DNA from: Alphaproteobacteria bacterium
Lineage (GTDB): Bacteria; Pseudomonadota; Alphaproteobacteria; MPNO01
Reading direction: 5' to 3'
DNA length: 64,000 bases
Assembly (NCBI GenBank): GCA_964291675.2
Contig: OZ219866.1
Span: forward strand, 736,001-800,000
Part shown: piece after piece, positions 1-64,000 of the stretch
Layout of the letters: the number at the start of each line of letters is the position of its first letter
Position numbering within the stretch: position 1 is the stretch's first letter
Position numbers and translations under genes: made by a program
The notes under the pieces: generated by a model
Database searches by the model: none
What the model was told of the DNA's origin: nothing
Seen by the model: the letters and a program-made list of their open reading frames with translations, nothing else

Positions 1-2562
1 CTCGGCCCGCGTCATCGCCACGTAGAGCAGCCGGCGATACTCCTCCTCGGCGCGCTCGCGTTCTTGCGCCGCGAGGGATTCGGAGACCGGGTCGCGGGCT
101 TCGCGGCGGCGCTTCCACACCAGGATCGGCGGCGCGGTGTCCGACCAGAGCACGGGGTCGCGCTCGGTCGGCGCCTGCATCCGGTCGGCGAGGACGACGA
201 CCGGCGCCTGCAACCCCTTGGCGCCGTGCACGGTCAGCACCCGGACCTCGTCGCGCTCGGCCTGCTCCAGGTCGCGCTTGACCTCGGCGCGGGCGCCGCG
301 GAACCACGCCACGAAGCCCTGCAGCGACGGGCTGTGCTCGCGCTCGTAGTCGAGGGCGAGGCCGAGAAACTCGTCGATCGGGTCCTCCGCGTCCGGGCCG
401 AGCCGGGCGACGATCCGCCGGCGCCCGCCCATCGGCCCGAGGATGCGGCTGAAGAACTCGAAGGGCGGCACGAAATCCGCCATCGCAAGCACCGCGCCGA
501 GCACCTCCCGGGCGCGCTCGAAGCGGGGCTCGCCGGCGCGCCCGGCGAGCGCGGCGTGGAGCGGGACGCCGTCGCGTCCGTGCGCGAGATCGAACAGCGC
601 CTCCTCGTCGAGCCCGACCAGCGGCCCCTTGAGCACCGCGGCCAGGGTGAGGTCGTCGTCGACCATCAGCGCCGCCTCGGCGAGCGCCAGCAGGTCCATC
701 GCCGCGAGCTGGGTCGACAGCGCCAGCCGGTCGATCCCGGCGACGCCGACGGCGCGCTGCTTGAGCGCGCGTACCAGATGGTCGACGAAGGCGCCGCGGT
801 GGCGCACCAGCACCATGACATCGCCGGCGCGCATCGCCCGGCCGCGGCTCTCCAGGCGTTCGCCGTCCGCGAGCCAGCGCGCGATCGTCGCCGCCAGCGC
901 CTCGGCGAGACGGTAGGCGGGGGTCTGCTGGACGAACGGCCGGACCGCCGGCTGCCAGGGGTCGTCGTCCACCGGATCGCTCGGCCGGGCCGGCGGCCAG
1001 AGCACCACCGACCCGGCCTGCCCGGCGCGGCCGGCGGCGTGGGAGACCGGCCGCTCGCCCAGCCCGCGCGCGGTATCCGGGTCGGCGAACACCGCATCGA
1101 CCGCGCGCAGCACCGCCTCCGTCGAGCGGAAGGAGCGGCCCAGCGCGACGCCCTCCCAGGCCGCGCCCGAATCTTCGGCGCGGCGGCGGAAGTCCTCCCG
1201 CATGGCAGCGAAGGCGTCCGCCTCGACGCCCTGAAAGCTGTAGATCGACTGTTTCGGATCGCCCACCGCGAACACCGTGCGCGGCGCCTCGCGCGCGCTC
1301 TCGCCGGCGAAGAAATCCGCGGCCAGCGCCCGGACCACCGCCCATTGCCGGGGGTTGGTGTCCTGCGCCTCGTCGATCAGCACGTGATCGATGCCGCCGT
1401 CGAGCTTGTACAGCACCCAGAGCGCCGCCCGGTCCTCGACCAGCTCCTGCACCCCGGCGATCAGGTCGTCGTAGTCGAGCCGCCCGCGGCGCGCCTTCTC
1501 CGACCGGTAGGCCGCGAGCAGGGTCGCGCCGATCCGGGCGAGCGCGGCGCTCTCGGCGGCGGTCGCGGCGGCGAGCAGGCGTCGCCGGACAACCTGGACC
1601 CGTTCGGCCTCGGCCCGCCAGGCCTCGGCCGCCTCCGGCGCCGCCCGCGCCACGTCCCCGGTCGGCAGGTTCCTGCGGATGCCGCCGGCCTGGGTCAGGA
1701 AGGCCAGGGCGTAGTCGGCGAAGGCCTGTCGCGTCGGCGCCGGGTCTTCGAGCCATGCGGCGATCGCCGCGCCGGCCTTGCGGTCGGTCGGCCGCCCGGC
1801 GAGCAGCGCCTCCGCCGCGCGCCGCAGCCCGTCGCGGTCGGACGCCTCCCCGGCGCAGGCAGCGGCGAGGATCGTCTCCCCGGTCTCCGCCGGATCGAGG
1901 CCGAAATGGCGATGGGTCGCCGCCTCGATCCCGGGCAGCGCCCGGGCGGCGAGCGCCTCGATCCTGCCGCGCTCGCGCGCGAGCGCGGCCATCAGCTCGT
2001 CGAACCGGCTCTCCTCGCCGCGCCCGGCGACGATCGCGAAGGCGCGGGCGAGCGGGGAGTCCGGGGCGCGCGAGGCTTCGCCGATCGCGGCGTCGCGGGC
2101 GCGGCGCAGGGTCTCGCTTTCGGTGCGCTCGTCCATCACCCGGAAATGCGGGTCGACCCGGGCTTCCAGCGGGAAGCGGCCGAGCACGGACTGGCAGAAG
2201 GCGTGGATGGTCTGGATCTTCATCCCGCCGGGAGCGTCCAGCACTTCGAGGAACAGCGCCCGCGCCCGCGCCGCGGTCCCGGCGTCGGGCGGGCCTTCGA
2301 GAAGATCGGCGAGGACGCCCCGGAGCGCCGCGTCGGACAGGGTCGACCAGTCGCCGAGCGCGGCGAAGATGCGGTTGGCCATCTCGGCCGCCGCCGCGCG
2401 GGTGAAGGTCAGCGCCAGGATGCGCTCCGGCGGCGTGCCGGCGAGCAGCAGCCGCAGCACCCGGTCGGCCAGCACCTTGGTCTTGCCGGTCCCGGCCGAG
2501 GCGTCGACCCAGGCCGAGACCGCCGGGCGCGAGGCCAGGGCCTGGCCGGCGGGACCGCTCAC
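1..2562 (-). CDS. addA: Double-strand break repair helicase/nuclease AddA (3' part runs off the window)
   Basis: Not in ORF track because it is open at the edge. Reverse strand reads GTG(2562) MSGPAGQALASRPAVSAWVDASAGTGKTKVL (Walker A), then LIDEAQDT and VGDPKQSIYSF UvrD motifs; GTGA overlap with the addB stop. Confidence 0.95.
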   Translation of the reverse strand, partial: MSGPAGQALASRPAVSAWVDASAGTGKTKVLADRVLRLLLAGTPPERILALTFTRAAAAEMANRIFAALGDWSTLSDAALRGVLADLLEGPPDAGTAARARALFLEVLDAPGGMKIQTIHAFCQSVLGRFPLEARVDPHFRVMDERTESETLRRARDAAIGEASRAPDSPLARAFAIVAGRGEESRFDELMAALARERGRIEALAARALPGIEAATHRHFGLDPAETGETILAAACAGEASDRDGLRRAAEALLAGRPTDRKAGAAIAAWLEDPAPTRQAFADYALAFLTQAGGIRRNLPTGDVARAAPEAAEAWRAEAERVQVVRRRLLAAATAAESAALARIGATLLAAYRSEKARRGRLDYDDLIAGVQELVEDRAALWVLYKLDGGIDHVLIDEAQDTNPRQWAVVRALAADFFAGESAREAPRTVFAVGDPKQSIYSFQGVEADAFAAMREDFRRRAEDSGAAWEGVALGRSFRSTEAVLRAVDAVFADPDTARGLGERPVSHAAGRAGQAGSVVLWPPARPSDPVDDDPWQPAVRPFVQQTPAYRLAEALAATIARWLADGERLESRGRAMRAGDVMVLVRHRGAFVDHLVRALKQRAVGVAGIDRLALSTQLAAMDLLALAEAALMVDDDLTLAAVLKGPLVGLDEEALFDLAHGRDGVPLHAALAGRAGEPRFERAREVLGAVLAMADFVPPFEFFSRILGPMGGRRRIVARLGPDAEDPIDEFLGLALDYEREHSPSLQGFVAWFRGARAEVKRDLEQAERDEVRVLTVHGAKGLQAPVVVLADRMQAPTERDPVLWSDTAPPILVWKRRREARDPVSESLAAQERERAEEEYRRLLYVAMTRAE

Positions 2563-5474
2563 CGCCACCGCCCCGCCGCCCGCCCCGGCGCGTACTCGGC
2601 GAGGCGTTCCAGATGGTGGTAGTCGTTGAAGGCCGGGGCGCGGTCGGCATGCGGCTGCGGAACATAGGGGACCGCGGGGTCGTCGAAATGGCGGATCAGC
2701 CGCTCCAGGCCCGCGCGCGCCGCATCCGCATCGGCCTCGACCGGCAGCTCTTCGCCCGGCGGGTCGCCGCCGGACAGCTTCCAATAGGCGAGGCCGGGCC
2801 GCGGCGCGGCGGGGATTTCCGCGAACCCGCCGGCGGCCAGGATCGCGGCTTCGAGCGGGAGCTGCGGCGCGATGCCGGCGCCGACCTCCTTGCGCGAGGG
2901 CACGGCGCCGGTCTTGTAATCGACGATCGCGGCGCTGCCGTCGGCCATCACGTCGATCCGGTCGGCCCGCGCAACGAGGGTGAAGGGGCCGGCCGGAGCG
3001 GCAATATCGAGCCGGCCTTCGAGCTCGGTCAGGATGGCCGCGACGCCCGGCCTGTGGCGGTTCTCGCGGTCGACGATCCAGCGCGCGATACGCGCGAAGC
3101 GGGGCCGCCAGAAGGCGCGCACGCCGGGCCGCTCGGCCATCGCGCCGAGCCTGGCGTCGCCGATCGCCAGCAGCCGTTCCAACGCGTCCTCGGGCAGGGC
3201 GCCGGGGAAGGCGCGGAGAAAGGCGTCCAGCGCCTCGTGGACGAAACGGCCGCGCTCCGCCGCGCCGGGGTCGGCGTCGATCGGCTCCAGCGCCTTGAGG
3301 TCCAGCACGTGCCTCGCATAGATCGCGTAGGGGTCGCGGATCAGGGTCTCGACCTGGGTGACGGAGAGCCGGCGCGGGCGCGCCTCGACCGGCGGCACGG
3401 GGGCCGGCGCCCGGATCTGTTCGGCTTCTTCGGGCCGGTCCAGCATGGCCCGCCAGGCGCTCCAGCGCGCCGCTCCCCGGACAAGCTTGCCGGAATCGGG
3501 GCCGAGCGCGTTGTCGAGCCGCATCAGCCAGCGCGACGGGACGGTGGGGGTGCCGGCCTCGCGCACCGCGCGGGTGAGGAACACCTCGGGCGCGGCGAAG
3601 AGCTGGCTGAAATCGTGCGCGGCGAGGCCGATCCGGCGCTCATGCGCGGGCAGGCCGAAGGCGCCGCGCATCGGCCGGCTCATCCACGGATCGGCCGGCG
3701 GCTGGGCCGGCCAGGTTCCCTCGTTCAATCCGCCGAGAACGACCCGGTCGGCGCCCTGGAGCCTGGCCTCCAGCACGCCCCAGATCTGCAGCCGCGGGTG
3801 GCGGCCGTAGCGCGGCCTGACCGCGCGGCCGCGCATCAACGTGTCCAGCAGGTCGGGCCAGGCCCGCGCCTCGACCGGGCGGAGCCCGCGCGCGGCGCCG
3901 CGGAGCTCGTCCATGAAATCGCCCGCCGCCCGGCCGTCGTCGCCCGACCACAGCCGCGCCGCGCCGCCCGCCCCGGCGCCCGCCGCCAGACGCTCGGCGG
4001 CCTCGACCTGCGCGCTCGCCAGCTCGGCGAGCCCGACCCGCCCGCCGCTCGCGAGCAGCGCATCCAGCGGCGCCACCGCCCCGGCGACCGAATCGAGCCA
4101 GCGGACGAGCGCGCGGTCGCCGCCGAGCGCGAGCCTCAGCCCGTCGGCGCCGGGGGCCGGGCGCGGGCCCCTGAGCGCCACGCGTTCGAGCCCGCGGACC
4201 CGGGCGCGGAACGCGCCCGGCTCCATCCCGCAGGCGGCGAGCGGGTGCTTGAGGAGGGACAGCAGCGGCACCGGCGCCCAGCCCTCGGCGAGCGCCCGGG
4301 CGAGCAGGCGGAGAAACGCGCCCGCGGGGGTGAGCGCGAGCGGCGTGCCGCCGGAGTCGTCGATCTCCACCCCCCAGCGCAGGAGCTCCGCCGCGACCCG
4401 GCGCGCGAGCCCGCGGTCGGGGGTGACCAGCGCCGCCGTCTTGCCCGGCGTCTCCAGCGTCTCGCGCAGGAGCAGCGCGATCGTCGTCGCCTCCTCCCGC
4501 GCGCCGACGCAGTCGATGCGGCAGACGCCGTCGAGCGCGGCGTCGAGCGCGATGCCGCCGGGCGGCGGCGCCGCGGCCCCGGCCGGACGCATGGCGGCGG
4601 CGAGCAGCCGGCTGCGCGGCGTCCCGGCGGGCTCGCATCCGGGCCAGAGCGCGACGTCGGCGGGCTCGGCCCCGAGCGCGTCGAGCACCGAATGGAGGCC
4701 GTATTGCGGATGGCCGGCGTCGAGCGCGGCGCGGGTCTCGGGATCGAGCGTCCGGTCGAGCCCCGGGAGCACCACCGCGCCGTTGGCGAGCCCGGCGACG
4801 GCCTTCATCAGGAGGCGGGTGGCGGGCACGCTGCCGGTGGAGCCGGCGAGGATCACGCGGCCGGCCGGGGGGCTCTCCCGCCAGGCTTCGATGCGCGTCT
4901 CGATCAGCCGGTTGCGCCGCTCGGCCGGGCCGATCGCACCCTCCCCGGCGAGCACCGCCGGCCAGGCCTCGGTGACGATGCGCAGGAAGTCGAGCGTGAC
5001 CTGCCAGTGCGCGGCGAGGCTGTCGGGCACCAGCTCGGCGAGCCGGTCGAAGCCGATTCCCTCGGTCTCCACCTGGTCGAGCAGCCGCGCCAGCTCGGCG
5101 GCGAGCCCGGCGATGCGCGCCGAATCCTCGCCGTCCCCCTCGCGCGCGCGGATCAGCTCGGCGAGCAGGAGCTGGCGGCGCAGCGGCGGGATCGCCGGCG
5201 GCAGGTCGAGCGGAGCGTCGGCCGACAGGTCCTCGGCCTCGAATCCCTCGTCGAGCCCGATATCGCCGATCGGCGCGATCGCCGGCAGCAGCAGCGCGCG
5301 GCCGGGGCTCGCGCGCAGCATCGCCTCGCCGAGAGCCCGGCAGGCCCGCCGGTTGGGCAGCAGCACCGTGGCGTCCGCGCCGTCGTCCAGCAGCCCGCCT
5401 GCGAGCGCATCGAGAAACGGAATCCCGGCCGGGATCGTGAACAGCCCGGTCGGCGCGGGCCCGGCGCCGGTCAT
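2559..5474 (-). CDS. addB: Double-strand break repair protein AddB
   Basis: FTIPAGIPFLDALA N-terminus, LLPNRRA, AGSTGS, C-terminal RADRID..IVDYKTG PD-(D/E)xK nuclease; start trimmed to ATG 5474. Confidence 0.95.
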   Translation of the reverse strand: MTGAGPAPTGLFTIPAGIPFLDALAGGLLDDGADATVLLPNRRACRALGEAMLRASPGRALLLPAIAPIGDIGLDEGFEAEDLSADAPLDLPPAIPPLRRQLLLAELIRAREGDGEDSARIAGLAAELARLLDQVETEGIGFDRLAELVPDSLAAHWQVTLDFLRIVTEAWPAVLAGEGAIGPAERRNRLIETRIEAWRESPPAGRVILAGSTGSVPATRLLMKAVAGLANGAVVLPGLDRTLDPETRAALDAGHPQYGLHSVLDALGAEPADVALWPGCEPAGTPRSRLLAAAMRPAGAAAPPPGGIALDAALDGVCRIDCVGAREEATTIALLLRETLETPGKTAALVTPDRGLARRVAAELLRWGVEIDDSGGTPLALTPAGAFLRLLARALAEGWAPVPLLSLLKHPLAACGMEPGAFRARVRGLERVALRGPRPAPGADGLRLALGGDRALVRWLDSVAGAVAPLDALLASGGRVGLAELASAQVEAAERLAAGAGAGGAARLWSGDDGRAAGDFMDELRGAARGLRPVEARAWPDLLDTLMRGRAVRPRYGRHPRLQIWGVLEARLQGADRVVLGGLNEGTWPAQPPADPWMSRPMRGAFGLPAHERRIGLAAHDFSQLFAAPEVFLTRAVREAGTPTVPSRWLMRLDNALGPDSGKLVRGAARWSAWRAMLDRPEEAEQIRAPAPVPPVEARPRRLSVTQVETLIRDPYAIYARHVLDLKALEPIDADPGAAERGRFVHEALDAFLRAFPGALPEDALERLLAIGDARLGAMAERPGVRAFWRPRFARIARWIVDRENRHRPGVAAILTELEGRLDIAAPAGPFTLVARADRIDVMADGSAAIVDYKTGAVPSRKEVGAGIAPQLPLEAAILAAGGFAEIPAAPRPGLAYWKLSGGDPPGEELPVEADADAARAGLERLIRHFDDPAVPYVPQPHADRAPAFNDYHHLERLAEYAPGRAAGRWR

Positions 5475-5478
5475 CCCG

Positions 5479-6213
5479 TCATCCGACGTGGAAGTCGCGC
5501 GCGCCGGGCCGGCCGAGCAGCCGGTCCTCGGCGGTCTTGAGCGCCGCCGGCGTGCCGACATGGAACCACTCCCCGTCATGCACGACGCCGAACAGCCGGC
5601 CCGCGCGCTCGGCCCGGTCGTAGAGCAGGTTGAGCGAGAACGGACTCTTCGGCGGGGCGTCGAACAGCCGGGGGTGGAGCAGCTGCACGCCGGTGAACAC
5701 ATAGGGCGAGACGTCCCGGGCGGCGCGCCGGTGCAGCGCCCCGTCGGCGTCCATGAAGTAGTCGCCGCGCCCGTCATAGCCGTGCGCGCCGACACAGCGA
5801 TGCATCAGGAGCAGCGCGTCCATCGCCGCGTCGTCCCAGCTTCGGACGAGGCGTTCGAGCGCCGGCGTCGGACCGTCGAGCCAGGCGATGTCGGCGTTGA
5901 CCACGAAGAACGGCGCATCGCCGAGCCGGTCCAGCGCGTTCGCCACCCCGCCGCCGGTGTCGAGCAGGACCGCTTCATGGCGCATCGCGGTCCGCGGGCT
6001 CGGCCGCGCCGCGAGGTGGGACTCGATCCGGTCGCCGAGATGGTGGCGGTTCACCACCACCTCGTCGATCCCGAAGGCCTCCAGCCGGTCGAGCGCGCGG
6101 TCGAGCATGGTCTGCCCGCCGACCTCGATCAGCGGCTTGGGCACGGTGTCGGTCAGCGGCCGCATGCGCGTGCCGAGCCCGGCCGCCAGCACCATCGCGC
6201 GGCGCGGCCTCAC
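5479..6213 (-). CDS. murU: N-acetylmuramate-1-phosphate uridylyltransferase (MurU-like nucleotidyltransferase)
   Basis: AMVLAAGLGTRMRPLT..PKPL motif; conserved position next to amgK/tsaE/addB; GTG start overlaps amgK stop. Confidence 0.85.
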   Translation of the reverse strand: MRPRRAMVLAAGLGTRMRPLTDTVPKPLIEVGGQTMLDRALDRLEAFGIDEVVVNRHHLGDRIESHLAARPSPRTAMRHEAVLLDTGGGVANALDRLGDAPFFVVNADIAWLDGPTPALERLVRSWDDAAMDALLLMHRCVGAHGYDGRGDYFMDADGALHRRAARDVSPYVFTGVQLLHPRLFDAPPKSPFSLNLLYDRAERAGRLFGVVHDGEWFHVGTPAALKTAEDRLLGRPGARDFHVG

Positions 6214-7226
6214 GCCGCCGCCCCCGGGCGCGGCACGGCGCGCGCCCGGCCCGGGACGGCTTCGTCGAGCCAGTCCCGCATCGCGCCGAGCGCCGGATGG
6301 GCGAGGGCGGCCTCCAGCAGGCGCCAGACCCGCGCGATATGGCCGAGATAACCGTGCTTGCCGTCGCGCCGCGACAGCCGGGTGAAGATGCCGATCACCT
6401 TGCAATGGCGCTGCGCGCCGAGGATGGCGCAGGAGCGGTCGAACGCGTCTCTGTCGAGCCCCGGAAAGGCGGCGAGGTAGCGGTCCCTGAGGGCGCGGGC
6501 GAGCGCCGGCTTCACGTCGCGCCTGGCATCTTGCACCAGGGACACGAAGTCGTAGCTCGCCGGCCCGGCCACGGCGTCCTGGAAATCGACCAGCCCGCAG
6601 GCGGCCACCCCGTCCCGCCCGTCGAGCCGCATCAAATTGTCGACGTGGAAGTCGCGCAGCACCAGGGTCTCGGGCACCTGGCGGGCCTCGGCGAAGGCGG
6701 CGCGCCAGCGCTCGCCATAGGCGGTGCGCCGCGCCGCGCCGACGGTCGCGCCGACCGCCGGCAGGTACCAGTCGAGCAGATGCTGCGCCTCGGCGAGCAG
6801 CAGGTCGTCGGAGTAGCGGGCGAGGCCGGGCGGGATCGCCGCTTCGGGATCGAGCCGGTGCAGCGCCACCAGCGTGTCGACGGCGAGCGCGTAGAGCGCC
6901 GCCTCGTCCGCGCCGCCCTCCAGCAGCCGGGTGAAGGTGTCGTCGCCGAGATCCTCCATCAGCAGCAGCCCGGCCGCCTCGTCCGCCGCCACGATTCCGG
7001 GCGCGGCGAAGCCGAGGGCGCGCAGATGGCGGGCGATGGCCGCAAAGGGCGCGATGGGCTCGCTTTCGGGCGGGGCATCCATGAGCACGGCGGTCCCGGC
7101 GCCGCGCCCGACCCGGAGGTAGCGGCGGAACGAGGCATCGGCGGCGAGCGGCGCGACCGCGGCGCCGCGCCAGCCGGCGCCGGCCAGGAAGCGCCCGATC
7201 TCGCGCTCACGCCCGGAACCGGTCAA
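6210..7226 (-). CDS. amgK: Anomeric MurNAc/GlcNAc kinase AmgK-like (aminoglycoside phosphotransferase family)
   Basis: LAADASFRRYLR, LVLRDFHVDNLM and DFQDA motifs; TTG start at 7226 with GGAGGG Shine-Dalgarno. Confidence 0.8.
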   Translation of the reverse strand: MTGSGREREIGRFLAGAGWRGAAVAPLAADASFRRYLRVGRGAGTAVLMDAPPESEPIAPFAAIARHLRALGFAAPGIVAADEAAGLLLMEDLGDDTFTRLLEGGADEAALYALAVDTLVALHRLDPEAAIPPGLARYSDDLLLAEAQHLLDWYLPAVGATVGAARRTAYGERWRAAFAEARQVPETLVLRDFHVDNLMRLDGRDGVAACGLVDFQDAVAGPASYDFVSLVQDARRDVKPALARALRDRYLAAFPGLDRDAFDRSCAILGAQRHCKVIGIFTRLSRRDGKHGYLGHIARVWRLLEAALAHPALGAMRDWLDEAVPGRARAVPRPGAAA

Positions 7227-7716
7227 GCGTCCCTCCGATACGCGCGCGCCAGCCCGCGCCGCCCGCGATCTCGGCGTCCCGCGCGCCCTCGCCCGCGCCC
7301 TGGAGCAGGGTGACGAGAAGCGCGCCTCGCGGCAGCAGCGGACCCAGCCGGTCCGGCCATTCGACCAGCGCGATGCCGTCGGCGAAGGCATCCTCGATGC
7401 CGAGCTCCAGCGCCTCCTCGGGCCGCTCGATCCGGTAGAGGTCGAAATGGTGGATGACGGTACCGCCGATATCGTAGGGCTGGACCAGGGTGAAGGTCGG
7501 GCTCGGCACCTCGACCGGCAGGCCGCCGGCCGAAGCGGCGCGGGCGTTGACGAAGGCGCGCGCGAACGTCGTCTTGCCGGCGCCGAGCGCACCGGCGAGG
7601 CCGATCGCGTCGCCCCGCCGCGCGGTCCCGGCAATGGCGCCGGCGAACGCGCGTGTCGCGTCGAGGTCGGGAAGGGCGAGGCGCGCCAGCGCGGCGGGCG
7701 GGGGAGGCGCCGACAT
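7207..7716 (-). CDS. tsaE: tRNA threonylcarbamoyladenosine biosynthesis ATPase TsaE
   Basis: GALGAGKTTFAR, VPSPTFTLVQPY, HFDLYRI and LVEWPDR motifs. Confidence 0.95.
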   Translation of the reverse strand: MSAPPPPAALARLALPDLDATRAFAGAIAGTARRGDAIGLAGALGAGKTTFARAFVNARAASAGGLPVEVPSPTFTLVQPYDIGGTVIHHFDLYRIERPEEALELGIEDAFADGIALVEWPDRLGPLLPRGALLVTLLQGAGEGARDAEIAGGAGWRARIGGTLDRFRA

Positions 7717-7722
7717 GGGGCG

Positions 7723-7751
7723 GTTCTAGCCGCCGCCGCGGCGCCCGGCAA
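7723..7751 (-). promoter_or_regulatory. Sigma70-type promoter of tsaE (probably leaderless transcript)
   Basis: TTGCCG-N17-TAGAAC ends 6 nt before the ATG; no SD. Confidence 0.5.
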
Positions 7752-7755
7752 GGCG

Positions 7756-9051
7756 TCAATAGCGGTAGTATTCCGGCTTGAACGGGCCGTCGCGGGCGAC
7801 GCCGAGATAGTCGGCCTGGTCGGCGGTGAGCGCGGTCAGCCTGACCCCGAGCTTGTCGAGATGGAGCGCCGCCACCCTTTCGTCGAGCCGCTTGGGGAGC
7901 ACATAGACCTCGTTGCGGTAGGAGGCGTGGTTCTGCCACAGCTCGATCTGGGCCAGCACCTGGTTGGTGAACGACGCGCTCATCACGAAGCTCGGATGTC
8001 CGGTCGCGCAGCCCAGATTGACCAGCCGCCCCTCGGCGAGGACGATCAGCCGCTTGCCGTCCGGAAACTCGACCTCGTCGACCTGCGGCTTGACGTTCTC
8101 CCATCTGTAGTTCCTGAGCGCGGCGATCTGAATCTCGCTGTCGAAATGTCCGATATTGCAGACGATGGCGCGGTCCTTCATCGCCCGCATGTGGTCGATG
8201 GTGATCACGTCGATATTGCCGGTGCAGGTGACGAAGATGTCGCCCGAGGGCGCCGCGTCCTCCATCGTCGCCACCTCGTAGCCCTCCATCGCCGCCTGCA
8301 GGGCGCAGATCGGGTCGATCTCGGTGACCACGACCCGCGCACCCTGGTTGCGCAAGGAGGCGGCCGAGCCCTTGCCGACATCGCCGAAGCCGCAGACCAC
8401 GGCGGTCTTGCCGGCGACCATCACGTCGGTCGCCCGCTTGATCCCGTCGACCAGGCTCTCCCGGCAGCCATAGAGGTTGTCGAACTTGGACTTGGTCACC
8501 GAGTCGTTGACGTTGATCGCGGGCACCTTGAGCGTGCCCTCCCTGGCCATCTCGTAGAGCCGGTGGACGCCCGTGGTGGTCTCCTCCGACAGCCCCAGCA
8601 CGTCGCCGAGCAGGGTGGGGAACTTGTCGTGCATCACCTTGGTGAGGTCGCCGCCGTCGTCGAGCAGCAGGTTGGGGCGCCAGCCGTCCGGCCCCTCGAC
8701 GGTGCGGTCGATCGCCCACCAGAACGCGTCTTCCGACATCCCCTTCCAGGCGAAGACGGGAACGCCCGAGGCGGCGATCGCGGCGGCGGCGTGGTCCTGG
8801 GTCGAGAAGATGTTGCACGAGCTCCAGCGCACGCTCGCGCCGAGCGCCGCGAGGGTCTCGATCAGCACCGCGGTCTGCACCGTCATGTGCAGACAGCCGG
8901 CGATCCTGGCGCCCGCGAGCGGCCGGGCGGCGCCGAGCTCCCCGCGCAGCGCCATCAGCCCCGGCATCTCGGTCTCGGCGATGGCGATCTCCTTGCGCCC
9001 CCATTCGGCTAGGGCGAGATCGGCGACCTTGAAGTCTTCTGCGGCGCTCAT
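7756..9051 (-). CDS. ahcY: Adenosylhomocysteinase
   Basis: [33 protein letters not shown] and GHPSFVMS motifs; start trimmed to MSAAEDFK. Confidence 0.97.
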
Positions 9052-9084
9052 GGGCGATTTCCGGTCGGTGAGGCGGGCTGCGCC

Positions 9085-9113
9085 ATATAGCAAGCCGCGG
9101 CGGGACGGTTCAA
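9085..9113 (-). promoter_or_regulatory. RpoD-type promoter of ahcY
   Basis: TTGAAC-N17-CTATAT, matching the alphaproteobacterial housekeeping consensus. Confidence 0.6.
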
Positions 9114-9179
9114 CCGGGAGGCGGCGCGGGTTGACAGCCTGCCGATGGCGACCGCCGCGCGACACGACCGCCCGCCGGG

Positions 9180-9431
9180 TCAGGGCAGGCGATCTTCGGG
9201 CTCGGGCGGCTTGCCGCCGTCCCTGAACAGAATGCGGCGCGCGCGCTCGAAATCGGCGTCGGCCCGGTGTTCGGCAAAGAACCCGGCAGTCCGCATCGCC
9301 GAGAGTTTTTCGGCGACCGCCGTGGTCACGAACTGGTTGATGCTGGTTCCGTCCCTCCTGCTCGCTTCGGCGACCGCGGCCTTCAGCGACTCGGGCAGGC
9401 GCAGCGGATAGGTGGCCAGTTGCTTTTTCAT
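9180..9431 (-). CDS. RHH/HicB-like antitoxin
   Basis: [34 protein letters not shown] ribbon-helix-helix pattern; ATGA overlap with upstream PIN gene. Confidence 0.8.
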
Positions 9432-9853
9432 GACCGGATCCTCCTCAATGCTTCCCGCGGCGACAGGAGCTCCACGCCGAACCCCTCGACGACGCCGGGA
9501 AAGTCCCGCCGGTCGAAGGTCACCAGAGCTTCCGAGCGGCCGTTGACCGCCGTGTCGAGGACCATCTCGTCGGCCGGATCCCGCAGCTGTGGACGCCACA
9601 GGAAATGGGCCGTCACCGGCTCCGCAACCGCGCACAGCGCGGCAATCACCGTTCGAACCTCCCCTTCGTCGAGACCCGAGGCGAGACGCTGCCTCGGCTC
9701 GCAGCAAACCGCCTCGTATTCCAGCGCCAGCGGCAGGGAAACCAGAAGCGTGAATTCCCGATCCAGCGCCTGACCGATCAACGCCGCCGAAGCGCCCGAG
9801 GGGCTACGCAACCCTGCAACGATGACATTGGTATCGAGTACGCAGCGGATCAC
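9428..9853 (-). CDS. PIN-domain toxin
   Basis: [34 protein letters not shown] acidic residues. Confidence 0.88.
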
Positions 9854-9929
9854 ATCTTATTAGATATGAGATCTACTTCAATATTGCAACTATCGACGTC
9901 CGACCCGGCCGAGCAACGGAGGAAACGCC

Positions 9930-10214
9930 TCACCCCTCCTCGAAGCCGTTGGCGAACATGGCGGCGATGGCGGTCACCGCCGGCTTCGCCCCGGCGCCGG
10001 TGGCGCTGACCTGGAGCTTCGTTCCCTTCGTGGCGGCGAGCATCAGCAGGCCCATGATGGAGAGCGCCGAGACTTCCGCCCCCTTGCAGGCGAAGCGGAT
10101 GTCGGCGTCGAACGCTTCCGCGGCGGCGGCGATACGGGCGGCGACGCGGGCGTGCAGGCCGCGCTCGTTGACCACCTCGACCGCGCGGCGGACGACGCCG
10201 GGCTGCGCCGTCAT
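9930..10214 (-). CDS. ptsH: Phosphocarrier protein HPr/NPr
   Basis: VVNERGLHAR phospho-His motif; SIMGLLML Ser46 motif. Confidence 0.93.
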   Translation of the reverse strand: MTAQPGVVRRAVEVVNERGLHARVAARIAAAAEAFDADIRFACKGAEVSALSIMGLLMLAATKGTKLQVSATGAGAKPAVTAIAAMFANGFEEG

Positions 10215-10624
10215 CCGTCCTTGTCGCGCAGCAGCCGCGAGGCGACGCTGATGTATTTGCGCCCCGCGTCCTGCGCCTGGACCACCGCGTCCTCCAGGCT
10301 CTCGCGGCCGCGCGCGCTGGAAAGCTTTACCAGCATCGGCAGGTTGACGCCCGCGATCACCTCGATCCGGCCCTCCTCCATCAGCGAGATCGCCAGGTTC
10401 GACGGCGTGCCGCCGAACATGTCGGTGAGCAGGATCACGCCGCTGCCGCCATCGACCCGCGCGACGCTGTCGGCGATATCGCGGCGCCTGGCCTCGACGT
10501 CGTCATTGGGGCCGATACACACCGTCTCGGCCCGCTCCTGCGGACCGACCACGTGTTCGAGCGCGGCGACCAGCTCCTTCGCCAGGTTGCCGTGCGTCAC
10601 CAGCACCATGCCGATCATGGCCAT
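10211..10624 (-). CDS. manX: PTS EIIA component, mannose family
   Basis: IGMVLVTHG, LTDMFGGTPSN and GVNLPML motifs. Confidence 0.9.
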   Translation of the reverse strand: MAMIGMVLVTHGNLAKELVAALEHVVGPQERAETVCIGPNDDVEARRRDIADSVARVDGGSGVILLTDMFGGTPSNLAISLMEEGRIEVIAGVNLPMLVKLSSARGRESLEDAVVQAQDAGRKYISVASRLLRDKDG

Positions 10625-10636
10625 CGCCCCATCCTG

Positions 10637-11542
10637 TCACGCGGCGCCGCCGGTGGCGAGGTCGCGGTGGGTGGCGGTGGCGGGCTGGCCCTGCCCGGCG
10701 AGCAGGGCGGCGAGCCTGTCGACGACGAACACCGAGCGGTGACGGCCGCCGGTGCAGCCGATGGCGATGGTCAGGTAGCTCTTGCCCTCGGCGCGGTAGC
10801 CGGGCAGGGCGGCGGCGAGCAGGGCGGCGAGCGCGTCGAAGAACGGCGCGAAGCCGGGATCGGCCTCGATGAAGGCGCCGACCGCCGCGTCGCGCCCGGT
10901 GAGCCCGGCGAGCTCCGGCCGGTAATGCGGGTTGGCGAGGAAGCGCACGTCGAACACGATGTCGGCCTCGGGCGGCAGCCCGTGGCGGTAGGAGAACGAC
11001 ATCAGCGAGACCGCCGGCGCCGGCGCTCCGTCGAGCCCGCAGATTGCGGCGAGGCGGTGCTTGAGCCCGGCATGGCTGAGGGCGGAGGTGTCGATCACCC
11101 CGGCCGCGCGGTCGCGCAGCGGCGCGAGCAGCACGCGCTCCCGGCCGATCGCCTCGATCAGCCGCCCGCGCTCGGCCAGCGGATGGCGCCGGCGGGTCGC
11201 GGAATAGCGCCGCCGCAAGACCTCGTCGCCGCAGTCGAGAAAGATCGTCCGGGCGGCCAGCGCCTCCATCCGGGCGGCGAAGCCGGCGACGGTGAAATCC
11301 CGCGTGCGGATGTCGATGCCGACCGCGAGCGGGCGCCGTTCCCGCCGACCGGCGCCGGCCAGCTCGTCGACCAGCGCGAGCGGCAAATTGTCGACGGTCT
11401 CGTAGCCCAGGTCTTCGAGCGCCTTCAGCGCCACCGTCTTGCCCGCCCCGGACATGCCGGTCAGGACGACGACGGGGGGCGGCGCGGTGTCGTCCGCCGG
11501 CGCCGGAGAGACGGCGACGGTGTCGTGCTCGGCGGCTGTCAT
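10637..11542 (-). CDS. rapZ: RNase adapter RapZ-like P-loop protein
   Basis: TGMSGAGKT, DNLP, FDVRFLANPHY and IGCTGGRHRSV motifs. Confidence 0.95.
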   Translation of the reverse strand: MTAAEHDTVAVSPAPADDTAPPPVVVLTGMSGAGKTVALKALEDLGYETVDNLPLALVDELAGAGRRERRPLAVGIDIRTRDFTVAGFAARMEALAARTIFLDCGDEVLRRRYSATRRRHPLAERGRLIEAIGRERVLLAPLRDRAAGVIDTSALSHAGLKHRLAAICGLDGAPAPAVSLMSFSYRHGLPPEADIVFDVRFLANPHYRPELAGLTGRDAAVGAFIEADPGFAPFFDALAALLAAALPGYRAEGKSYLTIAIGCTGGRHRSVFVVDRLAALLAGQGQPATATHRDLATGGAA

Positions 11543-11991
11543 CGCGCGCGCTCGGGGTTGCGGGCGTGCGCACTATCGGCCGCGGCGGCGCGGACGGCAA
11601 GCCGAACCTTGGCCGCCGCCGAGGCCTCGAACGGGGCGAGCCGGATCAGCGGCAGCGCGATCCCCTCGAAGCGGCGCTCCGCGGCGGCGGGGAGCCGCTC
11701 CGGGGGGCGGTCGGTCAGCAGCTCGACGGCGAGCCGGAGCGGCGCGGAATGCCGCCAGCCGACGGCGAGGATGCCGAGCCCCCGAACCTCGATCTTCCCG
11801 GCCAGGGCCGCCGGCGCGGCGGCTTCGAGGCGCCCGGCGGCGGCCCGGATATCGACCTGGTCGTCGGCGACCAGGACCGCGCCGCCGTCGATCAGCCTCA
11901 GCGCGAGGTCCGACTTGCCGCTCCCCGGCGGGCCGAGCAGCAGAACCCCGGCCCCGTCGACGGCAACGCAGCTCGCATGGACCAGGGCCAT
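11539..11991 (-). CDS. hprK: HPr kinase/phosphorylase (short alphaproteobacterial form)
   Basis: HASCV..GVLLLGPPGSGKSDLALRL, LVADD and IEVRGLGI motifs. Confidence 0.92.
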   Translation of the reverse strand: MALVHASCVAVDGAGVLLLGPPGSGKSDLALRLIDGGAVLVADDQVDIRAAAGRLEAAAPAALAGKIEVRGLGILAVGWRHSAPLRLAVELLTDRPPERLPAAAERRFEGIALPLIRLAPFEASAAAKVRLAVRAAAADSAHARNPERAR

Positions 11992-11994
11992 CGT

Positions 11995-13569
11995 TCACCC
12001 CGCGGGCAGGCGCACGGTGAAGCGCGCGCCGGCGATGCCGCCGTTCCCGTCATAGCGGTTGGACGCCGCGATCGAGCCGCGATGGGCCTCCACGATCTGC
12101 CGCGAGATCGCGAGCCCGAGCCCGGAATGGCCGCCGAACTCCTCGCCGGCGGGGCGCTGGCTGTAGAACCGCTCGAAGACCGAGTCGAGGTTTTCCTCCG
12201 GGATTCCGGGCCCCCGATCGTCGACGGTGACGGTGAGCGCGCCGTCCCCGCGCGCCGCGGAGATGCGGACCGGCGCGCCCGGCGGGCTGAACGAGAACGC
12301 GTTCGCGAGCAGGTTCTGGAACACCTGGACCAGCCGGCTCTCGACCCCGACGGTCGGCAGCGGTCCGTCCTCCAGCGCGAGCTCCAGCGCGTGCGATGCG
12401 TTCCCCCCGGCAGCGCCATGGACCTCGACGAGCGCCTGCAGCAGGCGGCCGAGGTCGATCTCGGTCATCTCGGCCCGCGCGAGCTCGGCATCGAGCCGCG
12501 AGGCGCTCGAAATGTCGGAGATCAGGCGGTCGAGCCGCCTCACGTCTTCCTGGACGATGGCCATCAGACGGCGCTGCTGCGCCGGGTCGGAAATCCGCGC
12601 GGCGGTCTCGACCGCGCTGGCCAGCGAGGTGAGGGGATTCTTGATCTCGTGCGACACGTCGGCCGCGAAACGCTCGACCGCCTCCATCCGGTTCCACAGA
12701 TCCGCCGTCATGTCGCGCAGCGCCGCCGAGAGATCCCCGATCTCGTCGCGCCGCGCCGTGAAGTCGGGGATTTTCAGATGCTCGTCGGCGCCGCCCTTGA
12801 CCCGCCGCGCCGCCTCGGCGAGCAGCTTTACCGGCCGGGTGATCGCGTTGGCAAGGTAGAGCGAGAGGATCACCGTCACCCCCAGCGCCACCGCGAACAC
12901 CTTGAGAATGCCGAGCCGCACGTCGCGCACCGCGGCCCGGATGTCGCCGCCGTCGGCGCTCAACATCAGCACGCCGAGCACCCGCTTGAAGCGCTGCACC
13001 GGGACCGCGGCGATCAGCACCATGTGTTCGTTCTCGTCGAAGCGCAGCGCGGCCCGCGGCGCGCCGGCGAGCGCGGCGCGCGCTTCGGCGTAATGGCCGG
13101 CGCGCTGGACCGCGCGCTCGGCGTAGGTCCGGGGCCGGGGACGGGACGGCAGGAGCTCGAAGACCCACTCGTAGGAGGCCACGATCAGCCGGGCGACGAG
13201 ACCCTCTTCGCCGGGCGGCGGCAACGCCTCCTCCTGGACCGGTGCGCCGGGCCCGACCATGTCGCGGCTGTCGGCGACCAGCGCGCCGTCGGCGCCGAAC
13301 AGCCGCGCCCTGGCGCGGGTCGGACCGACCAGGCGGCGGAGCATCGGCCGGGCGATCGCGGGCAGCAGCGCCTGGCCGCCGCCGTCGGCCCGTCCGGCCG
13401 CGCTCTCGCCCAGCGCGCCGGCGAAGATCTCCGCCTGGGTGTGCAGCGAAGCGAGCTCCGCCTCGACCAGCCCGTCCTCGTACTGGCCGAGGAAGAGCAG
13501 GCCTGCGACCAGCGCGCCGAGGGCCAGCATGTTGACCACCAGCACGCGCCGCGTGAGTGGCGAGATCAT
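11995..13569 (-). CDS. chvG: Sensor histidine kinase ChvG/ExoS
   Basis: SPLTRRVL N-terminus, two TM segments, HAMP, ADVSHEIKNPLTS and GHSGLGL; canonical chvI-chvG-hprK context. Confidence 0.93.
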   Translation of the reverse strand: MISPLTRRVLVVNMLALGALVAGLLFLGQYEDGLVEAELASLHTQAEIFAGALGESAAGRADGGGQALLPAIARPMLRRLVGPTRARARLFGADGALVADSRDMVGPGAPVQEEALPPPGEEGLVARLIVASYEWVFELLPSRPRPRTYAERAVQRAGHYAEARAALAGAPRAALRFDENEHMVLIAAVPVQRFKRVLGVLMLSADGGDIRAAVRDVRLGILKVFAVALGVTVILSLYLANAITRPVKLLAEAARRVKGGADEHLKIPDFTARRDEIGDLSAALRDMTADLWNRMEAVERFAADVSHEIKNPLTSLASAVETAARISDPAQQRRLMAIVQEDVRRLDRLISDISSASRLDAELARAEMTEIDLGRLLQALVEVHGAAGGNASHALELALEDGPLPTVGVESRLVQVFQNLLANAFSFSPPGAPVRISAARGDGALTVTVDDRGPGIPEENLDSVFERFYSQRPAGEEFGGHSGLGLAISRQIVEAHRGSIAASNRYDGNGGIAGARFTVRLPAG

Positions 13570-13617
13570 GGCGGCACCCTTGCTGGCCCGACCGCCCCGC
13601 GTGGCGGGCGCGGCGGT

Positions 13618-14316
13618 TCAATCCTCCCGGTAGCGGTAGCCTATGCCGTACAGCGTTTCAATATGGCTGAAATCCTCGTCCACCAGGCGGAACTTCTTGC
13701 GCAGCCGCTTGATGTGGCTGTCGATCGTGCGGTCGTCGACATAGATGTGCTCGCCATAGGCGGCGTCCATCAGCTGGTCGCGCGACTTGACATGGCCCGG
13801 CCTCAGCGCGAGCGCCTTGACGATGAGGAACTCGGTGACCGTCAGGTCGACCGGGTGGCCGCGCCAGGCGCAGAGATGGCGCGACTCGTCCAGGGTGAGA
13901 TCGCCGCGCACCAGCGCCGCGGCGGAAGCCTCGTCGAGGGCGCTGCCGCCCTTGCGGTGGCGCCTGAGCACGGTGCGAATGCGCTCCAGCAGAAGACGCT
14001 GCGAGAACGGCTTCTTGATGTAGTCGTCCGCGCCCATGCGCAGCCCCAGCAGCTCGTCGACCTCGTCGTCCTTCGAGGTGAGGAAGACGACCGGCATGTC
14101 GGAGCGCTCGCGCAGGCGCCGCAGCAGCTCCATCCCGTCCATGCGCGGCATCTTGACGTCGAGCAAGGCGAGGTCGGCGGGCTCGTCGGTGAGGCCCTGT
14201 AGCGCCGCGGCGCCGTCGGTGAAGCAGCGCACCGCGAAACCCTCGGCCTCCAGCAGCATCGACACCGAGGCGAGGATGTTGCGGTCGTCGTCGATCAATG
14301 CAATCCGTTCCGCCAC
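13618..14316 (-). CDS. chvI: Response regulator ChvI
   Basis: [24 protein letters not shown] and [16 protein letters not shown]; GTG start after GGGAAGGGG (alternative ATG at 14331). Confidence 0.95.
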
Positions 14317-14553
14317 GACACCCCTTCCCATGGGCGCAGGCCGTGCCGCACTGGGTTTAGATGGGGTCTCGAACGCCCACGGCAAGCCCGCGCCGGGCTG
14401 CCCCGCGAACCGGCCGGCCGCGCTCCGCCGCCGGTTGAACCGGCGGAGCGCAGGCACTAGTTTGCCGCGCAACGGACCCCCGCCGGCCGCGCGCGACGCC
14501 CGGTCGCGCCGGCAGGGTCGTGCCGTGTCCGCGCCCATCCCGGGAGGTCGAGA

Positions 14554-16164
<1,611 letters not shown>

Positions 16165-16220
16165 GATTAGACGCCAGCCGATGACCATACCCCTTCAGGC
16201 AATCCATCCGTCTGCTCGGC

Positions 16221-17054
16221 ATGGTGGGCGAACCTTGGACTGATGCGGAGAACGACCTGATCGTCGCGGACTACTTCGCGATGCTGGAGGCCGATCTCGC
16301 AGGACACGCCTACAACAAGGCCGAGCGCAACCGAAGCCTTCAAGCAAGAATTGGCCGCGGTCGCGGCTCGATCGAATACAAGCACCAAAACATCAGCGCG
16401 GTGTTGCGGGCGCTCGGCGAGACCTGGATTGTCGGCTACAAGCCGGCCTTCAACTTCCAAGTGTCGCTCGTCGCTGCCGTGGCGCGGTGGCTGGATCGTT
16501 TTCCACAATCCCTTGCGGCTTCGCCCGTGGGGTCGGGAACGCACCGTCTTCGGGAGACCACCCAGCTCTTCATCGGTCCGCCACCCACTGTCAGCAACCG
16601 GCCTCCGCCGGAAGAACTCGAACAGATGATGGCGATCGCGAGGAAGTTCGATGCCGCCGGCCGGGAGGAGCGCAACCGTGTCCTGGGGCGTGCCGGAGAG
16701 GAACGTGCGCTCGCGCATGAACGGGCAACACTCACTGCGGCAGGCCGGCCCGATCTGGCGAGCCGTGTGAAATGGGTGTCGGAGAAAGAAGGCGACGGGG
16801 CAGGATACGACATAGCGAGCTTTTCGCCCGAGGGGCAAGAACGGCTCATCGAGGTGAAGACCACGAACGGCTGGGAGCGCGCGCCCTTCCACATCACGCG
16901 GAACGAGTTGGCCGTCGCTGAGAAGCGGCACAGGGAGTGGTGCCTATTGAGGCTGTGGAACTTCGCCCGTGATCCCAAGGCGTTCGAGCTTCGCTGGCCT
17001 CTTGAGGCGCACGTGTCCCTGATAGCGACGAGCTTCGAGGCCAGACTGCACTGA
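16221..17054 (+). CDS. DUF3883-type PD-(D/E)xK nuclease with N-terminal helical domain
   Basis: LGRAGEE..GDGAGYDIASF..ERLIEVKTT..FHITRNE pattern; N-terminal SIEYKHQNISAVL; lower GC than flanks. Confidence 0.8.
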   Translation: MVGEPWTDAENDLIVADYFAMLEADLAGHAYNKAERNRSLQARIGRGRGSIEYKHQNISAVLRALGETWIVGYKPAFNFQVSLVAAVARWLDRFPQSLAASPVGSGTHRLRETTQLFIGPPPTVSNRPPPEELEQMMAIARKFDAAGREERNRVLGRAGEERALAHERATLTAAGRPDLASRVKWVSEKEGDGAGYDIASFSPEGQERLIEVKTTNGWERAPFHITRNELAVAEKRHREWCLLRLWNFARDPKAFELRWPLEAHVSLIATSFEARLH

Positions 17055-17109
17055 CAGGCGGACAGTTCGCTTCGGCGCGTGCAGCCGGCCATCGATCCTC
17101 TGGGCGCGC

Positions 17110-17397
17110 CTACCCCGCGACGACGCGCTCCACCTCGATGGTCCGTTCGAGATGACGCGACCGCGCGAGATCGAAGGCGAGTTGCATGCCGAGCCACGTT
17201 TCCGGGGTCGAGCCGAACGCTTTGCACAGCCGGTAGGCCATCTCGATGGAGACGGAGGACTTTTCGTTCACCAGGTTCGACAGCGTTTGCCGTCCGACGC
17301 CGAGCCGCTTGGCGCCCTCGGTCACCGACAGGTCGAGCGCCCGCAGGCAGTCCTCGCGCACGATCGCACCGGGATGTACCGGGTTATTCATCGCCAT
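17110..17397 (-). CDS. higA: HigA family antitoxin (XRE HTH)
   Basis: NPVHPGAIVREDCL..LSVTEGAKRLGVGRQTLSNLVN..PETWLGMQ. Confidence 0.9.
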   Translation of the reverse strand: MAMNNPVHPGAIVREDCLRALDLSVTEGAKRLGVGRQTLSNLVNEKSSVSIEMAYRLCKAFGSTPETWLGMQLAFDLARSRHLERTIEVERVVAG

Positions 17398-17408
17398 GTC
17401 ACGACCCT

Positions 17409-17682
17409 CTATTGGTCGTCGACGTAGTCCACGTCGACGGCATGTCCCGCTTCGAACCCGAAGGTCACCTGCCAGTTGGCGGAGACCGAAACGGTGTAGC
17501 GATCCCTGACACGGCCACGGAGGGGATGCATGCGGAAGCCGGGAAGGCTCATTCCTTCGGGACCGGCACTCCTGTCAAGCGCGGTGCAAGTGCGCAAGAG
17601 CTTGGGCACATGTGTCCGCGTTACCCGCGCGGATCGACCGTGTTTGTACAACTAGAGCGCGATGTCGAAACGTCTTGATCGC
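17409..17682 (-). pseudogene. higB: HigB/RelE-family toxin, frameshifted and lacking a start codon
   Basis: IKTFRHRAL (17679-17653) is out of frame with LYKHG..LPGFRMHPLRG..SVSANWQVTFGF..DVDYVD; codon before Ile is GCG. Confidence 0.7.
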
Positions 17683-17690
17683 CGACAGGC

Positions 17691-17719
17691 AGTGTATGGT
17701 GACAACCGGCACTGGTCAA
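17691..17719 (-). promoter_or_regulatory. Sigma70 promoter of the higBA locus
   Basis: TTGACC-N17-TACACT. Confidence 0.65.
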
Positions 17720-17791
17720 AGAGGCCGGCGCTTCGTGAGACGGTGAAAGCCGCGATGCAGGGCACGCGCCATACGGCGGACAGGCAAATCC

Positions 17792-17820
17792 TTGATTTTC
17801 CGCAGAACCGTAGCTACAAT
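17792..17820 (+). promoter_or_regulatory. Sigma70 promoter of dinJ-yafQ
   Basis: TTGATT-N17-TACAAT, 26 nt before the ATG. Confidence 0.65.
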
Positions 17821-17846
17821 GGCACCACAGATCGGGAGCGACCCCA

Positions 17847-18104
17847 ATGAGTGCCGATACCGTCGTGCGCGCGAGGATCGACAGCGACACCAAGGCTCGG
17901 GCCACCGAGGCGCTGCATGCCATGGGTCTCACGGTGTCGGATGCGATCCGGCTCCTGTTGCTTAGGGTGGCCGACGAAAAGCGCCTTCCGTTCGATGTGC
18001 AGGCGCCCAACGCCACCACCCGCAGGGCGATGAAGGAATTGGAGGCGGGCAAGGGCAAGCGGTTCGCGAGCGCTGAAGATCTGTTCGAGGACATCGGCGC
18101 TTGA
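17847..18104 (+). CDS. dinJ: RelB/DinJ family antitoxin
   Basis: VVRARIDSDTKARATEAL..MGLTVSDAIRLLL..LPFD..PNATT pattern. Confidence 0.9.
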   Translation: MSADTVVRARIDSDTKARATEALHAMGLTVSDAIRLLLLRVADEKRLPFDVQAPNATTRRAMKELEAGKGKRFASAEDLFEDIGA

Positions 18105-18105
18105 G

Positions 18106-18378
18106 GTGCTCGCGCCGGTCCGGTCCGCGCAATTCAAGCGGGACGTACGAAAAGCGCAACGGAGAGGCAAGGACCTGGCCAAGCTCCGCCCACCGTTGAC
18201 CGCTCTGATTCGACAGACCTCCTTGCCCACGCGCTACCGCGACCATCCGTTGCGGGGCGATTGGCAGGGCTATCGGGAAATCCATATCGAGCCCGATTGG
18301 CTGCTGATTTACCGTACCGAGGGAGAAGAGTTGCACCTGGTCCGCACCGGGTCCCACGCCGACCTGTTCCGGGAATAG
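18106..18378 (+). CDS. yafQ: YafQ family mRNA interferase toxin
   Basis: QFKRD, YRDHPLRGDWQGYREIHIEPDWLLIY and RTGSHADLF. Confidence 0.92.
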   Translation: MLAPVRSAQFKRDVRKAQRRGKDLAKLRPPLTALIRQTSLPTRYRDHPLRGDWQGYREIHIEPDWLLIYRTEGEELHLVRTGSHADLFRE

Positions 18379-18495
18379 AACAAGATCCGATCACCGGATG
18401 CTGTTGGCCCGGCGGGGATGGGCGCGACGGCGAGCCCGCTCATCCGAACCTCTGGCCGCGCTTGTCGCGGCCCCGCGGACCGCCGCGCCGCCCCC

Positions 18496-20991
18496 TCAGA
18501 ACCGCATGTTCAGGGTCAGGAAGAAGGTGCGGCCCCAGCCGGCTTCGGTTGGGCCGTCGACGCTGCTGGGGTTGGAGGTGTCGACCGAGAGACCGGAATC
18601 GGTGAGGTTGAACACGCCGGCCGTGACCCGCGCGCCGTCCAGCCCCAGCGGGTCGGCCCAGTCCAGCACCAAATCGTGGCCGGTCCAGGAGTCGAACTCT
18701 CCGGTGCCCGCCCGGTTCTCGTAGCCGGAGCGGTAATTGGCGGTCCAGATGGCGCTCAGCCCGCCGCGCCGCGCGAGGAACCCGACGCGGACCATGTTCT
18801 TCGCGATGGCGAGCCGGTCCTCTTCGCCGGCGATGCGCAGCTCCGCGTCGATGACGCGCCGCCAGGCGCCGCGCATGCCGACCACGCCCCAGCCGGTCCG
18901 GAAGCCGCCGCCGAACCGCGCGGTGACGCCCGAGAGCTCGCTGTCGACCACGTTCGCATAGCTGTCGCGGATGGTGATGTCCCCGCCGGTGCGTTCGATG
19001 CAGTCCGTCCTTTCGCCGCCCCTGCATTCGGGCAGGTTTTGCATCGCCCAGTCGGCGCTGTTCTGCCCCGCCCCGCCGGCGCTCGAGAGCCGGTACCATT
19101 CCACGCCGAGAAAGAACGGGCCCCGGCGGGCCTCGGCGCCGATGGCGATCCTCCGGGAGGTCGAGGGATCGAGGTCCGGGTTGCCCGTGGTCGTGCGCGT
19201 CACCTGCCGGGGGTTGGACTCCGGGCAGGTGCGGGGCGGGTCTCCGCCGCCCGGATCGCAATCGATATAGGGGTGGCCCTGGACCTCCGAGCTGTAGAGG
19301 CTCGACATGGAGGGCGATCTGTCTCCCTCGCCCCAGGAGGTGCGGAGCGTGATCGGGTCGACCGGCCGGTACTCGGCCGCGAAGCGCCACGAAGTCAGCC
19401 CGCCGATGTCGTCGTATTCGTCCGCGCGACCGCCCGCCCTGAGGTCCAGCTCGTCCAGCAGCGGCACGGACAGTTCGGCGAACGCGCCGACGGCCTTGCG
19501 GTCCCCGGCATAGCTCACCCCGCCCGAACCGAGCACGTCGGAAACCCGATGGGTCGTGCCGTCATTGGCGCGGAAGACCATGAGTTGATGCACGTCCGCA
19601 GTGCCGGCCTCGACCCCCGCGGTCCACGCGGCGTTGCGGCCGCCGATGGCGAAACCGGACCCTTCCAGCCCCAGCCGGGCTCCCAGGTGCTCCGACTTGG
19701 AATCGATCTCCTCCCGCAGGCTGGCGTTCCCGATGGCCCGCAAGTGCTCTGGCGCGTCGGAGAAGGGGTTTGCGAGGTCGTAGTTTCCCGCCTCGATTTC
19801 CTCCTTGATCCTGCCGCCGTGCACGAAGGTATCGCCGTCGAGGACGCCGTCCGACCGGAAGGCGGCGATTCGCGCGTCGTAGCCGAGACCCGCCGCGAGC
19901 CGCCCCTCGACGCGGACGGCGAGGTCGTATTCCTCGCTGTCCGTCCGCCAGTCCCGGTTGCCGAAGCCGACGAAACGATGCGCCGCGGCGAAATCGTCGT
20001 CTCCATCCGCCTGGAAGTCGGCGCCGGCCGCATCGTTGATCGCCTCCAGCAGGTCCGCGTTCCGCACCGCGTCGAGGTCGAGCGAGAACGAGCCGACCGA
20101 TGGCGCGTATCGGAACGCCCAGTCGCCCTGCAGGACTCTCGCATAGAGGTGGAGATCGGCGTCTTCGCCGAGCGGGTGGTCGAGGTTCAGGACCGCGCTC
20201 TTCTGGTCGTAGCGGGCGGTCTCCCACATGATCGCGCCGTAGGCGAAACCGCAGCCCTTGTCGCCGTTGCGGATTCCGGGCGGGTTGCCGAGCGGGCCGG
20301 TATAGCCGTGCGCCGGGTCGCAGTCGCCGAGCGCGACCGACCTGACGCCGGTCACGGCTCCCTCGTCGTCGCGCTGGACGACCCAGACGGTGTTGCCGCC
20401 GACGCTGACGTTCTGCGCCTCGTTGAAGGCGCCGCCTTCCCGCCAGGCGGAGCGGCTGTAGTCCCGGCTCCGCGAAGCGATTTCCTGGCGTTTGAAGTAG
20501 TCCGCGCCGATGGTCATGCGCCCCTTGCCGACCGCGCCGCCCCAGAACGCGCTGCCCTGCCAGCCGTCGCCGCCCTCGCGGCCCGGCATGCGGGCGAGCG
20601 CGCGGGTCTCGAAGCCGTCGAGATCGTTGCGCAGCACGACGTTGAGCGCGCCCCGCACCGCGCTGCCGCCGAGCGTGCCGAGGCTCTCGCCGCTCAGCAG
20701 CTCGATGCGCTCGATGGCCGAGATCGGCAGGCCGTCCAGGTCGCTTGAGGTGGTGGCGTAGGGCGTGCCGTCGATCAGCACGAGCAGCGACTGGCCTCCC
20801 GTGAGGAAGTAGCGGACGATGCCGGTGTCCAGCAGCTCCTGCAGGGTCTGGGAGCCGGACCGCTCGAGAAAGGCGCGCTCGTACTTGGCGATGACGCGCG
20901 GCTTGGGCGCGAGCGGGCCGGCATGGGCCGTCTGCGTCGCCAGTATTGCGGCGACCGCGAGCGAGGCCAGAAAGGCATTAATTTTTTTCAT
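18496..20991 (-). CDS. TonB-dependent outer-membrane receptor
   Basis: Signal peptide MKKINAFLASLAVAA..AHA; plug remnant LVLIDG..LPISAIERIELL..GALNVVL; C-terminal GVFNLTD..GRTFFLTLNMRF ending in Phe. Confidence 0.85.
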   Translation of the reverse strand: MKKINAFLASLAVAAILATQTAHAGPLAPKPRVIAKYERAFLERSGSQTLQELLDTGIVRYFLTGGQSLLVLIDGTPYATTSSDLDGLPISAIERIELLSGESLGTLGGSAVRGALNVVLRNDLDGFETRALARMPGREGGDGWQGSAFWGGAVGKGRMTIGADYFKRQEIASRSRDYSRSAWREGGAFNEAQNVSVGGNTVWVVQRDDEGAVTGVRSVALGDCDPAHGYTGPLGNPPGIRNGDKGCGFAYGAIMWETARYDQKSAVLNLDHPLGEDADLHLYARVLQGDWAFRYAPSVGSFSLDLDAVRNADLLEAINDAAGADFQADGDDDFAAAHRFVGFGNRDWRTDSEEYDLAVRVEGRLAAGLGYDARIAAFRSDGVLDGDTFVHGGRIKEEIEAGNYDLANPFSDAPEHLRAIGNASLREEIDSKSEHLGARLGLEGSGFAIGGRNAAWTAGVEAGTADVHQLMVFRANDGTTHRVSDVLGSGGVSYAGDRKAVGAFAELSVPLLDELDLRAGGRADEYDDIGGLTSWRFAAEYRPVDPITLRTSWGEGDRSPSMSSLYSSEVQGHPYIDCDPGGGDPPRTCPESNPRQVTRTTTGNPDLDPSTSRRIAIGAEARRGPFFLGVEWYRLSSAGGAGQNSADWAMQNLPECRGGERTDCIERTGGDITIRDSYANVVDSELSGVTARFGGGFRTGWGVVGMRGAWRRVIDAELRIAGEEDRLAIAKNMVRVGFLARRGGLSAIWTANYRSGYENRAGTGEFDSWTGHDLVLDWADPLGLDGARVTAGVFNLTDSGLSVDTSNPSSVDGPTEAGWGRTFFLTLNMRF

Positions 20992-21205
20992 CGGACAAAA
21001 ACTCCGCTTGGGCACAGTCATTGATAGCGCCGATCCGTGTCCGCGCAAGCACTGTTTCAGCGGCCAGGTAGCGGCAGAGAGCGGCGCCGCGCGCCGCCGT
21101 CGTGGCACAGCCCGGGCTCGCCGCGCGGAGCGGGCGACTGGCCGGTGGGAAGGAAATGCCCTTTGCGGCCAAGATCGCGCCCGGTACGCATGACGGCTGG
21201 CGGGC

Positions 21206-22321
21206 TCAGAGATCGAGCCGGTCGAGGATCCAGTTGTCGATCGCGTGCACCAGCGGCTCGCGGTGGGAGAACCTTCCGGCCCGGGCGAGCGGCGAGGCGA
21301 GCCCGGCGAACTGGCGCTCGGCGATCTCGTTGTCCTCGGCGATCGCAGTCTCGAAACGCCGGTAGTAGCGCCGGACGACGCTGTCGAAATCGGGCCTCGC
21401 CGCGGTCTCGCGCGGGAAGCAGATGGCGACCACGTTGCGCACCCGGTCGGGCCCGTCGGGCAGCATCTGCTTGAACCACATCGAATCGACGTCGCAGCCG
21501 ATCATCGTCGCCGGGTAGACCAGGAGATATTGCGAGCCCCGCGCCGCCGGGCCGGCGAGCGTCGGGATCGGCGGGAAGCCCTGGGCGCCCTTGAGCAGCG
21601 CCCGGGTCCGCCCGCCCGAATCGGACTGCACGAGGACGTACTCGCCGGGCGCACCGCGGACCACGGTCTTCCCGATCGAGGGGTCGTTGACCGAGCTGCG
21701 GTGGACGGTCGCGTGATGGAAGGACTCCATCGAGTTCTCGACATAGCTCTTCCAGTTGGTGCGGACGGAATACTCGGCGCGCCGCACGGTCACCATGTCC
21801 CCGAGCCCGTAGGATTCGAGGTGGCGGCCGAGATCACCCAGATGGTCGGCGAGCGGCGCGCAGCCGGGATCGAAATTGACGAAGGCGAAGCCCTGCCAGC
21901 AGCCGAGCGGGAGCTCGACCAGCCCGTACTCCGCGGGGTCGAAGTTGCGCGCCCGCTCCATCCCGTTGGCGAAGTCGAGCCGGCCGTCGATGCCGTAGGT
22001 CCAGCCGTGATAGGGGCAGACGATGCGTTCGCAGCGCCCTTCGCCGTCGAGCAGCCTGGCGCCGCGATGCCGGCAGCTGTTGGCAAAGGCGCGGAGCCGC
22101 GCTTCGCCGTCGCGGATGACGAGATATTCGACGCCCGCCAGGTTCAGCGCCGCGTAGTCGCCGGGCTCCGGCCAGTAATCGGCGCGCCCGATCAGGTTCC
22201 AGCAGCGCAGGAAGATGCGCTCGACCTCGCGCCGGTAAAACGCTTCCGCGGTGTAGCACTCGGGCGGCAGGGTCTCGGCCTCGGCAAGCGGCCGCCGCAC
22301 CGCCCGGAAGTCCATCTCCAT
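21206..22321 (-). CDS. Rieske non-heme iron oxygenase alpha subunit (choline monooxygenase-like)
   Basis: CRHRG..CPYHGW Rieske motif; NWK..ENSMESFHHATVH Fe site; IAEDNEI. Confidence 0.9.
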   Translation of the reverse strand: MEMDFRAVRRPLAEAETLPPECYTAEAFYRREVERIFLRCWNLIGRADYWPEPGDYAALNLAGVEYLVIRDGEARLRAFANSCRHRGARLLDGEGRCERIVCPYHGWTYGIDGRLDFANGMERARNFDPAEYGLVELPLGCWQGFAFVNFDPGCAPLADHLGDLGRHLESYGLGDMVTVRRAEYSVRTNWKSYVENSMESFHHATVHRSSVNDPSIGKTVVRGAPGEYVLVQSDSGGRTRALLKGAQGFPPIPTLAGPAARGSQYLLVYPATMIGCDVDSMWFKQMLPDGPDRVRNVVAICFPRETAARPDFDSVVRRYYRRFETAIAEDNEIAERQFAGLASPLARAGRFSHREPLVHAIDNWILDRLDL

Positions 22322-22483
22322 CGCCGTCCCTCCGCCCCAAGGCTAGCCCGCATTTCGCGCCCGTGTCACGGCCTGCGTCGCGCCCGCCGCCGTTCGGTTC
22401 GGCCTTCGACGCGGACCGCACCCGGCTTTCCCCGTCCCAGGCGTCGAACCCGCGACCCGGGCGGCCGCATGCCTGTTGTACCG

Positions 22484-22512
22484 TTGCATTCCACCGCACC
22501 TCGTACTACGTT
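22484..22512 (+). promoter_or_regulatory. Sigma70 promoter of second higBA (leaderless)
   Basis: TTGCAT-N17-TACGTT ends 6 nt before GTG 22519. Confidence 0.55.
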
Positions 22513-22518
22513 CTTGCC

Positions 22519-22806
22519 GTGATCCGCTCTTGGCGCAACGCGGCCAGTAGAAGGGTCTGGGAAGGCCGCACGCCGAACCGCTTTCGGGGTCTGGATGCGG
22601 GCATGGCCGTCGACTTGCTGCTCGCGCTGAACGCCGCCGGCACGCTGCGCGACCTGAGCCCGCTCAGGAGCGTCGGGCTGCACAAGCTCAAGGGGAGCCG
22701 CGCGAATCAATGGGCGATGACCGTCGACGGTCCGTGGAGGATCTGCTTCGAATTCCGCGCCGGCGACGCCTACGAGGTCGAAATCGTCGACTACCACAAG
22801 GGATGA
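22519..22806 (+). CDS. higB: HigB family toxin
   Basis: MIRSWRN..LHKLKGSRANQWAMTVDGPWRICFEF..EVEIVDYH. Confidence 0.9.
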   Translation: MIRSWRNAASRRVWEGRTPNRFRGLDAGMAVDLLLALNAAGTLRDLSPLRSVGLHKLKGSRANQWAMTVDGPWRICFEFRAGDAYEVEIVDYHKG

Positions 22807-23099
22807 ACGCGATGCCGCCGATTTCCCACCCCGGCAAGCTGCTGAAGCGCGAGATCGAGGCCCGGGGGTTGAGCGCCAACCGGCTGGCGCTCGATCTCGG
22901 CGTCCCGTCGGGCCGGATCACCGACATACTCAACGGTCGCCGCTCGATTACGGCGGATACCGCGATCCGCCTCGGCCTCTATTTCGGCAACAGCCCCGCG
23001 TTCTGGACCGGCCTCCAGAGCCAGTACGACATCGCCCGCGTGCAGCGCGACCGCGGCAGCGAGATCGCCCGGCGCGTGCGCCCGGCGGACGCGGCGTGA
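22803..23099 (+). CDS. higA: HigA family antitoxin
   Basis: HPGKLLKREI..LSANRLALDLGVPSGRITDILNGRRSITADTAIRL..FWTGLQSQYD; ATGA overlap. Confidence 0.92.
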   Translation: MNAMPPISHPGKLLKREIEARGLSANRLALDLGVPSGRITDILNGRRSITADTAIRLGLYFGNSPAFWTGLQSQYDIARVQRDRGSEIARRVRPADAA

Positions 23100-23196
23100 T
23101 CGTCCCGCGCGCCATTGCGAACCGCGCCGCCACCGGTCGGGATCGTCCGGGCCGGCCACCCGCGGCGGCCCCGCTCACCGCGCTCAGCGGGGCGTT

Positions 23197-24405
23197 CTAC
23201 TCGTAGTCGGCGTGGGCGCGGGTCTTGCCGGCGCCGTCGTCGGCGATCATCGCCGGCGTCGCCACCCGGTCGGCCGGCGGGCCTTCGAGGCCGAAGAAGC
23301 GGCGCATGCGCTCGTAGACGATCTCGTGGCGCAGCGCCGGATCCAGGCCCCTGAACATCTCGTAGAAGATCGGCGAGGGGTCGGGCCAGGTGCCCTGCGG
23401 GTGCGGGTAGTCGGCGCCGAACACCAGGATGTCGCGCAGCACGTTGTCCGGATGCGTGATCGCCTGGGCGGCGATCGCGTCCTCCTCGAAGGTGACCAGG
23501 ACCTGGCGCCGGACATAGGCGCTCGGCAGCTCCTGGAGCCCGGTGTCGCGGAACAGGCCGGGGCGCTCCTCGGCCTGGCGGTCCATCCAGTAGACCAGGA
23601 AGGGCACCCACCCCGCCCGGCATTCGGCGAACAGCAGCTTGAGCCCGGGATGGCGCATCAGCGCGCCGCAATAGACCACGTCGGCGAGCGGGCGCGACAG
23701 CGAGAACGGCGCGCAGGAGAAATAGGCCATGCGCTCGCCGCGGCCCGCCGGCGGGATGGTCGTCTTGACGTGGCCGCCGATATGGCAGGCGCACACCATA
23801 CCGGACTCCTCGAAGGCGGCCCAGGCGGGCTCCCAGCAATCGTGGAACATGCCGTGCGGGCCGTCGAAGGGGACGAACTCGGCGGCCTTGCAGCCGAGCT
23901 TCGCGAGGCGCCGTATCTCGCCCGGCACCGAGGCCGGATCGAACACCGGCAGTATGGGGAGGATCATCAGCCGGTCCGGGTCGCGGGCGTTGAGCTCCAT
24001 CACCCAGTCGTTGTAGACGCGGTGCACCTCGTGACGCAGGGCCGCATCGTCGATGTCCCATTTGCGGGTGGAGCCGAACCCGACATAGCCGTAGACGCTG
24101 CCGTGGTCCATGTGCTCCAGCAGGAGCTCGGGGTCGGACGGGGGCAGGCTGCCGTCGGGGATGCGCGCGCCCGACCGGCCGAAGAACTGGTCGAGCAGGG
24201 CGCGGTTGTCCGGGCCGTCGGCGGTGCCGCCGTCGCGCCCGCCGGCGATCCTGCCCTCCCAGCTCCAGAGCAGCGCGCCGTCGCGCTCGACCACCCTGGG
24301 CGCGTGCTCGCGGAACTTCGCGGCCACCCGGTCCTGCCACAGCCGGGCCGGGATCCAGCGCTGGTCGAGGTGGTTGTCGGCCGAGTTGTACTTGTAGATC
24401 GTCAC
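23197..24405 (-). CDS. Amidohydrolase-2 family metal-dependent hydrolase/decarboxylase
   Basis: SADNHL, YNDW, CHIG, FAECRAGW and FGADYPH motifs; GTG start overlaps permease stop. Confidence 0.85.
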   Translation of the reverse strand: MTIYKYNSADNHLDQRWIPARLWQDRVAAKFREHAPRVVERDGALLWSWEGRIAGGRDGGTADGPDNRALLDQFFGRSGARIPDGSLPPSDPELLLEHMDHGSVYGYVGFGSTRKWDIDDAALRHEVHRVYNDWVMELNARDPDRLMILPILPVFDPASVPGEIRRLAKLGCKAAEFVPFDGPHGMFHDCWEPAWAAFEESGMVCACHIGGHVKTTIPPAGRGERMAYFSCAPFSLSRPLADVVYCGALMRHPGLKLLFAECRAGWVPFLVYWMDRQAEERPGLFRDTGLQELPSAYVRRQVLVTFEEDAIAAQAITHPDNVLRDILVFGADYPHPQGTWPDPSPIFYEMFRGLDPALRHEIVYERMRRFFGLEGPPADRVATPAMIADDGAGKTRAHADYE

Positions 24406-26372
24406 GGGACCGCCCTCCTCCGGCGCGCGAGATAGTCCTTGCCGACGATCAGCCCGCCGAGCGCGAGCCCGGCGACGTTGAGCCACAGCCCGTAGGCGAT
24501 CGCATGCGCCGGCAACAGCAGCAGGATTCCGGCGGCGAAGACGAGCAGCCGCTCCGCCGCGCCGAGGCGCGAGAACATGAAGCCGATCAGCCCGCAGGAG
24601 GCGATCCAGACGCCGATCATCGCGGTCGCCGCGGCGGACACGATCTCAAGCGCCGTGCCCTGGCCGATCAGCGCCGGCGACAGCACGAACACGAAGGGGA
24701 TGACATAGGCGATCCAGCCGAGGCGCACCGCCGTCGCCCCGGTCTCCATCGGCCGGGCGCCCGATAGCGACGCCGCCGCGAAGGCGGCGATCGCCACCGG
24801 CGGGGTGATCATCGACATCAGCCCGAAATAGAGCACGAACATGTGGGCGGCGATCGGGTGGATGCCGAGCTTGATCAGCGACGGCGCGATCATCGTCGCC
24901 AGCAGCAGGTAGATCGCCGAGGTCGGCATCCCCATGCCGAGCAGGATCGAGACGATCGCGGTCAGCACCAGCAGCAGGAACAGGCTGTCCTCGCCGACCG
25001 CGGCGAGGATCAGGGTCAGCGCCTGGCCCAGCCCGGTGCGGTCGAGGATGGCGATTATGATGCCGGCCATGGCGCCGATGACCACGATGTCGGCCGAGGC
25101 GCGGCCGCAATCGGCGATCGAGTCCCAGAGCTGCCGCGGCCTGATCCGGCGCCGCTTGTAGCCGAAGACGATGCTGACCGCCGCCACCGAGATCGCCGCC
25201 CAGAACGCCGCCTCCTGGGCCGGCAGGTTGAGGGTGAACAGCGCGTAGACCAGCACCGCGTAGGGCAGGGTGAAGAACCAGCCCTCCCCGAGCACCCGGA
25301 GGATCGGCGGGATGCGCTCCTTGGGCATCGGCGCGATGTCGTTCTTCGCCGCCTCGAGGTCGACCTGCACGAACACCGCGAGGTAGTAGAGGATCGAGGG
25401 GATCAGCGCGGCGAGGATGATCTCGGTGTATTCGAGCTCCAGCAGCTCGGCCATCAGGAAAGCGGCCGCGCCCATGATCGGCGGCATGATCTGCCCGCCG
25501 GTCGAGGCCACCGCCTCGATGGCGCCGGCGCTCTTGCGGTCGTAGCCCGCCTGGCGCATCAGCGGGATGGTGATCACCCCGGTCGAGGCGACGTTGGAGA
25601 CCGCCGAGCCCGAGATCGAGCCGAACAGCCCCGAGGCGACGACGGCGATCTTGGCCGAGCCGCCGCGCGAGCGCCCCATGACGGCGGCGGCGAGGTCGGT
25701 GAACCACTCCGAGGCGCCGGTGTGCAGCAGCAGCTGGCCCATCCAGATGAACAGCACCACGGTGAGCACGATGATCTTGAGCGGCAGGCCCAGAAGGGCG
25801 ACGTTGGTGACGCCGAGCTCGGCGATCATCCGGTAGCCGTCCTGCTCGTAGCCCTTGAGCATGCCGGGGGCGAGATGGCCGACGAAGGCGTAGGCGATGA
25901 AGACCGAGAGCACCGCGGTCAGGCTCCACCCCGCGGTGCGCCTGAGCGCCTCCCACATCAGCGGCAGCAGCACGGCGCTGATCCAGAACATCGTGCCGCG
26001 CATGGCGAACGGGTTGAGCTCGATGTCGCCATAGATCCATATGAGGTAGGCCGACGCAGCGACGCCGATGACCGCGCACGCCGCGTCGTACCACGGCACC
26101 GACGGCCGGTCGCGCCCGCCGGCGAACGGGAAGCGGATGAACACGATGGCGAGCGTCAGCCCGAAACAGGCGACCAGCGCCTGCTCGTCGAACCACTGGA
26201 AGCCGAGGGCGAGCCACAGCTCGATCGCCCAGCTCAGCGCGATCAGGGTGATGGCCGCGCCGAGAACCCGGGTCGAAGCCGTGACGAAGCGCCCCTCGCG
26301 GCGCTCGGCGAGGAGCTGCGCCCCGCGGTCCCTGCGGCGGCCGCCATCCGCCCCGGTCGACTGTTCGGCCAT
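24402..26372 (-). CDS. TRAP transporter fused 4TM/12TM permease
   Basis: GGSAKIAVVAS..GSAVSNVASTG, EAVASTGGQIMPPIMGAAAF and ITPPVA. Confidence 0.93.
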   Translation of the reverse strand: MAEQSTGADGGRRRDRGAQLLAERREGRFVTASTRVLGAAITLIALSWAIELWLALGFQWFDEQALVACFGLTLAIVFIRFPFAGGRDRPSVPWYDAACAVIGVAASAYLIWIYGDIELNPFAMRGTMFWISAVLLPLMWEALRRTAGWSLTAVLSVFIAYAFVGHLAPGMLKGYEQDGYRMIAELGVTNVALLGLPLKIIVLTVVLFIWMGQLLLHTGASEWFTDLAAAVMGRSRGGSAKIAVVASGLFGSISGSAVSNVASTGVITIPLMRQAGYDRKSAGAIEAVASTGGQIMPPIMGAAAFLMAELLELEYTEIILAALIPSILYYLAVFVQVDLEAAKNDIAPMPKERIPPILRVLGEGWFFTLPYAVLVYALFTLNLPAQEAAFWAAISVAAVSIVFGYKRRRIRPRQLWDSIADCGRASADIVVIGAMAGIIIAILDRTGLGQALTLILAAVGEDSLFLLLVLTAIVSILLGMGMPTSAIYLLLATMIAPSLIKLGIHPIAAHMFVLYFGLMSMITPPVAIAAFAAASLSGARPMETGATAVRLGWIAYVIPFVFVLSPALIGQGTALEIVSAAATAMIGVWIASCGLIGFMFSRLGAAERLLVFAAGILLLLPAHAIAYGLWLNVAGLALGGLIVGKDYLARRRRAVP

Positions 26373-26392
26373 TTGAACCCTGCCGCCGGACG

Positions 26393-26423
26393 GAAGCCCG
26401 CGCCCCGGGCCGGACGCGGGCTT
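26393..26423 (-). terminator. GC-rich intergenic hairpin between TAXI receptor and permease (mRNA stabiliser/attenuator)
   Basis: GAAGCCCGCG...CGCGGGCTTC perfect 10-bp inverted repeat; no clear U tract. Confidence 0.4.
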
Positions 26424-26451
26424 CTCCGTTGCCGCTACGCCGCCTGCCGGG

Positions 26452-27417
26452 CTAGCCGGCGGGCCACAGCCCGGCTTCCTTGTAGTACTTCACCGCAGCC
26501 GGGTGGTAGGGGTAGCCGTGCTGCTTGGCGAGGCGCTTGTCGGCGCTGAAGGAACGCCACAGCGGCCCGCCTTCCTTGAGCTGCTTCTCCTGGGTGTGCA
26601 TCACCTTGGCGACCTTGTAGACGACGTCGTCCGACATGCCCTTGTGGGTCCACAGCAGGAAGTCGTAGGTCACGAACACCGTGGGCTCGACCACCCCGGT
26701 CAGCCCCTTGGCCGGCTCGACGACGCTCCATTCGCTCTTCGGGAACCACTTGTGCATCGCCTTGAGCGCTTCGGGCGTGTTCGGGTAGGAGATATGCCTG
26801 ACCCCGCCGTCGATCTTGGCATCCATCTGCTTGACCCAGCCGGTGCCGGCCGCGGCGATCGCCCAGTCGATCTTGCCCGCGATGAAGGCGCGCCAGTGCT
26901 GCACCAGCCCGACCTGGGGCACCGGCTTGATGTCGTCGAGGGTGAGCCCGACGGTCCCCAGCGATCCGTTGAACATGTACGCGAAGAGCGGCGCGCCCTT
27001 GAAGCCGACCGGCATGCGCTTGCCCTTGAGCTGGGCGATCGAGGTGACGCCCGATTTCTTCGTGACCACCGCGCTCACGGTGAACTTCATGATCGTCGAG
27101 ACCAGGCGGAGGTTGTCGTACTTGTTGCCCTGCGACAGCCCGGTGCCCTCGAAGGCCATGGAGAACTGCGGGATGTTGGAGATCCCGAATTCCAGCTCGC
27201 CCGCATTGACCACGGGGATGTATTGCTGGGTGCCGCCCATGGTCTGCTTGCGCATCTGGACGCCCGGCGCGTGCTCGGAAACCGCCTTCGAGATGGTCGC
27301 GGTGATCTGCGAGACCGCGCCCGCCTTGGTGGCGCCGATGCCGACCGTCTGCGCCGATGCGGCGCCCGCCAGCGCCCCGGCGGCGAGCGTGGCCAAAGCT
27401 GCTTGAATCCAACGCAT
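26452..27417 (-). CDS. TAXI family TRAP solute-binding protein
   Basis: Signal peptide MRWIQAALATLAAG..ASA, SIAQLKGKR and PYHPAAVKYYKEAGL C-terminus. Confidence 0.9.
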   Translation of the reverse strand: MRWIQAALATLAAGALAGAASAQTVGIGATKAGAVSQITATISKAVSEHAPGVQMRKQTMGGTQQYIPVVNAGELEFGISNIPQFSMAFEGTGLSQGNKYDNLRLVSTIMKFTVSAVVTKKSGVTSIAQLKGKRMPVGFKGAPLFAYMFNGSLGTVGLTLDDIKPVPQVGLVQHWRAFIAGKIDWAIAAAGTGWVKQMDAKIDGGVRHISYPNTPEALKAMHKWFPKSEWSVVEPAKGLTGVVEPTVFVTYDFLLWTHKGMSDDVVYKVAKVMHTQEKQLKEGGPLWRSFSADKRLAKQHGYPYHPAAVKYYKEAGLWPAG

Positions 27418-27528
27418 GATGTCGCTCCCGTCAGTGTTCTCCGGATGGTCCGCGCGATCATAGCCATGCGCCCCTTTGGAACAACCCGCGCGTCTGGTGT
27501 AGGCTGGCGCGGCAACCGGGAGGCGGAC

Positions 27529-28359
27529 ATGGACGGCCATCGCGGCGCGCCTTGGCGGACCATCGAGGTCAGCCCCTACAGCCCCCATGTCGGCGCCGAG
27601 ATCGGCGGCATCGACCTCACCCGGCCGCTCGACGCCGAGCAGCTCGCCGAGCTCCGCCGCGCCTTCACCGAGCACCTGGTGCTGTTTTTCCGCGACCAGG
27701 AGATCGGCTTCGACGACCATGCGAGGCTGGCCGAATATTTCGGCACCATCGGGCATCATGTCGGCGTCAGGACCCACAGCCAGCCCTCCGAGGACGACCG
27801 GGTACGCCGCTTCCATTTCGATGCGCGATCGACCCGGGTCTCGGGCGACGTGTGGCATACCGACCAGTCCTGCGCGCCGGTGCCGCCGCTCGCCAGCATC
27901 CTCTACAACCACACGCTGCCGCCCGACGGCGGCGGCGACACGCTGTTCGCCAGCATGTACGCCGCCTACGACGCGCTGTCGGACCGCATGAAGACCTGTC
28001 TCGACGGGCTGACGGCGCTGCATGACGGGGTTCCGGTGTTCGGCGAGGGCACGCCGCGCGCGACCCATCCGGTGGTCGCGCGCCACCCCGACAGCGGCCG
28101 CAAGCTGCTCTATGTCAACCAGGCCTTCACCGTCCGGATCAACGAGATTCCGCCGGCCGAGAGCAAACACCTGCTCGCCTTCCTGGTCGAGCACTGCACC
28201 CAGCCCGAATGGACCTGCCGGTTCCGCTGGCGGCCGCACTCGATCGCCATGTGGGACAACCGCTGCGCCCAGCACCGCGCGATCTCCGACTACCTGCCGA
28301 ACGTGCGCTCCGGCTACCGGGTGCAGATCGACGGCATCGCGGCGCCGGTGGCGGGGTAG
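27529..28359 (+). CDS. TauD/TfdA family Fe(II)/2-oxoglutarate dioxygenase
   Basis: GAEIGGIDL, WHTD (HxD), GGDTLFASMYAAYDAL and WDNRCAQHRA; GGAGG SD. Confidence 0.92.
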   Translation: MDGHRGAPWRTIEVSPYSPHVGAEIGGIDLTRPLDAEQLAELRRAFTEHLVLFFRDQEIGFDDHARLAEYFGTIGHHVGVRTHSQPSEDDRVRRFHFDARSTRVSGDVWHTDQSCAPVPPLASILYNHTLPPDGGGDTLFASMYAAYDALSDRMKTCLDGLTALHDGVPVFGEGTPRATHPVVARHPDSGRKLLYVNQAFTVRINEIPPAESKHLLAFLVEHCTQPEWTCRFRWRPHSIAMWDNRCAQHRAISDYLPNVRSGYRVQIDGIAAPVAG

Positions 28360-28417
28360 GGGGGTCAGAGGGGTTTCTGAACGGTCTCCGGGATCGGCTC
28401 TATACGTTGGGGACAAG

Positions 28418-28735
28418 ATGATCCACGCACCCACCGACCGGATTGCGACCCATCCGGGTGCTCTGCTCCTGGAGCAGATCAGGGAGATGGGGCTCAGCGT
28501 CCACCGGGTTGCGCGCGACAGCGGCCTTCCCGCAACCCGGCTGCACGAGATCGTGCACGAACGGCGCGGCGTGAGCGCCGAGACGGCCATCGCGCTCGGT
28601 GCCTATTTCGGGCAGACCCCGGAATTCTGGATCGATGCGCAAAAGGTCCATGAGTTGTCGAAAGCCATTGTCGAGAAAGGAGAATCCATTCGCGCCCGGG
28701 TCCGGCCCTGTGAGGGAGACCGGGCAACGACATAG
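28418..28735 (+). CDS. higA: Orphan HigA family antitoxin
   Basis: THPGALL..LSVHRVARDSGLPATRLHEIVHERRGVSAETAIALGAYFGQTPEFW; no toxin ORF upstream. Confidence 0.85.
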   Translation: MIHAPTDRIATHPGALLLEQIREMGLSVHRVARDSGLPATRLHEIVHERRGVSAETAIALGAYFGQTPEFWIDAQKVHELSKAIVEKGESIRARVRPCEGDRATT

Positions 28736-28763
28736 CGCGAATGGCGCCAGACCCTCGTCGCTG

Positions 28764-29771
28764 CTACCCCCGCGCCACCGCCTGCGGCAGCGGCAGCCTC
28801 AGCCCCGCGCCGATGTCGAGCGCCTTGCGATAGACGTGATGCGCGACGCCGATGTCGTGGCTGACCAGGCCCACGGTGTGGATCAGGTTGCGCTCGTCCG
28901 GGCGCGCGCGGCCGGAGGCCTCGCCCGCCACCAGATCGGCGATCTCGCCGTGCATGGTCTCGCGCGAGAACAGCCCGTCGGCGACGGTCTTGCGGAACTC
29001 GGGCGTCAGCATGTTGATGTCGAAATCGTCGACCACGATCTTGTCCATCGCCGGCCAGCCCGCCGGGTCGAGCTCGCGCCGGGCGAGCGAGACGAAGGTG
29101 GCGCCGGGCTTGAGCCATTCGGCGCGGCTCACGATGTCCCTGGACGTGGTGCCGCCGACCGCGATGTCGGCGCCGCGCACCGCCTCCTCGATCGAGGCGG
29201 TCGGGATGACCGGGATTCCGAGCGCCGCCGACCACTTGTCGGCGAACGCCTCGCGGGTCTCCTTCCGGCGCGAGGTGCAGCGGATCTCCGCGAAATCGTA
29301 CATCCCGGCGAGGCATTGCAGCGCGGTCGTCCCCATCGTGCCGACGCCGACGAGGCCGAGCACGCTGGCATCCGCGTTCGCCATCCACTTGCAGGCGAGG
29401 CAGGCCGCCGCGGTCGAGCGGATGGCGTAGGTCCAGTGCTCCTCGACGATGGCGAGCGCGACCGAGGTGACGGGATCGGAGAGCACGATGTAGCGGGTGG
29501 CGTCCAGGGTGCCGACGGTCGAGCGCTCGGCATCCTCGTAATAGGCGTAGAGCCTCACGCCCGAGACCGGGATTTCGGACAGGAGCGCGCCCTTGACGTG
29601 CCAGTGGTGATGGAAGCGGTCGTCGTCGAGCCGGAAAGCGGGCGGGTCGGTCCAGCTCACCGTGCCGTCGGCATGCATGCGGTAGACGTCCTCGCACACC
29701 GCCATCGCCTCGGCCGGGCTCAGCAGGTCGAGGGTTTCGGCATGCGACAGGAACAGGAGCTCGTCGTTCAT
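28764..29771 (-). CDS. Ornithine cyclodeaminase/mu-crystallin family protein
   Basis: YAIRSTAAA, GLVGVGTMG Rossmann motif, EAVRGADI, WLKPG and VGLVSHDI; ATGA overlap with hyuB-like gene. Confidence 0.88.
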   Translation of the reverse strand: MNDELLFLSHAETLDLLSPAEAMAVCEDVYRMHADGTVSWTDPPAFRLDDDRFHHHWHVKGALLSEIPVSGVRLYAYYEDAERSTVGTLDATRYIVLSDPVTSVALAIVEEHWTYAIRSTAAACLACKWMANADASVLGLVGVGTMGTTALQCLAGMYDFAEIRCTSRRKETREAFADKWSAALGIPVIPTASIEEAVRGADIAVGGTTSRDIVSRAEWLKPGATFVSLARRELDPAGWPAMDKIVVDDFDINMLTPEFRKTVADGLFSRETMHGEIADLVAGEASGRARPDERNLIHTVGLVSHDIGVAHHVYRKALDIGAGLRLPLPQAVARG

Positions 29772-31546
29772 CGCGTCTCTCCCTCCGCGCTCGCCAGCGT
29801 CGCCATCGCCGCGCGCACCCGCTCGGTCGCCGCCGCGTCGAGCCGCATCGTGGCGGGGTCGATGACCACGCCGTAGAGGGCGCGCGCCGAGGCGAGCGAG
29901 ACATAGCCCTGGCGCACATCGTCCAGCACCGTCCCCGCCGGGCGTTCGAGCGGCGAGCCGAACCCGCCGCCGCCGCCCGAGTTCACGATGAAGGCATCGC
30001 CCGTCTCGATCCGTTTCCAGAACAGCTTGGCGTTGGGGAATTCCGGCCCGGCCTCGCCGTTCACCCGGAGCCCGACGCGGTTGCCGCGCCCGGCGCGTCC
30101 GCCCTCCAGCCCCCAGGGCTCGCAGTTGGCGCGATCGGCCTGGCTGTTGAAGTTGAGCGGCGAGCGCGCCTGCACCACGTATTCGATGCCGAGCCCGCCG
30201 CGATGGCGCCCCGCCCCGCCGGAATCGGGGATCAGCGCGTGACGCTCGATGACGATCGGGTAGTTGACTTCCATCAGCTCGGAGGGGCTGTTGTGGGTGT
30301 CGCCGTCGTTGAGGCAGACGGTGGCCGGCATGCCGTCCTCGTTGTGCTTGGCGCCCCAGCCGCCGCCGGTCGGCCCGATGGCACCGATGAACAGCGTGTT
30401 GGCGCGCGGGTCGATGCCGTTCATCCGCCCCATCACCAGATCGGCGTGGTGGCCGGCGGCGACGCGCTCGGGGATGGCCGGCGCGAGCGCCTTGAACACC
30501 GCGTCCACGATGGTCATCGGGAAGGTCATCCAGCTCCGCATCGCGGCCGGGCGCTCGGCGCTGACGATCCGCCCCGGCGGGATCACCGTCTTCAGCGGGC
30601 GGAAGCTGCCGTCGTTGATCGGGTAGTCGACAGGCGAGGTGATGCACTTGAAGGCGACCTGGGAGCAGGCATAGGCGGTGGTGATGCCCGAGTTGTAGAA
30701 CCCCTTCACCTGGCGCGAGACGTCGCTCAGGTCGATGGTCATCTCCTCGCCCGCGACGGTGACGCGGACGACGATCGGGACCTCCTTGCCGATGTCGATC
30801 CCGTCGTCGTCCATGAACGCCTCGGCCTCGTACACCCCGTCGGGGATCGAGCGCGTGCGTTCGCGCGCCGCCCGCTCCGACCGGTCCATGATGCGGCCGA
30901 GCGCGCCCAGTACCGCGCCCCTGCCGTAGCGCTCGATCAGGGCGAGAAAGCCGCGCTCGCCGGTGCGTACCGCGGTGAGCTGGGCGCGGAGGTCGCCGAG
31001 CGCGCGCTCCGGCATGCGGACGTTCATTGCGATGATGTCGACTAGGTCGCGGTTGAGCTCGCCCGCGCGCTGCAGCTTGAGGATCGGGACCTGCAACCCC
31101 TCGGCGTAGATGTCGGTGGTGATGCCCTGCAGCGTGCCGCCGATATCGAGCCAATGCGCCATGCAGCAGGAGAACCCGACGAGTGCGCCCTCGTGGTAGA
31201 CCGGCAGGCTCAGGGTGATGTGGTTGAGGTGGCTGCCGGTGACGTAGGCGTCGTTGGTGACCAGGATGTCGCCGGGCTCGATCCCGTCGACCCCGAAATG
31301 TTCCAGCTTGGCCTTCAGCGTCTCGGCCATGCCGCGGATGAACATCGGCAGGCCGAGCCCGATGGAGACCGTCTCGCCCTCGGCGGTGAACAGCCCGACG
31401 GTGAAGTCGAGCGCCTCGTAGATGATCATGTTGTAGGCGGTGCGCATGAGGTTGGTCTTCATCTCCTCGGTCACCGCCATGACCCCGTTGCGGACCAGCT
31501 CGGTGGTCACCGGGTCGGCCCGGATATCTGCGCCGTTCTCCGCCAT
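29768..31546 (-). CDS. Hydantoinase B/oxoprolinase family protein
   Basis: DPVTTELVRN..EEM..LMRTAY, PGDILVTNDAY..GSHLNH, AHWLDIGG, DSGGAGRHRGG and SGGGGGFG. Confidence 0.92.
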   Translation of the reverse strand: MAENGADIRADPVTTELVRNGVMAVTEEMKTNLMRTAYNMIIYEALDFTVGLFTAEGETVSIGLGLPMFIRGMAETLKAKLEHFGVDGIEPGDILVTNDAYVTGSHLNHITLSLPVYHEGALVGFSCCMAHWLDIGGTLQGITTDIYAEGLQVPILKLQRAGELNRDLVDIIAMNVRMPERALGDLRAQLTAVRTGERGFLALIERYGRGAVLGALGRIMDRSERAARERTRSIPDGVYEAEAFMDDDGIDIGKEVPIVVRVTVAGEEMTIDLSDVSRQVKGFYNSGITTAYACSQVAFKCITSPVDYPINDGSFRPLKTVIPPGRIVSAERPAAMRSWMTFPMTIVDAVFKALAPAIPERVAAGHHADLVMGRMNGIDPRANTLFIGAIGPTGGGWGAKHNEDGMPATVCLNDGDTHNSPSELMEVNYPIVIERHALIPDSGGAGRHRGGLGIEYVVQARSPLNFNSQADRANCEPWGLEGGRAGRGNRVGLRVNGEAGPEFPNAKLFWKRIETGDAFIVNSGGGGGFGSPLERPAGTVLDDVRQGYVSLASARALYGVVIDPATMRLDAAATERVRAAMATLASAEGETR

Positions 31547-31552
31547 GCCGCG

Positions 31553-31581
31553 ACAATAGCCCGCGTTGCCCAGCCCCTCAA
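31553..31581 (-). promoter_or_regulatory. Sigma70 promoter of hyuB-like gene (leaderless)
   Basis: TTGAGG-N17-TATTGT ends 6 nt before ATG 31546. Confidence 0.5.
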
Positions 31582-31646
31582 TTTCCCGCCAGCCCGGCCT
31601 CGAACCGCATGGTCCCCGCTCCCGCCCGCTGCGGACCGCCTCCCGG

Positions 31647-31690
31647 TTGCGAGTCTCCCGCCACGTCGATATATATCATTGATAGATAAC
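31647..31690 (+). promoter_or_regulatory. vapBC promoter/operator
   Basis: TTGCGA-N17-TATATA overlapped by imperfect inverted repeat ATATATC-ATT-GATAGAT. Confidence 0.55.
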
Positions 31691-31709
31691 GACACGGAGG
31701 GCGCCGGCA

Positions 31710-31961
31710 ATGACCAAGACCGCCAAGCTGTTCTGGAACGGGAGATCCCAGGCCGTGCGGCTCCCCAAGGAATTCCGCATGCCGGGCAAGGAGGTCCGGA
31801 TCCGCCGCCAGGGCGCGGCGGTCGTGCTCGAGCCGATCTCGGACGGCTGGGAGTGGCTCGATGAAATCCAGGGCAAGTTCTCCGACGATTTCTTCGCCGA
31901 AGGCCGCAACCAGCCACCGATGCCGCCGCCGCGGCCCGGCCTCGACGACGCCTTCGAATGA
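31710..31961 (+). CDS. vapB: VapB antitoxin (AbrB/SpoVT fold)
   Basis: TAKLFWNGRSQAVRLPKEFR signature. Confidence 0.93.
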   Translation: MTKTAKLFWNGRSQAVRLPKEFRMPGKEVRIRRQGAAVVLEPISDGWEWLDEIQGKFSDDFFAEGRNQPPMPPPRPGLDDAFE

Positions 31962-32371
31962 TGCGCTACCTGCTGGACACCAATGCCTGCGTCGCGCTCC
32001 TCAACGCCAGCTCACGCAGCCTGTCCGCGCGGGCGCGGCGCCACGGTGCGGAACAGATCGGGCTCCCCGCCCCGGTGGCGTTCGAGCTCTACTACGGCGC
32101 CTTCAAGAGCCGCGAGGGGAGCCGGAACCTCGGCCATCTCGACCGGATGGCGTTCGAGATCGTCCCCTTCGACGCGGCCGACGCGCGCGCGGCCGGCGTG
32201 ATCCGCCGCGATCTCGAGGCCAGCGGGATGCCGATCGGCCCCTATGACGTGCTGATCGCCGGCCAGGCCCGGGCGCGGAATTTGGTGCTGGTCACCGCCA
32301 ATACGCGCGAATTCGAGCGGGTGGACGGGTTGAAGCTCGAGGATTGGTCGACTCCCATGCCGGATGGTTGA
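31958..32371 (+). CDS. vapC: VapC PIN-domain toxin
   Basis: YLLDTNAC, ELYYGA, IGPYDVLIAGQA and LVTANTREFERVDGL. Confidence 0.93.
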   Translation: MMRYLLDTNACVALLNASSRSLSARARRHGAEQIGLPAPVAFELYYGAFKSREGSRNLGHLDRMAFEIVPFDAADARAAGVIRRDLEASGMPIGPYDVLIAGQARARNLVLVTANTREFERVDGLKLEDWSTPMPDG

Positions 32372-32417
32372 TCGGCCGTACCCCCGGTCAATTCGACGGG
32401 GGGCGCCAACTTGCCGG

Positions 32418-32446
32418 TTGGCCGGGAGGGGGCGAGCGGCGATAAT
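32418..32446 (+). promoter_or_regulatory. Sigma70 promoter of the selenoprotein operon
   Basis: TTGGCC-N17-GATAAT; GAGGA SD before ATG 32473. Confidence 0.5.
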
Positions 32447-32472
32447 CCGGGCGCCCACACGAGGATCGCGCC

Positions 32473-33117
32473 ATGCCCAATATCCGCATGCTCGACATCG
32501 ACGAGCTCAAGGCGGGCAAGCTCCGCCCGCTGGTCAACAAGGCGCTGCGCCACCGCGCGCCCGACCCCGCCTTCCACGCCATGCTGGGCCACAGCCCGGA
32601 CGTCGCGCGCACGATGTATCTCGCCTGGGGCGCGGTGTTCAACACCGGGCGGATCGACCACAAGCTCAAGGAAATCATCCGCGTCCAGCTCTCGCGGATG
32701 GCCGCGTGCCGCTATTGAGGCAATGTCAGGTCTGCTTCGGCGAAGCAGCAGGGACTGACGGAAGAGACCATCGACGAGGGCATCGAATCCCATGCGTCAA
32801 GCGACCGCTTCACCCCGGCCGAGAAGGTCGCGCTGCGCTACTCCGAGCTGATGGGGAGCGCGCCGGACAGGGTCGATGCCGCCCTCTACGCGGCGCTCGC
32901 GGAGCACTATTCGGTCGAGGAGATCGTCGAGCTCGGCGCCTTCGTCGGCTTCAACGTCGGCTACCACACCTTCTTCGGGACGCTCGACTTCTACCCGATG
33001 TTCACCCCCGACGGTCGGCTTGTCGACCAGGCGGAGTCGCGGCGGATCTACGGCGAGACCCCGGTCTCGCTCAACCGGGGAGCGCTCGCGCGCGCCACCG
33101 GGGAAGCCGCCGAATGA
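32473..33117 (+). CDS. AhpD/carboxymuconolactone-decarboxylase-like selenoprotein, CxxU (Sec at TGA 32716-32718), 214 aa
   Basis: ORFs 32473..32718 and 32851..33117 are in one frame joined through a single TGA: ..KEIIRVQLSRMAAC-R-Y-(TGA)-GNVRSASAKQQGLTEE..; aligns without gaps to the downstream paralog across the TGA; SECIS-like hairpin follows. Confidence 0.88.
32716..32760 (+). promoter_or_regulatory. Bacterial SECIS-like stem-loop
   Basis: Inner stem CTGCTTC(32732-38)/GAAGCAG(32742-48) with G-initial loop GGC; outer stem GTCAG(32725-29)/CTGAC(32755-59); apical loop starts 21 nt after UGA. Confidence 0.75.
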
Positions 33118-33662
33118 GCCTCCGCGGCACGCTCCCGCCGGTGCCTCGCGCGGCGATCGACGACCCGAAGCTCCAGGCGCTGATCGCGCGCTCGGAAGAG
33201 ACCGGCATCGCGGACTCGCGGTTCGTCCGGCTGCTCGCGCATGTGCCGGGCTATGCCGAGGCGCTGCACGACGCGCTCGACCGCTCGCTGATGGAAGGCG
33301 CGGTCGATCACAAGCTCAAGGAGATCGTCCGCGTCCAGCTCGCCCGGCTCGCCGGCGATCCCTACTTTTCCGCCTTCCGCTCGAAGCGGGCGCTGGAGGA
33401 CGGGCTAACCGAGGAGCGGATCGAGGCGGGGAGCGGCGATTTCGAGACTGACGCGCGCTTCACCCCCGCCGAAAAATGGGCGCTCCGCTACGGCTGGCTG
33501 ATGTACCGGGAGCCCGGGAAGGTCGACAAGGCGTTCTACGACGAGGGCAAAGCGCACTACTCCGAAGCCCAGATCGTCGAGCTCGGCGCCTTCATCGCCT
33601 TCCACTACGGCATGCAGATCTTTCTCGGCACCCTGGACCTGCCCGAAGAAGAAGGTGGCTGA
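33114..33662 (+). CDS. AhpD/CMD-like paralog lacking redox Cys/Sec
   Basis: DHKLKEIVRVQLARLAGDPYF..GLTEERIE..RFTPAEKWALRY..HYSEAQIVELGAF mirrors the upstream gene; CRYU replaced by DPYF; ATGA overlap. Confidence 0.85.
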   Translation: MSLRGTLPPVPRAAIDDPKLQALIARSEETGIADSRFVRLLAHVPGYAEALHDALDRSLMEGAVDHKLKEIVRVQLARLAGDPYFSAFRSKRALEDGLTEERIEAGSGDFETDARFTPAEKWALRYGWLMYREPGKVDKAFYDEGKAHYSEAQIVELGAFIAFHYGMQIFLGTLDLPEEEGG

Positions 33663-35964
33663 GACGCGGGTCGAGGATCCGCCGCTGCTGCGCGGGCGGG
33701 CCCGCTTCGTCGACGACATCCATCTGCCCAAAACCCTGCACGCGGCGTTCCTGCGCAGCCCGCTTGCGCATGCCGGGATTGCGGGCATCGACAAGAGCGC
33801 GGCCGAGGCGGCGCCTTGCGTGCACGCGGTGTGGACGCTCGACGATCTCCGCCCCCATCTCGCCGCCCACCGCCTCGTCGTCGGCCTGCCGAGCCCGTCC
33901 TACCGCCAGCACCGCGACCGGCCGCTGCTCGCCGACGGCGAGGTCGTCCATGTCGGCGAGGCGGTGGCGATGGTCGTTTCCGCCTCGCGCTACGCGGCCG
34001 AGGACGCGGCGACGCTGGTCGATGTCGCCTACGAGCCGCTCCCCGCCGTCGCCGACTGCCGCGACGCGCTGGCGCCGGAGGCGCCGCCCGTCCATCGCGG
34101 CGCCGACCACAACCTGCTCGCCGAGCTCGCCATGGAATTCGGCGACGTCGAGGCGGCGTTTGTCCGCGCGCACCGCATCTTCGCCCTGAATCTCTCCGTC
34201 CATCGCGGCGGCGGCCACTCGATCGAGGGGCGCGGCGCGCTCGCCCGCCACGACCCGGTCGACGACCTTCTGACGCTGTGGAGCTCGACCCAGACGCCGC
34301 ATGCCGGGCGCGACGCGATCGCCCGCATGCTGGGCCGCGGGACCCGCCGCGTCCGCGTCGTCACCCCGGCGGTCGGCGGCGGGTTCGGCCCCAAGCTCGT
34401 GACCTACCCGGAAGAGGTCGCCGTCGCGCTCGCATCCGTGCTGCTCGACCGGCCGGTCAAGTGGATCGAGGACCGGCGCGAGCACTTCGTCGCCAGCACC
34501 CAGGAGCGCGACCAGCACTGGGACATCGAGGCCGCGTTCGACACCGGGGGCCGCATCCTCGGGGTCCGCGGGACCATGCTGCACGATCACGGCGCCTATA
34601 CCGCGCGCGGCGCCAATCTGCCCTACGAGTCGGCGCTTACCGTGACGCTGCCCTACGACGTGCCGGCCTACCGGCTCACGGCCCGGGCGGCGCTCACCAA
34701 CAAGGTGCCGGTCACCCCGGTCCGGGGCGCCGGTCACCCGCAGGCGGTGTTCGCCATGGAACGCCTGCTGGATGCGGCGGCGGACGGGCTCGGCATCGGC
34801 CGCGCGGCGATCCGCGAACGCAACCTGATCGGCCCCGAACGCATGCCCTGCACCCGCCCGCTGGAGACCCGGGGCGGGCGCAAGGTGGTGCTCGACTCGG
34901 GCGACTATCCGGGCTGCATGAAGGCGGCGCTCGATGCCGCGGACTGGGACGGTTTTGCCGCCCGGCGCAAGGCGGCGAAGATGCTCGGGCTCGCGCGCGG
35001 CATCGGGCTTGCCAATTTCGTCAAGGGAACCGGGCGCGGGCCGTTCGAATCGGCCGCCGTCGCCATCGACCCGGCGGGCACGGTGTCGGTCGCTTCCGGC
35101 GCCGCCGCGATGGGCCAGGGGATCGAGACCATGCTCGCCGGCATCGTCGCCGAGACGCTCGGCTGCGACCGCGATCTGGTCAGGGTCACGGCGGGGGATA
35201 CAGGCGCGATCGCGCTCGGCATTGGCGGGTTCAACAGCCGCCAGGCGGTGACCGCGGGGAGCTCGGCCTTCAACGCAGCGCGCCGGGTACGCGACAAGGC
35301 GCTCGCCGTCGCCGCGCATCTCCTGGAGGCGGCGCAGGAGGATCTCGAAATGGCGGGCGGCGAGGTCCGGGTGCGTGGCGCGCCCGATCTCAGCGTCCCA
35401 CTCGGCCGGCTCGCCGAGACCGTGGGGGGCACGCCGGGGGTGACGCTGCCGGCGGGGATCGCGCCCGGGCTCGCGGCGGACGAATACACCGTGCTCGACG
35501 ACATGCCGTTCGCCAATGGCAGCGCGGTCGCGGAGGTGCAGATCGATCGCGAGACCGGGCACGCCGCCATCCATCGGCTCACGGTCGCGCACGATTGCGG
35601 GCGCATCGTGAACCGGGCGATCGTCGAAGGCCAGATCGTGGGCGGCGCGGCGCACGCCGTCGGCAACGCGCTCTATGAGTGGATGGGGTTCGACGACGAC
35701 GCCCAGCCGCTCACCGTGACGCTCGCCGACTACCTGCTGCCGGGTTCGACCGACGTGCCGAGGGTCGCTACGGTGCACATGGAATCGCCGAGCCCGCTCA
35801 ACCCGATCGGGGTCAAGGGGGTCGGCGAATGCGGCACCGTCCCCACCGCCGCCGCCATCGCCGCCGCGATCGAGGATGCGCTCGGCCTGCCCGGCGGCAC
35901 CGTGCAGCGCGTGCCGCTCGCCCCCGCCGACATCGGGAGGCTTGCCCGTGACCATACGCTTTGA
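33655..35964 (+). CDS. Xanthine dehydrogenase/CoxL-family molybdopterin-binding subunit
   Basis: RVEDPPLLRGRARFVDD, VGGGFGPK, PVRGAGHPQ, MGQG, GQIVGG and KGVGE; lacks the form I CODH AYxCSFR motif. Confidence 0.93.
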   Translation: MAETRVEDPPLLRGRARFVDDIHLPKTLHAAFLRSPLAHAGIAGIDKSAAEAAPCVHAVWTLDDLRPHLAAHRLVVGLPSPSYRQHRDRPLLADGEVVHVGEAVAMVVSASRYAAEDAATLVDVAYEPLPAVADCRDALAPEAPPVHRGADHNLLAELAMEFGDVEAAFVRAHRIFALNLSVHRGGGHSIEGRGALARHDPVDDLLTLWSSTQTPHAGRDAIARMLGRGTRRVRVVTPAVGGGFGPKLVTYPEEVAVALASVLLDRPVKWIEDRREHFVASTQERDQHWDIEAAFDTGGRILGVRGTMLHDHGAYTARGANLPYESALTVTLPYDVPAYRLTARAALTNKVPVTPVRGAGHPQAVFAMERLLDAAADGLGIGRAAIRERNLIGPERMPCTRPLETRGGRKVVLDSGDYPGCMKAALDAADWDGFAARRKAAKMLGLARGIGLANFVKGTGRGPFESAAVAIDPAGTVSVASGAAAMGQGIETMLAGIVAETLGCDRDLVRVTAGDTGAIALGIGGFNSRQAVTAGSSAFNAARRVRDKALAVAAHLLEAAQEDLEMAGGEVRVRGAPDLSVPLGRLAETVGGTPGVTLPAGIAPGLAADEYTVLDDMPFANGSAVAEVQIDRETGHAAIHRLTVAHDCGRIVNRAIVEGQIVGGAAHAVGNALYEWMGFDDDAQPLTVTLADYLLPGSTDVPRVATVHMESPSPLNPIGVKGVGECGTVPTAAAIAAAIEDALGLPGGTVQRVPLAPADIGRLARDHTL

Positions 35965-36835
35965 GGAGATCGGCGAGCGGCTGCGCGCCTTCCGGCTCGG
36001 CTCGGGGCTGAGCGCCGACGAGATCGCCGCCCGCATCGGCATCTCGCGCACCGCGCTCTACCGCTTCGAGAAAGGCCGGGTGGCGAAGATCGACGCGCTG
36101 GAAAAGCTCGCCGAGCTGCTCGACGTGTCGCTCCCGACCCTGCTCGGCGTCGGCGTCGAATATGTCGGCTCGGCGGTCAGCTTCTTCGAGCGGCTGCGCC
36201 AGATCGAGGCGACGGCGGAACACATCGTCGTGCTGGCGGGCCCGGTCTCCTTCCTGCTGTCGAGCGACGACTTCGTCGACACGCTGGAAGACGTGCTCGG
36301 CGAGAGCATCCCGGATGGCGGCGACGGGCGCGCCCGCGGCCTCGACCAGCTGGGCGAGCTGATGTCCATCCTGCGCCGGCGCAAGGAGACCTATCGCGAG
36401 CGCCGCCCGGGCGTGCTCAACCTGATCTCCGAGGCGGAGATGGGGCGGTTCCTGAGGAATGGCCTGGTCGGCCGCCTCGACCTGCCATCCGCCGTTCGCG
36501 ACGAGCGGCTTGCGCTCGCGCGCCGCGAGGCGCTGCATCTGGTGCGGCTGATGGAGGACGAGCCGATCGGCGTCCAGATCGGCCTCGTCCCCTCGACCCT
36601 GCCGCCGACCAGCTTCCAGATCTTCCGCCAGCCCGGCCGCAGGGTGCTGACGCTGAGCCCGTTCCGCCTCGGCGAGCAGCCCAACATCCACGCCGGGGTG
36701 GCGATGATCACCTCGGCACCCGAGGCGCTGGCGCTGCACGAGAAGACGGCGGAAGATTTGTGGCGCCGTGCCCGCAAGGGCCCGCGGGCGGCCGCCGCCA
36801 TGCGCGACCTGATCTCCCGCCACGCCCCGGGCTGA
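35948..36835 (+). CDS. XRE-family transcriptional regulator with long C-terminal domain
   Basis: IGERLRAFRLGSGLSADEIAARIGISRTALYRFEKG HTH; GTG start after GGGAGG overlapping the end of the Mo-subunit gene. Confidence 0.85.
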   Translation: MTIRFEEIGERLRAFRLGSGLSADEIAARIGISRTALYRFEKGRVAKIDALEKLAELLDVSLPTLLGVGVEYVGSAVSFFERLRQIEATAEHIVVLAGPVSFLLSSDDFVDTLEDVLGESIPDGGDGRARGLDQLGELMSILRRRKETYRERRPGVLNLISEAEMGRFLRNGLVGRLDLPSAVRDERLALARREALHLVRLMEDEPIGVQIGLVPSTLPPTSFQIFRQPGRRVLTLSPFRLGEQPNIHAGVAMITSAPEALALHEKTAEDLWRRARKGPRAAAAMRDLISRHAPG

Positions 36836-36851
36836 GGCGGGGCGCGAGTCT

Positions 36852-38162
36852 TCAAAAGCTGTAGACGAGGCTCCCGCCGATAAAGCTGTCGCGCCGCGTG
36901 TCGTGGATGGGGTCGTCGGGGTCGACGGCAAGAAAGACGGTGCCGTCGACCTTGGCGTCCCAGCTGTCCGAGAGGTTGCGCTTGACCTCGAATCCGAGCG
37001 CGTAGGTCTGGTAATCGGCATCGGCGATCAGGCTGGCCACGAGCTGGGTGCCCTCGACGTCGTTGAGGGCGAGGCGGCCGGCGACGAAGATCTCGTTCTG
37101 GAACTGGTCGGGCGAACGGCGCCCGCGCTCGTCGTAGCTCCACTCGGCGAGCACGCTGATATCGGCGTTCGACTCGAATACCCCGCCGAAGGTGTATTCG
37201 AAGCCGGCAACGAAGGCCCGGTAGTCGCGTCCTTTGCCCAACAGGTCGGCCGGAGGATCGGGCAGGGCCGGTGCGCCCTCGCGGTGGATGGCCTCCAGCT
37301 TCAACAGCCACGACTCCAGGGTGAGCTGGGCGTCGAGCCCGAACTGGCGGATCTGCGCGTAGTGCGGCACCAGGCGGTGCGGCACCGGGACGAAGCCGCC
37401 CATCCCGTCCGGCGCGATCCGGAAGGACGGGCGCAGCGACGGTTCGCGGGCGGTGCCGTCGAACAGGCTGAGCCCGAGATCGAGCGGCCCGAAGCTCCGG
37501 CTGAAGCGCGCGGCGAGGTCGACATGCCATTCCTCGGCCGCGCTCTCATAGGTCACCCGGCGCTCGTCCACCGTGAGTCCGCCGCGCAGCCGCCCGCCGG
37601 GCCCGGGCAGGGTGCGCTCGCGGTGCAGCGGCAGCACGAAGAACTCCAGCGTCCCCCACCCCGCCGTCCAGGTCAGATGGGCCATGAGCTGGCCCAGCGC
37701 GATCTCCTCGTTGGGGTGCTCGACCAGGTCGGCCTGGTTGACGATGTTGACCAGATGGTGGAATTCGGTCACCCCCCAGAACACCCGGTCGAAGCCGAGC
37801 CGTGCCTCCCACTCGCCCTCGCCGAGCTCGCCGAAGGCCAGCAGATAGGCCTCGCGCAAATCGGCGTGGGTGCGGTAGGCATCGGCGCTGTCGTAGCGGT
37901 AGAACGGCGTCAGGATGAAGCTCGCCCCGCTCTCGTGGTCGAGATGGAGCGTCGACTGCGCCGTGTAGCCGAGCGTCGCGTCCCGCTGGCCGGGATGCGC
38001 GGCTTCCTCGGGGAACCAGCGCCCTTCGAGCGCAAGCCGTCCGGAGAGCGACATGGCGAGCCCACCGGTATCGGCGGCGGCGGCGGCGGCGAGGACCGCC
38101 CAGGCGACGCCGATGGCAGCGGCGGCGGCGCTGCGGCGGCGGGACCGGCGCGTCAGCGGCAT
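36852..38162 (-). CDS. Putative outer-membrane beta-barrel protein
   Basis: Signal peptide, DLREAY and alternating amphipathic strands, C-terminal LVYSF. Confidence 0.65.
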   Translation of the reverse strand: MPLTRRSRRRSAAAAAIGVAWAVLAAAAAADTGGLAMSLSGRLALEGRWFPEEAAHPGQRDATLGYTAQSTLHLDHESGASFILTPFYRYDSADAYRTHADLREAYLLAFGELGEGEWEARLGFDRVFWGVTEFHHLVNIVNQADLVEHPNEEIALGQLMAHLTWTAGWGTLEFFVLPLHRERTLPGPGGRLRGGLTVDERRVTYESAAEEWHVDLAARFSRSFGPLDLGLSLFDGTAREPSLRPSFRIAPDGMGGFVPVPHRLVPHYAQIRQFGLDAQLTLESWLLKLEAIHREGAPALPDPPADLLGKGRDYRAFVAGFEYTFGGVFESNADISVLAEWSYDERGRRSPDQFQNEIFVAGRLALNDVEGTQLVASLIADADYQTYALGFEVKRNLSDSWDAKVDGTVFLAVDPDDPIHDTRRDSFIGGSLVYSF

Positions 38163-38322
38163 GAACTGCCCAACGGTTCAGGAGTTCCGTGCATCTGCAA
38201 CGGCGGAATCATACCCGCCTTCGCCTTTCTTGGCACTCGGGTTCGGCCTTGCGCGGATTTGCGGATGCCGGAGGGTCCGCTGCTGCTCGGGCTGTCCGGC
38301 ATCCGCCGGCGTGACGGCCCGG

Positions 38323-38814
38323 CTAGTCCGAGCGGGGGATTCTCGTCCATGCGCCGCCGCTCCAATACAGCAGAAAAGAGGATTTCCGGTAATCCGTGAA
38401 CTCGATGGTTTCGCGGTTCAGCCCGATCTCCTTCGGTTTCCCCGCGTCGCAATCCGGACCTTCCCCCGTGGCGCACGACGTGGGACGGGTGCCGCGGGGA
38501 ATCGTCCTGATCCCGTAATTGGCGAGCGCCCCGATCCCGCCCAGCTCGAAGATGGTGGACAGCCGGGTTCCGCCGTCGACGCAGGCCACCAGTGCCAGGG
38601 CGCCCGTTCTTTCCAGGAAGAACGCCTTGTCGAGGTTGCCGTCGCCATCGAAATCGCCGACCGCAATCAGGCCTCCGGACCCCGGGACGGCGCCGGGCGC
38701 ACGCTCCTTCACGCGATGGGCGGCGACCCCGTCGCACGCCCGCAGGTCCGGCGGTCCCGCGACCCAGACACCGAGTGCGAGCGACAACGCGAGCGCGGCT
38801 CTGCTGACTCTCAT
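38323..38814 (-). CDS. Hypothetical secreted protein with FG-GAP-like motif
   Basis: N-terminal hydrophobic signal; VGDFDGDGNLDKA Ca-binding-like loop. Confidence 0.6.
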   Translation of the reverse strand: MRVSRAALALSLALGVWVAGPPDLRACDGVAAHRVKERAPGAVPGSGGLIAVGDFDGDGNLDKAFFLERTGALALVACVDGGTRLSTIFELGGIGALANYGIRTIPRGTRPTSCATGEGPDCDAGKPKEIGLNRETIEFTDYRKSSFLLYWSGGAWTRIPRSD

Positions 38815-38988
38815 GGCGGATGCGTTCCCCGGTTCGCGGCTTCCCGGCGGCCGGCGCCGACAGGCAAGGCCCGCCCGCTCTGAGTGGTTATACTACTTCA
38901 GGCAGAAGCGCTACCGGCTCTCCGTGTTGCGGCGCGGCGGGACCCGTCCTATTGCCATGCCAACGGGGTAAGGGTATCGGGTGCCGCA

Positions 38989-39930
38989 ATGATACTGGTG
39001 ACCGGAGGGGCCGGTTTCGTCGGCTCCAACCTGATCGCGGGGCTGGAAGCGCGCGGGCATCGCGGGATCGCCGTCTGCGACCGGCTGGGCGCGGGTGCGA
39101 GATGGCGGAACCTCGCCCGGCGCGCCGTCGGCACCGTGTTCCCGCCGGAGCGGCTGAGCGGTTTCCTCGACGAGTCCGGCGGCGGCGTCGAGGCGGTGTA
39201 CCATATCGGGCTCCACGAAGGCGGCGGGGATGTCGACCGCATGCTGGAGTCCGGCTACCACGCGGCGGCCGAGCTGTGGGCGTGGTGCGCCGCGAACGGG
39301 GTGCGCTTCTTCTGGGCCTCGACCGCGGAGACCTATGGCGACGGCAGCGCCGGGTTCGACGACGATATCGACGAGGTCGCGCTCGCCCGGCTGGTTCCGT
39401 CGACCGCGCGGGGCTGGGCCAGGCATTTGTTCGACCGCGCGGTGGCGCGCACCGTCTCCGCCGGGTCGCCGCGCCCGCCGCAATGGGCCGGGCTCAAGCT
39501 GTTCGACGTCTACGGGCCGAACGAGTACCACAAGGACGAGCCGTCCCTGCCGCTGATGCTGTGGCGCGGCACGGCCCCGCCCGGGATCGATCGCGGGACC
39601 CGGCGCGACCTGGTGTGGATCGGGGATTGCGTCGCCGTGATGCTGTGGCTGCTCGACAACAAGGAGGTCAGCGGTTTGTTCAATGTCGGGACCGGACAGG
39701 GCCGGCGCATCGGCGAGGTCGCGGCCGCCCTGGGCGCGGCTGCGCGCCGCGAGGTCGGGCTTCCGGCGGACACGACACCGGAAACGCCCCGCGTGCGGTT
39801 TCGCCATTCCACCGAAGCCCGGATGCAGCGGTTGCGCAGCGCCGGGTACGACGAAGCATTCCTGCCGATCGAGGACGGCATCGGTCGCTATGTCGGAGAG
39901 TTTCTCTCCCGCGGCGAAGCCCATCTGTAG
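38989..39930 (+). CDS. hldD: ADP-glyceromanno-heptose 6-epimerase homolog with degenerate active site
   Basis: ILVTGGAGFVGSNL, TYGDG, PPQWAGLK and YGPNEYHK; YxxxK replaced by RGWAR. Confidence 0.75.
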   Translation: MILVTGGAGFVGSNLIAGLEARGHRGIAVCDRLGAGARWRNLARRAVGTVFPPERLSGFLDESGGGVEAVYHIGLHEGGGDVDRMLESGYHAAAELWAWCAANGVRFFWASTAETYGDGSAGFDDDIDEVALARLVPSTARGWARHLFDRAVARTVSAGSPRPPQWAGLKLFDVYGPNEYHKDEPSLPLMLWRGTAPPGIDRGTRRDLVWIGDCVAVMLWLLDNKEVSGLFNVGTGQGRRIGEVAAALGAAARREVGLPADTTPETPRVRFRHSTEARMQRLRSAGYDEAFLPIEDGIGRYVGEFLSRGEAHL

Positions 39931-39936
39931 GCCGGG

Positions 39937-40731
39937 GTGACGGTGTACGCGATCGCCTTTCCCGCCATCGACCCGGTCGCCGTCGAGATCGGACCGCTGG
40001 CGGTCCGCTGGTACGCGCTCGCCTATGTGGCGGGAATCCTCCTCGGCTGGCGCTACATGATCGTCCTCGCGCGGCGATCCCCGGCCGGGGTCGCGCCGCG
40101 CGATGTCGACGACTTCGTGCTGTGGGCGACGCTCGGCATCGTGCTCGGCGGACGTCTCGGCTACGTGCTTTTCTACCGGCCCGGCGACTACCTGGCGGAC
40201 CCGCTCTCCGCCTTCGCCCTGTGGCAGGGCGGGATGTCGTTTCACGGCGGTCTGTGCGGCGTGGTGCTCGCCGCCTTCGTCTTCGCCTGGCGGCGCGGCG
40301 TTCCCTGGCTCGCGCTCGGCGATTTGGTGAGCGCGGCGGCGCCGATCGGCCTGTTCTTCGGCCGGCTCGCCAACTTCGTCAACGGCGAGCTCTACGGACG
40401 GCCGACGACGGTGCCCTGGGGCATGGTGTTCCCCGGCGCCGGGGCTGCGCCGCGCCATCCGAGCCAGCTCTACGAGGCGGCGCTCGAGGGGCTGGCGCTG
40501 TTCGCGCTCTGCGCCGGCGTCGTCTTCCTGCTGCGCGGGCTGGAGCGGGCGGGCCTGGTCGCCGGCGTGTTCCTCGCCGGCTACGCCGTCGCCCGAATGG
40601 CGGCGGAGCTGTTCCGCCAGCCCGACGCCCATCTCGGCTTCCTGATCGGCGGGGCGACGATGGGCCAGCTGCTCTCGGTCCCGGTGCTGCTCGCCGGTGT
40701 CTGGCTGGTCTGGCGGGCGCGGCCCCGATGA
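39937..40731 (+). CDS. lgt: Prolipoprotein diacylglyceryl transferase
   Basis: GGRLGYVLFY, GGMSFHGG, GRLANFVNGELYGR and RHPSQLYEA. Confidence 0.96.
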   Translation: MTVYAIAFPAIDPVAVEIGPLAVRWYALAYVAGILLGWRYMIVLARRSPAGVAPRDVDDFVLWATLGIVLGGRLGYVLFYRPGDYLADPLSAFALWQGGMSFHGGLCGVVLAAFVFAWRRGVPWLALGDLVSAAAPIGLFFGRLANFVNGELYGRPTTVPWGMVFPGAGAAPRHPSQLYEAALEGLALFALCAGVVFLLRGLERAGLVAGVFLAGYAVARMAAELFRQPDAHLGFLIGGATMGQLLSVPVLLAGVWLVWRARPR

Positions 40732-41801
40732 CCCCGCTCGGCCTCCGACTGCGCGACAGGATCGCGCGAAGCGGGCCGCTTCCGGTGGCCGAGTTCATGG
40801 CGGCGGCGAACGGCGATCCCGAGCACGGCTACTACGCCCGGCGCGACCCCCTCGGCGGCGCGGGCGATTTCATAACCGCGCCGGAGATCAGCCAGGTTTT
40901 CGGCGAGCTGATCGGCGCCTGGTGCGCCGTCGCCTGGCGCGGCATGGGCGCGCCCGGGCGGGTGCTGCTGGTCGAGCTCGGCCCCGGGCGGGGCACGCTG
41001 ATGGCCGATCTGCTGCGCGCCACGCGTCGCGTCGCGGGGTTCCGCGAGGCGCTCGACATCCGCCTCGTCGAGACCAGCCCGGCGCTTGCGCGGCTCCAGA
41101 AGGACGCTCTCGGCGGTGCCGCGGCGGCCTGGCACCATAGCCTCTCGGAGCTGCCGGAGGGTCCGCTGCTGCTCGTCGCCAACGAGTTTTTCGACGCCCT
41201 GCCGGTCGAGCAGTATGTCGCGCGGCGGGACGGCTGGCACCGCCGCGCCGTCGCCGCGGACGCCGAGGTGTTTCGCTTCGTCGACGGTCCCCGCGTCGAC
41301 GATCCGCCCACATGCGGCTTGCCGGCGGACGGCGAGATCCGCGAGACCAGCCCGCAATCCGTCGCCATCGTAAGCGAGATCGCCACCCGGCTCGCCGCGG
41401 GACGCGGGGCCGCGCTGATCGTCGACTACGGCTATGCCTCTCCCGCGACCGGAGAGACGCTGCAGGCGGTGGCGCGGCATCGCTACGCCGACCCGCTGGC
41501 CGCGCCCGGCGAGGCCGATCTGAGCGCGCATGTCGATTTCGCGGCTCTTGCCCGGGCGGCGCGGGCGGCGGGGGCGTGCTGCCACGGACCGGTGCCGCAG
41601 GGCGAATTTCTGGATCGTCTCGGCATCGGCGCGCGGATGGGCCGGCTGATCGCGGCGGCGGAACCGGGTCAGCGCGAGGCGATCCGCACCGCCTGCCGGC
41701 GGCTGACCGGTGAGCGGGCGATGGGCGGGCTGTTCAAGGCGCTCGCTCTGACCGATCCGCACTCGCCGGTGCCGGCCGGTTTCGAGGCAGCCGGGCGATG
41801 A
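40728..41801 (+). CDS. SAM-dependent methyltransferase, MidA/NDUFAF7 family
   Basis: GDFITAPEISQVFGE, ELGPGRGTL, ANEFFDALP, VDYG and ADLSAHVDF. Confidence 0.92.
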   Translation: MTPLGLRLRDRIARSGPLPVAEFMAAANGDPEHGYYARRDPLGGAGDFITAPEISQVFGELIGAWCAVAWRGMGAPGRVLLVELGPGRGTLMADLLRATRRVAGFREALDIRLVETSPALARLQKDALGGAAAAWHHSLSELPEGPLLLVANEFFDALPVEQYVARRDGWHRRAVAADAEVFRFVDGPRVDDPPTCGLPADGEIRETSPQSVAIVSEIATRLAAGRGAALIVDYGYASPATGETLQAVARHRYADPLAAPGEADLSAHVDFAALARAARAAGACCHGPVPQGEFLDRLGIGARMGRLIAAAEPGQREAIRTACRRLTGERAMGGLFKALALTDPHSPVPAGFEAAGR

Positions 41802-42571
41802 CGCCGCCGTTCGCGAAAGGGCAGGCGCTCGACGGGCTCGACGGTATCCGGCACGGTTTTTTCGGCCGCTCCGGCGGCGTGTCGGACGGGGTCTATGCGT
41901 CGCTCAATTGCGGCCCCGGCTCGGCCGACGACCCCGAAGCGGTGGCCGAGAACCGCGCCCGGGCGGCGGCGGCGCTCGGGCTGCCCGCCGAAGCGCTCTA
42001 CACCGCCCGCCAGGTGCACGGCACCGAGGCGATCGTCCTCGACGCCCCCGGCGCGCCGCGCCGCACGGGGGATGCGCTGGTCACCGCGACGCCGGGGGTC
42101 GCGCTCGGAATCCTCACCGCGGACTGCGCGCCGGTGCTGCTCGCCGATCCCGGGGCCCGTATCGTCGGCGCCGCGCATGCCGGCTGGCGCGGCGCGCTCG
42201 CAGGCGTGCTGGCCGCGGCGGTCGCGGCGATGGAGGCCAAGGGGGCCGCGCGCGGCCGCATCCTGGCCGCCGTCGGCCCCTGCATCGGCCAGCCCTCCTA
42301 CGAGGTCGGGCCGGAGTTCCGCGCGCGCTTCGAGGCCGAAGACCCGGCCAACGCGCGCTGGTTCGCCGAGCCGCGCCCCGGCGCTCGCCCGCATTTCGAC
42401 CTCGAAGGCTATGTCGCGGCGCGCCTGGAGGCGCTCGGGATCGCCGGCGTCAGCGTCGCCGGCATAGACACCTGCGCCGCGGAGGAAAGCTGTTTCAGCC
42501 ATCGTCGCGCCCGTCTGCGCGGGGAGGAGGGCTATGGGCGGGCGCTGTCCGCGATCGCCCTGGCGGGGTGA
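41798..42571 (+). CDS. pgeF: Peptidoglycan editing factor/purine nucleoside phosphorylase PgeF (YfiH)
   Basis: HGFFGRSGGVS, QVHG, TADCAPVL, HAGWRG and GPCI. Confidence 0.93.
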   Translation: MTPPFAKGQALDGLDGIRHGFFGRSGGVSDGVYASLNCGPGSADDPEAVAENRARAAAALGLPAEALYTARQVHGTEAIVLDAPGAPRRTGDALVTATPGVALGILTADCAPVLLADPGARIVGAAHAGWRGALAGVLAAAVAAMEAKGAARGRILAAVGPCIGQPSYEVGPEFRARFEAEDPANARWFAEPRPGARPHFDLEGYVAARLEALGIAGVSVAGIDTCAAEESCFSHRRARLRGEEGYGRALSAIALAG

Positions 42572-42577
42572 GGACGG

Positions 42578-42652
42578 GTGCCGCATCTGATCGTCTTCGT
42601 GCTGGTCTGCCTGCTGGGCCTGCTGGGCCTGCTGGCAACATGCGTGCTGTGA
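42578..42652 (+). CDS. Putative 24-aa single-pass membrane peptide MPHLIVFVLVCLLGLLGLLATCVL
   Basis: GAGGA SD, GTG start, host-like codons, GTGA overlap with the next gene; fills the pgeF-lipoprotein gap. Confidence 0.6.
   Translation: MPHLIVFVLVCLLGLLGLLATCVL
42609..42635 (+). repeat. Tandem 9-bp repeat (GCCTGCTGG)x3
   Basis: Three exact copies encoding the LLG repeats of the small peptide. Confidence 0.85.
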
Positions 42653-43533
42653 CGCGGGGCGCCGCCCTCGCGCTCGCGCTCGCCATCCTTGCCGCCTGCC
42701 AGCCGCTGCCGCGGCCCTTCGCGCCGACCGACCGGGGTGGAGCCGCGACCGCGGTCCCGGGCGAGGACGCCTGGGGCGTCGCCCTCCGCCCGGTCTCCGG
42801 CATGGCCCCCGGGCCGTCCGCCGACTTCACCGCATCCGTGGTCGCGGCGCTCGGCCGACGCGGCGTGCCGGCCGCGGTATCCGGCGGCCTCCCGCGCGGC
42901 GCGCTGCTCTACGGCGCGGCCGAGACGCGACCGCTCGGCGGCGAACGCCTCGGCATCGCCATCGCCTGGACGGCGTTCGCTCGCGACGGGCGCGGGCTCG
43001 GCCTCCATCGGGTCGTCGCCGAAGCGCCGCGGCACGACTGGGAGAGCGCCGCCGCGCCGTTGCTGGAGCGGCTCGCCGCGCAGTCGGCGGACGGGATCGT
43101 CGCCCTCTTGCGTCCCGCGGCGCCGGTCCCGCACCGAGCCGGCCCCGCGATCCGGGTGGTCTCCGTCGCCGCGCCCCCCGGCCTCGACGGGGAGATCCTG
43201 CGGCGCGCGACGGTCGATGCGATGCGCGCGGCCCGCATCGGCGGCTCCGCGAGCGACAAGCCAGGCCACCGCCTTGCCGCGGCGGTGTCGCTCGGCCCCG
43301 TCTGGCGCGGGCAGCGCCGTCTCCGGGTCGAGTGGCGGCTCGACGATGCCGCCGGCGGGCGGGTCGGCGCGATGGTTCAGGAGAACGGCGTGGCCGAGGA
43401 AACGCTCGCGGCGGACTGGCCGGCCCTGGCGCGGCTGATCGCCCGGGCGGCGGTCGACGAGCTCGGCGGGCTGCTGGCGCGGGCGGGCGGAAGCGCGGCG
43501 GCGCCGGTTGACGGGCCTACCCGGCGACCCTAG
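42649..43533 (+). CDS. Hypothetical lipoprotein
   Basis: MTRGAALALALAILAAC lipobox then QPLPRPF; alternative ATG at 42640. Confidence 0.75.
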   Translation: MTRGAALALALAILAACQPLPRPFAPTDRGGAATAVPGEDAWGVALRPVSGMAPGPSADFTASVVAALGRRGVPAAVSGGLPRGALLYGAAETRPLGGERLGIAIAWTAFARDGRGLGLHRVVAEAPRHDWESAAAPLLERLAAQSADGIVALLRPAAPVPHRAGPAIRVVSVAAPPGLDGEILRRATVDAMRAARIGGSASDKPGHRLAAAVSLGPVWRGQRRLRVEWRLDDAAGGRVGAMVQENGVAEETLAADWPALARLIARAAVDELGGLLARAGGSAAAPVDGPTRRP

Positions 43534-43536
43534 ATT
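43508..43536 (+). promoter_or_regulatory. Sigma70 promoter of the ffh-rpsP-rimM-trmD-rplS operon
   Basis: TTGACG-N17-TAGATT. Confidence 0.65.
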
Positions 43537-43566
43537 GCGCGCTCCCGGAGCCAGGGAGTGGAGCAA

Positions 43567-43629
43567 GCGCCCCAGGGTGTCCGCCAGTCCGCGCGATGCG
43601 CGCACTGGCGCGTAACGCGTTGGGGGCGA
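43567..43629 (+). ncRNA. Structured ffh 5' leader (cis-regulatory RNA)
   Basis: Nested stems CGCCCCA/TGGGGGCG, CGCCAGT/ACTGGCG and GCGCG/CGCGC ending at the GAGGA SD; a structured ffh leader is known in Alphaproteobacteria. Confidence 0.65.
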
Positions 43630-43640
43630 GGAATCCTGCG

Positions 43641-44990
43641 ATGTTCGACGGGCTGAGAACCAGGTTCGAGGACGTTTTCGACCGCCTCAAGCGGCGCGGC
43701 GCGCTGTCCGAGGGGGACGTTTCGGCCGCGATGCGGGAGATCCGCATCGCCCTCCTGGAGGCCGATGTGGCGCTCCCCGTCGTCAAGGAGTTCACCGACA
43801 CGGTGAGCGCCGAGGCGGTCGGCCAGGACGTGCTGCGCTCGATCAATCCCGGCCAGATGGTGGTCAAGGTGGTGAACGACCGCCTGGTCGAGATGCTCGG
43901 CGCAAGCTCCGAGGGCATCGACCTCGCCGCGGCCCCGCCGGTGGCGGTGATGCTGGTCGGGCTCCAGGGCTCGGGCAAGACGACCACGACGGCGAAGCTC
44001 GGCAAGCGGCTGGCGGGCCAGGACCGCAAGAAGGTGCTGATGGCCTCGCTCGACGTGCGCCGTCCCGCGGCGCAGGAGCAGCTCGCCGTGCTCGGCGCCC
44101 AGGCCGAAATCGCCACGCTGCCCGTCATCCCGCTGCAGACGCCGCGGATGATCGCCGACCGGGCGATGGAGACCGCGCGGAAGGAGGGCTACGACGTGGT
44201 CCTGCTGGACACCGCCGGCAGGCTCGCCATCGACGATGCGCTGATGGACGAGGCGGCGACGATCGCCGATGCCGCTTCGCCCAGGGAAACCCTGCTGGTC
44301 GCCGATGCGATGACCGGCCAGGACGCGGTGGCCACGGCGAGCGCCTTCCACCGGCGCCTCGGCCTCACCGGCATCGTATTGACCCGGGTCGACGGCGATG
44401 CGCGCGGCGGCGCGGCGCTCTCGATGCGGGCGGTGACCGGCTGCCCCATCAAGCTGCTCGGCACCGGCGAGGGGCTCGATGCGCTGGAGCCGTTCCACCC
44501 CGACCGCATCGCGTCGCGCATCCTCGGCATGGGCGACGTCGTCAGCCTGGTCGAGAAGGCGCAGGAGACCATCGCCGAGGAAGAGGCCGAGAAGCTCGCC
44601 CGCAAGATGCAGAAGGGGCGGTTCGACTTCGACGACCTGGCCAAGCAGCTGCGCCAGATCCGCACCATGGGCGGGCTCGGCGGCATCGCCCAGCTCCTGC
44701 CCGGTGTCGGCAAGATGCAGAAGCAGCTCGCCAACGCCAATGTGGACGAGGCGGTCCTGGTGCGCCAGGAGGCGATCATCTGCTCGATGACGCCGACCGA
44801 GCGGCGCCGGCCCGAGATCATCAAGGCCTCGCGCAAGCGGCGCATCGCCGCCGGTTCCGGCGTCACCGTCCAGGACGTCAACCGGCTGATGAAGCAGTTT
44901 CAGGAAATGAACCGCATGATGAAGAAGATGAACCGGCTCGGCCGGAAGGGGCTGATGCGCGGCGGGATGCCGCCGATGATGCCTGGATAG
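43641..44990 (+). CDS. ffh: Signal recognition particle protein Ffh
   Basis: GLQGSGKTTT, DTAGRL, DGDARGGAALS and M-domain SRKRRIAAGSG. Confidence 0.97.
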   Translation: MFDGLRTRFEDVFDRLKRRGALSEGDVSAAMREIRIALLEADVALPVVKEFTDTVSAEAVGQDVLRSINPGQMVVKVVNDRLVEMLGASSEGIDLAAAPPVAVMLVGLQGSGKTTTTAKLGKRLAGQDRKKVLMASLDVRRPAAQEQLAVLGAQAEIATLPVIPLQTPRMIADRAMETARKEGYDVVLLDTAGRLAIDDALMDEAATIADAASPRETLLVADAMTGQDAVATASAFHRRLGLTGIVLTRVDGDARGGAALSMRAVTGCPIKLLGTGEGLDALEPFHPDRIASRILGMGDVVSLVEKAQETIAEEEAEKLARKMQKGRFDFDDLAKQLRQIRTMGGLGGIAQLLPGVGKMQKQLANANVDEAVLVRQEAIICSMTPTERRRPEIIKASRKRRIAAGSGVTVQDVNRLMKQFQEMNRMMKKMNRLGRKGLMRGGMPPMMPG

Positions 44991-45008
44991 GCCCGGGAAA
45001 GGAGAAAC

Positions 45009-45356
45009 ATGGCCCTCAAGATCAGACTCGCGCGCGGCGGCGCCAAGAAGCGCCCGTTCTACCGCATCGTGGTCGCCGACTCGCGCAGCCCGCGCGACGG
45101 CCGCTTCATCGAGCGGCTCGGCACCTACAACCCGATCCTCGCCAGCGACCACCCGGACCGCGTGGTGCTCAAGGAGGATCGCATCCGCCACTGGCTCGAC
45201 CGCGGCGCCAAGCCGAGCGACCGGGTGGCGAAGTTCCTCGGCCGGGCCGAGATCGTCCCGATGCCCGCGCCGCGCGACAACCCGATCAAGAGCCGCCCCA
45301 AGAAGAAGGCGCAGGAGCGGTTGAAGGCGGCGGAGGAAGCGGCGGCGGAGAGCTGA
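45009..45356 (+). CDS. rpsP: 30S ribosomal protein S16
   Basis: [28 protein letters not shown]. Confidence 0.98.
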
Positions 45357-45447
45357 GACGGCTGCGCGACGCCGCGAGCCCGCCGGGCGCGGCCGCGCCG
45401 CCAAGGTCTCGACGCTTGCCGTCGAGGGCGCGGCCCGGACCGGGCGG

Positions 45448-45975
45448 GTGTGCGTCGGCGCCGTCGCCGGGGCGCATGGCGTGCGCGGCGAGGTGCGGGT
45501 CCGCAGCTTCACCGAACGGCCGGAGGACATCGCGGCCTACGGGCCGCTGGAGGACGAGGCGGGCGGCCGGGTCTTCGTGCTTGCCCTGACCGGGCGGGCG
45601 CGCGGCCTGCTGACCGGATCGATCGAGGGCATCTCCGGGCGCGAGGCGGCCGAGGCGCTGCGCGGCACAAGGCTCTATGTCGACCGGGACCGGCTGCCGG
45701 CGCCGGCCGACGAGGACGAGTTCTACCACGCCGACCTGCTGGGACTGGCGGCGGTGGACGGCGACGGAAAGCTGCGCGGCCGGGTGGCGGCGATCCTGTC
45801 GGCGGGCGATGCGGCGGTGCTGGAGATCGATCCCGGCGGCGGGGACACGCTGCTGGTGCCGTTCACCCGGGAGCACGTGCCAGAGATCGACGTCGCGGCG
45901 GGGCGCATCGCGATCGACCCGCCCGAAGAGCCCGGCGAGACGGTGCGGGAAGACGAGGACGATGGGCGCCGGTGA
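45448..45975 (+). CDS. rimM: Ribosome maturation factor RimM (start uncertain)
   Basis: [25 protein letters not shown] and LVPFT. Confidence 0.93.
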
Positions 45976-46696
45976 CAAGACGCCGTTCGCGGTCCGCGTG
46001 CTCACCATCTTTCCCGCGATGTTCCCGGGTCCGCTCGGCCATTCGCTCGCCGGCCGGGCGCTGGAGGACGGAATCTGGGGTCTGGAAACAGTGGACATTC
46101 GGGACTTCGCGCGCGATAAACACCGCTCCGTCGACGACACCCCCTTTGGCGGGGGCGCGGGGATGGTGATGCGGCCGGACGTCGTGGGGGACGCGCTCGC
46201 GGCGGTCGCCCGGTCCGGTACGCCGCTGATCTATCTCAGCCCGCGCGGACGGCTGCTCGATCAGGCGCGGGTTCGCGCTCTGGCCTCCGGGCCCGGGATG
46301 AACCTGCTCTGCGGCCGTTTCGAGGGCGTCGACGAACGGGTGCTCGAGGCGTACGAAGTCGAGGAGCTCAGCCTCGGCGATTTCGTGCTGTCGGGGGGCG
46401 AGCCGGCGGCGATCGCGCTGATCGACGCCTGCGTGCGGCTGTTGCCGGGCGTCGTCGGGCAGTCGGAGTCGCTGGCCGAGGAGAGCTTCGCCGGCGGGCT
46501 GCTGGAGTACCCGCACTACACGCGCCCGCGCGAATGGCGGGGCCGCGCGGTGCCCGAGGCGTTGTCGAGCGGGCATCACGAGCGGATCCGCGAATGGCGC
46601 ATGGCCGCCGCGGAACGCGCGACACGGGAGCGCCGGCCGGATCTGTGGCGGCGCTACCGGCAGAGGACGGAAGGGTTGGACGATGAACGTGATTGA
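45962..46696 (+). CDS. trmD: tRNA (guanine37-N1)-methyltransferase
   Basis: [33 protein letters not shown] and EYPHYTRP. Confidence 0.97.
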
Positions 46697-47120
46697 GCAG
46701 ATCGAAGCCGAGCAGATCGCCAGGCTCACCTCGGAACGGCCGATACCGGCATTCGCCCCGGGCGACACGGTGCGCGTCCACTTCAAGGTCGTCGAAGGCT
46801 CGCGCGAGCGAATCCAGGTCTATGAGGGGGTGGTGATCGCGCGCACCTCCAGCGGGGTGAGCTCCGCCTTCACGGTGCGCAAGATCTCCTACGGCGAAGG
46901 CGTCGAACGCGTGTTCCCGCTCTATTCGCCGCGCATCGACCGGATCGAGGTGGTGCGTCGCGGCAAGGTACGGCGCGCCAAGCTCTATTACCTGCGCAGC
47001 CGGCGCGGCAAGCGCGCGCGGATCGCCGAGAAGGTGGACCGCAGGCCGGACGCGGCGGATACGCCGCGCGAGGCCGGGGCGGCAGCAGCGGCCGAACCGG
47101 CGGCAACCGACGGAGAATAG
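46683..47120 (+). CDS. rplS: 50S ribosomal protein L19
   Basis: [24 protein letters not shown] and [10 protein letters not shown]. Confidence 0.98.
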
Positions 47121-47175
47121 ACCGGCTCCGCGGCCCCGCCCGGCCGCGCCCCGGCCAAATCGAGGAGGGCGCTCG

Positions 47176-48582
47176 ATGGCGCAACCGAAGACCCTGTTCG
47201 ACAAGATCTGGGACAGCCACGTGGTCGACGTGCAGGAGGACGGCACCTGCCTGCTCTATATCGACCGGCAGATCATCCACGAGATCACCAGCGCCCAGGC
47301 CTTCGAAGGGCTGCGCGCGGCCGGACGCACGGTGCGCCGGCCGGAGGCCCAGCTCCTGGTCCCCGACCACAACGTGCCGACCACGGACCGCTCGCTCCCC
47401 ATCGAGAACGAGGAGTCGCGCATCCAGATCGAGCTTCTCAAGGAGAACGCCGAGGCCTTCGGCCTGCCCTATATCGAGCTCGACGACATCCGCCAGGGCA
47501 TCGTCCACGTGATCGGCCCCGAGCAGGGCTTCACCCTGCCCGGGCTGACCATGGCGTGCGGCGATTCGCACACCTCGACGCATGGCGCCTTCGGCTGCCT
47601 CGCCTTCGGCATCGGCACCTCCGAGGTCGAGCACGTGCTGGCCACCCAGTCGCTGATCCAGCGCCCGGCGCAGAACATGCGCGTCACCGTCGACGGGGCG
47701 CTGCCGCCGGGCGTGGTGGCGAAGGACCTCGCGCTCGCCATCATCGGCGCGATCGGCACCGCCGGCGGCACCGGCTGCGTCATCGAGTATGCCGGCAAGG
47801 CGGTCGAGGAGCTGTCGATGGAAGGGCGCATGACGCTCTGCAACATGACCATCGAGGGCGGCGCGCGGGCCGGTCTCGTCGCCCCCGACCGGACCACGTT
47901 CGACTACGTCAGGGGCCGCCCGATGGCGCCCAAGGGCGCCGCATGGGAGCAGGCCGAGGCCTTTTGGCGGACGCTGCCCTCCGATCTCGGCGCCGAGTAC
48001 GACAAGGAGGTCGCCATCCCGGTCGACAGCATCGAGCCGCAGGTGACCTGGGGGACCAGCCCGGAGATGGTGCTGCCGATATCGGGCTCGGTGCCCGACC
48101 CGTCCGGCGAGGAGGACGGCAACCGCAAGCGCTCGCTGGAGCGCGCGATCGACTATATGGGGCTGTCCGCCGGCCAGGCGCTGACCGACATCCGGGTCGA
48201 CAGGGTGTTCATCGGCTCCTGCACCAATTCGCGCATCGAGGATCTCCGCGCCGCCGCCGCCGTGGCCGAGGGGCGCAGCGTCGCCGACGGCGTTCACGCG
48301 ATGGTGGTGCCGGGCTCCGGTCTGGTGAAGCACCAGGCCGAGGAGGAGGGGCTCGACCGGGTGTTCAAGGAGGCCGGGTTCGACTGGCGCGAGCCCGGGT
48401 GCTCGATGTGCATCGCGATGAACGGCGACATGCTGGCGCCGGGCGAGCGCTCGGCGTCTACGTCGAACCGCAATTTCGAGGGCCGCCAGGGGCCCGGCGG
48501 GCGCACCCATCTGATGAGCCCCGCGATGGCCGCCGCGGCCGCGGTCAACGGCCATCTGAGCGACCACCGGGACCTGATCTAG
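47176..48582 (+). CDS. leuC: 3-isopropylmalate dehydratase large subunit
   Basis: [31 protein letters not shown] and [12 protein letters not shown]. Confidence 0.97.
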
Positions 48583-48595
48583 GGAGCGCTTAGCG

Positions 48596-49201
48596 ATGGA
48601 GAAGTTCACCACCCTCGAGGGCATCGCCGCCCCCTTCCCGATGGTCAACGTGGACACCGACCGGATCATCCCGGCGCGGTTCCTCAAGACCATCAAGAAG
48701 ACCGGGCTCGGCAAGAACCTGTTCAACGAGCTGCGCTACGACGCGGACGGCTCGGAGAAGCCCGACTTCGTGCTCAACAAGCCGGCCTACCGCGAGGCCA
48801 GGATCCTGGTCGCCGGGGACAATTTCGGCTGCGGCTCGTCGCGCGAGCATGCGCCCTGGGCGCTGGTCGATTTCGGCATACGCTGCGTCATCGCGCCGAG
48901 CTTCGCCGACATCTTCAACAACAACGCCTCGAAGAACGGCATGCTGCTGATCGCGCTGCCGCAGGAGACGGTCGACAAGCTGATGGAGGACGCGGACAAG
49001 GGCGGCAACGCGCGCCTCTCGGTCGATCTGGAGAAGCAGCGGATCGTCCGCCCGGACGGCGAGACCATCGATTTCGACATCGACCCGTTCAAGAAGCACT
49101 GCCTGCTCAACGGGCTCGACGACATCGCGCTGACCCTGCAGAAGGACGACAAGATCAGCGCCTTCGAAGGCGCGCGCAAAGCCGCCCAGCCCTGGGCCTG
49201 A
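48596..49201 (+). CDS. leuD: 3-isopropylmalate dehydratase small subunit
   Basis: NVDTDRIIP and [15 protein letters not shown]. Confidence 0.97.
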
Positions 49202-49208
49202 CGCCGCG

Positions 49209-50321
49209 ATGGCCGCCAACAAGAAGCTGCTGATCCTGGCCGGGGACGGCATCGGCCCCGAGGTGATGGGCGAGGTGCGCCGGGTCATCGACTGGATGGA
49301 CCGGCGCCGCCATGTGAGCTTCGACGTTGCCGAGGCGCTGGTGGGCGGCGCGGCGATCGACGAAGAGGGCGGGCCGATCTCGGACGCCACGATGGACGCG
49401 GCGATGGGCGCCGATGCGGTGCTGCTGGGCGCCTGCGGCGGCCCCAGATGGGCCGATGTCGCCTTCGAGATCCGCCCCGAGGCGGGGCTCTTGCGCCTGC
49501 GCAAGGACCTGGAGCTGTTCGCCAATCTGCGCCCGGCGCTGGTCTTCGACGCGCTGGCCGAGGCGTCGACGCTGAAGACCGAGCTGGTCGCGGGGCTCGA
49601 CATCCTGATCGTCCGCGAGCTCACTGGCGGGGTCTATTTCGGCGAGCCGCGCGGCATCGAGACCCTGGCGGGCGGCGAGCGCCGGGGCGTCAACACGCAG
49701 GTCTACACCACCTCCGAGATCGTCCGCGTCGCCCGCGTCGCCTTCGACCTCGCGCGCAAGCGCGGCAACCGGGTGTGCTCGGTCGAGAAGGCGAACGTGA
49801 TGGAGAGCGGCCTGCTGTGGCGCGAGGAGGTCACCCGGCTGCACCGGGGCGAATACGCCGATGTCGAGCTGTCGCACATGCTGGCCGACAATTGCGGCAT
49901 GCAGCTGGTGCGCGCGCCCAAGCAGTTCGACGTGATCGTCACCGACAATCTGTTCGGCGACATGCTGTCGGATGTCGCATCGATGCTCACCGGCTCGCTC
50001 GGCATGCTGCCCTCGGCCTCGCTGGGACCTGCGGATTCTTCGGGGCGGCGGCGGGCGCTGTATGAGCCGATCCACGGCTCGGCGCCCGACATCGCCGGCG
50101 AGAACAAGGCCAACCCGCTCGCCACCCTACTCAGCTTCGCGATGATGCTGCGCTACTCCTTCGACATGGAGGAGGACGCGCTGCTGGTCGAGCGGGCGGT
50201 CGAGCGGGCGCTCGCCCGGGGGCTGCGCACCGGCGACATCATGCAGCCCGGCATGACCGCGGTCTCCACCGCCGGGATGGGCGAGGCGGTCACCGAGGCG
50301 CTGGACGCGATGGCGGCTTAG
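49209..50321 (+). CDS. leuB: 3-isopropylmalate dehydrogenase
   Basis: [17 protein letters not shown] and [13 protein letters not shown]. Confidence 0.97.
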
Positions 50322-50401
50322 GCCCTTCCGACGCGCCGGAGTCGCCATGGCGCAGACAGGAACGATGCCGTCCGTCTTTCGTTCCTTCGGCGAAAGTCCG
50401 G

Positions 50402-51163
50402 CTAATGACCGCCGCGTACGAATCCGTGGGGATCAATATTCGTATAGCAGTTGAATTTCCGTATTCCTGCCTCAGAGCGGACATGGAATTCTCCATTCTT
50501 GGAATGCCTCACGTCAAAATGAAAACCGTCGGGAAGTCGAAAGGTGAATTTGCGGCGGCGCCATTCTGGAAGACCATGCGAGCCATGGTGAGCGCCGTGA
50601 CAAAAGATCAGTTCCAGGCGGTCGTGCCAACAGCCGCGGCTTCTATGCCGGTCACGGAAACGCCTTATGGTCTGCTCGACCGCATGGAGGTCGTCCCTTT
50701 CCCGGTTGACGTTGCGTGCCCGGGACCAAGCGTCCTTTACCGATGGCTCGGCTTCGAAAACGGTTTCCGGCAGGAGCAGCGGGGACCCGATCCCGGGCCG
50801 TACCCTGGCGCGCCATTCTTCCTCGAATTCCATGCACGCGTTGAAGGCTTCGAAAAACACTTCTTGGCCGAATTTGCGTGACAACTCGCGCGGCAGCCAT
50901 GTCGCGCGGTAACACCGGCGAGCCAATTCTCCGAAATTGGGACGCTCGCTTTCGCGATCGTGGGCGAGAAGAAGATGCACGCCCGCGTCGGGGGCGCAAT
51001 CGGCCTCCTTCATGACTCGAGACCATATGCCCGAGAGATCTGCGCGTCCGTGATCGCGACTCGGTATTGATTTGATCGTCCATCCCGCGCGGGCGGGGCG
51101 ACTTTTCGCGCGCCGATGGGTCCCAAGTGGGATGCCGGCGACGATCACGTGCGGATCGGTCAT
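50402..51163 (-). CDS. Hypothetical protein (His-rich C-terminus), second gene of low-GC cassette
   Basis: ATG after AAAGGGGG overlaps upstream stop (ATGA); 253 aa open frame in atypical-codon DNA. Confidence 0.65.
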   Translation of the reverse strand: MTDPHVIVAGIPLGTHRRAKSRPARAGWTIKSIPSRDHGRADLSGIWSRVMKEADCAPDAGVHLLLAHDRESERPNFGELARRCYRATWLPRELSRKFGQEVFFEAFNACMEFEEEWRARVRPGIGSPLLLPETVFEAEPSVKDAWSRARNVNRERDDLHAVEQTIRRFRDRHRSRGCWHDRLELIFCHGAHHGSHGLPEWRRRKFTFRLPDGFHFDVRHSKNGEFHVRSEAGIRKFNCYTNIDPHGFVRGGH

Positions 51164-51951
51164 CCCCCTTTGCGCTGGGACAACAGCGCCTCGATCGCCC
51201 GAAATGGTATGCGAAGGTCGCGAATTTCTTCGGCAGTCAGATAGGGAACAAGGCGGGCCAGGGTTTGATGAGGCGAATCCGCCGTTCCGGCGCGCCGAAA
51301 CCAGGCCGTGCGTACGGTCAAGCCGTGGCCTTTCGCCCATTCCCTTACGCGGGCAGCCACCGTTCGGCTTTGCCATGCGGTCCATTTGGGGAAGACGCCT
51401 CGGCTCGACGCTTCCCGTCGAAATTCCGAAAGTGGATTGGATGATCCGTTCAGCGCGTCAATCAACGGCCCTTGGACATCGGACGGCAGCGTGGCGACAA
51501 AGTTCCGGCGGTCTTCGACCAGGCCACTCAGGGTCACGCTCTCCACCTCGATGGAGGCGCCTTCCGCCTCATTCTCCGGCACGAACCTGTCGCTATTCGG
51601 CAAGTAAACGAAAGGAAGGGGCGAGACCCGTGTGAACGCCTCATACACGTCCTTTCGCAAACCTTGGTGGCCGAGTTCGGCCCCAATTCGCGGCGCATCG
51701 TTCGGAATGCGCGCGCCCTGTATGCCGACCAGGACATCGCTGCCCGGGCGAGCCCGCATGTCGATGTCGTCGACTCGGCGCACCAGCGTCGAAAAGGAAT
51801 CGGGCGACTCGGCGACATGTCTAGCCACATCGAATCCTCGGTCGTTACCGAGCGCGACCATTCGCTGGCGCAGTTTCGCGCCGGGGACCATTTTCGAATC
51901 GGCGTCAAGGCTGCGGAGCGCCTCCATTACAAGGCTATCCCAGTCGTCCAT
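51160..51951 (-). CDS. Hypothetical protein, possible N-terminal OST-HTH/LOTUS-like winged helix
   Basis: GGAGG SD; 263 aa; N-terminal GAKLRQRM..GFDV..FSTLV pattern resembles OST-HTH (inference). Confidence 0.7.
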   Translation of the reverse strand: MDDWDSLVMEALRSLDADSKMVPGAKLRQRMVALGNDRGFDVARHVAESPDSFSTLVRRVDDIDMRARPGSDVLVGIQGARIPNDAPRIGAELGHQGLRKDVYEAFTRVSPLPFVYLPNSDRFVPENEAEGASIEVESVTLSGLVEDRRNFVATLPSDVQGPLIDALNGSSNPLSEFRREASSRGVFPKWTAWQSRTVAARVREWAKGHGLTVRTAWFRRAGTADSPHQTLARLVPYLTAEEIRDLRIPFRAIEALLSQRKGG

Positions 51952-52239
51952 GGCGCGCCTCCGGGACTTGGCGAATACAAAAACGGGCTCGATGGATTGG
52001 CCATCGTGCCCGTTTGGTCAATGATTCTGCTTGCCTATGCGGCTGCTGGGACAACAAGGGTCCGCTCGAAAGTTAGGCCCGGCAAGCCAGCCTAACAGAG
52101 GGGACCGTCCGGACAGCCCTGGATTCCCCCGCACGAGTGAGTCGATTAAAGAGGAATCGCGAAAAACCTATGAACCGGTTACCAAATTGTCAAGAGACTG
52201 GACCCAAGGGGTGACGTGTGCGCTTCGTAGCCCGCCGGT

Positions 52240-53544
52240 TCAATTCTTCGTCATCTGCTGCGGCAGGTAGGTGGCGATCTCGGGGAAGACGACCAGCAGC
52301 ACCACGCCGATCTGCAACAGGATGAAGAAGGGGAACGCCGCGCGGGCGATCTGCAGGATGTTGCGCCCGGTAAGCCCCTGCAGGACGAACAGGTTGAACC
52401 CGACCGGCGGGGTGACCTGCGACATCTCGACCACCAGCACCAGATAGATGCCGAACCATATCGGGTCGATCCCCGCTTCCTGGATCATCGGCAGGATGAT
52501 CGAGGTGGTGAGCAGCACCACCGAGATGCCGTCGAGGAAGCAGCCGAGAACGATGAAGAAGACCGTCAGCGCCGCGATCAGCCCGTAGCGGCCGAGCTCC
52601 ATCTCGCCGATCCACTGCGCCAGCGAGCGCGGGATCCCGGTGAAGCCCATGGCGATGGTCAGGAACGACGCGCCGACGAAGATGAAGCTGATCATGCAGG
52701 TGGTGCGCGTCGCCCCCATCAGGCTGTCGGCAAGCACCTGCCGGTTGAGCCCGCCGGTGCCCCAGGCCAGCGCGAGCGAGCCGAGCACGCCGACCACGGC
52801 GGCCTCGACCGGGGTGGCGATGCCGAGATAGATCGAGCCCAGCACGGCGACGATCAGCAGGATGGTGGGCAGCAGGCGGCGGGACTCGTAGATCTTGCGC
52901 CAGATGGTGAACCGCTCGTCGCTCTTCGGGATGCGGGACGGGTTGACCAGCGCCCACAGCATGATGAAGCCCATGAACAGCGCCATCAGCATGACGCCCG
53001 GCAGAATGCCGGCGATGAACAGCCGGGCGATCGAGAGCTCCGCGGCGACGCCATAGACGATCAGGATGATCGACGGCGGGATCAGGAAGCCGAGCGTGCC
53101 GGAGCCCGCCAGCGTCCCGATCGACATGCGCTCGTCATAGCCGCGCCCGTGCAGCTCGGGGATCGACATGCGCCCGATGGTCACCGCCGTCGCCGCGGAG
53201 GACCCGGAAATCGCGGCGAAGATGCCGCAGGCGACCACGTTGACGTGCAACAGCCGGCCGGGCAGTCGCGTCACCCAGGGCGCGATGCCGCGGAACATGT
53301 CCTCCGACAGCCGCGTGCGGAACAGGATCTCCCCCATCCAGACGAACAGCGGCAGCGCGATCAGCGAGAACGGGGTGGTCGAGCCCCAGGTCGTGGTCGC
53401 CAGCACCGAGCCCGCCGGCGCGGTGGTGAACGTCATCATCGCGAACACCGAGACGCCCACCAGCGACAGCGCCACCCAGAGCCCCGAGCCGAGCAGCAGC
53501 AGGAGGACGAAGGTCAGCACCAGCGCGATCGAGAGGATGTCCAT
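52240..53544 (-). CDS. dctM: TRAP transporter large permease DctM
   Basis: LIALPLFVWMGEIL, FAAISGSSAAT, GTLGFLIPPS and TPPVGFNLF. Confidence 0.93.
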   Translation of the reverse strand: MDILSIALVLTFVLLLLLGSGLWVALSLVGVSVFAMMTFTTAPAGSVLATTTWGSTTPFSLIALPLFVWMGEILFRTRLSEDMFRGIAPWVTRLPGRLLHVNVVACGIFAAISGSSAATAVTIGRMSIPELHGRGYDERMSIGTLAGSGTLGFLIPPSIILIVYGVAAELSIARLFIAGILPGVMLMALFMGFIMLWALVNPSRIPKSDERFTIWRKIYESRRLLPTILLIVAVLGSIYLGIATPVEAAVVGVLGSLALAWGTGGLNRQVLADSLMGATRTTCMISFIFVGASFLTIAMGFTGIPRSLAQWIGEMELGRYGLIAALTVFFIVLGCFLDGISVVLLTTSIILPMIQEAGIDPIWFGIYLVLVVEMSQVTPPVGFNLFVLQGLTGRNILQIARAAFPFFILLQIGVVLLVVFPEIATYLPQQMTKN

Positions 53545-53553
53545 GAAGGCGCC

Positions 53554-54090
53554 CTAGCTCTCGTCGCCCAGCCTGAGCGCCCGGACGGCCTCGTCGCCGT
53601 CCCGTTCGGCGTATTGCGGCGTCCGCCCGCTCAGCATGACGACCAGCTCGTCGACGAAGGCGATCGCCAGCACCACCAGGCCCAGCGCGAGACCCGATTG
53701 CGGGATCCAGAGCGGGGTCTTGATCAACCCCTGGCCGACCTCGCCGAACACGAAGGTCTCGTAGGCGAAGGCGCAGAAATGCCAGGCGAAGTAGATGCTG
53801 AGCAGGGTGCCCAGCACGAGGCAGAAGAGCTCCAGCGCATGGCGCATCCGCGGCGGCACGCGGAGCAGCAGGATCGACACGCGGATGTGCTCGCCGCTGG
53901 TCAGCGTATAGGCGAGGCCGAGGAAGATCGCCGAGGCGAGGCAGTAGCCGGCGAACTCGGTGGCGGCAGGGATCAGCACGCCCGCCATCCGGCCGACGAT
54001 CTCGGCCAGGATGGCGAGCGCGATGCAGACGATGAACGCGGCGGAGAGGACGCCGCAGCCGCGATAGAGCCCGTCGAGGAGGCGTCTCAC
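53554..54090 (-). CDS. dctQ: TRAP transporter small permease DctQ
   Basis: Four TM segments; FLGLAYTL..GEHIRV. Confidence 0.9.
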   Translation of the reverse strand: MRRLLDGLYRGCGVLSAAFIVCIALAILAEIVGRMAGVLIPAATEFAGYCLASAIFLGLAYTLTSGEHIRVSILLLRVPPRMRHALELFCLVLGTLLSIYFAWHFCAFAYETFVFGEVGQGLIKTPLWIPQSGLALGLVVLAIAFVDELVVMLSGRTPQYAERDGDEAVRALRLGDES

Positions 54091-54112
54091 ATCGTCATGC
54101 GCGAACCGGCGC

Positions 54113-55090
54113 TCAGTTGGACGCGCGGTAGGCGTCGAGGATCTTCTTGCCGTCCGGCCCCGCCTGGGACAGCCAGTCCTCGACCATCCTCGCGCCGGCC
54201 GCGCGCAGCCCCTTCATCAGCCCGGGCTTGGGCGGCACCACGGTGAGCTTTTCGGCGAGCTTCGCGGTCATCTTGGCGGTCTCGTTGGCGCTCATCTCCC
54301 AGCCCCTGGGCTCGGCCCGGGCGGCGGCGTCGAGCACGGCCTTCCGCGTTGCCTCGCCGAGCCGCCGGAAGGCGCGCGTGTTGACGATGACCATGTTCTT
54401 GCCGAGCCCGGCGCGGGTGTCGTGGTAGTGGGTGAGGTAGTCCCACGACTTGGTCAGCACGCCGGTGGTGGCCGAGGTGATCATCGCATCCACGATGCCG
54501 GTGGAGAACGCCTGCGGGATGTCGACCAGCTGCACCGTCGTCGGCACCGCGCCGACGGCGGCGGCGTAGCGCGAGATGGTGGCGTTGTAGGCGCGGAACT
54601 TGAGCCCCTTGAAGTCGTCGGCGCTCTTCAACTCCATCTTGGCGTAGAAGCCCTGGGGCGGCCAGGGAACCGAATAGAGCAGCGTCAGCCCCTTCTTGGC
54701 CAGCCGGCTCGCGATGAAGGGCTTCGAGACCTGCCACAGCCGCTTGGCCTGGTCGTAGCTCTCGGCGAAGAACAAGAGCGAGTCGACCTCGTAGACCCGG
54801 TCCTCGTTGGCGAGCAGCGAGACGATGGTCTCGCCCATCTGGATCTGGCCGCTCTGCACCGCGCGGTGGATCTCGGGCAGCTTGTAGAGCGACTGCGCGC
54901 TGTGCACGGTGATCTTGAGATCGCCCTTGGACGCCTCGGCGATCTCGTTCGCGAACTGATGGATGTTCTTGGTGTGGAAGAACGGATCCGGATAGGCGGT
55001 CGCCATGTTCCACTGCTGCGCGGCGAGCGCGCCACTGGCCGCGAGAACGACCGCGAGCCCGGCCGCGACCGCCGAAATCCTGAGCTTCAT
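54113..55090 (-). CDS. dctP: TRAP solute-binding protein DctP
   Basis: Signal peptide MKLRISAVAAG..ALA, PWPPQG and DFKGLKFR. Confidence 0.92.
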   Translation of the reverse strand: MKLRISAVAAGLAVVLAASGALAAQQWNMATAYPDPFFHTKNIHQFANEIAEASKGDLKITVHSAQSLYKLPEIHRAVQSGQIQMGETIVSLLANEDRVYEVDSLLFFAESYDQAKRLWQVSKPFIASRLAKKGLTLLYSVPWPPQGFYAKMELKSADDFKGLKFRAYNATISRYAAAVGAVPTTVQLVDIPQAFSTGIVDAMITSATTGVLTKSWDYLTHYHDTRAGLGKNMVIVNTRAFRRLGEATRKAVLDAAARAEPRGWEMSANETAKMTAKLAEKLTVVPPKPGLMKGLRAAGARMVEDWLSQAGPDGKKILDAYRASN

Positions 55091-55229
55091 TTCCGAATCC
55101 TTCCTTGCCGAGTGGCGAAACGGGGATTGTTCCACCGCCACCGGGGAGGGTCAACCGCCGGCGCTTGCCCGCCGGCCCGGGGCAGGTTATCCTGCGCGGG
55201 ATTGCAACCCTCTGTCGAGGTGCGTGTCG

Positions 55230-55451
55230 ATGAAGAAGACCCTCGCGATTGTCGCCGCTGCTGCGTTTGCGGCCGCGATTTCGTCCCCGGCGCTTGCCTG
55301 CATGTACAGCAAGATGGTCTCGACCGAGACGCAGACGCCGATCACGACTGCGCTCAACACCCAGCCGTCGACGCCTGCCCCCGCGGTTCAGCCGATCGAG
55401 CCGGAGACCGAACCGGCCACGGCGAAACCCGAGGCCAAGTCCGACAGCTAG
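55230..55451 (+). CDS. Small secreted protein (73 aa)
   Basis: GAGG SD; MKKTLAIVAAAAFAAAISSPALA-C signal; Thr/Pro/Glu-rich tail. Confidence 0.7.
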   Translation: MKKTLAIVAAAAFAAAISSPALACMYSKMVSTETQTPITTALNTQPSTPAPAVQPIEPETEPATAKPEAKSDS

Positions 55452-55536
55452 CGGCGGCGCTTCGGCGCGGAACGGGACCCGGCCCCGCGCCGGGCGGTAT
55501 GGCTCGCCCGCGGGCGGGCCGGGAGAGGGTTTCTGC

Positions 55537-56562
55537 ATGGGCTACAAGGTTGCCGTCGCCGGCGCGACCGGCGCGGTCGGGCGCGAGATTCTGCAATGTC
55601 TCGCCGAGCGCGCCTTTCCGGTCGACGAGCTGGCGGCGCTCGCCTCCGAACGCTCGGTCGGCCGCGAGGTCTCGTTCGGCGAGGACGACGTTCTGCCGGT
55701 CGGCGATCTCGCCGGCTTCGATTTCGCCGGCTTCGACATCGCGCTGTTCTCGCCGGGGGCCAAGGTGTCCGCCGTGCATGCGCCACGCGCCGCCAGGGCG
55801 GGCTGCGTGGTGATCGACAACACGTCGCAGTTCCGCATGGACCCCGACGTCCCTCTGGTGGTGCCGGAGATCAACCCGCAGGCGCTGGCCGCGCCGAAGC
55901 GCAACATCGTCGCCAACCCCAACTGCTCGACCATCCAGATGGTGATGGCGCTCAAGCCGCTGCACGACCTCGCCAGGGTGCGGCGGGTGGTCGTCGCCAC
56001 CTACCAGTCGGTCTCGGGTTCCGGCAAGTCGGCGATGGACGAGCTGTTCAACCAGACCCGCGGAATCTACGTCAACGAGCAGGTGAAGAACGAGCAGTTC
56101 ACCAAGCAGATCGCCTTCAACGTGATCCCCCATTGCGACGTCTTCATGGAGGACGGCGAGACCCGTGAGGAGTGGAAGATGGCGGTCGAGACGCGCAAGA
56201 TCCTCGACCCCGGCATCAAGGTGACGGCGAGCTGCGTCCGCGTGCCGGTCTTCGTCGGTCACGGAGAGGCGGTCAACGCCGAGTTCGCGCGCCCGATCGA
56301 GGTCGAGGCCGCCCGCGAGGCGCTGTCCGAGATGCCGGGCGTGGTCGTCGTGGACCACCGCGCCGACGAGGGCTACGTGACCCCCGCCGAGTGCGCCGGC
56401 GAGGACCAGGTCTATGTCAGCCGCATCCGCCGGGACCCGACGGTCGCGCACGGGCTGAGCTTCTGGGTGGTGTCCGACAATCTGCGCAAAGGGGCGGCGC
56501 TCAACGCGGTGCAGATCGCCGAGCTGCTGACCGGGTCACGCGCGCTGCTGCCGGCGGCGTGA
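55537..56562 (+). CDS. asd: Aspartate-semialdehyde dehydrogenase
   Basis: VAGATGAVG, ANPNCSTIQ, TYQSVSGSG and DNLRKGAALNAVQIAE. Confidence 0.97.
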   Translation: MGYKVAVAGATGAVGREILQCLAERAFPVDELAALASERSVGREVSFGEDDVLPVGDLAGFDFAGFDIALFSPGAKVSAVHAPRAARAGCVVIDNTSQFRMDPDVPLVVPEINPQALAAPKRNIVANPNCSTIQMVMALKPLHDLARVRRVVVATYQSVSGSGKSAMDELFNQTRGIYVNEQVKNEQFTKQIAFNVIPHCDVFMEDGETREEWKMAVETRKILDPGIKVTASCVRVPVFVGHGEAVNAEFARPIEVEAAREALSEMPGVVVVDHRADEGYVTPAECAGEDQVYVSRIRRDPTVAHGLSFWVVSDNLRKGAALNAVQIAELLTGSRALLPAA

Positions 56563-56579
56563 AACCGAGGGAGGGAAGG

Positions 56580-56867
56580 ATGGTCGTCGAGATCGCCACG
56601 ATTTACGTCAACCCGGACGACGAGGCCGCCTTCGTCGAGGGGTTCGCGGCCGGCGCCGACATCCTGCGCCGCCAGAAGGGCTGCCGGGGGATGCGCTGGG
56701 GCAAGCGGGTCGAGCCCGAGCTCGCCTACATGATCGCGGTCGAGTGGGACAGCATCGAGGACCACTTCGCCTTCCGCGAGACCGAGGATTACAAGACCTT
56801 CGGTTCGAAGTTCCGCGATTGTCTTGCGAAACCGCCGGAGGTCTTCCATTTCGAGCCGCGCGGCTAG
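56580..56867 (+). CDS. Antibiotic biosynthesis monooxygenase (ABM) family protein
   Basis: MVVEIATI..VEWDSIEDH..FR..PPEVFHF; AAGGA SD. Confidence 0.85.
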   Translation: MVVEIATIYVNPDDEAAFVEGFAAGADILRRQKGCRGMRWGKRVEPELAYMIAVEWDSIEDHFAFRETEDYKTFGSKFRDCLAKPPEVFHFEPRG

Positions 56868-56886
56868 GCGGCCGCTTCGCGGCCGC
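56868..56886 (+). terminator. Hairpin after ABM gene
   Basis: GCGGCCGC-TTC-GCGGCCGC perfect stem; no U tract. Confidence 0.35.
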
Positions 56887-56907
56887 TCAGGGTGAGGGCG
56901 GGGCGGG

Positions 56908-57420
56908 TTGGCCGACAGGACCCCCTCTTCCCGAGCGGGCGCGCAGGCGCCGCATCGAGGGACGCCCGCCCTGCCCCGCGACCCCGTCGCCGGCATCCTG
57001 CTGGCGGCGTCGCTGCCGTTGCTGATCGCCGGGCTGGTCATGCCGGCGCTCTCGGTCACCCGCTTCGTGGTGTTCGGCGAGACCTGGTCGATCCTCGACG
57101 GCGTGCTCGCCTTCTGGTCCGACGGGCGCTACGCGCTGTTCGCGCTGGTCTTCCCGTTCTCGGTGGTGCTGCCCCTCGGCAAGGTGGCGATCGGCATCTG
57201 GGCCTGGCTGGCGGCGGCGCCCGGGGGATCGTTGCCCGGCCGGGCTGCGGGCGGCCGGGTCTCGCGCTGGTCGATGCTCGACGTCTGCATCGTGGCGCTA
57301 CTGGTCGTCGCCCTCGAAGGCAGCCTGCTGACCACCGCCGACATCCACGCCGGCCTGGTGGTGTTCGCCATCGGCATCGCCGTCTCGACCGTCGCGACCT
57401 ATCGCCTGGTGCAGCGCTAG
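56908..57420 (+). CDS. Paraquat-inducible protein A (PqiA) domain protein
   Basis: WSILDGV..FSVVLPLGK..SRWSMLDV motif; hydrophobic. Confidence 0.8.
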   Translation: MADRTPSSRAGAQAPHRGTPALPRDPVAGILLAASLPLLIAGLVMPALSVTRFVVFGETWSILDGVLAFWSDGRYALFALVFPFSVVLPLGKVAIGIWAWLAAAPGGSLPGRAAGGRVSRWSMLDVCIVALLVVALEGSLLTTADIHAGLVVFAIGIAVSTVATYRLVQR

Positions 57421-59631
57421 CCCGGCCGGGGAGATCGGAACCCGGGCCGACGCCGCCTGCCATCCCATGGCGCGGGCGACGGCGTTCCAGATCGCCGCGG
57501 GCGGCGCGATGGTCGCGCTCTCGCCGACGCCGCGGATGCCGAGCGGGTTGGTGGGAGACGGGGTGTCCTGCTCGACGAGGCACAGGACAGGCGCGCCGTC
57601 GGCGGCCGGCGCGAGATAGTCGGCCAGCGTCAGGGTGAGCGGCTGGCCGTCGGGCGCGAACCTCATCTCCGTCAGCAGCGCGTTGGCGATGCCCTCGACC
57701 GCCCCGCCCGCGACCTGGCCGCGGACGATCGCCGGGTTGAGCGCCCGGCCGATATCGTGGCCGACCGTATAGTCCAGGATCTCGACCGAGCCGGTCTCCG
57801 GATCGACCGCCACCCGCGCCGCATGCACCGAGAAGGCGAGCGTCGCCGGCTCGTCGGCGTGCCAGACGGTCGCCGCTTCGAGCCCCGACCCGCCGTCGAA
57901 CAGCGCCCCGCCCGGGGCGACGGCGCGCGCCGCATCGTCGATCCCGAGCCCGCTGTCGGTCCCGTCGCGCCGCAGGATGCGGCCGGCCGCGATGTCGAGC
58001 GCGGCGGGGTCGTCCTGCAGCAGCCGCGCGGCGATCGCCAGAATCCGCGCGCGCAACGCATTCGCCGCCTCGAAGACCGCGCTGCCCCCCATGATCGCAC
58101 CCCGGCTCGCGAACGCGCCGCGCCCGAAGGGGACAAGCGCCGTGTCGCCGAGCGCGACCGAGACCCTCCCGATATCCGCGCCCAGCGCCTCGGCCGCAAT
58201 CTGGGCGAAGCTCGTCGCCTGTCCCTGCCCCTGCGAGCTCATCCCCGAGGCCACGCGGATTTCGCCCGACGGGTCGATGCGGATGGAGGCCGACTCGAAG
58301 TTGACCACGCCCGAGACATCGACCCCGCCCGCCAGCCCCCAGGCCGTCCGCACCCCGCCGGGCCGCGCCTCGACCGCCTCGTCATATCCGCTTTGCGCCA
58401 GCACCCGGTCCAGAAGCGCGGGGAAGTCGCCGCCGCGAAAGGCGAAATCGGCGCCGCCGAACCCGGTTCCCGTCGCATGGGGCAGGTCGTCCGGGCGCAC
58501 CAGGTTGGCCCGCCTGAGCCGGGCCGCGTCGATGCCGAGCGCGCTTGCGGCGCGGTCGACCAGGGTCTCGATGGCGAGCGCGGCCTCGGGCTGGCCGGCG
58601 CCGCGATAGGTCGCCGCCGGCGTCTTGTTGGTGCCGACCGCCAGCACCTCGACCGAGAAATCGGGGATCCGGTAGGCGCCCGGGATCAGCGCGCCGCACA
58701 GCTCGCCCGTCGCGATACCGCTGGTAAACACGTAGGCCCCGACATCGAGCACCACCCGCGCGCGCAACGCCTCGAAGCGTCCGTCGGCGGCGAGGCCGAG
58801 CTCGAGCGCGACGTCGATGCCGCGCGAATGGGCGGTCGCCAGCATGTTCTCGCGCCGGTCCTCGATCCACTTGACCGGGCGGCCGAGCACGCGGCTCGCC
58901 TCGGCCAGCACGACCTCCTCGCCGTAGCAGCGCGACTTGGCGCCGAATCCGCCGCCCACGTCCTCGCAGACCACCCGGACGGCGCTTTCCGGGAGATCGA
59001 GCAGGGAGGCGAGGTTCTCGCGCACGTTGTAATGCGCCTGGGTGGAGAGCCGGACGGTCAGCCTGCCGCGCGCGCGGTCGAAATCGGCGACGGCGCCGCG
59101 GGTCTCGAGCGGCAGCGGGATCTGCCGCGCGAAGCGGCTCTCGTGGCCGACGCGCCGCGCCGCGCGGGCCAGCGCGCTTGCGGCATCGCCGCGCTCGTAA
59201 GAGAAGCGGGCGGCGACGTTGCCGGTCCAGGAGTCATGGAGCGCCGGTGCGCCCGCTTCCAGCGCCGCCGCGGTCCCGGCGACCGGGTCCAGCGGGCGGT
59301 AGTCGACCTCCACGAGGGCGGCGAGATCCTCCGCCCGGTAGGCGTCGTCGGCGACCACCAGCGCCACCGGCTCGCCGACATAGCGCACCCGCCCGGCTGC
59401 GAGGAAGGGCTGGGTCCCGCCGCGGATCGCCTTGTGCCAGTAGCGCACCACGAAGTCCCGGTCCGCGAAGGGGAGATCGGCGGCGGCGAGCACCAGCCGG
59501 GCGCCGGCCGCCAGCGCCGCCGAGGGATCGATGCCGGCGATCGCGGCGTGCGGGTGCGGGCTGCGGAGGAAGACCCCGTGCAGCATGCGGGGGAGGCCGA
59601 CATCGTCGACGAAGCGCGCCCGGCCGCGCAA
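57298..59631 (-). CDS. Second xanthine dehydrogenase/CoxL-family molybdopterin-binding subunit
   Basis: GRARFVDD, VGGGFGAK, TYRGAGQPE, QGQG, GQVAGG and RGVGE; TTG start with AAGGAGG 11 nt upstream. Confidence 0.9.
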   Translation of the reverse strand: MRGRARFVDDVGLPRMLHGVFLRSPHPHAAIAGIDPSAALAAGARLVLAAADLPFADRDFVVRYWHKAIRGGTQPFLAAGRVRYVGEPVALVVADDAYRAEDLAALVEVDYRPLDPVAGTAAALEAGAPALHDSWTGNVAARFSYERGDAASALARAARRVGHESRFARQIPLPLETRGAVADFDRARGRLTVRLSTQAHYNVRENLASLLDLPESAVRVVCEDVGGGFGAKSRCYGEEVVLAEASRVLGRPVKWIEDRRENMLATAHSRGIDVALELGLAADGRFEALRARVVLDVGAYVFTSGIATGELCGALIPGAYRIPDFSVEVLAVGTNKTPAATYRGAGQPEAALAIETLVDRAASALGIDAARLRRANLVRPDDLPHATGTGFGGADFAFRGGDFPALLDRVLAQSGYDEAVEARPGGVRTAWGLAGGVDVSGVVNFESASIRIDPSGEIRVASGMSSQGQGQATSFAQIAAEALGADIGRVSVALGDTALVPFGRGAFASRGAIMGGSAVFEAANALRARILAIAARLLQDDPAALDIAAGRILRRDGTDSGLGIDDAARAVAPGGALFDGGSGLEAATVWHADEPATLAFSVHAARVAVDPETGSVEILDYTVGHDIGRALNPAIVRGQVAGGAVEGIANALLTEMRFAPDGQPLTLTLADYLAPAADGAPVLCLVEQDTPSPTNPLGIRGVGESATIAPPAAIWNAVARAMGWQAASARVPISPAGLALHQAIGRDGRDGDADGEHHQAGVDVGGGQQAAFEGDDQ

Positions 59632-59689
59632 GAGCCGCGCGTCCTCCTTGCGCGCGACCGAGCGGCCGATCGCCGGGGAGGATGCGCCG

Positions 59690-60151
59690 TCAGATCCCTC
59701 CCGGCCGTTCGTCCGCGCTCGCCTCGGAGAAATGGACGTGCACCACCCGCCAGGCGCCGTCCTCCTTGTGGAACACCATCGTCGAGCGCGAGACGAAATC
59801 GCTGTCGTGCAGAGCGCTCGGCCGCTCGCCCTCGCCGACCCAGCGCAGCCGGGTCCTGCGGTGGCACCAGATCACCGCGATGTCGTCGCCGACCGTGCCG
59901 CCGATGTCGTAAGGCGTCCAGGCGCCGGTCTCCAGCTTGCCGGCATAGAACTTCCACAGCCGGATCCAGTGCTCGCGCCCGACATAGGTGTGGCCGTTGA
60001 GGTTGAAGAAGGTCGCCCGGTCGGCGCCGCTCCATATCCCCTCCAGCGCCCGCCAGTCGAACGAGGCGTTGGCCTCCAGATAGGCGGCGTGCAGCGCCAG
60101 CAGGGTCTTGCGGTCGGCCTCGCTGCCGCCGATCGGCCCGGCCTCGGTCAT
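59690..60151 (-). CDS. NTF2/SnoaL-like protein
   Basis: AYLEANASFD..FFNLNGHTY..SRSTMVFHKEDGAWRVVHVHFS; GAGGGAGG SD. Confidence 0.85.
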   Translation of the reverse strand: MTEAGPIGGSEADRKTLLALHAAYLEANASFDWRALEGIWSGADRATFFNLNGHTYVGREHWIRLWKFYAGKLETGAWTPYDIGGTVGDDIAVIWCHRRTRLRWVGEGERPSALHDSDFVSRSTMVFHKEDGAWRVVHVHFSEASADERPGGI

Positions 60152-60313
60152 CGCCGCCTCCCTCGCCGTCCTGGGGCGCGGAGTGTAGGGCGCGCGCAAC
60201 CGAAGTTGAAGCGGAGGCCGGTTGTCGGCGGCGGGAGGCGCACCTATAAGGGCCGGCATGGCGCGCTGGCCGAAACCGCTGAAAGCGCTCGCGACAATCG
60301 GCGAGCAGCCCCG

Positions 60314-61201
60314 GTGAGCCGTCCGATCCGCCCGCGGCGCAGCGCGCTCTACATGCCTGGCGCCAATGCCCGCGCGCTGGAGAAGGGGCGGAGCCTCGCC
60401 GCCGATGTGCTGATCATGGACCTCGAGGACGGCGTGCTGCCCGACGCCAAGGCCGAGGCGCGGGACCGGATCGCCGGCGCGCTCGCCGAGGGCGGGTACG
60501 GCGCGCGCGAGATCGTGGTGCGGGTCAACGGCATCGGAACGGCGTGGTTCGCGGACGACCTGGCGATGGCCGCGACCGGCGGCGCCGACGCGGTGCTGCT
60601 CCCCAAGGTCGAGGACCCGGCGACGGTCGCGCGCGCCGCGGCAATTCTGGAGGCGGCGGGCGCCCCGCCGGCGACGGGCATCTGGTGCATGCTGGAGACG
60701 CCGACGGGCATCCTCGACGCGCGGCCGATCGCGCGCGCCCACCCCCGCATGGCGGCGCTCACGCTGGGCACCGCCGATCTGTCGAAGGCGCTCAACGCCG
60801 ACCTCCACGCCCCGGACCGGCTGCCGCTTCTGACCAGCATGGGGCTCTGCGTGCTTGCCGCGCGCGAGGCCGGGCTCGCGGTGCTGGACGCGCCGCATTT
60901 CGACCTCGCCGACGACGCGGGCTTCGAGGGCGCCTGCCGCCAGGGCCGGGCCTTCGGCTTCGACGGCAAGTCGCTGCTGCACCCGAAGACCATCGCCGTC
61001 GCCAACGCCGTGTTCGGCCCGTCCGAAGCCGATATCGCCTGGGCGCGGCGCATCGCCGCCGCCTGGCGCGACGCCGCCGCCGAGGGCAGGGGGGTGACGC
61101 TGGTCGACGGCAAGCTGATCGAGTCCCTCCACGTCGAGGAAGCCGAGCGCACGCTGGCGCTCGCCGACGGCATCGCCGCGCTGGAGCGGGAGGCGGGGTA
61201 A
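60314..61201 (+). CDS. CitE/HpcH-family CoA-ester lyase (malyl-CoA lyase/thioesterase-like)
   Basis: RPRRSALYMPGAN, DLEDG, VRVN, MLETP, GTADL and GFDGK..HP. Confidence 0.9.
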   Translation: MSRPIRPRRSALYMPGANARALEKGRSLAADVLIMDLEDGVLPDAKAEARDRIAGALAEGGYGAREIVVRVNGIGTAWFADDLAMAATGGADAVLLPKVEDPATVARAAAILEAAGAPPATGIWCMLETPTGILDARPIARAHPRMAALTLGTADLSKALNADLHAPDRLPLLTSMGLCVLAAREAGLAVLDAPHFDLADDAGFEGACRQGRAFGFDGKSLLHPKTIAVANAVFGPSEADIAWARRIAAAWRDAAAEGRGVTLVDGKLIESLHVEEAERTLALADGIAALEREAG

Positions 61202-61258
61202 GGGGGGTCGGGCGCGCGCCGGTTCCGGCTCGCATGCGCGTGCACGAGCACTATCCGA

Positions 61259-61756
61259 TCAAGGATCGATCGCCTTGCGCGCGGAGGCTACGGGCCATGC
61301 CAGGACCAGAGGATCGACCGGCGAACCCAGAAAGCCCAGATGCCGGTAGAAGCCCGCCGCATCGCTGTCGAGGGCGTGGACGAGCAACGCCCTGATGCCG
61401 GCGATCTCGGCGGCCTTCAGGGTCCGCAAGATGGCATCCCGCACGAGGCCGCGCGCGATTCCCATGCCCTGATGGGAACGGGCAACCGCCAGACGGCCCA
61501 TCAGCATCACCGGGATCGGATCGGGCATGTTGCGTCTGATCCTTCCCGGCATGTCCCGGTGCCGTGCAGAACCGGCGGCCAGACAGTAATAGGCGACGAC
61601 AACGCCCTTGTCGCAGACGACATAGGTGCGCGAGCCGCCCTCGCGCTCGTTCCTGAGAGCGCGGGCTCGCAACCAGGTGTCGAGGCTCGGCTGGCCGCTG
61701 TCGAAACCTGCCGATACATGATCGGCGGAGATTGGCTCCGGCCCGGTCAGCGGCAT
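61259..61756 (-). CDS. GNAT acetyltransferase toxin (TacT/AtaT-like)
   Basis: FDSGQPSLDTWL, YYCLAAG, IPVMLMGRLAV..QGMG and FYRHLGF. Confidence 0.9.
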   Translation of the reverse strand: MPLTGPEPISADHVSAGFDSGQPSLDTWLRARALRNEREGGSRTYVVCDKGVVVAYYCLAAGSARHRDMPGRIRRNMPDPIPVMLMGRLAVARSHQGMGIARGLVRDAILRTLKAAEIAGIRALLVHALDSDAAGFYRHLGFLGSPVDPLVLAWPVASARKAIDP

Positions 61757-61766
61757 GTCCGGACGG

Positions 61767-62051
61767 TCACCTGTCCCAGGGCGGCGGAGTGTTCAGCGTG
61801 CGGCGCATTTCTTCGCTCGGCTCGGCCGGCGCATCGAGCATGGCCTCGAACGCCGCGTATGACGCTTCGTCGAGGTCGAACAGGCGCTGGTCGAGCAGCA
61901 CGTTCTCCGAGGCTTCGCGCATCGTGTCGAGGACGAACTCGGTGCGCGACTTGCCCAGGCGCTTCGCAGCGCGGTCGATCAGCGCCTTCTGTTCCGCCGA
62001 GGCGCGCAGATTGATCGTCTGGCTCTGCCGGGCTTGCTCTGGCACCGCCAT
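61767..62051 (-). CDS. DUF1778 RHH antitoxin (TacA/AtaR-like)
   Basis: INLRASAEQKALIDRAA..GKSRTEFVL..LLDQRLF..LDAP..PPW. Confidence 0.9.
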   Translation of the reverse strand: MAVPEQARQSQTINLRASAEQKALIDRAAKRLGKSRTEFVLDTMREASENVLLDQRLFDLDEASYAAFEAMLDAPAEPSEEMRRTLNTPPPWDR

Positions 62052-62087
62052 GGGGGCCTCGCTCCATGTCTTTGTGTAACTACGATG

Positions 62088-62116
62088 TATATACAGACGG
62101 TTCGGTCCAGCGTCAA
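62088..62116 (-). promoter_or_regulatory. tacAT promoter with overlapping palindromic operator
   Basis: TTGACG-N17-TATATA; TGTATATACA palindrome over the -10. Confidence 0.6.
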
Positions 62117-62221
62117 CCGAAACCCACCTCCAATCCGTCCCGCCGCCTTTCGCCCGGCCAATTTGACTTGCCCCCGGTCCCGGTCTAAACCGGGCCGCCG
62201 CCTCCAGCAGGGTCAGCGTCG

Positions 62222-62620
62222 ATGAGCAACCGGGACAGGCCGCTCTCGCCCCACCTCCAGGTCTACCGGCCGCAGATCACCTCGGTGCTGTCGATCGCCC
62301 ACCGCGCGACCGGGATCGTGCTGGCGGCGGGGTTGATCCTGCTGCTGTGGTGGCTCGCCGCGGCGGCGTCGGGGGCGGACGCGTTCGCCACCGTGCAGGA
62401 AGCCGCCGGGTCGTTTCTCGGCCGGCTGTTCCTGTTCGGCTGGACCTTCGCGCTGTTCTACCATCTGTGCAACGGCATCCGGCACCTGTTCTGGGACATG
62501 GGGCGGGGCTTCGAGCTCGCCACCGTCTCGCTGACCGGCTGGCTGGCGCTGGGCGGGGCGGTGGCTCTGACCGGGCTCTCCTGGGTGCTCGCCTACGCCG
62601 CCATGGGGGCGTTTCGATGA
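62222..62620 (+). CDS. sdhC: Succinate dehydrogenase cytochrome b556 subunit
   Basis: RPLSPHLQVY, SIAHRATG and YHLCNGIRHL. Confidence 0.96.
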   Translation: MSNRDRPLSPHLQVYRPQITSVLSIAHRATGIVLAAGLILLLWWLAAAASGADAFATVQEAAGSFLGRLFLFGWTFALFYHLCNGIRHLFWDMGRGFELATVSLTGWLALGGAVALTGLSWVLAYAAMGAFR

Positions 62621-62997
62621 GCCTGCGCACGCCGCTCGGCCGGGCGCGCGGGCTCGGCTCGGCCAAGGACGGGACCGCGCACTGGTGGGCGCAGCGCCTG
62701 ACCGCCATCGCCCTGGTCCCGCTGGTGCTCTGGTTCGCGGTCTCGCTGATCATACTGACCGGCGCCGACCACGAGACGGTGACCGCGTGGCTCGGGAACC
62801 CCGCCGCGGCGGTGTTCATGCTGCTGCTGATCCTCGCCGGGTTCCACCATGCCCAGCTCGGCATGCAGGTGGTGATCGAGGACTACGTGCACACGGAATG
62901 GCTCAAGCTCACTTTGCTGATCGCGGTCAGGTTCGGCGCGGTCGCGCTCGGAATCGGCGCCGCCTTCTCGGTCCTCAAGCTCGCGCTCGGAGGCTGA
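62617..62997 (+). CDS. sdhD: Succinate dehydrogenase membrane anchor
   Basis: [16 protein letters not shown] and [15 protein letters not shown]; ATGA overlap. Confidence 0.95.
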
Positions 62998-63001
62998 CCC
63001 G

Positions 63002-64000
63002 GTGGCCGGAGCCTACGAGATCGTCGACCACAGCTACGACGTGGTGGTGATCGGCGCCGGCGGGGCGGGGCTGCGCGCGACCTTCGGCATGGCGGTCAAG
63101 GGGCTCAAGACCGCCTGCATCACCAAGGTCTTCCCGACCCGCAGCCACACCGTCGCCGCCCAGGGCGGGATCTCCGCGGCGCTCGGCAATATGAGCGAGG
63201 ACGACTGGCGCTGGCATTTCTACGACACCGTCAAGGGCGCCGACTGGCTCGGCGACCAGGACGCGATCGAATTCATGTGCCGCGAGGCGATCCCGGCGGT
63301 GATCGAGCTCGAACATTACGGCGTGCCGTTCTCGCGCACCCCGGAAGGCAAGATCTACCAGCGCCCGTTCGGCGGCATGACCACGCGCTACGGCGAGGGG
63401 CCGCCGGCAAGGCGCACCGCCGCCGCCGCCGACCGGACGGGGCATGCGATCCTGCACACGCTCTACCAGCAGTCGCTGCGCCACGACGCGGAGTTCTTCA
63501 TCGAGTACTTCGCGCTCGACCTGATCGTCGACGATTCGGGCGCGGTGCGCGGTGTCATGGCGTGGAACCTCGACGACGGCACCATCCACCGCTTCCAGGC
63601 GCAGATGACGGTGATCGCGACCGGCGGGTACGGGCGGTCCTATTTCGCCTGCACCGGGGCGCATACCCAGACCGGCGACGGCAACGCGATGGTGCTGAGG
63701 GCGGGGCTGCCGCTCGAGGACATGGAGTTCATCCAGTTCCACCCGACCGGGATCTACGGCGCCGGCTGCCTGATCACCGAGGGGGTGCGCGGCGAGGGCG
63801 GCTATCTCACCAACGCGCAAGGCGAGCGCTTCATGGAGCGCTACGCCCCCAACGTGAAGGACCTCGCCTCGCGCGACGTGGTCTCGCGTGCGATGACCGT
63901 CGAGATGCGCGAGGGGCGCGGCGTCGGCGAGCACGGCGACCACATCCACCTGCATATCGAGCATCTCGACGCGAAGGTGATCGCCGAGCGCCTGCCCGGC
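63002..64000 (+). CDS. sdhA: Succinate dehydrogenase flavoprotein subunit (runs off window)
   Basis: [26 protein letters not shown] (FAD-His) and FIQFHPTG; not in ORF track. Confidence 0.96.

Follow-up and report, generated by a model that had tools for sequence, protein, structure and literature searches.

The region analyzed is a window of 64,000 nt from the genome of Alphaproteobacteria bacterium (GCA_964291675.2; contig OZ219866.1, positions 736,001-800,000 of the forward strand). It contains, behind a promoter-like site, four overlapping genes that code for a selenoprotein of the AhpD/CMD type (CMD1), a paralog of it (CMD2), the large subunit of a molybdenum hydroxylase (Mo subunit), and a regulator of the XRE family. 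The features of this locus, in window coordinates, are:

32405..32422, + strand: inverted repeat GCCAAC-N6-GTTGGC, candidate operator; 6-nt arms, 100% complementary, overlapping the -35 hexamer
32418..32446, + strand: promoter-like site TTGGCC-N17-GATAAT, a consensus match (-35 at 32418-32423, -10 at 32441-32446)
32473..33117, + strand: CMD1, AhpD/CMD-type selenoprotein of 214 aa with the motif C79-R-Y-U82, assigned from PF02627 and TGA conservation
32716..32718, + strand: in-frame UGA selenocysteine (Sec) codon, aligned with the second Cys of CxxC in PA0269 and Bmp8
32732..32748, + strand: SECIS-like hairpin UCUGCUUC-GGC-GAAGCAG, with a 7-bp stem and a GGC loop, beginning 13 nt past the UGA
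33114..33662, + strand: CMD2, paralog of 182 aa without Sec or Cys, with D82-P-Y-F85 replacing C-x-Y-U (PF02627, 26.6 bits)
33655..35964, + strand: Mo subunit, 769 aa, xanthine oxidase/CoxL family, with three Pfam domains and no adjacent Fe-S or FAD genes
35948..36835, + strand: XRE-family regulator of 295 aa, with an N-terminal HTH and a C-terminal domain of about 220 aa

Sponge-associated Defluviicoccus bacteria do carry these four genes as an operon. An initial annotation of this DNA had proposed a selenoprotein, an inactive paralog, a Mo subunit and an XRE regulator, and all four proved to be real genes, each under purifying selection (dN/dS 0.09-0.33). The promoter that it had proposed was found in its place and is the sole sigma-70-like match across the 5.8 kb between 31500 and 37300 (shuffles, 0.2), "one promoter" meaning here a consensus match and not a mapped transcription start. 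This site is nearly invariant among 11 aligned loci of the same genus and is unalignable in two other genera. In the inverted repeat, the right arm is constant in 11 same-genus loci and the left arm is variable in four. The overlapping junctions annotated at 33114, 33655, and 35948 were likewise located, and they were compared among 13 loci (the window and 12 relatives). The 4-nt ATGA overlap of CMD1 and CMD2 at 33114, with its start codon, was present in six of them, the remaining starts being unplaced; the 8-nt overlap of CMD2 with the Mo gene at 33655 was present in 12, and the 17-nt overlap of the Mo and XRE genes at 35948 in 11, the other two having a 4-nt overlap. Sponge metatranscriptome contigs with 88-98% identity cover, between them, all four genes, and they cross the UGA as well as the junctions of the Mo gene with CMD2 and with the XRE gene; they are assemblies from one library of possible DNA content, and a contig covering two genes is not proof of a single transcript. 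Sponge metagenome runs also contain this stretch.

The CMD1-CMD2 selenoprotein pair

Judged by its sequence, CMD1 is a genuine CxxU selenoprotein of the AhpD/CMD type, since all 80 related loci, which come from several phyla, have TGA at the Sec position and conserve both halves of the protein in frame; the hairpin that follows is conserved and includes a compensatory pair; and the same genome contains the Sec-decoding machinery (selA, selB, selD, and tRNA-Sec were all found). The protein matched the CMD (AhpD-type) domain PF02627 with 44.2 bits (cut-off 23). Among 51 distinct sequences, four pairs of the hairpin are invariant, synonymous sites included, and at pair 18-32 there is U-A in 42, C-G in nine, and a break in none. 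Standard pairs occupy 92.2% of the hairpin cells, versus 30-71% for slid partners. An Rfam search with the hairpin after the UGA matched no family. Most database entries annotate just the part of 117-151 aa that lies 3' of the TGA, as would be expected if the TGA were a true stop and 32473-32718 and the downstream frame were a broken gene or two small genes; however, a TGA held at the same codon in all 80 loci, the compensatory change in a hairpin conserved at the nucleotide level, the complete Sec machinery, and a dN/dS of 0.15-0.29 over the whole frame leave that reading practically no chance of being right. No Cys form of CMD1 was found among the 80 loci, and its nearest CxxC homologs, with 31-35% identity, stand alone without a paired gene.

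AhpD-like CxxU selenoproteins were first reported from the Sargasso Sea and GOS metagenomes (Zhang, Fomenko, and Gladyshev, 2005; Zhang and Gladyshev, 2008), and in passages of the sources on them (PMC1088965, PMC2398784, PMC9312934, and PMC13188914) they are listed under COG2128/YciW, TIGR01926, and PF02627, the TIGR01926 listing being that of PMC13188914. CMD1 is like them in the CMD fold, in the CxxU at the position of the AhpD CxxC, in the SECIS hairpin after the UGA, in its abundance in marine bacteria, and in being usually split by gene callers. It is unlike them in always having a D-x-Y-F paralog behind it, a partner of which the main-text passages on AhpD-like selenoproteins, supplements aside, make no mention, and in scoring below the cut-off of the TIGR01926 "peroxidase-related enzyme" model (33.4 bits vs 81.8). 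As it misses this cut-off, CMD1 was filed as a separate subfamily within the wider AhpD-like kind. Membership of CMD1 and CMD2 in NF053654, the YciW-related (seleno)proteins, was also rejected (62.6 and 35.4 vs a cut-off of 310).

Six solved chains matched CMD1, PA0269 of Pseudomonas aeruginosa (2o4d, 2ijc) being the best (34 bits). Both PA0269 and AhpD of Mycobacterium tuberculosis share E-x11-C-x-x-C/U with CMD1, which differs from them in having Sec for the second Cys and in being longer (214 aa) and paired with an inactive paralog, and from the AhpD-like PA0269 also in having Arg for the His after the motif (CRYUGNVR vs CAYCVNMH). The default model is thiol-based peroxide or peroxiredoxin-reducing chemistry. 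The tetrabromopyrrole debrominase Bmp8 (6ohi) is also among the six chains; it belongs to the CMD family, is of similar length (195 aa), and has C-x-Y-C at the place of C-x-Y-U, but its similarity to CMD1 is weak (29 bits) and its gene context is another. To our knowledge, Bmp8 contains no Sec and has no paralog partner.

In CMD2, residues D82, Y84, R89, and S90 are at least 95% conserved. Its gene lies directly downstream of CMD1 in 79 of the 80 loci, the contig of the 80th stopping before this point. According to record titles, the pair loci span Rhodospirillales, Nitrospinota, Burkholderiales, Chloroflexota, Acidimicrobiia, Tectomicrobia, and Hyphomicrobiales. Many belong to genomes from the open ocean or groundwater, with unrelated genes beside them; outside the family described below, the neighbours depend on the lineage (FAA hydrolase, CoA-transferase III, class III aminotransferase, HMGL-like, and SDR genes). 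Nine of the 120 database matches listed are 319-371 aa long, and all four of the long matches examined, which are metagenome proteins, join what follows the UGA in CMD1 through a linker to a CMD2-type domain. By sequence comparison, CMD1 and CMD2 together are a widespread and self-contained selenoprotein unit.

The Mo subunit and the XRE regulator

Analysis of the Mo subunit revealed matches to PF01315, PF02738, and PF20256, i.e. the hammerhead and two MoCo-binding domains. The motifs GGGFG, TQ, and GVGECG, the last with the catalytic Glu, are conserved across 14 orthologs, and with these domains and motifs the protein looks functional. The active-site loop PVRGAGHPQ (residues 355-363), which had been annotated as unusual, is indeed present; its unusualness did not hold, as loops of this kind also occur in paralogs from complete operons, one of which, in an M-S-L operon, reads PVRGAGRPQ, with Arg where the Mo subunit has His. 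The three domains, the Moco motifs, the catalytic Glu, and the xRGAGxPQ type of loop liken the protein to Form II ("putative") CoxL and N-heterocycle hydroxylases, from which it differs in lacking adjacent Fe-S and FAD genes and in the His for Arg in the loop. The solved comparators were 6-hydroxypseudooxynicotine dehydrogenase (7dqx_A, 438 bits), quinoline 2-oxidoreductase (1t3q_B), and Mycobacterium CoxL (8uem_A); the nearest of its solved relatives, 7dqx and 1t3q, act on N-heterocycles.

All cut-offs of the curated NCBIfam models were missed, the best score being that for CODH_aero_grp5 (715.6 vs 950). The active-site loop of Form I CoxL is the Cys-containing AYxCSFR. An assignment to Form I aerobic CO dehydrogenase was rejected on the model scores (TIGR02416, 470 vs 991; NF040766, 716 vs 950) and on the loop, which reads VRGAGHPQ where Mycobacterium CoxL shows ...acsfr.... 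Haft and Self reportedly described, in 2008, a selenium-dependent class of molybdenum hydroxylases that is associated with SelD, YqeB, and YqeC. The present case resembles those systems in combining selenium use and a xanthine-oxidase-family enzyme in one organism, but here the selenium takes the form of genetically encoded Sec and belongs to a small protein of its own. The Mo subunit itself was rejected as an enzyme of that kind on its scores (TIGR03311, 252 vs 830; TIGR03313, 212 vs 1102) and on the YqeB marker (TIGR03309), which had zero matches in this genome (93.7% complete).

The initial annotation was also right in that Fe-S and FAD partner genes are missing nearby: no Fer2_2 or FAD_binding_5 gene occurs within the 64-kb window, the nearest being about 168 kb distant, and no S or M subunit gene was found within 9 kb in 14 loci of the family. 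We know of no xanthine-oxidase-family enzyme that works without Fe-S subunits. The whole genome contains 45 large-subunit genes versus 16 Fer2_2 and 14 FAD_binding_5 genes; 27 of the 45 lack an S or M gene within 5 kb and likewise have no CMD pair. In this genome most large subunits are without such partner genes, and the lone Mo subunit is unexceptional. This count of 45 genes, mostly orphan, fits the coxL gene expansion reported for sponge symbionts in a passage of PMC8941161. One XdhC/CoxI-type maturation gene is located elsewhere in the genome. Orthologs of the Mo subunit were found in one family only, in a class-wide search that scored just three candidates per genome.

Residues 7-63 of the XRE protein are a Cro/C1-type HTH (HTH_31, 48.9 bits; HTH_3, 45 bits). 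Its C-terminal domain of about 220 aa had no Pfam match, the DUF5753-like lead scoring only 0.86. Homologs of the regulator lie between a CoxS-like and a large-subunit gene in one genome (G310) and divergent from a CoxS-like gene in another (G012).

Relation between the two modules

Comparison of gene neighbourhoods upheld the four-gene order within one alphaproteobacterial family, in three genera including Defluviicoccus, and not beyond it, as neither a Mo subunit nor an XRE gene follows the pair in any of 66 loci outside the family. Among the loci of 14 relatives, 12 are intact. The other two carry, respectively, a 2.3-kb insertion that splits CMD2 from the Mo gene (G008) and a deletion of the Mo gene that has left a frameshifted remnant of residues 696-760 (G015); both retain the pair and the XRE gene. 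In two genomes of a sister family, the Mo subunit (56-58% identity) is followed by the XRE gene (64-71%) and there is no CMD pair. Since the pair and the Mo-XRE unit are separable and a lone subunit is unexceptional, the operon is, on this comparison of loci, a composite that is specific to its lineage and made of two modules of known kinds. The flanks vary, vapBC and the downstream gene being present only in some loci, while the four-gene block persists; this stability amid shifting flanks, together with the 8-nt CMD2/Mo overlap in 12 of 13 loci, suggests that there may be a functional reason why selection keeps the modules joined.

The explanation that we consider likely is that two independent modules of two genes each, CMD1 with CMD2 and the Mo subunit with the XRE regulator, make up a single operon in Defluviicoccus and two sister genera. 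In the first module, CMD1 should use its CxxU, together with a conserved Glu lying 12 residues before it, to alternate between the selenol/thiol and selenenyl-sulfide states, and this cycle would allow the reduction of peroxides, disulfides, or similar electrophiles. CMD2, in which both redox residues are gone and a conserved D-x-Y-F remains, would most likely be a non-catalytic partner in a heteromer with CMD1, as their strict adjacency and natural fusions suggest. In the second module, the Mo subunit probably hydroxylates an N-heterocycle or similar substrate and would most likely depend on Fe-S and FAD subunits encoded at another place in the genome, a possible lender being the M-S-L operon of a 53%-identical paralog (C1:388989-392656); the XRE protein is its putative dedicated regulator. 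In Defluviicoccaceae, module 1 would have come to precede module 2 behind a single promoter, and both are therefore probably co-regulated.

The initial annotation had gone further and suggested a possible dedicated system, with the CxxU pair as an accessory of the Mo subunit, i.e. its electron acceptor, Mo=S reactivator, or selenium donor. We regard this as unlikely. Overlapping junctions conserved in three genera and RNA-library contigs across the CMD2/Mo junction would suit such a role, but all 66 loci outside the family have the pair without a Mo subunit behind it, the sister family has the Mo subunit and XRE gene without the pair, and G015 and G008 show, respectively, loss of the Mo gene from beside a retained pair and its uncoupling from CMD2. 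The lack of S and M genes at the family loci, and over some 168 kb in this genome, could likewise speak for a substitute partner; the 27 equally partnerless large subunits, however, do without a CMD pair. A maturation gene of the XdhC/CoxI type is present elsewhere, and YqeB had no match in this 93.7%-complete genome. The pair has also been considered as a Sec-dependent reductive dehalogenase, like Bmp8 or the Sec deiodinases, that, in this sponge-associated lineage, would make halogenated N-heteroaromatics ready for the Mo subunit to hydroxylate. Bmp8 is a CMD-family debrominase whose mechanism parallels that of Sec deiodinases, and its C-M-Y-C aligns with C-R-Y-U; its match (E 8e-6), though, is weaker than that of PA0269. 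The occurrence of the stretch in sponge metagenome runs and the N-heterocycle substrates of 7dqx and 1t3q agree with this idea, which is nevertheless most improbable, as many pair loci come from open ocean or groundwater and neither a halogenase nor any other gene for dehalogenation was found adjoining the pair.

Beyond the modular explanation preferred here, the heteromer might have been recruited in Defluviicoccaceae as a working partner of the partnerless Mo hydroxylase, either accepting the two electrons from Mo(IV) via the selenenyl-sulfide or acting as a Sec-dependent dehalogenase of the Bmp8 or deiodinase type whose product the Mo subunit would then hydroxylate. We think this recruitment very unlikely; the observation that it accounts for best is the translational coupling of CMD2 and the Mo gene by an 8-nt overlap conserved in three genera. 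If its electron-acceptor form were true, the operon would provide an electron exit free of Fe-S and FAD, which would be novel for the xanthine oxidase family.

The four-gene operon and its conservation

The window derives from a 4.8-Mb genome (G000) with 69% G+C. The initial annotation had described a promoter-like site followed by four genes with overlapping junctions, and all of these were found within 32418-36835.

Features of the operon and of the rest of the window
31710-32371, plus strand: vapB/vapC-like pair immediately ahead of the operon, its two genes overlapping by 4 nt; names assigned by reading the sequence
32418-32446, plus strand: promoter-like site TTGGCC-N17-GATAAT, the sole sigma-70-like match in 5.8 kb (shuffles give 0.2)
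32473-33117, plus strand: CMD1, with an in-frame TGA at 32716-32718
33114-33662, plus strand: CMD2
33655-35964, plus strand: molybdopterin large subunit
35948-36835, plus strand: XRE-family gene
36852-38162, minus strand: gene downstream of the operon
57382-59652, minus strand: second xanthine-oxidase-family large subunit, 40% identical to the one studied here, with no Fe-S or FAD gene in the window

The junctions overlap by 4, 8, and 17 nt, in that order. Comparison of the window with 12 relatives revealed that the 8-nt overlap of CMD2 with the Mo gene persists in 12 of the 13 sequences and the 17-nt overlap between the Mo and XRE genes in 11, the remaining two having 4 nt; the 4-nt CMD1/CMD2 overlap with a start codon occurs in 6/13. 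An Rfam scan of 31500-37500 returned nothing but a chance miRNA-like match.

An ortholog-level CMD1 containing the TGA is present in 16 of the 41 genomes of the order: all 12 of the window's genus (the window's genome included), the single genome of genus g4, and all three of genus g5, three genera of one family. The four genes stand in a row in 12 of 14 relatives' loci. In one genome (G008; locus L050, 10339-12349), a visibly AT-richer insertion of 2.3 kb separates CMD2 from the Mo gene. The insertion contains two ORFs (365 and 379 aa); an HD-type motif was recognized by eye in one and a nucleotidyltransferase-like motif in the other, so that the insertion may represent a mobile element or a defence cassette. 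In another genome (G015; locus L055, 10183-10381), all that is left of the Mo gene, between CMD2 and XRE, is a frameshifted piece of roughly its last 65 codons (residues 696-760); CMD1, CMD2, and XRE are intact. The flanks of the operon differ among family loci, vapBC and the downstream gene being found in some only. Since a vapB/vapC-like pair is present in just 8 of 14 family loci, it was not counted in the conserved block and lies outside it.

Parts of the window were found in sponge metagenome runs, a habitat record that leaves out sequencing runs with small shares of the window. In one sponge RNA library, contigs matching all four genes at 88-98% identity were found; they cross the UGA (32503-32786) and the junctions of CMD2 with the Mo gene (33575-34022) and of the Mo gene with XRE (35913-36205). 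Because these contigs are assemblies and the library may contain DNA, they give a weak hint of co-transcription of the operon genes in a relative.

The selenoprotein CMD1 and its paralog CMD2

On comparative sequence evidence, CMD1 is a true selenoprotein. With the TGA read as selenocysteine (Sec), the product has 214 residues, a CMD domain, and the motif C79-R-Y-U82, whose U falls, in alignment, opposite the second CxxC cysteine of two matches of solved structure, the AhpD-like PA0269 and the debrominase Bmp8. Searching species-representative genomes gave 272 matches, from which 80 CMD1 loci were kept. The Sec codon is TGA in every one of them and a Cys at this site is found in none; the motif reads CNYU in 63 loci, CRYU in 11, CSYU in 4, and CVYU and CTYU in one each. 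A hairpin, UCUGCUUC-GGC-GAAGCAG, lies at 32732-32748, starting 13 nt past the UGA. Across 51 distinct sequences four of its stem pairs are invariant; these fall in Ala, Ser, Ala, and Lys codons, and the neighbouring codons are free at third positions. A further pair switches between U-A (42 sequences) and C-G (9 sequences) and is unbroken in all 51. The hairpin rests on this comparative alignment, the single-sequence RNA fold around the UGA being uninformative (z-score of -0.25 versus shuffles). The genes selB and selA and the tRNA-Sec are clustered at C2:2837312-2841481 of the window's genome, and selD occupies a separate site.

The selD match (G000:C2:1869115-1870017, plus strand, outside the window) lies inside an open frame of 775 aa. 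SelD by itself being far shorter, this frame suggests a fusion protein; PMC2398784 mentions fusions of Ndh with SelD. Another CMD/AhpD-like frame outside the window (G000:C2:1413501-1413974, minus strand), with one in-frame TGA, the motif C-P-F-U, and 26% identity to CMD1, has TGA-containing counterparts in several relatives and is probably another AhpD-like selenoprotein.

CxxU selenoproteins of AhpD/CMD type are already known: catalogues have included them since 2005, and they rank among the most common selenoproteins of ocean metagenomes (PMC1088965, PMC2398784, PMC9312934, and PMC13188914). CMD1 scores below the cut-offs of both TIGR01926 and NF053654, and for this reason it was treated as a separate subfamily. 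Its nearest CxxC homologs (31-35% identity) stand alone, with no paired paralog. Among the matches listed from the protein collection, most relatives of CMD1 are fragments of 117-151 aa that start past the TGA, and five full-length entries place W where Sec should stand, which a gene caller reading TGA as Trp would produce. Gene callers have thus split this type of selenoprotein in two in most public records.

CMD2 shares 42-44% identity with CMD1 and carries D-P-Y-F in place of C-R-Y-U. Across 79 orthologs, conservation reaches at least 95% at D82, Y84, R89, and S90. For CMD2, dN/dS ranges from 0.14 to 0.33. In 79 of the 80 loci, which span at least seven named lineages, CMD2 is located directly behind CMD1; at the one locus where it was not seen, the contig stops 115 nt past CMD1. 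Nine of the best 120 listed matches of CMD1 are 319-371 aa long. Four of these long entries were fetched, and each consists of the CMD1 portion behind the UGA, a linker, and a CMD2-type domain; therefore, the two proteins form one chain in some organisms. We regard CMD2 as an obligate partner and not as debris, and its motif conservation, the selection acting on it, its adjacency, and the fusions together suggest that CMD1 and CMD2 would assemble into a heteromer in which one subunit is active and the other inactive. A D-x-Y-F partner beside an AhpD/CMD selenoprotein is not mentioned in the available portions of the main text of the four papers cited above.

The molybdopterin subunit and the XRE regulator

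The Mo subunit keeps the three expected domains, the Moco-binding motifs, and the catalytic Glu, and its nearest solved relatives are 6-hydroxypseudooxynicotine dehydrogenase, Mycobacterium CoxL, and quinoline 2-oxidoreductase. Its active-site loop reads PVRGAGHPQ without exception in 14 orthologs. This loop had been called unusual in the initial annotation, a description that does not hold, given that a paralog in a complete operon of medium, small, and large subunits (M-S-L) has PVRGAGRPQ; the pattern xRGAGxP is shared by more distant paralogs. The protein belongs to an expanded family and is typical of it: the window's genome contains 45 large-subunit genes versus 16 Fer2_2 (small) and 14 FAD_binding_5 genes, and 27 of the 45 have no partner gene within 5 kb. 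This excess fits the expansion of coxL-type genes reported for sponge symbionts in PMC8941161; a literature search found no paper linking Defluviicoccus, CO dehydrogenase, and sponge. The five nearest paralogs are 47-57% identical to the Mo subunit. Since two of them sit within M-S-L operons, it is plausible, though unproven, that the Mo subunit uses putative partner subunits borrowed from elsewhere. When three candidates were scored per genome in 300 other Alphaproteobacteria, no ortholog rose above the level of the in-genome paralogs, the best match reaching 56% identity (in G021, of the sister family f3).

The XRE regulator has 3898 relatives in the protein collection at E 1e-5, the best 120 of which are all at least 71% identical; at E 1e-60, a match is present in 8 of 401 alphaproteobacterial genomes, counting the window's genome and one unpublished genome that enters no other result. 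Its C-terminal domain gave a weak DUF5753-like lead (0.86) and has no structure in the Atlas. In G021 and G025, both of f3, the XRE gene lies directly behind a large subunit 56-58% identical to that of the window, with no CMD pair and no small- or medium-subunit genes within 6 kb. The promoter regions of these f3 loci are AT-rich and have no recognisable repeat in common with the window. In G310 (locus L143, 3792-8732, minus strand), the order is CoxM-like, CoxS-like, XRE homolog (49% identical), and large subunit (34% identical), and in G012 an XRE homolog is divergent from a CoxS-like gene. Other XRE homologs of f3 (54-61% identical; L139, 7566-8742, minus strand, and L142, 5712-6871, plus strand) follow two genes, each of about 190 aa, that match N- and C-terminal TPP-binding domains and look like a split TPP enzyme. 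Regulators of this XRE family thus also occur beside genes other than those for Mo enzymes.

Two separable modules in one operon

The initial annotation had proposed the four genes as a candidate new coupled system, in which the CxxU pair might serve a Mo enzyme devoid of partners. The operon is real and conserved in one family; the neighbourhood comparison across genomes, a check suggested by the initial annotation itself, gives two separable modules. Outside the family the four-gene order is not kept: neither a Mo subunit nor an XRE homolog follows the CMD pair in any of 66 loci. In four of these 66, a distant large-subunit gene (30-35% identity) is found on the opposite strand, 6-8 kb upstream, together with genes of CoxS and CoxM type. 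No neighbour is shared by the pair outside the family, the best clusters covering no more than 27 of the 66 loci and tracking lineage. In 23 loci (L067, L070-L103, L110, and L121) from Nitrospinota, Tectomicrobia, Chloroflexota, and other bacterial genomes, a class III aminotransferase gene lies some 1.4 kb upstream of CMD1, on the same strand, and ends just before it; in 19 of them an ammonium transporter gene lies behind CMD2. Because Mo and XRE genes occur together without the CMD pair in G021 and G025, they form a unit of their own, as the CMD pair does, and the operon is best read as a composite of the two.

A direct link between the selenoprotein and the Mo enzyme would have in its favour the conserved 8-nt coupling of CMD2 to the Mo gene. 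Nothing was found that chemically ties the selenoprotein to the Mo centre. The window's genome gave no match to YqeB, which marks selenium-dependent Mo hydroxylases, and has one XdhC/CoxI-type gene elsewhere. Complex prediction for the Mo subunit with CMD2 scored 0.00, which speaks neither for nor against binding. We consider such a link improbable and favour the composite reading. G015 provides a natural knock-out of the Mo gene that can be used for comparison.

The most useful new points are the strict pairing with a D-x-Y-F paralog, its occasional fusion, the absence of Cys forms, and the recurrence of the XRE regulator family beside lone CoxL-type subunits. The window's genome is a strong example of the unexplained surplus of such subunits in sponge symbionts, and the operon offers one concrete candidate for a lone subunit's working partner, though the comparative evidence speaks against an obligate link. 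Since CMD1 is strictly paired with, and sometimes fused to, a redox-dead D-x-Y-F paralog, CMD1 and CMD2 represent a clean, testable case of an active enzyme paired with a pseudo-enzyme.

Follow-up and report, generated by a model that had tools for sequence, protein, structure and literature searches.

The reading frame at positions 32473 to 33117 on the forward strand of the window (i.e., the whole stretch of 64,000 nucleotides that was analysed) is almost certainly a true selenoprotein gene overlooked by ordinary annotation, with selenocysteine (Sec) insertion predicted at an internal TGA from comparison of sequences among genomes. The frame comprises 214 codons followed by a terminal TGA and encodes a member of the CMD/AhpD family, in which the internal, in-frame TGA (32716 to 32718, forward strand) stands where the CxxC motif of the family has its second Cys, so that the motif reads C79-x-x-U82 here. 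The best explanation, which we hold to be very likely, is that of a 214-residue selenoprotein of AhpD/CMD fold, in which the UGA would be decoded by SelB with the help of a hairpin, C79 and U82 would carry out the chemistry, and an adjacent paralog would probably act as partner.

In the list of open reading frames, the gene appears as two fragments in the same frame (32473 to 32718, 81 amino acids, and 32851 to 33117, 88 amino acids). List and sequence agree with a first-pass annotation, which had described these fragments as split by one TGA at 32716 and had proposed a single protein of 214 amino acids upon read-through. The codon stands in the context TAT TGA GGC (32713 to 32721), and translation with TGA as Sec yields this single product (...RVQLSRMAACRYUGNVRS...), with the motif C79-R-Y-U82-G-N-V-R and with the TGA at 33115 to 33117 as terminator. 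The gapless alignment to the paralog on both sides of the stop, also part of the first description, was reproduced with 44% identity over 158 residues and 0 gaps, CRYU standing opposite DPYF. Both halves of the gene appear to be translated in this frame, because pN/pS is equal on either side of the TGA (0.279 over codons 1-81 upstream, 0.298 over codons 96-196 downstream; pS is around 0.69 in both parts).

Concerning the conservation of the codon, 41 genomes (40 relatives and that of the window itself) were searched in six frames, which gave 16 places of 75-100% identity, each containing exactly one TGA. The places lie in all 12 genomes of the genus, the one with the window included, and in 4 more that belong to two further genera of the same family; the TGA column is identical in 16/16, in the form C-x-Y-*-G-N-V-R-S (the asterisk being the stop). 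A pattern scan with one genome per species yielded at least 600 candidate stretches, of which at least 468 encode relatives; the best 80 of these relatives (63-94% identity) were taken for comparison, and all 80 loci have TGA at the column. As the two sets share four places, they correspond to 92 distinct places. The record titles of the 80 loci include Rhodospirillales, Nitrospinota, Burkholderiales/Betaproteobacteria, SAR324, Chloroflexota, Acidimicrobiia, Verrucomicrobiales, and Hyphomicrobiales.

A lone stop in an otherwise open frame looks like the result of a recent nonsense mutation or of a miscalled base, and the gene might on that ground be taken for a pseudogene, or the TGA for an assembly or sequencing error. 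Against this stand the identical codon in 16/16 and 80/80 orthologs and the match of the downstream to the upstream pN/pS. Contigs from four public runs (X1, X2, X17, and X3) furthermore bridge the codon: the X1 contig covers 32506 to 32786 and shows 4 differences, all away from the TGA; among the differences that could be placed in X2 (5 of 6) and in X17 (3 of 6), none is listed at 32716 to 32718; and X3 spans the codon too, with none of its listed differences at these positions; 133 differences stand outside this listing. A sequencing error hiding TGC or TGG, which had been named beforehand as an objection, is excluded by the conservation of the column, and the X1 contig agrees at the codon; taken as a whole, decay or artefact is an exceedingly improbable explanation. 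The bridging X17 contig derives from an RNA library, in which DNA carry-over is possible, so that it is no proof of transcription. Most of the runs holding the sequence are labelled as sponge metagenome, the run shares being small.

At larger distances the column changes to Cys, as had been expected for a Sec position: C-x-[YF]-C is found in 14/14 distant homologs from the related genomes (25-35% identity), and eight more CxxC forms are present in the alignment of matches among cluster representatives. For the latter, 1.84 billion representatives were searched with one database protein. Among the best 150 of the 678 matches obtained, those above around 50% identity are fragments, with N-terminal pieces ending at residue 81 or earlier and C-terminal pieces starting at residue 85 or later, except for P0157 and P0267, two matches that cross the column and belong, by alignment, with the paralog type lacking CxxC. 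The other column-spanning matches among these 150 do not exceed 44% identity and consist of one frameshifted chimera, proteins of the CxxC-less paralog type, and CxxC forms around 30-35% identical; no Cys form closer than around 35% identity was found among them.

A search of the protein database gave 299 matches, of which 120 were listed. Most of the latter are C-terminal pieces of 117-144 residues starting past the column, several matches of 319-371 residues fit fusions between Sec protein and paralog that were cut at the TGA, and "selenoprotein" occurs in no source name among the 120. Seven near-full-length proteins among the matches listed have W at the column, which speaks for read-through without Sec, either by a near-cognate or suppressor tRNA (Trp, Cys, Arg) or under a code in which TGA has sense. 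However, two of the seven share 97% identity with loci in which the DNA reads TGA (P0005 with L081, and P0006 with L071), and the printed W therefore most likely stems from gene calls under the TGA=Trp code (code 4) on short contigs. Moreover, TGA is a normal stop too in these organisms, because 42 of 79 orthologs terminate with it (TAG 22, TAA 15; one further locus runs off the end), as does the gene itself. Trp in a CxxC redox motif would be chemically senseless, the distant homologs have Cys at this position, and the genome contains a full Sec system, such that insertion of an ordinary amino acid at the TGA is very unlikely.

The truncated database entries are also what public gene callers would predict if the TGA were a true stop, leaving an N-terminal peptide of 81 residues, alone or next to a C-terminal protein with a start of its own (a split gene); indeed, residue 81 is the last one in many N-terminal database pieces. 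When selenium is scarce, Sec insertion is expected to face competition from termination at the UGA. A true stop, however, would cut the CxxC motif in two. ATG, GTG, and TTG are absent within 13 codons past the TGA in 49 of the 80 loci, which argues against a separately started C-terminal protein, and in the present sequence the first ATG after the internal TGA follows only 44 codons downstream, such that a protein started there would lack conserved residues. Sec, and not a split gene, is indicated by a stop that keeps its column across 63-94% identity, is followed by a conserved hairpin, and is replaced by Cys in distant homologs; we consider regular termination at this codon highly improbable. 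The proposal of the first-pass annotation that the TGA is Sec is thus supported by the conserved TGA column, by the Cys of the distant homologs, and by the Sec machinery.

Concerning the latter, the prediction that the organism possesses Sec machinery was borne out by a search of the genome (4.8 Mb in 2 contigs, 69% G+C), in which all four components exceed their curated cut-offs. The selA gene (C2:2840351-2841709, 565.5 bits) is immediately adjoined by selB (C2:2838438-2840312, 455.7 bits); tRNA-Sec, i.e., selC, is located at C2:2837316-2837407 (76.7 bits; tRNA-SeC with anticodon tca according to ARAGORN), and selD at C2:1869115-1870017 (314.4 bits). As selA is present in 41/41 of the related genomes searched, the whole group uses Sec; for the same reason, co-occurrence with selA is non-discriminating and was discarded as support for this particular gene. 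A Sec-containing formate dehydrogenase was considered as reason for the Sec system and rejected, with 0/13 matches having an internal stop, and a further candidate of the genome scan, at C1:948099, proved to be an ordinary stop separating two genes that share one frame.

The putative SECIS hairpin starts 13 nt past the UGA and extends from 32732 to 32748 on the forward strand, with a stem of 7 bp (CTGCTTC at 32732 to 32738 and GAAGCAG at 32742 to 32748) and a GGC loop (32739 to 32741). The first G of the loop is situated 21 positions past the A of the UGA, which is the distance originally given. The sequences GTCAG (32725 to 32729) and CTGAC (32755 to 32759) can add a lower tier, with which the extended hairpin occupies 32725 to 32759 (forward strand). 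Of the two-tier hairpin described in the first-pass annotation, all letters are present and the upper stem is conserved, whereas the lower tier exists in this form here and is not conserved.

These statements are based on an ungapped alignment of 81 sequences (75 distinct rows), in which the TGA occupies columns 10-12 and the stem columns 26-32 with 36-42 (equivalent to 32732-32738 with 32742-32748). Within the stem, 97.1% of the cells are paired, a count that is inflated by the relatedness of the sequences, the cells not being independent; control partners slid by 1-3 columns are paired in 26-65% of the cells. Four of the seven stem pairs never vary, and one truly covaries: pair 27-41 is U-A in 36, C-G in 28, and U-G in 11 of the 75 distinct rows and unpaired in 0. 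The covariation score was reached by 0 of 500 column shuffles. Pair 28-40 is G-C in 68 rows, G-U in 3, and broken in 4, and pair 26-42 is broken in 11 rows. In the lower helix, 68% of the cells are paired, and pair 22-50 is formed in 8 of the 75 distinct sequences; being neither conserved nor covarying, the lower tier was rejected as a conserved feature, and so was an alternative lower stem, which exhibits no double (both-side) change and does not covary. The U at 32731, just below the upper stem, is possibly bulged.

The covarying pair links a synonymous site (TCT/TCC) with the second base of a Gln/Arg codon, such that the RNA appears to constrain the protein. The hairpin encodes S-A-S-A-K, and the peptide G-N-V-R-S-x-S-A-K is invariant in 44 aligned orthologs. 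In codons 83-95, pS amounts to 0.47 versus 0.69 elsewhere. The codons AAT, AGG, TCT, GCT, and GGA, to which attention had been drawn as breaking the local GC3 bias, are present between flanks with a GC3 of 0.94 and 0.84, and TCT and GCT are invariant in 16/16 orthologs.

Support for the hairpin comes from this comparison among genomes. The stability of the lone sequence is no better than chance (z = -0.53, with 63 of 200 shuffles as stable or more so, in a genome of 69% G+C); the minimum-energy fold of the single sequence has a shifted register. RNAalifold did not recover the hairpin from the alignment of 81 sequences and returned a weak other fold (-4.38 kcal/mol, 0 compensatory pairs), which was set aside, as it pairs the UGA itself and is unsupported by variation. 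In Rfam, with E up to 10, no family match was found except for two chance ones on the opposite strand. In PMC1088965, bacterial SECIS elements are recognized as stem-loops that follow the UGA closely on its 3' side and carry a G in a small apical loop, and the upper hairpin has this form.

Concerning the family of the protein, Pfam PF02627 (CMD) matches residues 45-123 with 44.2 bits versus a cut-off of 23. The protein is also related to NF053654 ("YciW-related (seleno)protein", 62.6 bits versus a cut-off of 310) and to TIGR01926 ("peroxidase-related enzyme", 33.4 bits versus a cut-off of 81.8), and with scores below both cut-offs it is a member of neither model. A structure model built from 44 orthologs (pLDDT 84, pTM 0.83) has 22 fold matches in the PDB at E <= 0.001, and the 17 listed rows with E <0.01 are all AhpD/CMD proteins, peroxidase-related proteins, or Bmp8, among the AhpD proteins being that of D. 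radiodurans (6k40, TM 0.69). A sequence search of the PDB returned the same relatives as the fold search, with C-A-Y-C-V-N-M-H opposite C-R-Y-U-G-N-V-R; the initial statement that AhpD has a CxxC at this position agrees with the alignment of C-A-Y-C in the solved relatives to C-R-Y-U. The His of the motif C-x-x-C-x-x-x-H acts as proton relay in AhpD. At this place, +4 from the second motif position, the present protein has Arg86, which is invariant in 44/44 orthologs, and the nearest Cys forms have Arg at +4 too. As judged from the model, fold and redox motif are AhpD-like, and the AhpD His is missing.

The gene is followed by that of a CxxC-less paralog of 182 amino acids (33114 to 33662, forward strand), in which G-D-P-Y-F-S replaces C-R-Y-U-G-N and which matches Pfam CMD with 26.6 bits (cut-off 23). 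Its ATG overlaps the TGA stop of the selenoprotein gene (ATGA). Among the best 80 of the at least 468 relatives, the paralog is found immediately downstream in 76 loci, and in two others it forms an in-frame fusion with the Sec protein (L096, 426 codons, and L118, 433 codons), while the remaining two loci end before the paralog position can be judged. This adjacency, the ATGA overlap, and the fusions point to a joint action of the two proteins, which probably form a hetero-oligomer.

Besides the paralog, nothing is conserved in the neighbourhood of the loci except selA, which in 4 of them lies immediately upstream in opposite orientation. In the window, the gene of a Mo-hydroxylase large subunit overlaps the end of the paralog; it stands beside the pair only in 3 close relatives. 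At other loci, the neighbours comprise a class-III aminotransferase, an esterase, TctC, a CoA-transferase, an AMP-binding enzyme, and EamA. With neighbours being unrelated elsewhere, the neighbourhood was rejected as a functional lead, and no pointer to halogenated substrates was found in it.

Under the selenoprotein explanation, the hairpin 13 nt downstream of UGA-82 would recruit SelB with Sec-tRNA(Sec), Sec would be inserted, and translation would then proceed until it reaches the TGA at 33115-33117, after which no hairpin of this kind follows. By analogy with the family, the selenolate of U82 would be the likely attacking group and form a selenenylsulfide with C79, the redox centre would be recycled by a thiol system, and the product would be a thiol/selenol oxidoreductase of the alkylhydroperoxidase-D type. 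Adjacency and fusions suggest that each pair would consist of one active and one inactive CMD unit. A role linked to alkylhydroperoxidase or as disulfide reductase would be the family default; a dehalogenation like that of Bmp8 is a speculative alternative.

Selenoproteins of this kind have been in print for around twenty years, and the present one is no surprise to the specialist. An obligate Sec with an inactive partner is a modestly interesting twist on the known kind. Beyond this, we tentatively put forward, as a possibility that we ourselves rate as rather doubtful, that these proteins constitute a Sec-only clade spread over at least seven titled groups, in which the Sec subunit works only when paired with the dead paralog, either from coupled genes or as a fusion. 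If so, Cys would be unable to support the reaction, which might, e.g., be a reductive dehalogenation like that of Bmp8 or deiodinase; the two-gene layout would re-create the situation in AhpD, with a single active site for every two CMD units; and the RNA hairpin would have frozen the peptide G-N-V-R-S-A-S-A-K. Standard annotation overlooks the gene, its relatives being cut at the TGA or given W, and since the family is both widespread (at least 468 relatives) and mis-annotated, its contribution to the selenoproteome is under-counted. With its invariant Sec, fixed partner, and natural fusions, it offers a clean system for asking why Sec stays where Cys would be cheaper, and what a dead CMD subunit contributes.

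AhpD-like proteins with CxxU from marine metagenomes had been cited in the first-pass annotation as already reported, and PMC1088965 and PMC2398784 do describe them. For the Sargasso Sea (2005), 27 CxxU AhpD-like sequences and 4 "CMD domain-containing" ones are given (PMC1088965), and for GOS (2008), 299 sequences of "AhpD-like 1" (COG2128) and 70 of "AhpD-like 2" (pfam02627; PMC2398784). AhpD-like selenoproteins are also contained in a genome survey of 2006 (PMC1794560), in a review of 2026, where TIGR01926 is listed for "AhpD-like protein" (PMC13188914), and in the BSepDB paper (PMC13326102). The present protein shares with the marine sequences the domain family, a CxxU in the place of CxxC, and a hairpin with a G in its loop 3' of the UGA; with "AhpD-like 1" and "AhpD-like 2" of GOS, the agreement in domain and CxxU is one of description only. 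Many of the relatives found here come from marine MAGs, as do the Sargasso and GOS selenoproteins from marine samples. Paralog pairing, fusions, and the absence of near Cys forms find no mention in the accessible portions of this literature, and literature searches brought up nothing on them.

The AhpD of M. tuberculosis (1gu9, 1me5, 1lw1) has in common with the present protein the all-helical AhpD/CMD family and the CxxC-type centre, the structural match being weak (E around 1.4, TM 0.40-0.48). E67 is invariant in the ortholog alignment and presumably corresponds to the Glu located 12 residues before the first Cys of that enzyme; similarly, we take the Arg of the present protein to stand where the mycobacterial one has His137. 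In M. tuberculosis AhpD, the second Cys is the nucleophile, and each subunit consists of two CMD-like halves, one of them active, which the pair of active and inactive units proposed here would parallel. The differences are that Sec replaces Cys and that the two CMD units are encoded here by separate genes, and not in one duplicated chain.

The best solved match is AhpD/PA0269 of P. aeruginosa (7xw1, 2ijc, 2o4d; sequence E of 2.5e-7 to 3.6e-7), with 7xw1 reaching a TM of 0.86 over the target at an rmsd of 2.2 Å and its CxxC aligning with CxxU. It is around 25% identical, shorter (133-145 residues), and possesses Cys as well as His at +4 (C-A-Y-C-V-N-M-H), whereas the present protein adds an N-terminal extension and the conserved tail FYPMF.PDGRLV.Q.ES..IYG. 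The debrominase Bmp8 (6ohi, 6ohj) has the CMD fold and is about as long as the present protein (171 aligned columns, with a TM of 0.65 over the query); it is 20-22% identical and has no Sec. It shows that the CMD fold can carry thiol-based reductive dehalogenation. The chemistry of Bmp8 has been likened to that of the selenoenzyme deiodinase.

Concerning the RNA, the SECIS element of E. coli fdhF is a hairpin within the coding region that follows the UGA directly after a short spacer and has a G in the apical loop and a bulged U. The hairpin described here, whose role as SECIS is putative, differs from it in sequence and in its loop of three bases (GGC), whereas the intragenic position, the short spacer, the loop G, and the possible bulged U (32731) are alike in both.

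The selA gene directly adjoins the cassette formed by the AhpD/CMD-like selenoprotein gene and its CxxC-less paralog at four related loci (L091, L110, L114 and L122, all alphaproteobacterial), where it is situated upstream on the opposite strand. This adjacency is a genomic link between the selenoprotein family and the Sec system.

In the window itself, the paralog is followed by a gene for a molybdenum hydroxylase large subunit (33655-35964, + strand; Ald_Xan_dh_C and two MoCoBD domains), which starts 8 bases ahead of the paralog's stop; this overlap suggests that the pair and the hydroxylase belong to one operon in this genus. Among the best 80 of at least 468 related loci, the hydroxylase was found adjoining the pair in only three, all of them close relatives. 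On the upstream side, the selenoprotein gene is separated from the hydantoinase B gene by a VapBC-type toxin-antitoxin pair, consisting of a MazE/AbrB-type antitoxin (31710-31961, +) and a PIN-domain toxin (31958-32371, +), whose genes overlap by 4 bases. As it is present in two of the four closest loci (L051 and L053) and was not found in the other two of these (L052 and L054), it looks like a variable insert.

Natural fusions of the selenoprotein and the CxxC-less paralog, each in a single frame with one TGA, exist at two loci (L096:1501-2781, 426 codons; L118:1501-2802, 433 codons), the record titles of which name SAR324 and Betaproteobacteria. Some paralog-type proteins lacking the CxxC (P0135, P0138) retain the C-terminal tail YPEHDRDG..V.QE.SAR.YGP.P, otherwise typical of the selenoprotein, and are intermediates between the two types.

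Concerning the Sec column, seven database proteins (P0005-P0009, P0011 and P0023), which are public gene predictions from short contigs, are printed with Trp there, probably because TGA was translated under a code that reads it as Trp; such entries could mislead searches for Cys or Trp homologs.

Elsewhere in the genome containing the window (contigs C1 and C2), four further open frames, each containing a single in-frame TGA as part of C-x-x-TGA, are likely to encode additional AhpD-like selenoproteins (about C1:738900-739929, +; C2:580870-581988, +; C2:1279477-1280580, +; C2:1413345-1413974, -). Three are paralogs of around 370 residues with the motif C-x-Y-U-T-x-x-H, the remaining one comprises 209 residues with the motif C-P-F-U and likewise occurs with one TGA in several relatives, and a hairpin lies 3' of the TGA in all four. 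Furthermore, a crude GC3-based scan of this genome yielded two candidate selenoprotein frames with an in-frame TGA (C2:2746817-2747521, +, and C2:2936764-2938398, +): one of them reads F-G-S-F-T-U-P-P-F around the TGA, a deiodinase-like motif, and the other reads G-L-U-S-T-C followed by a strong hairpin.
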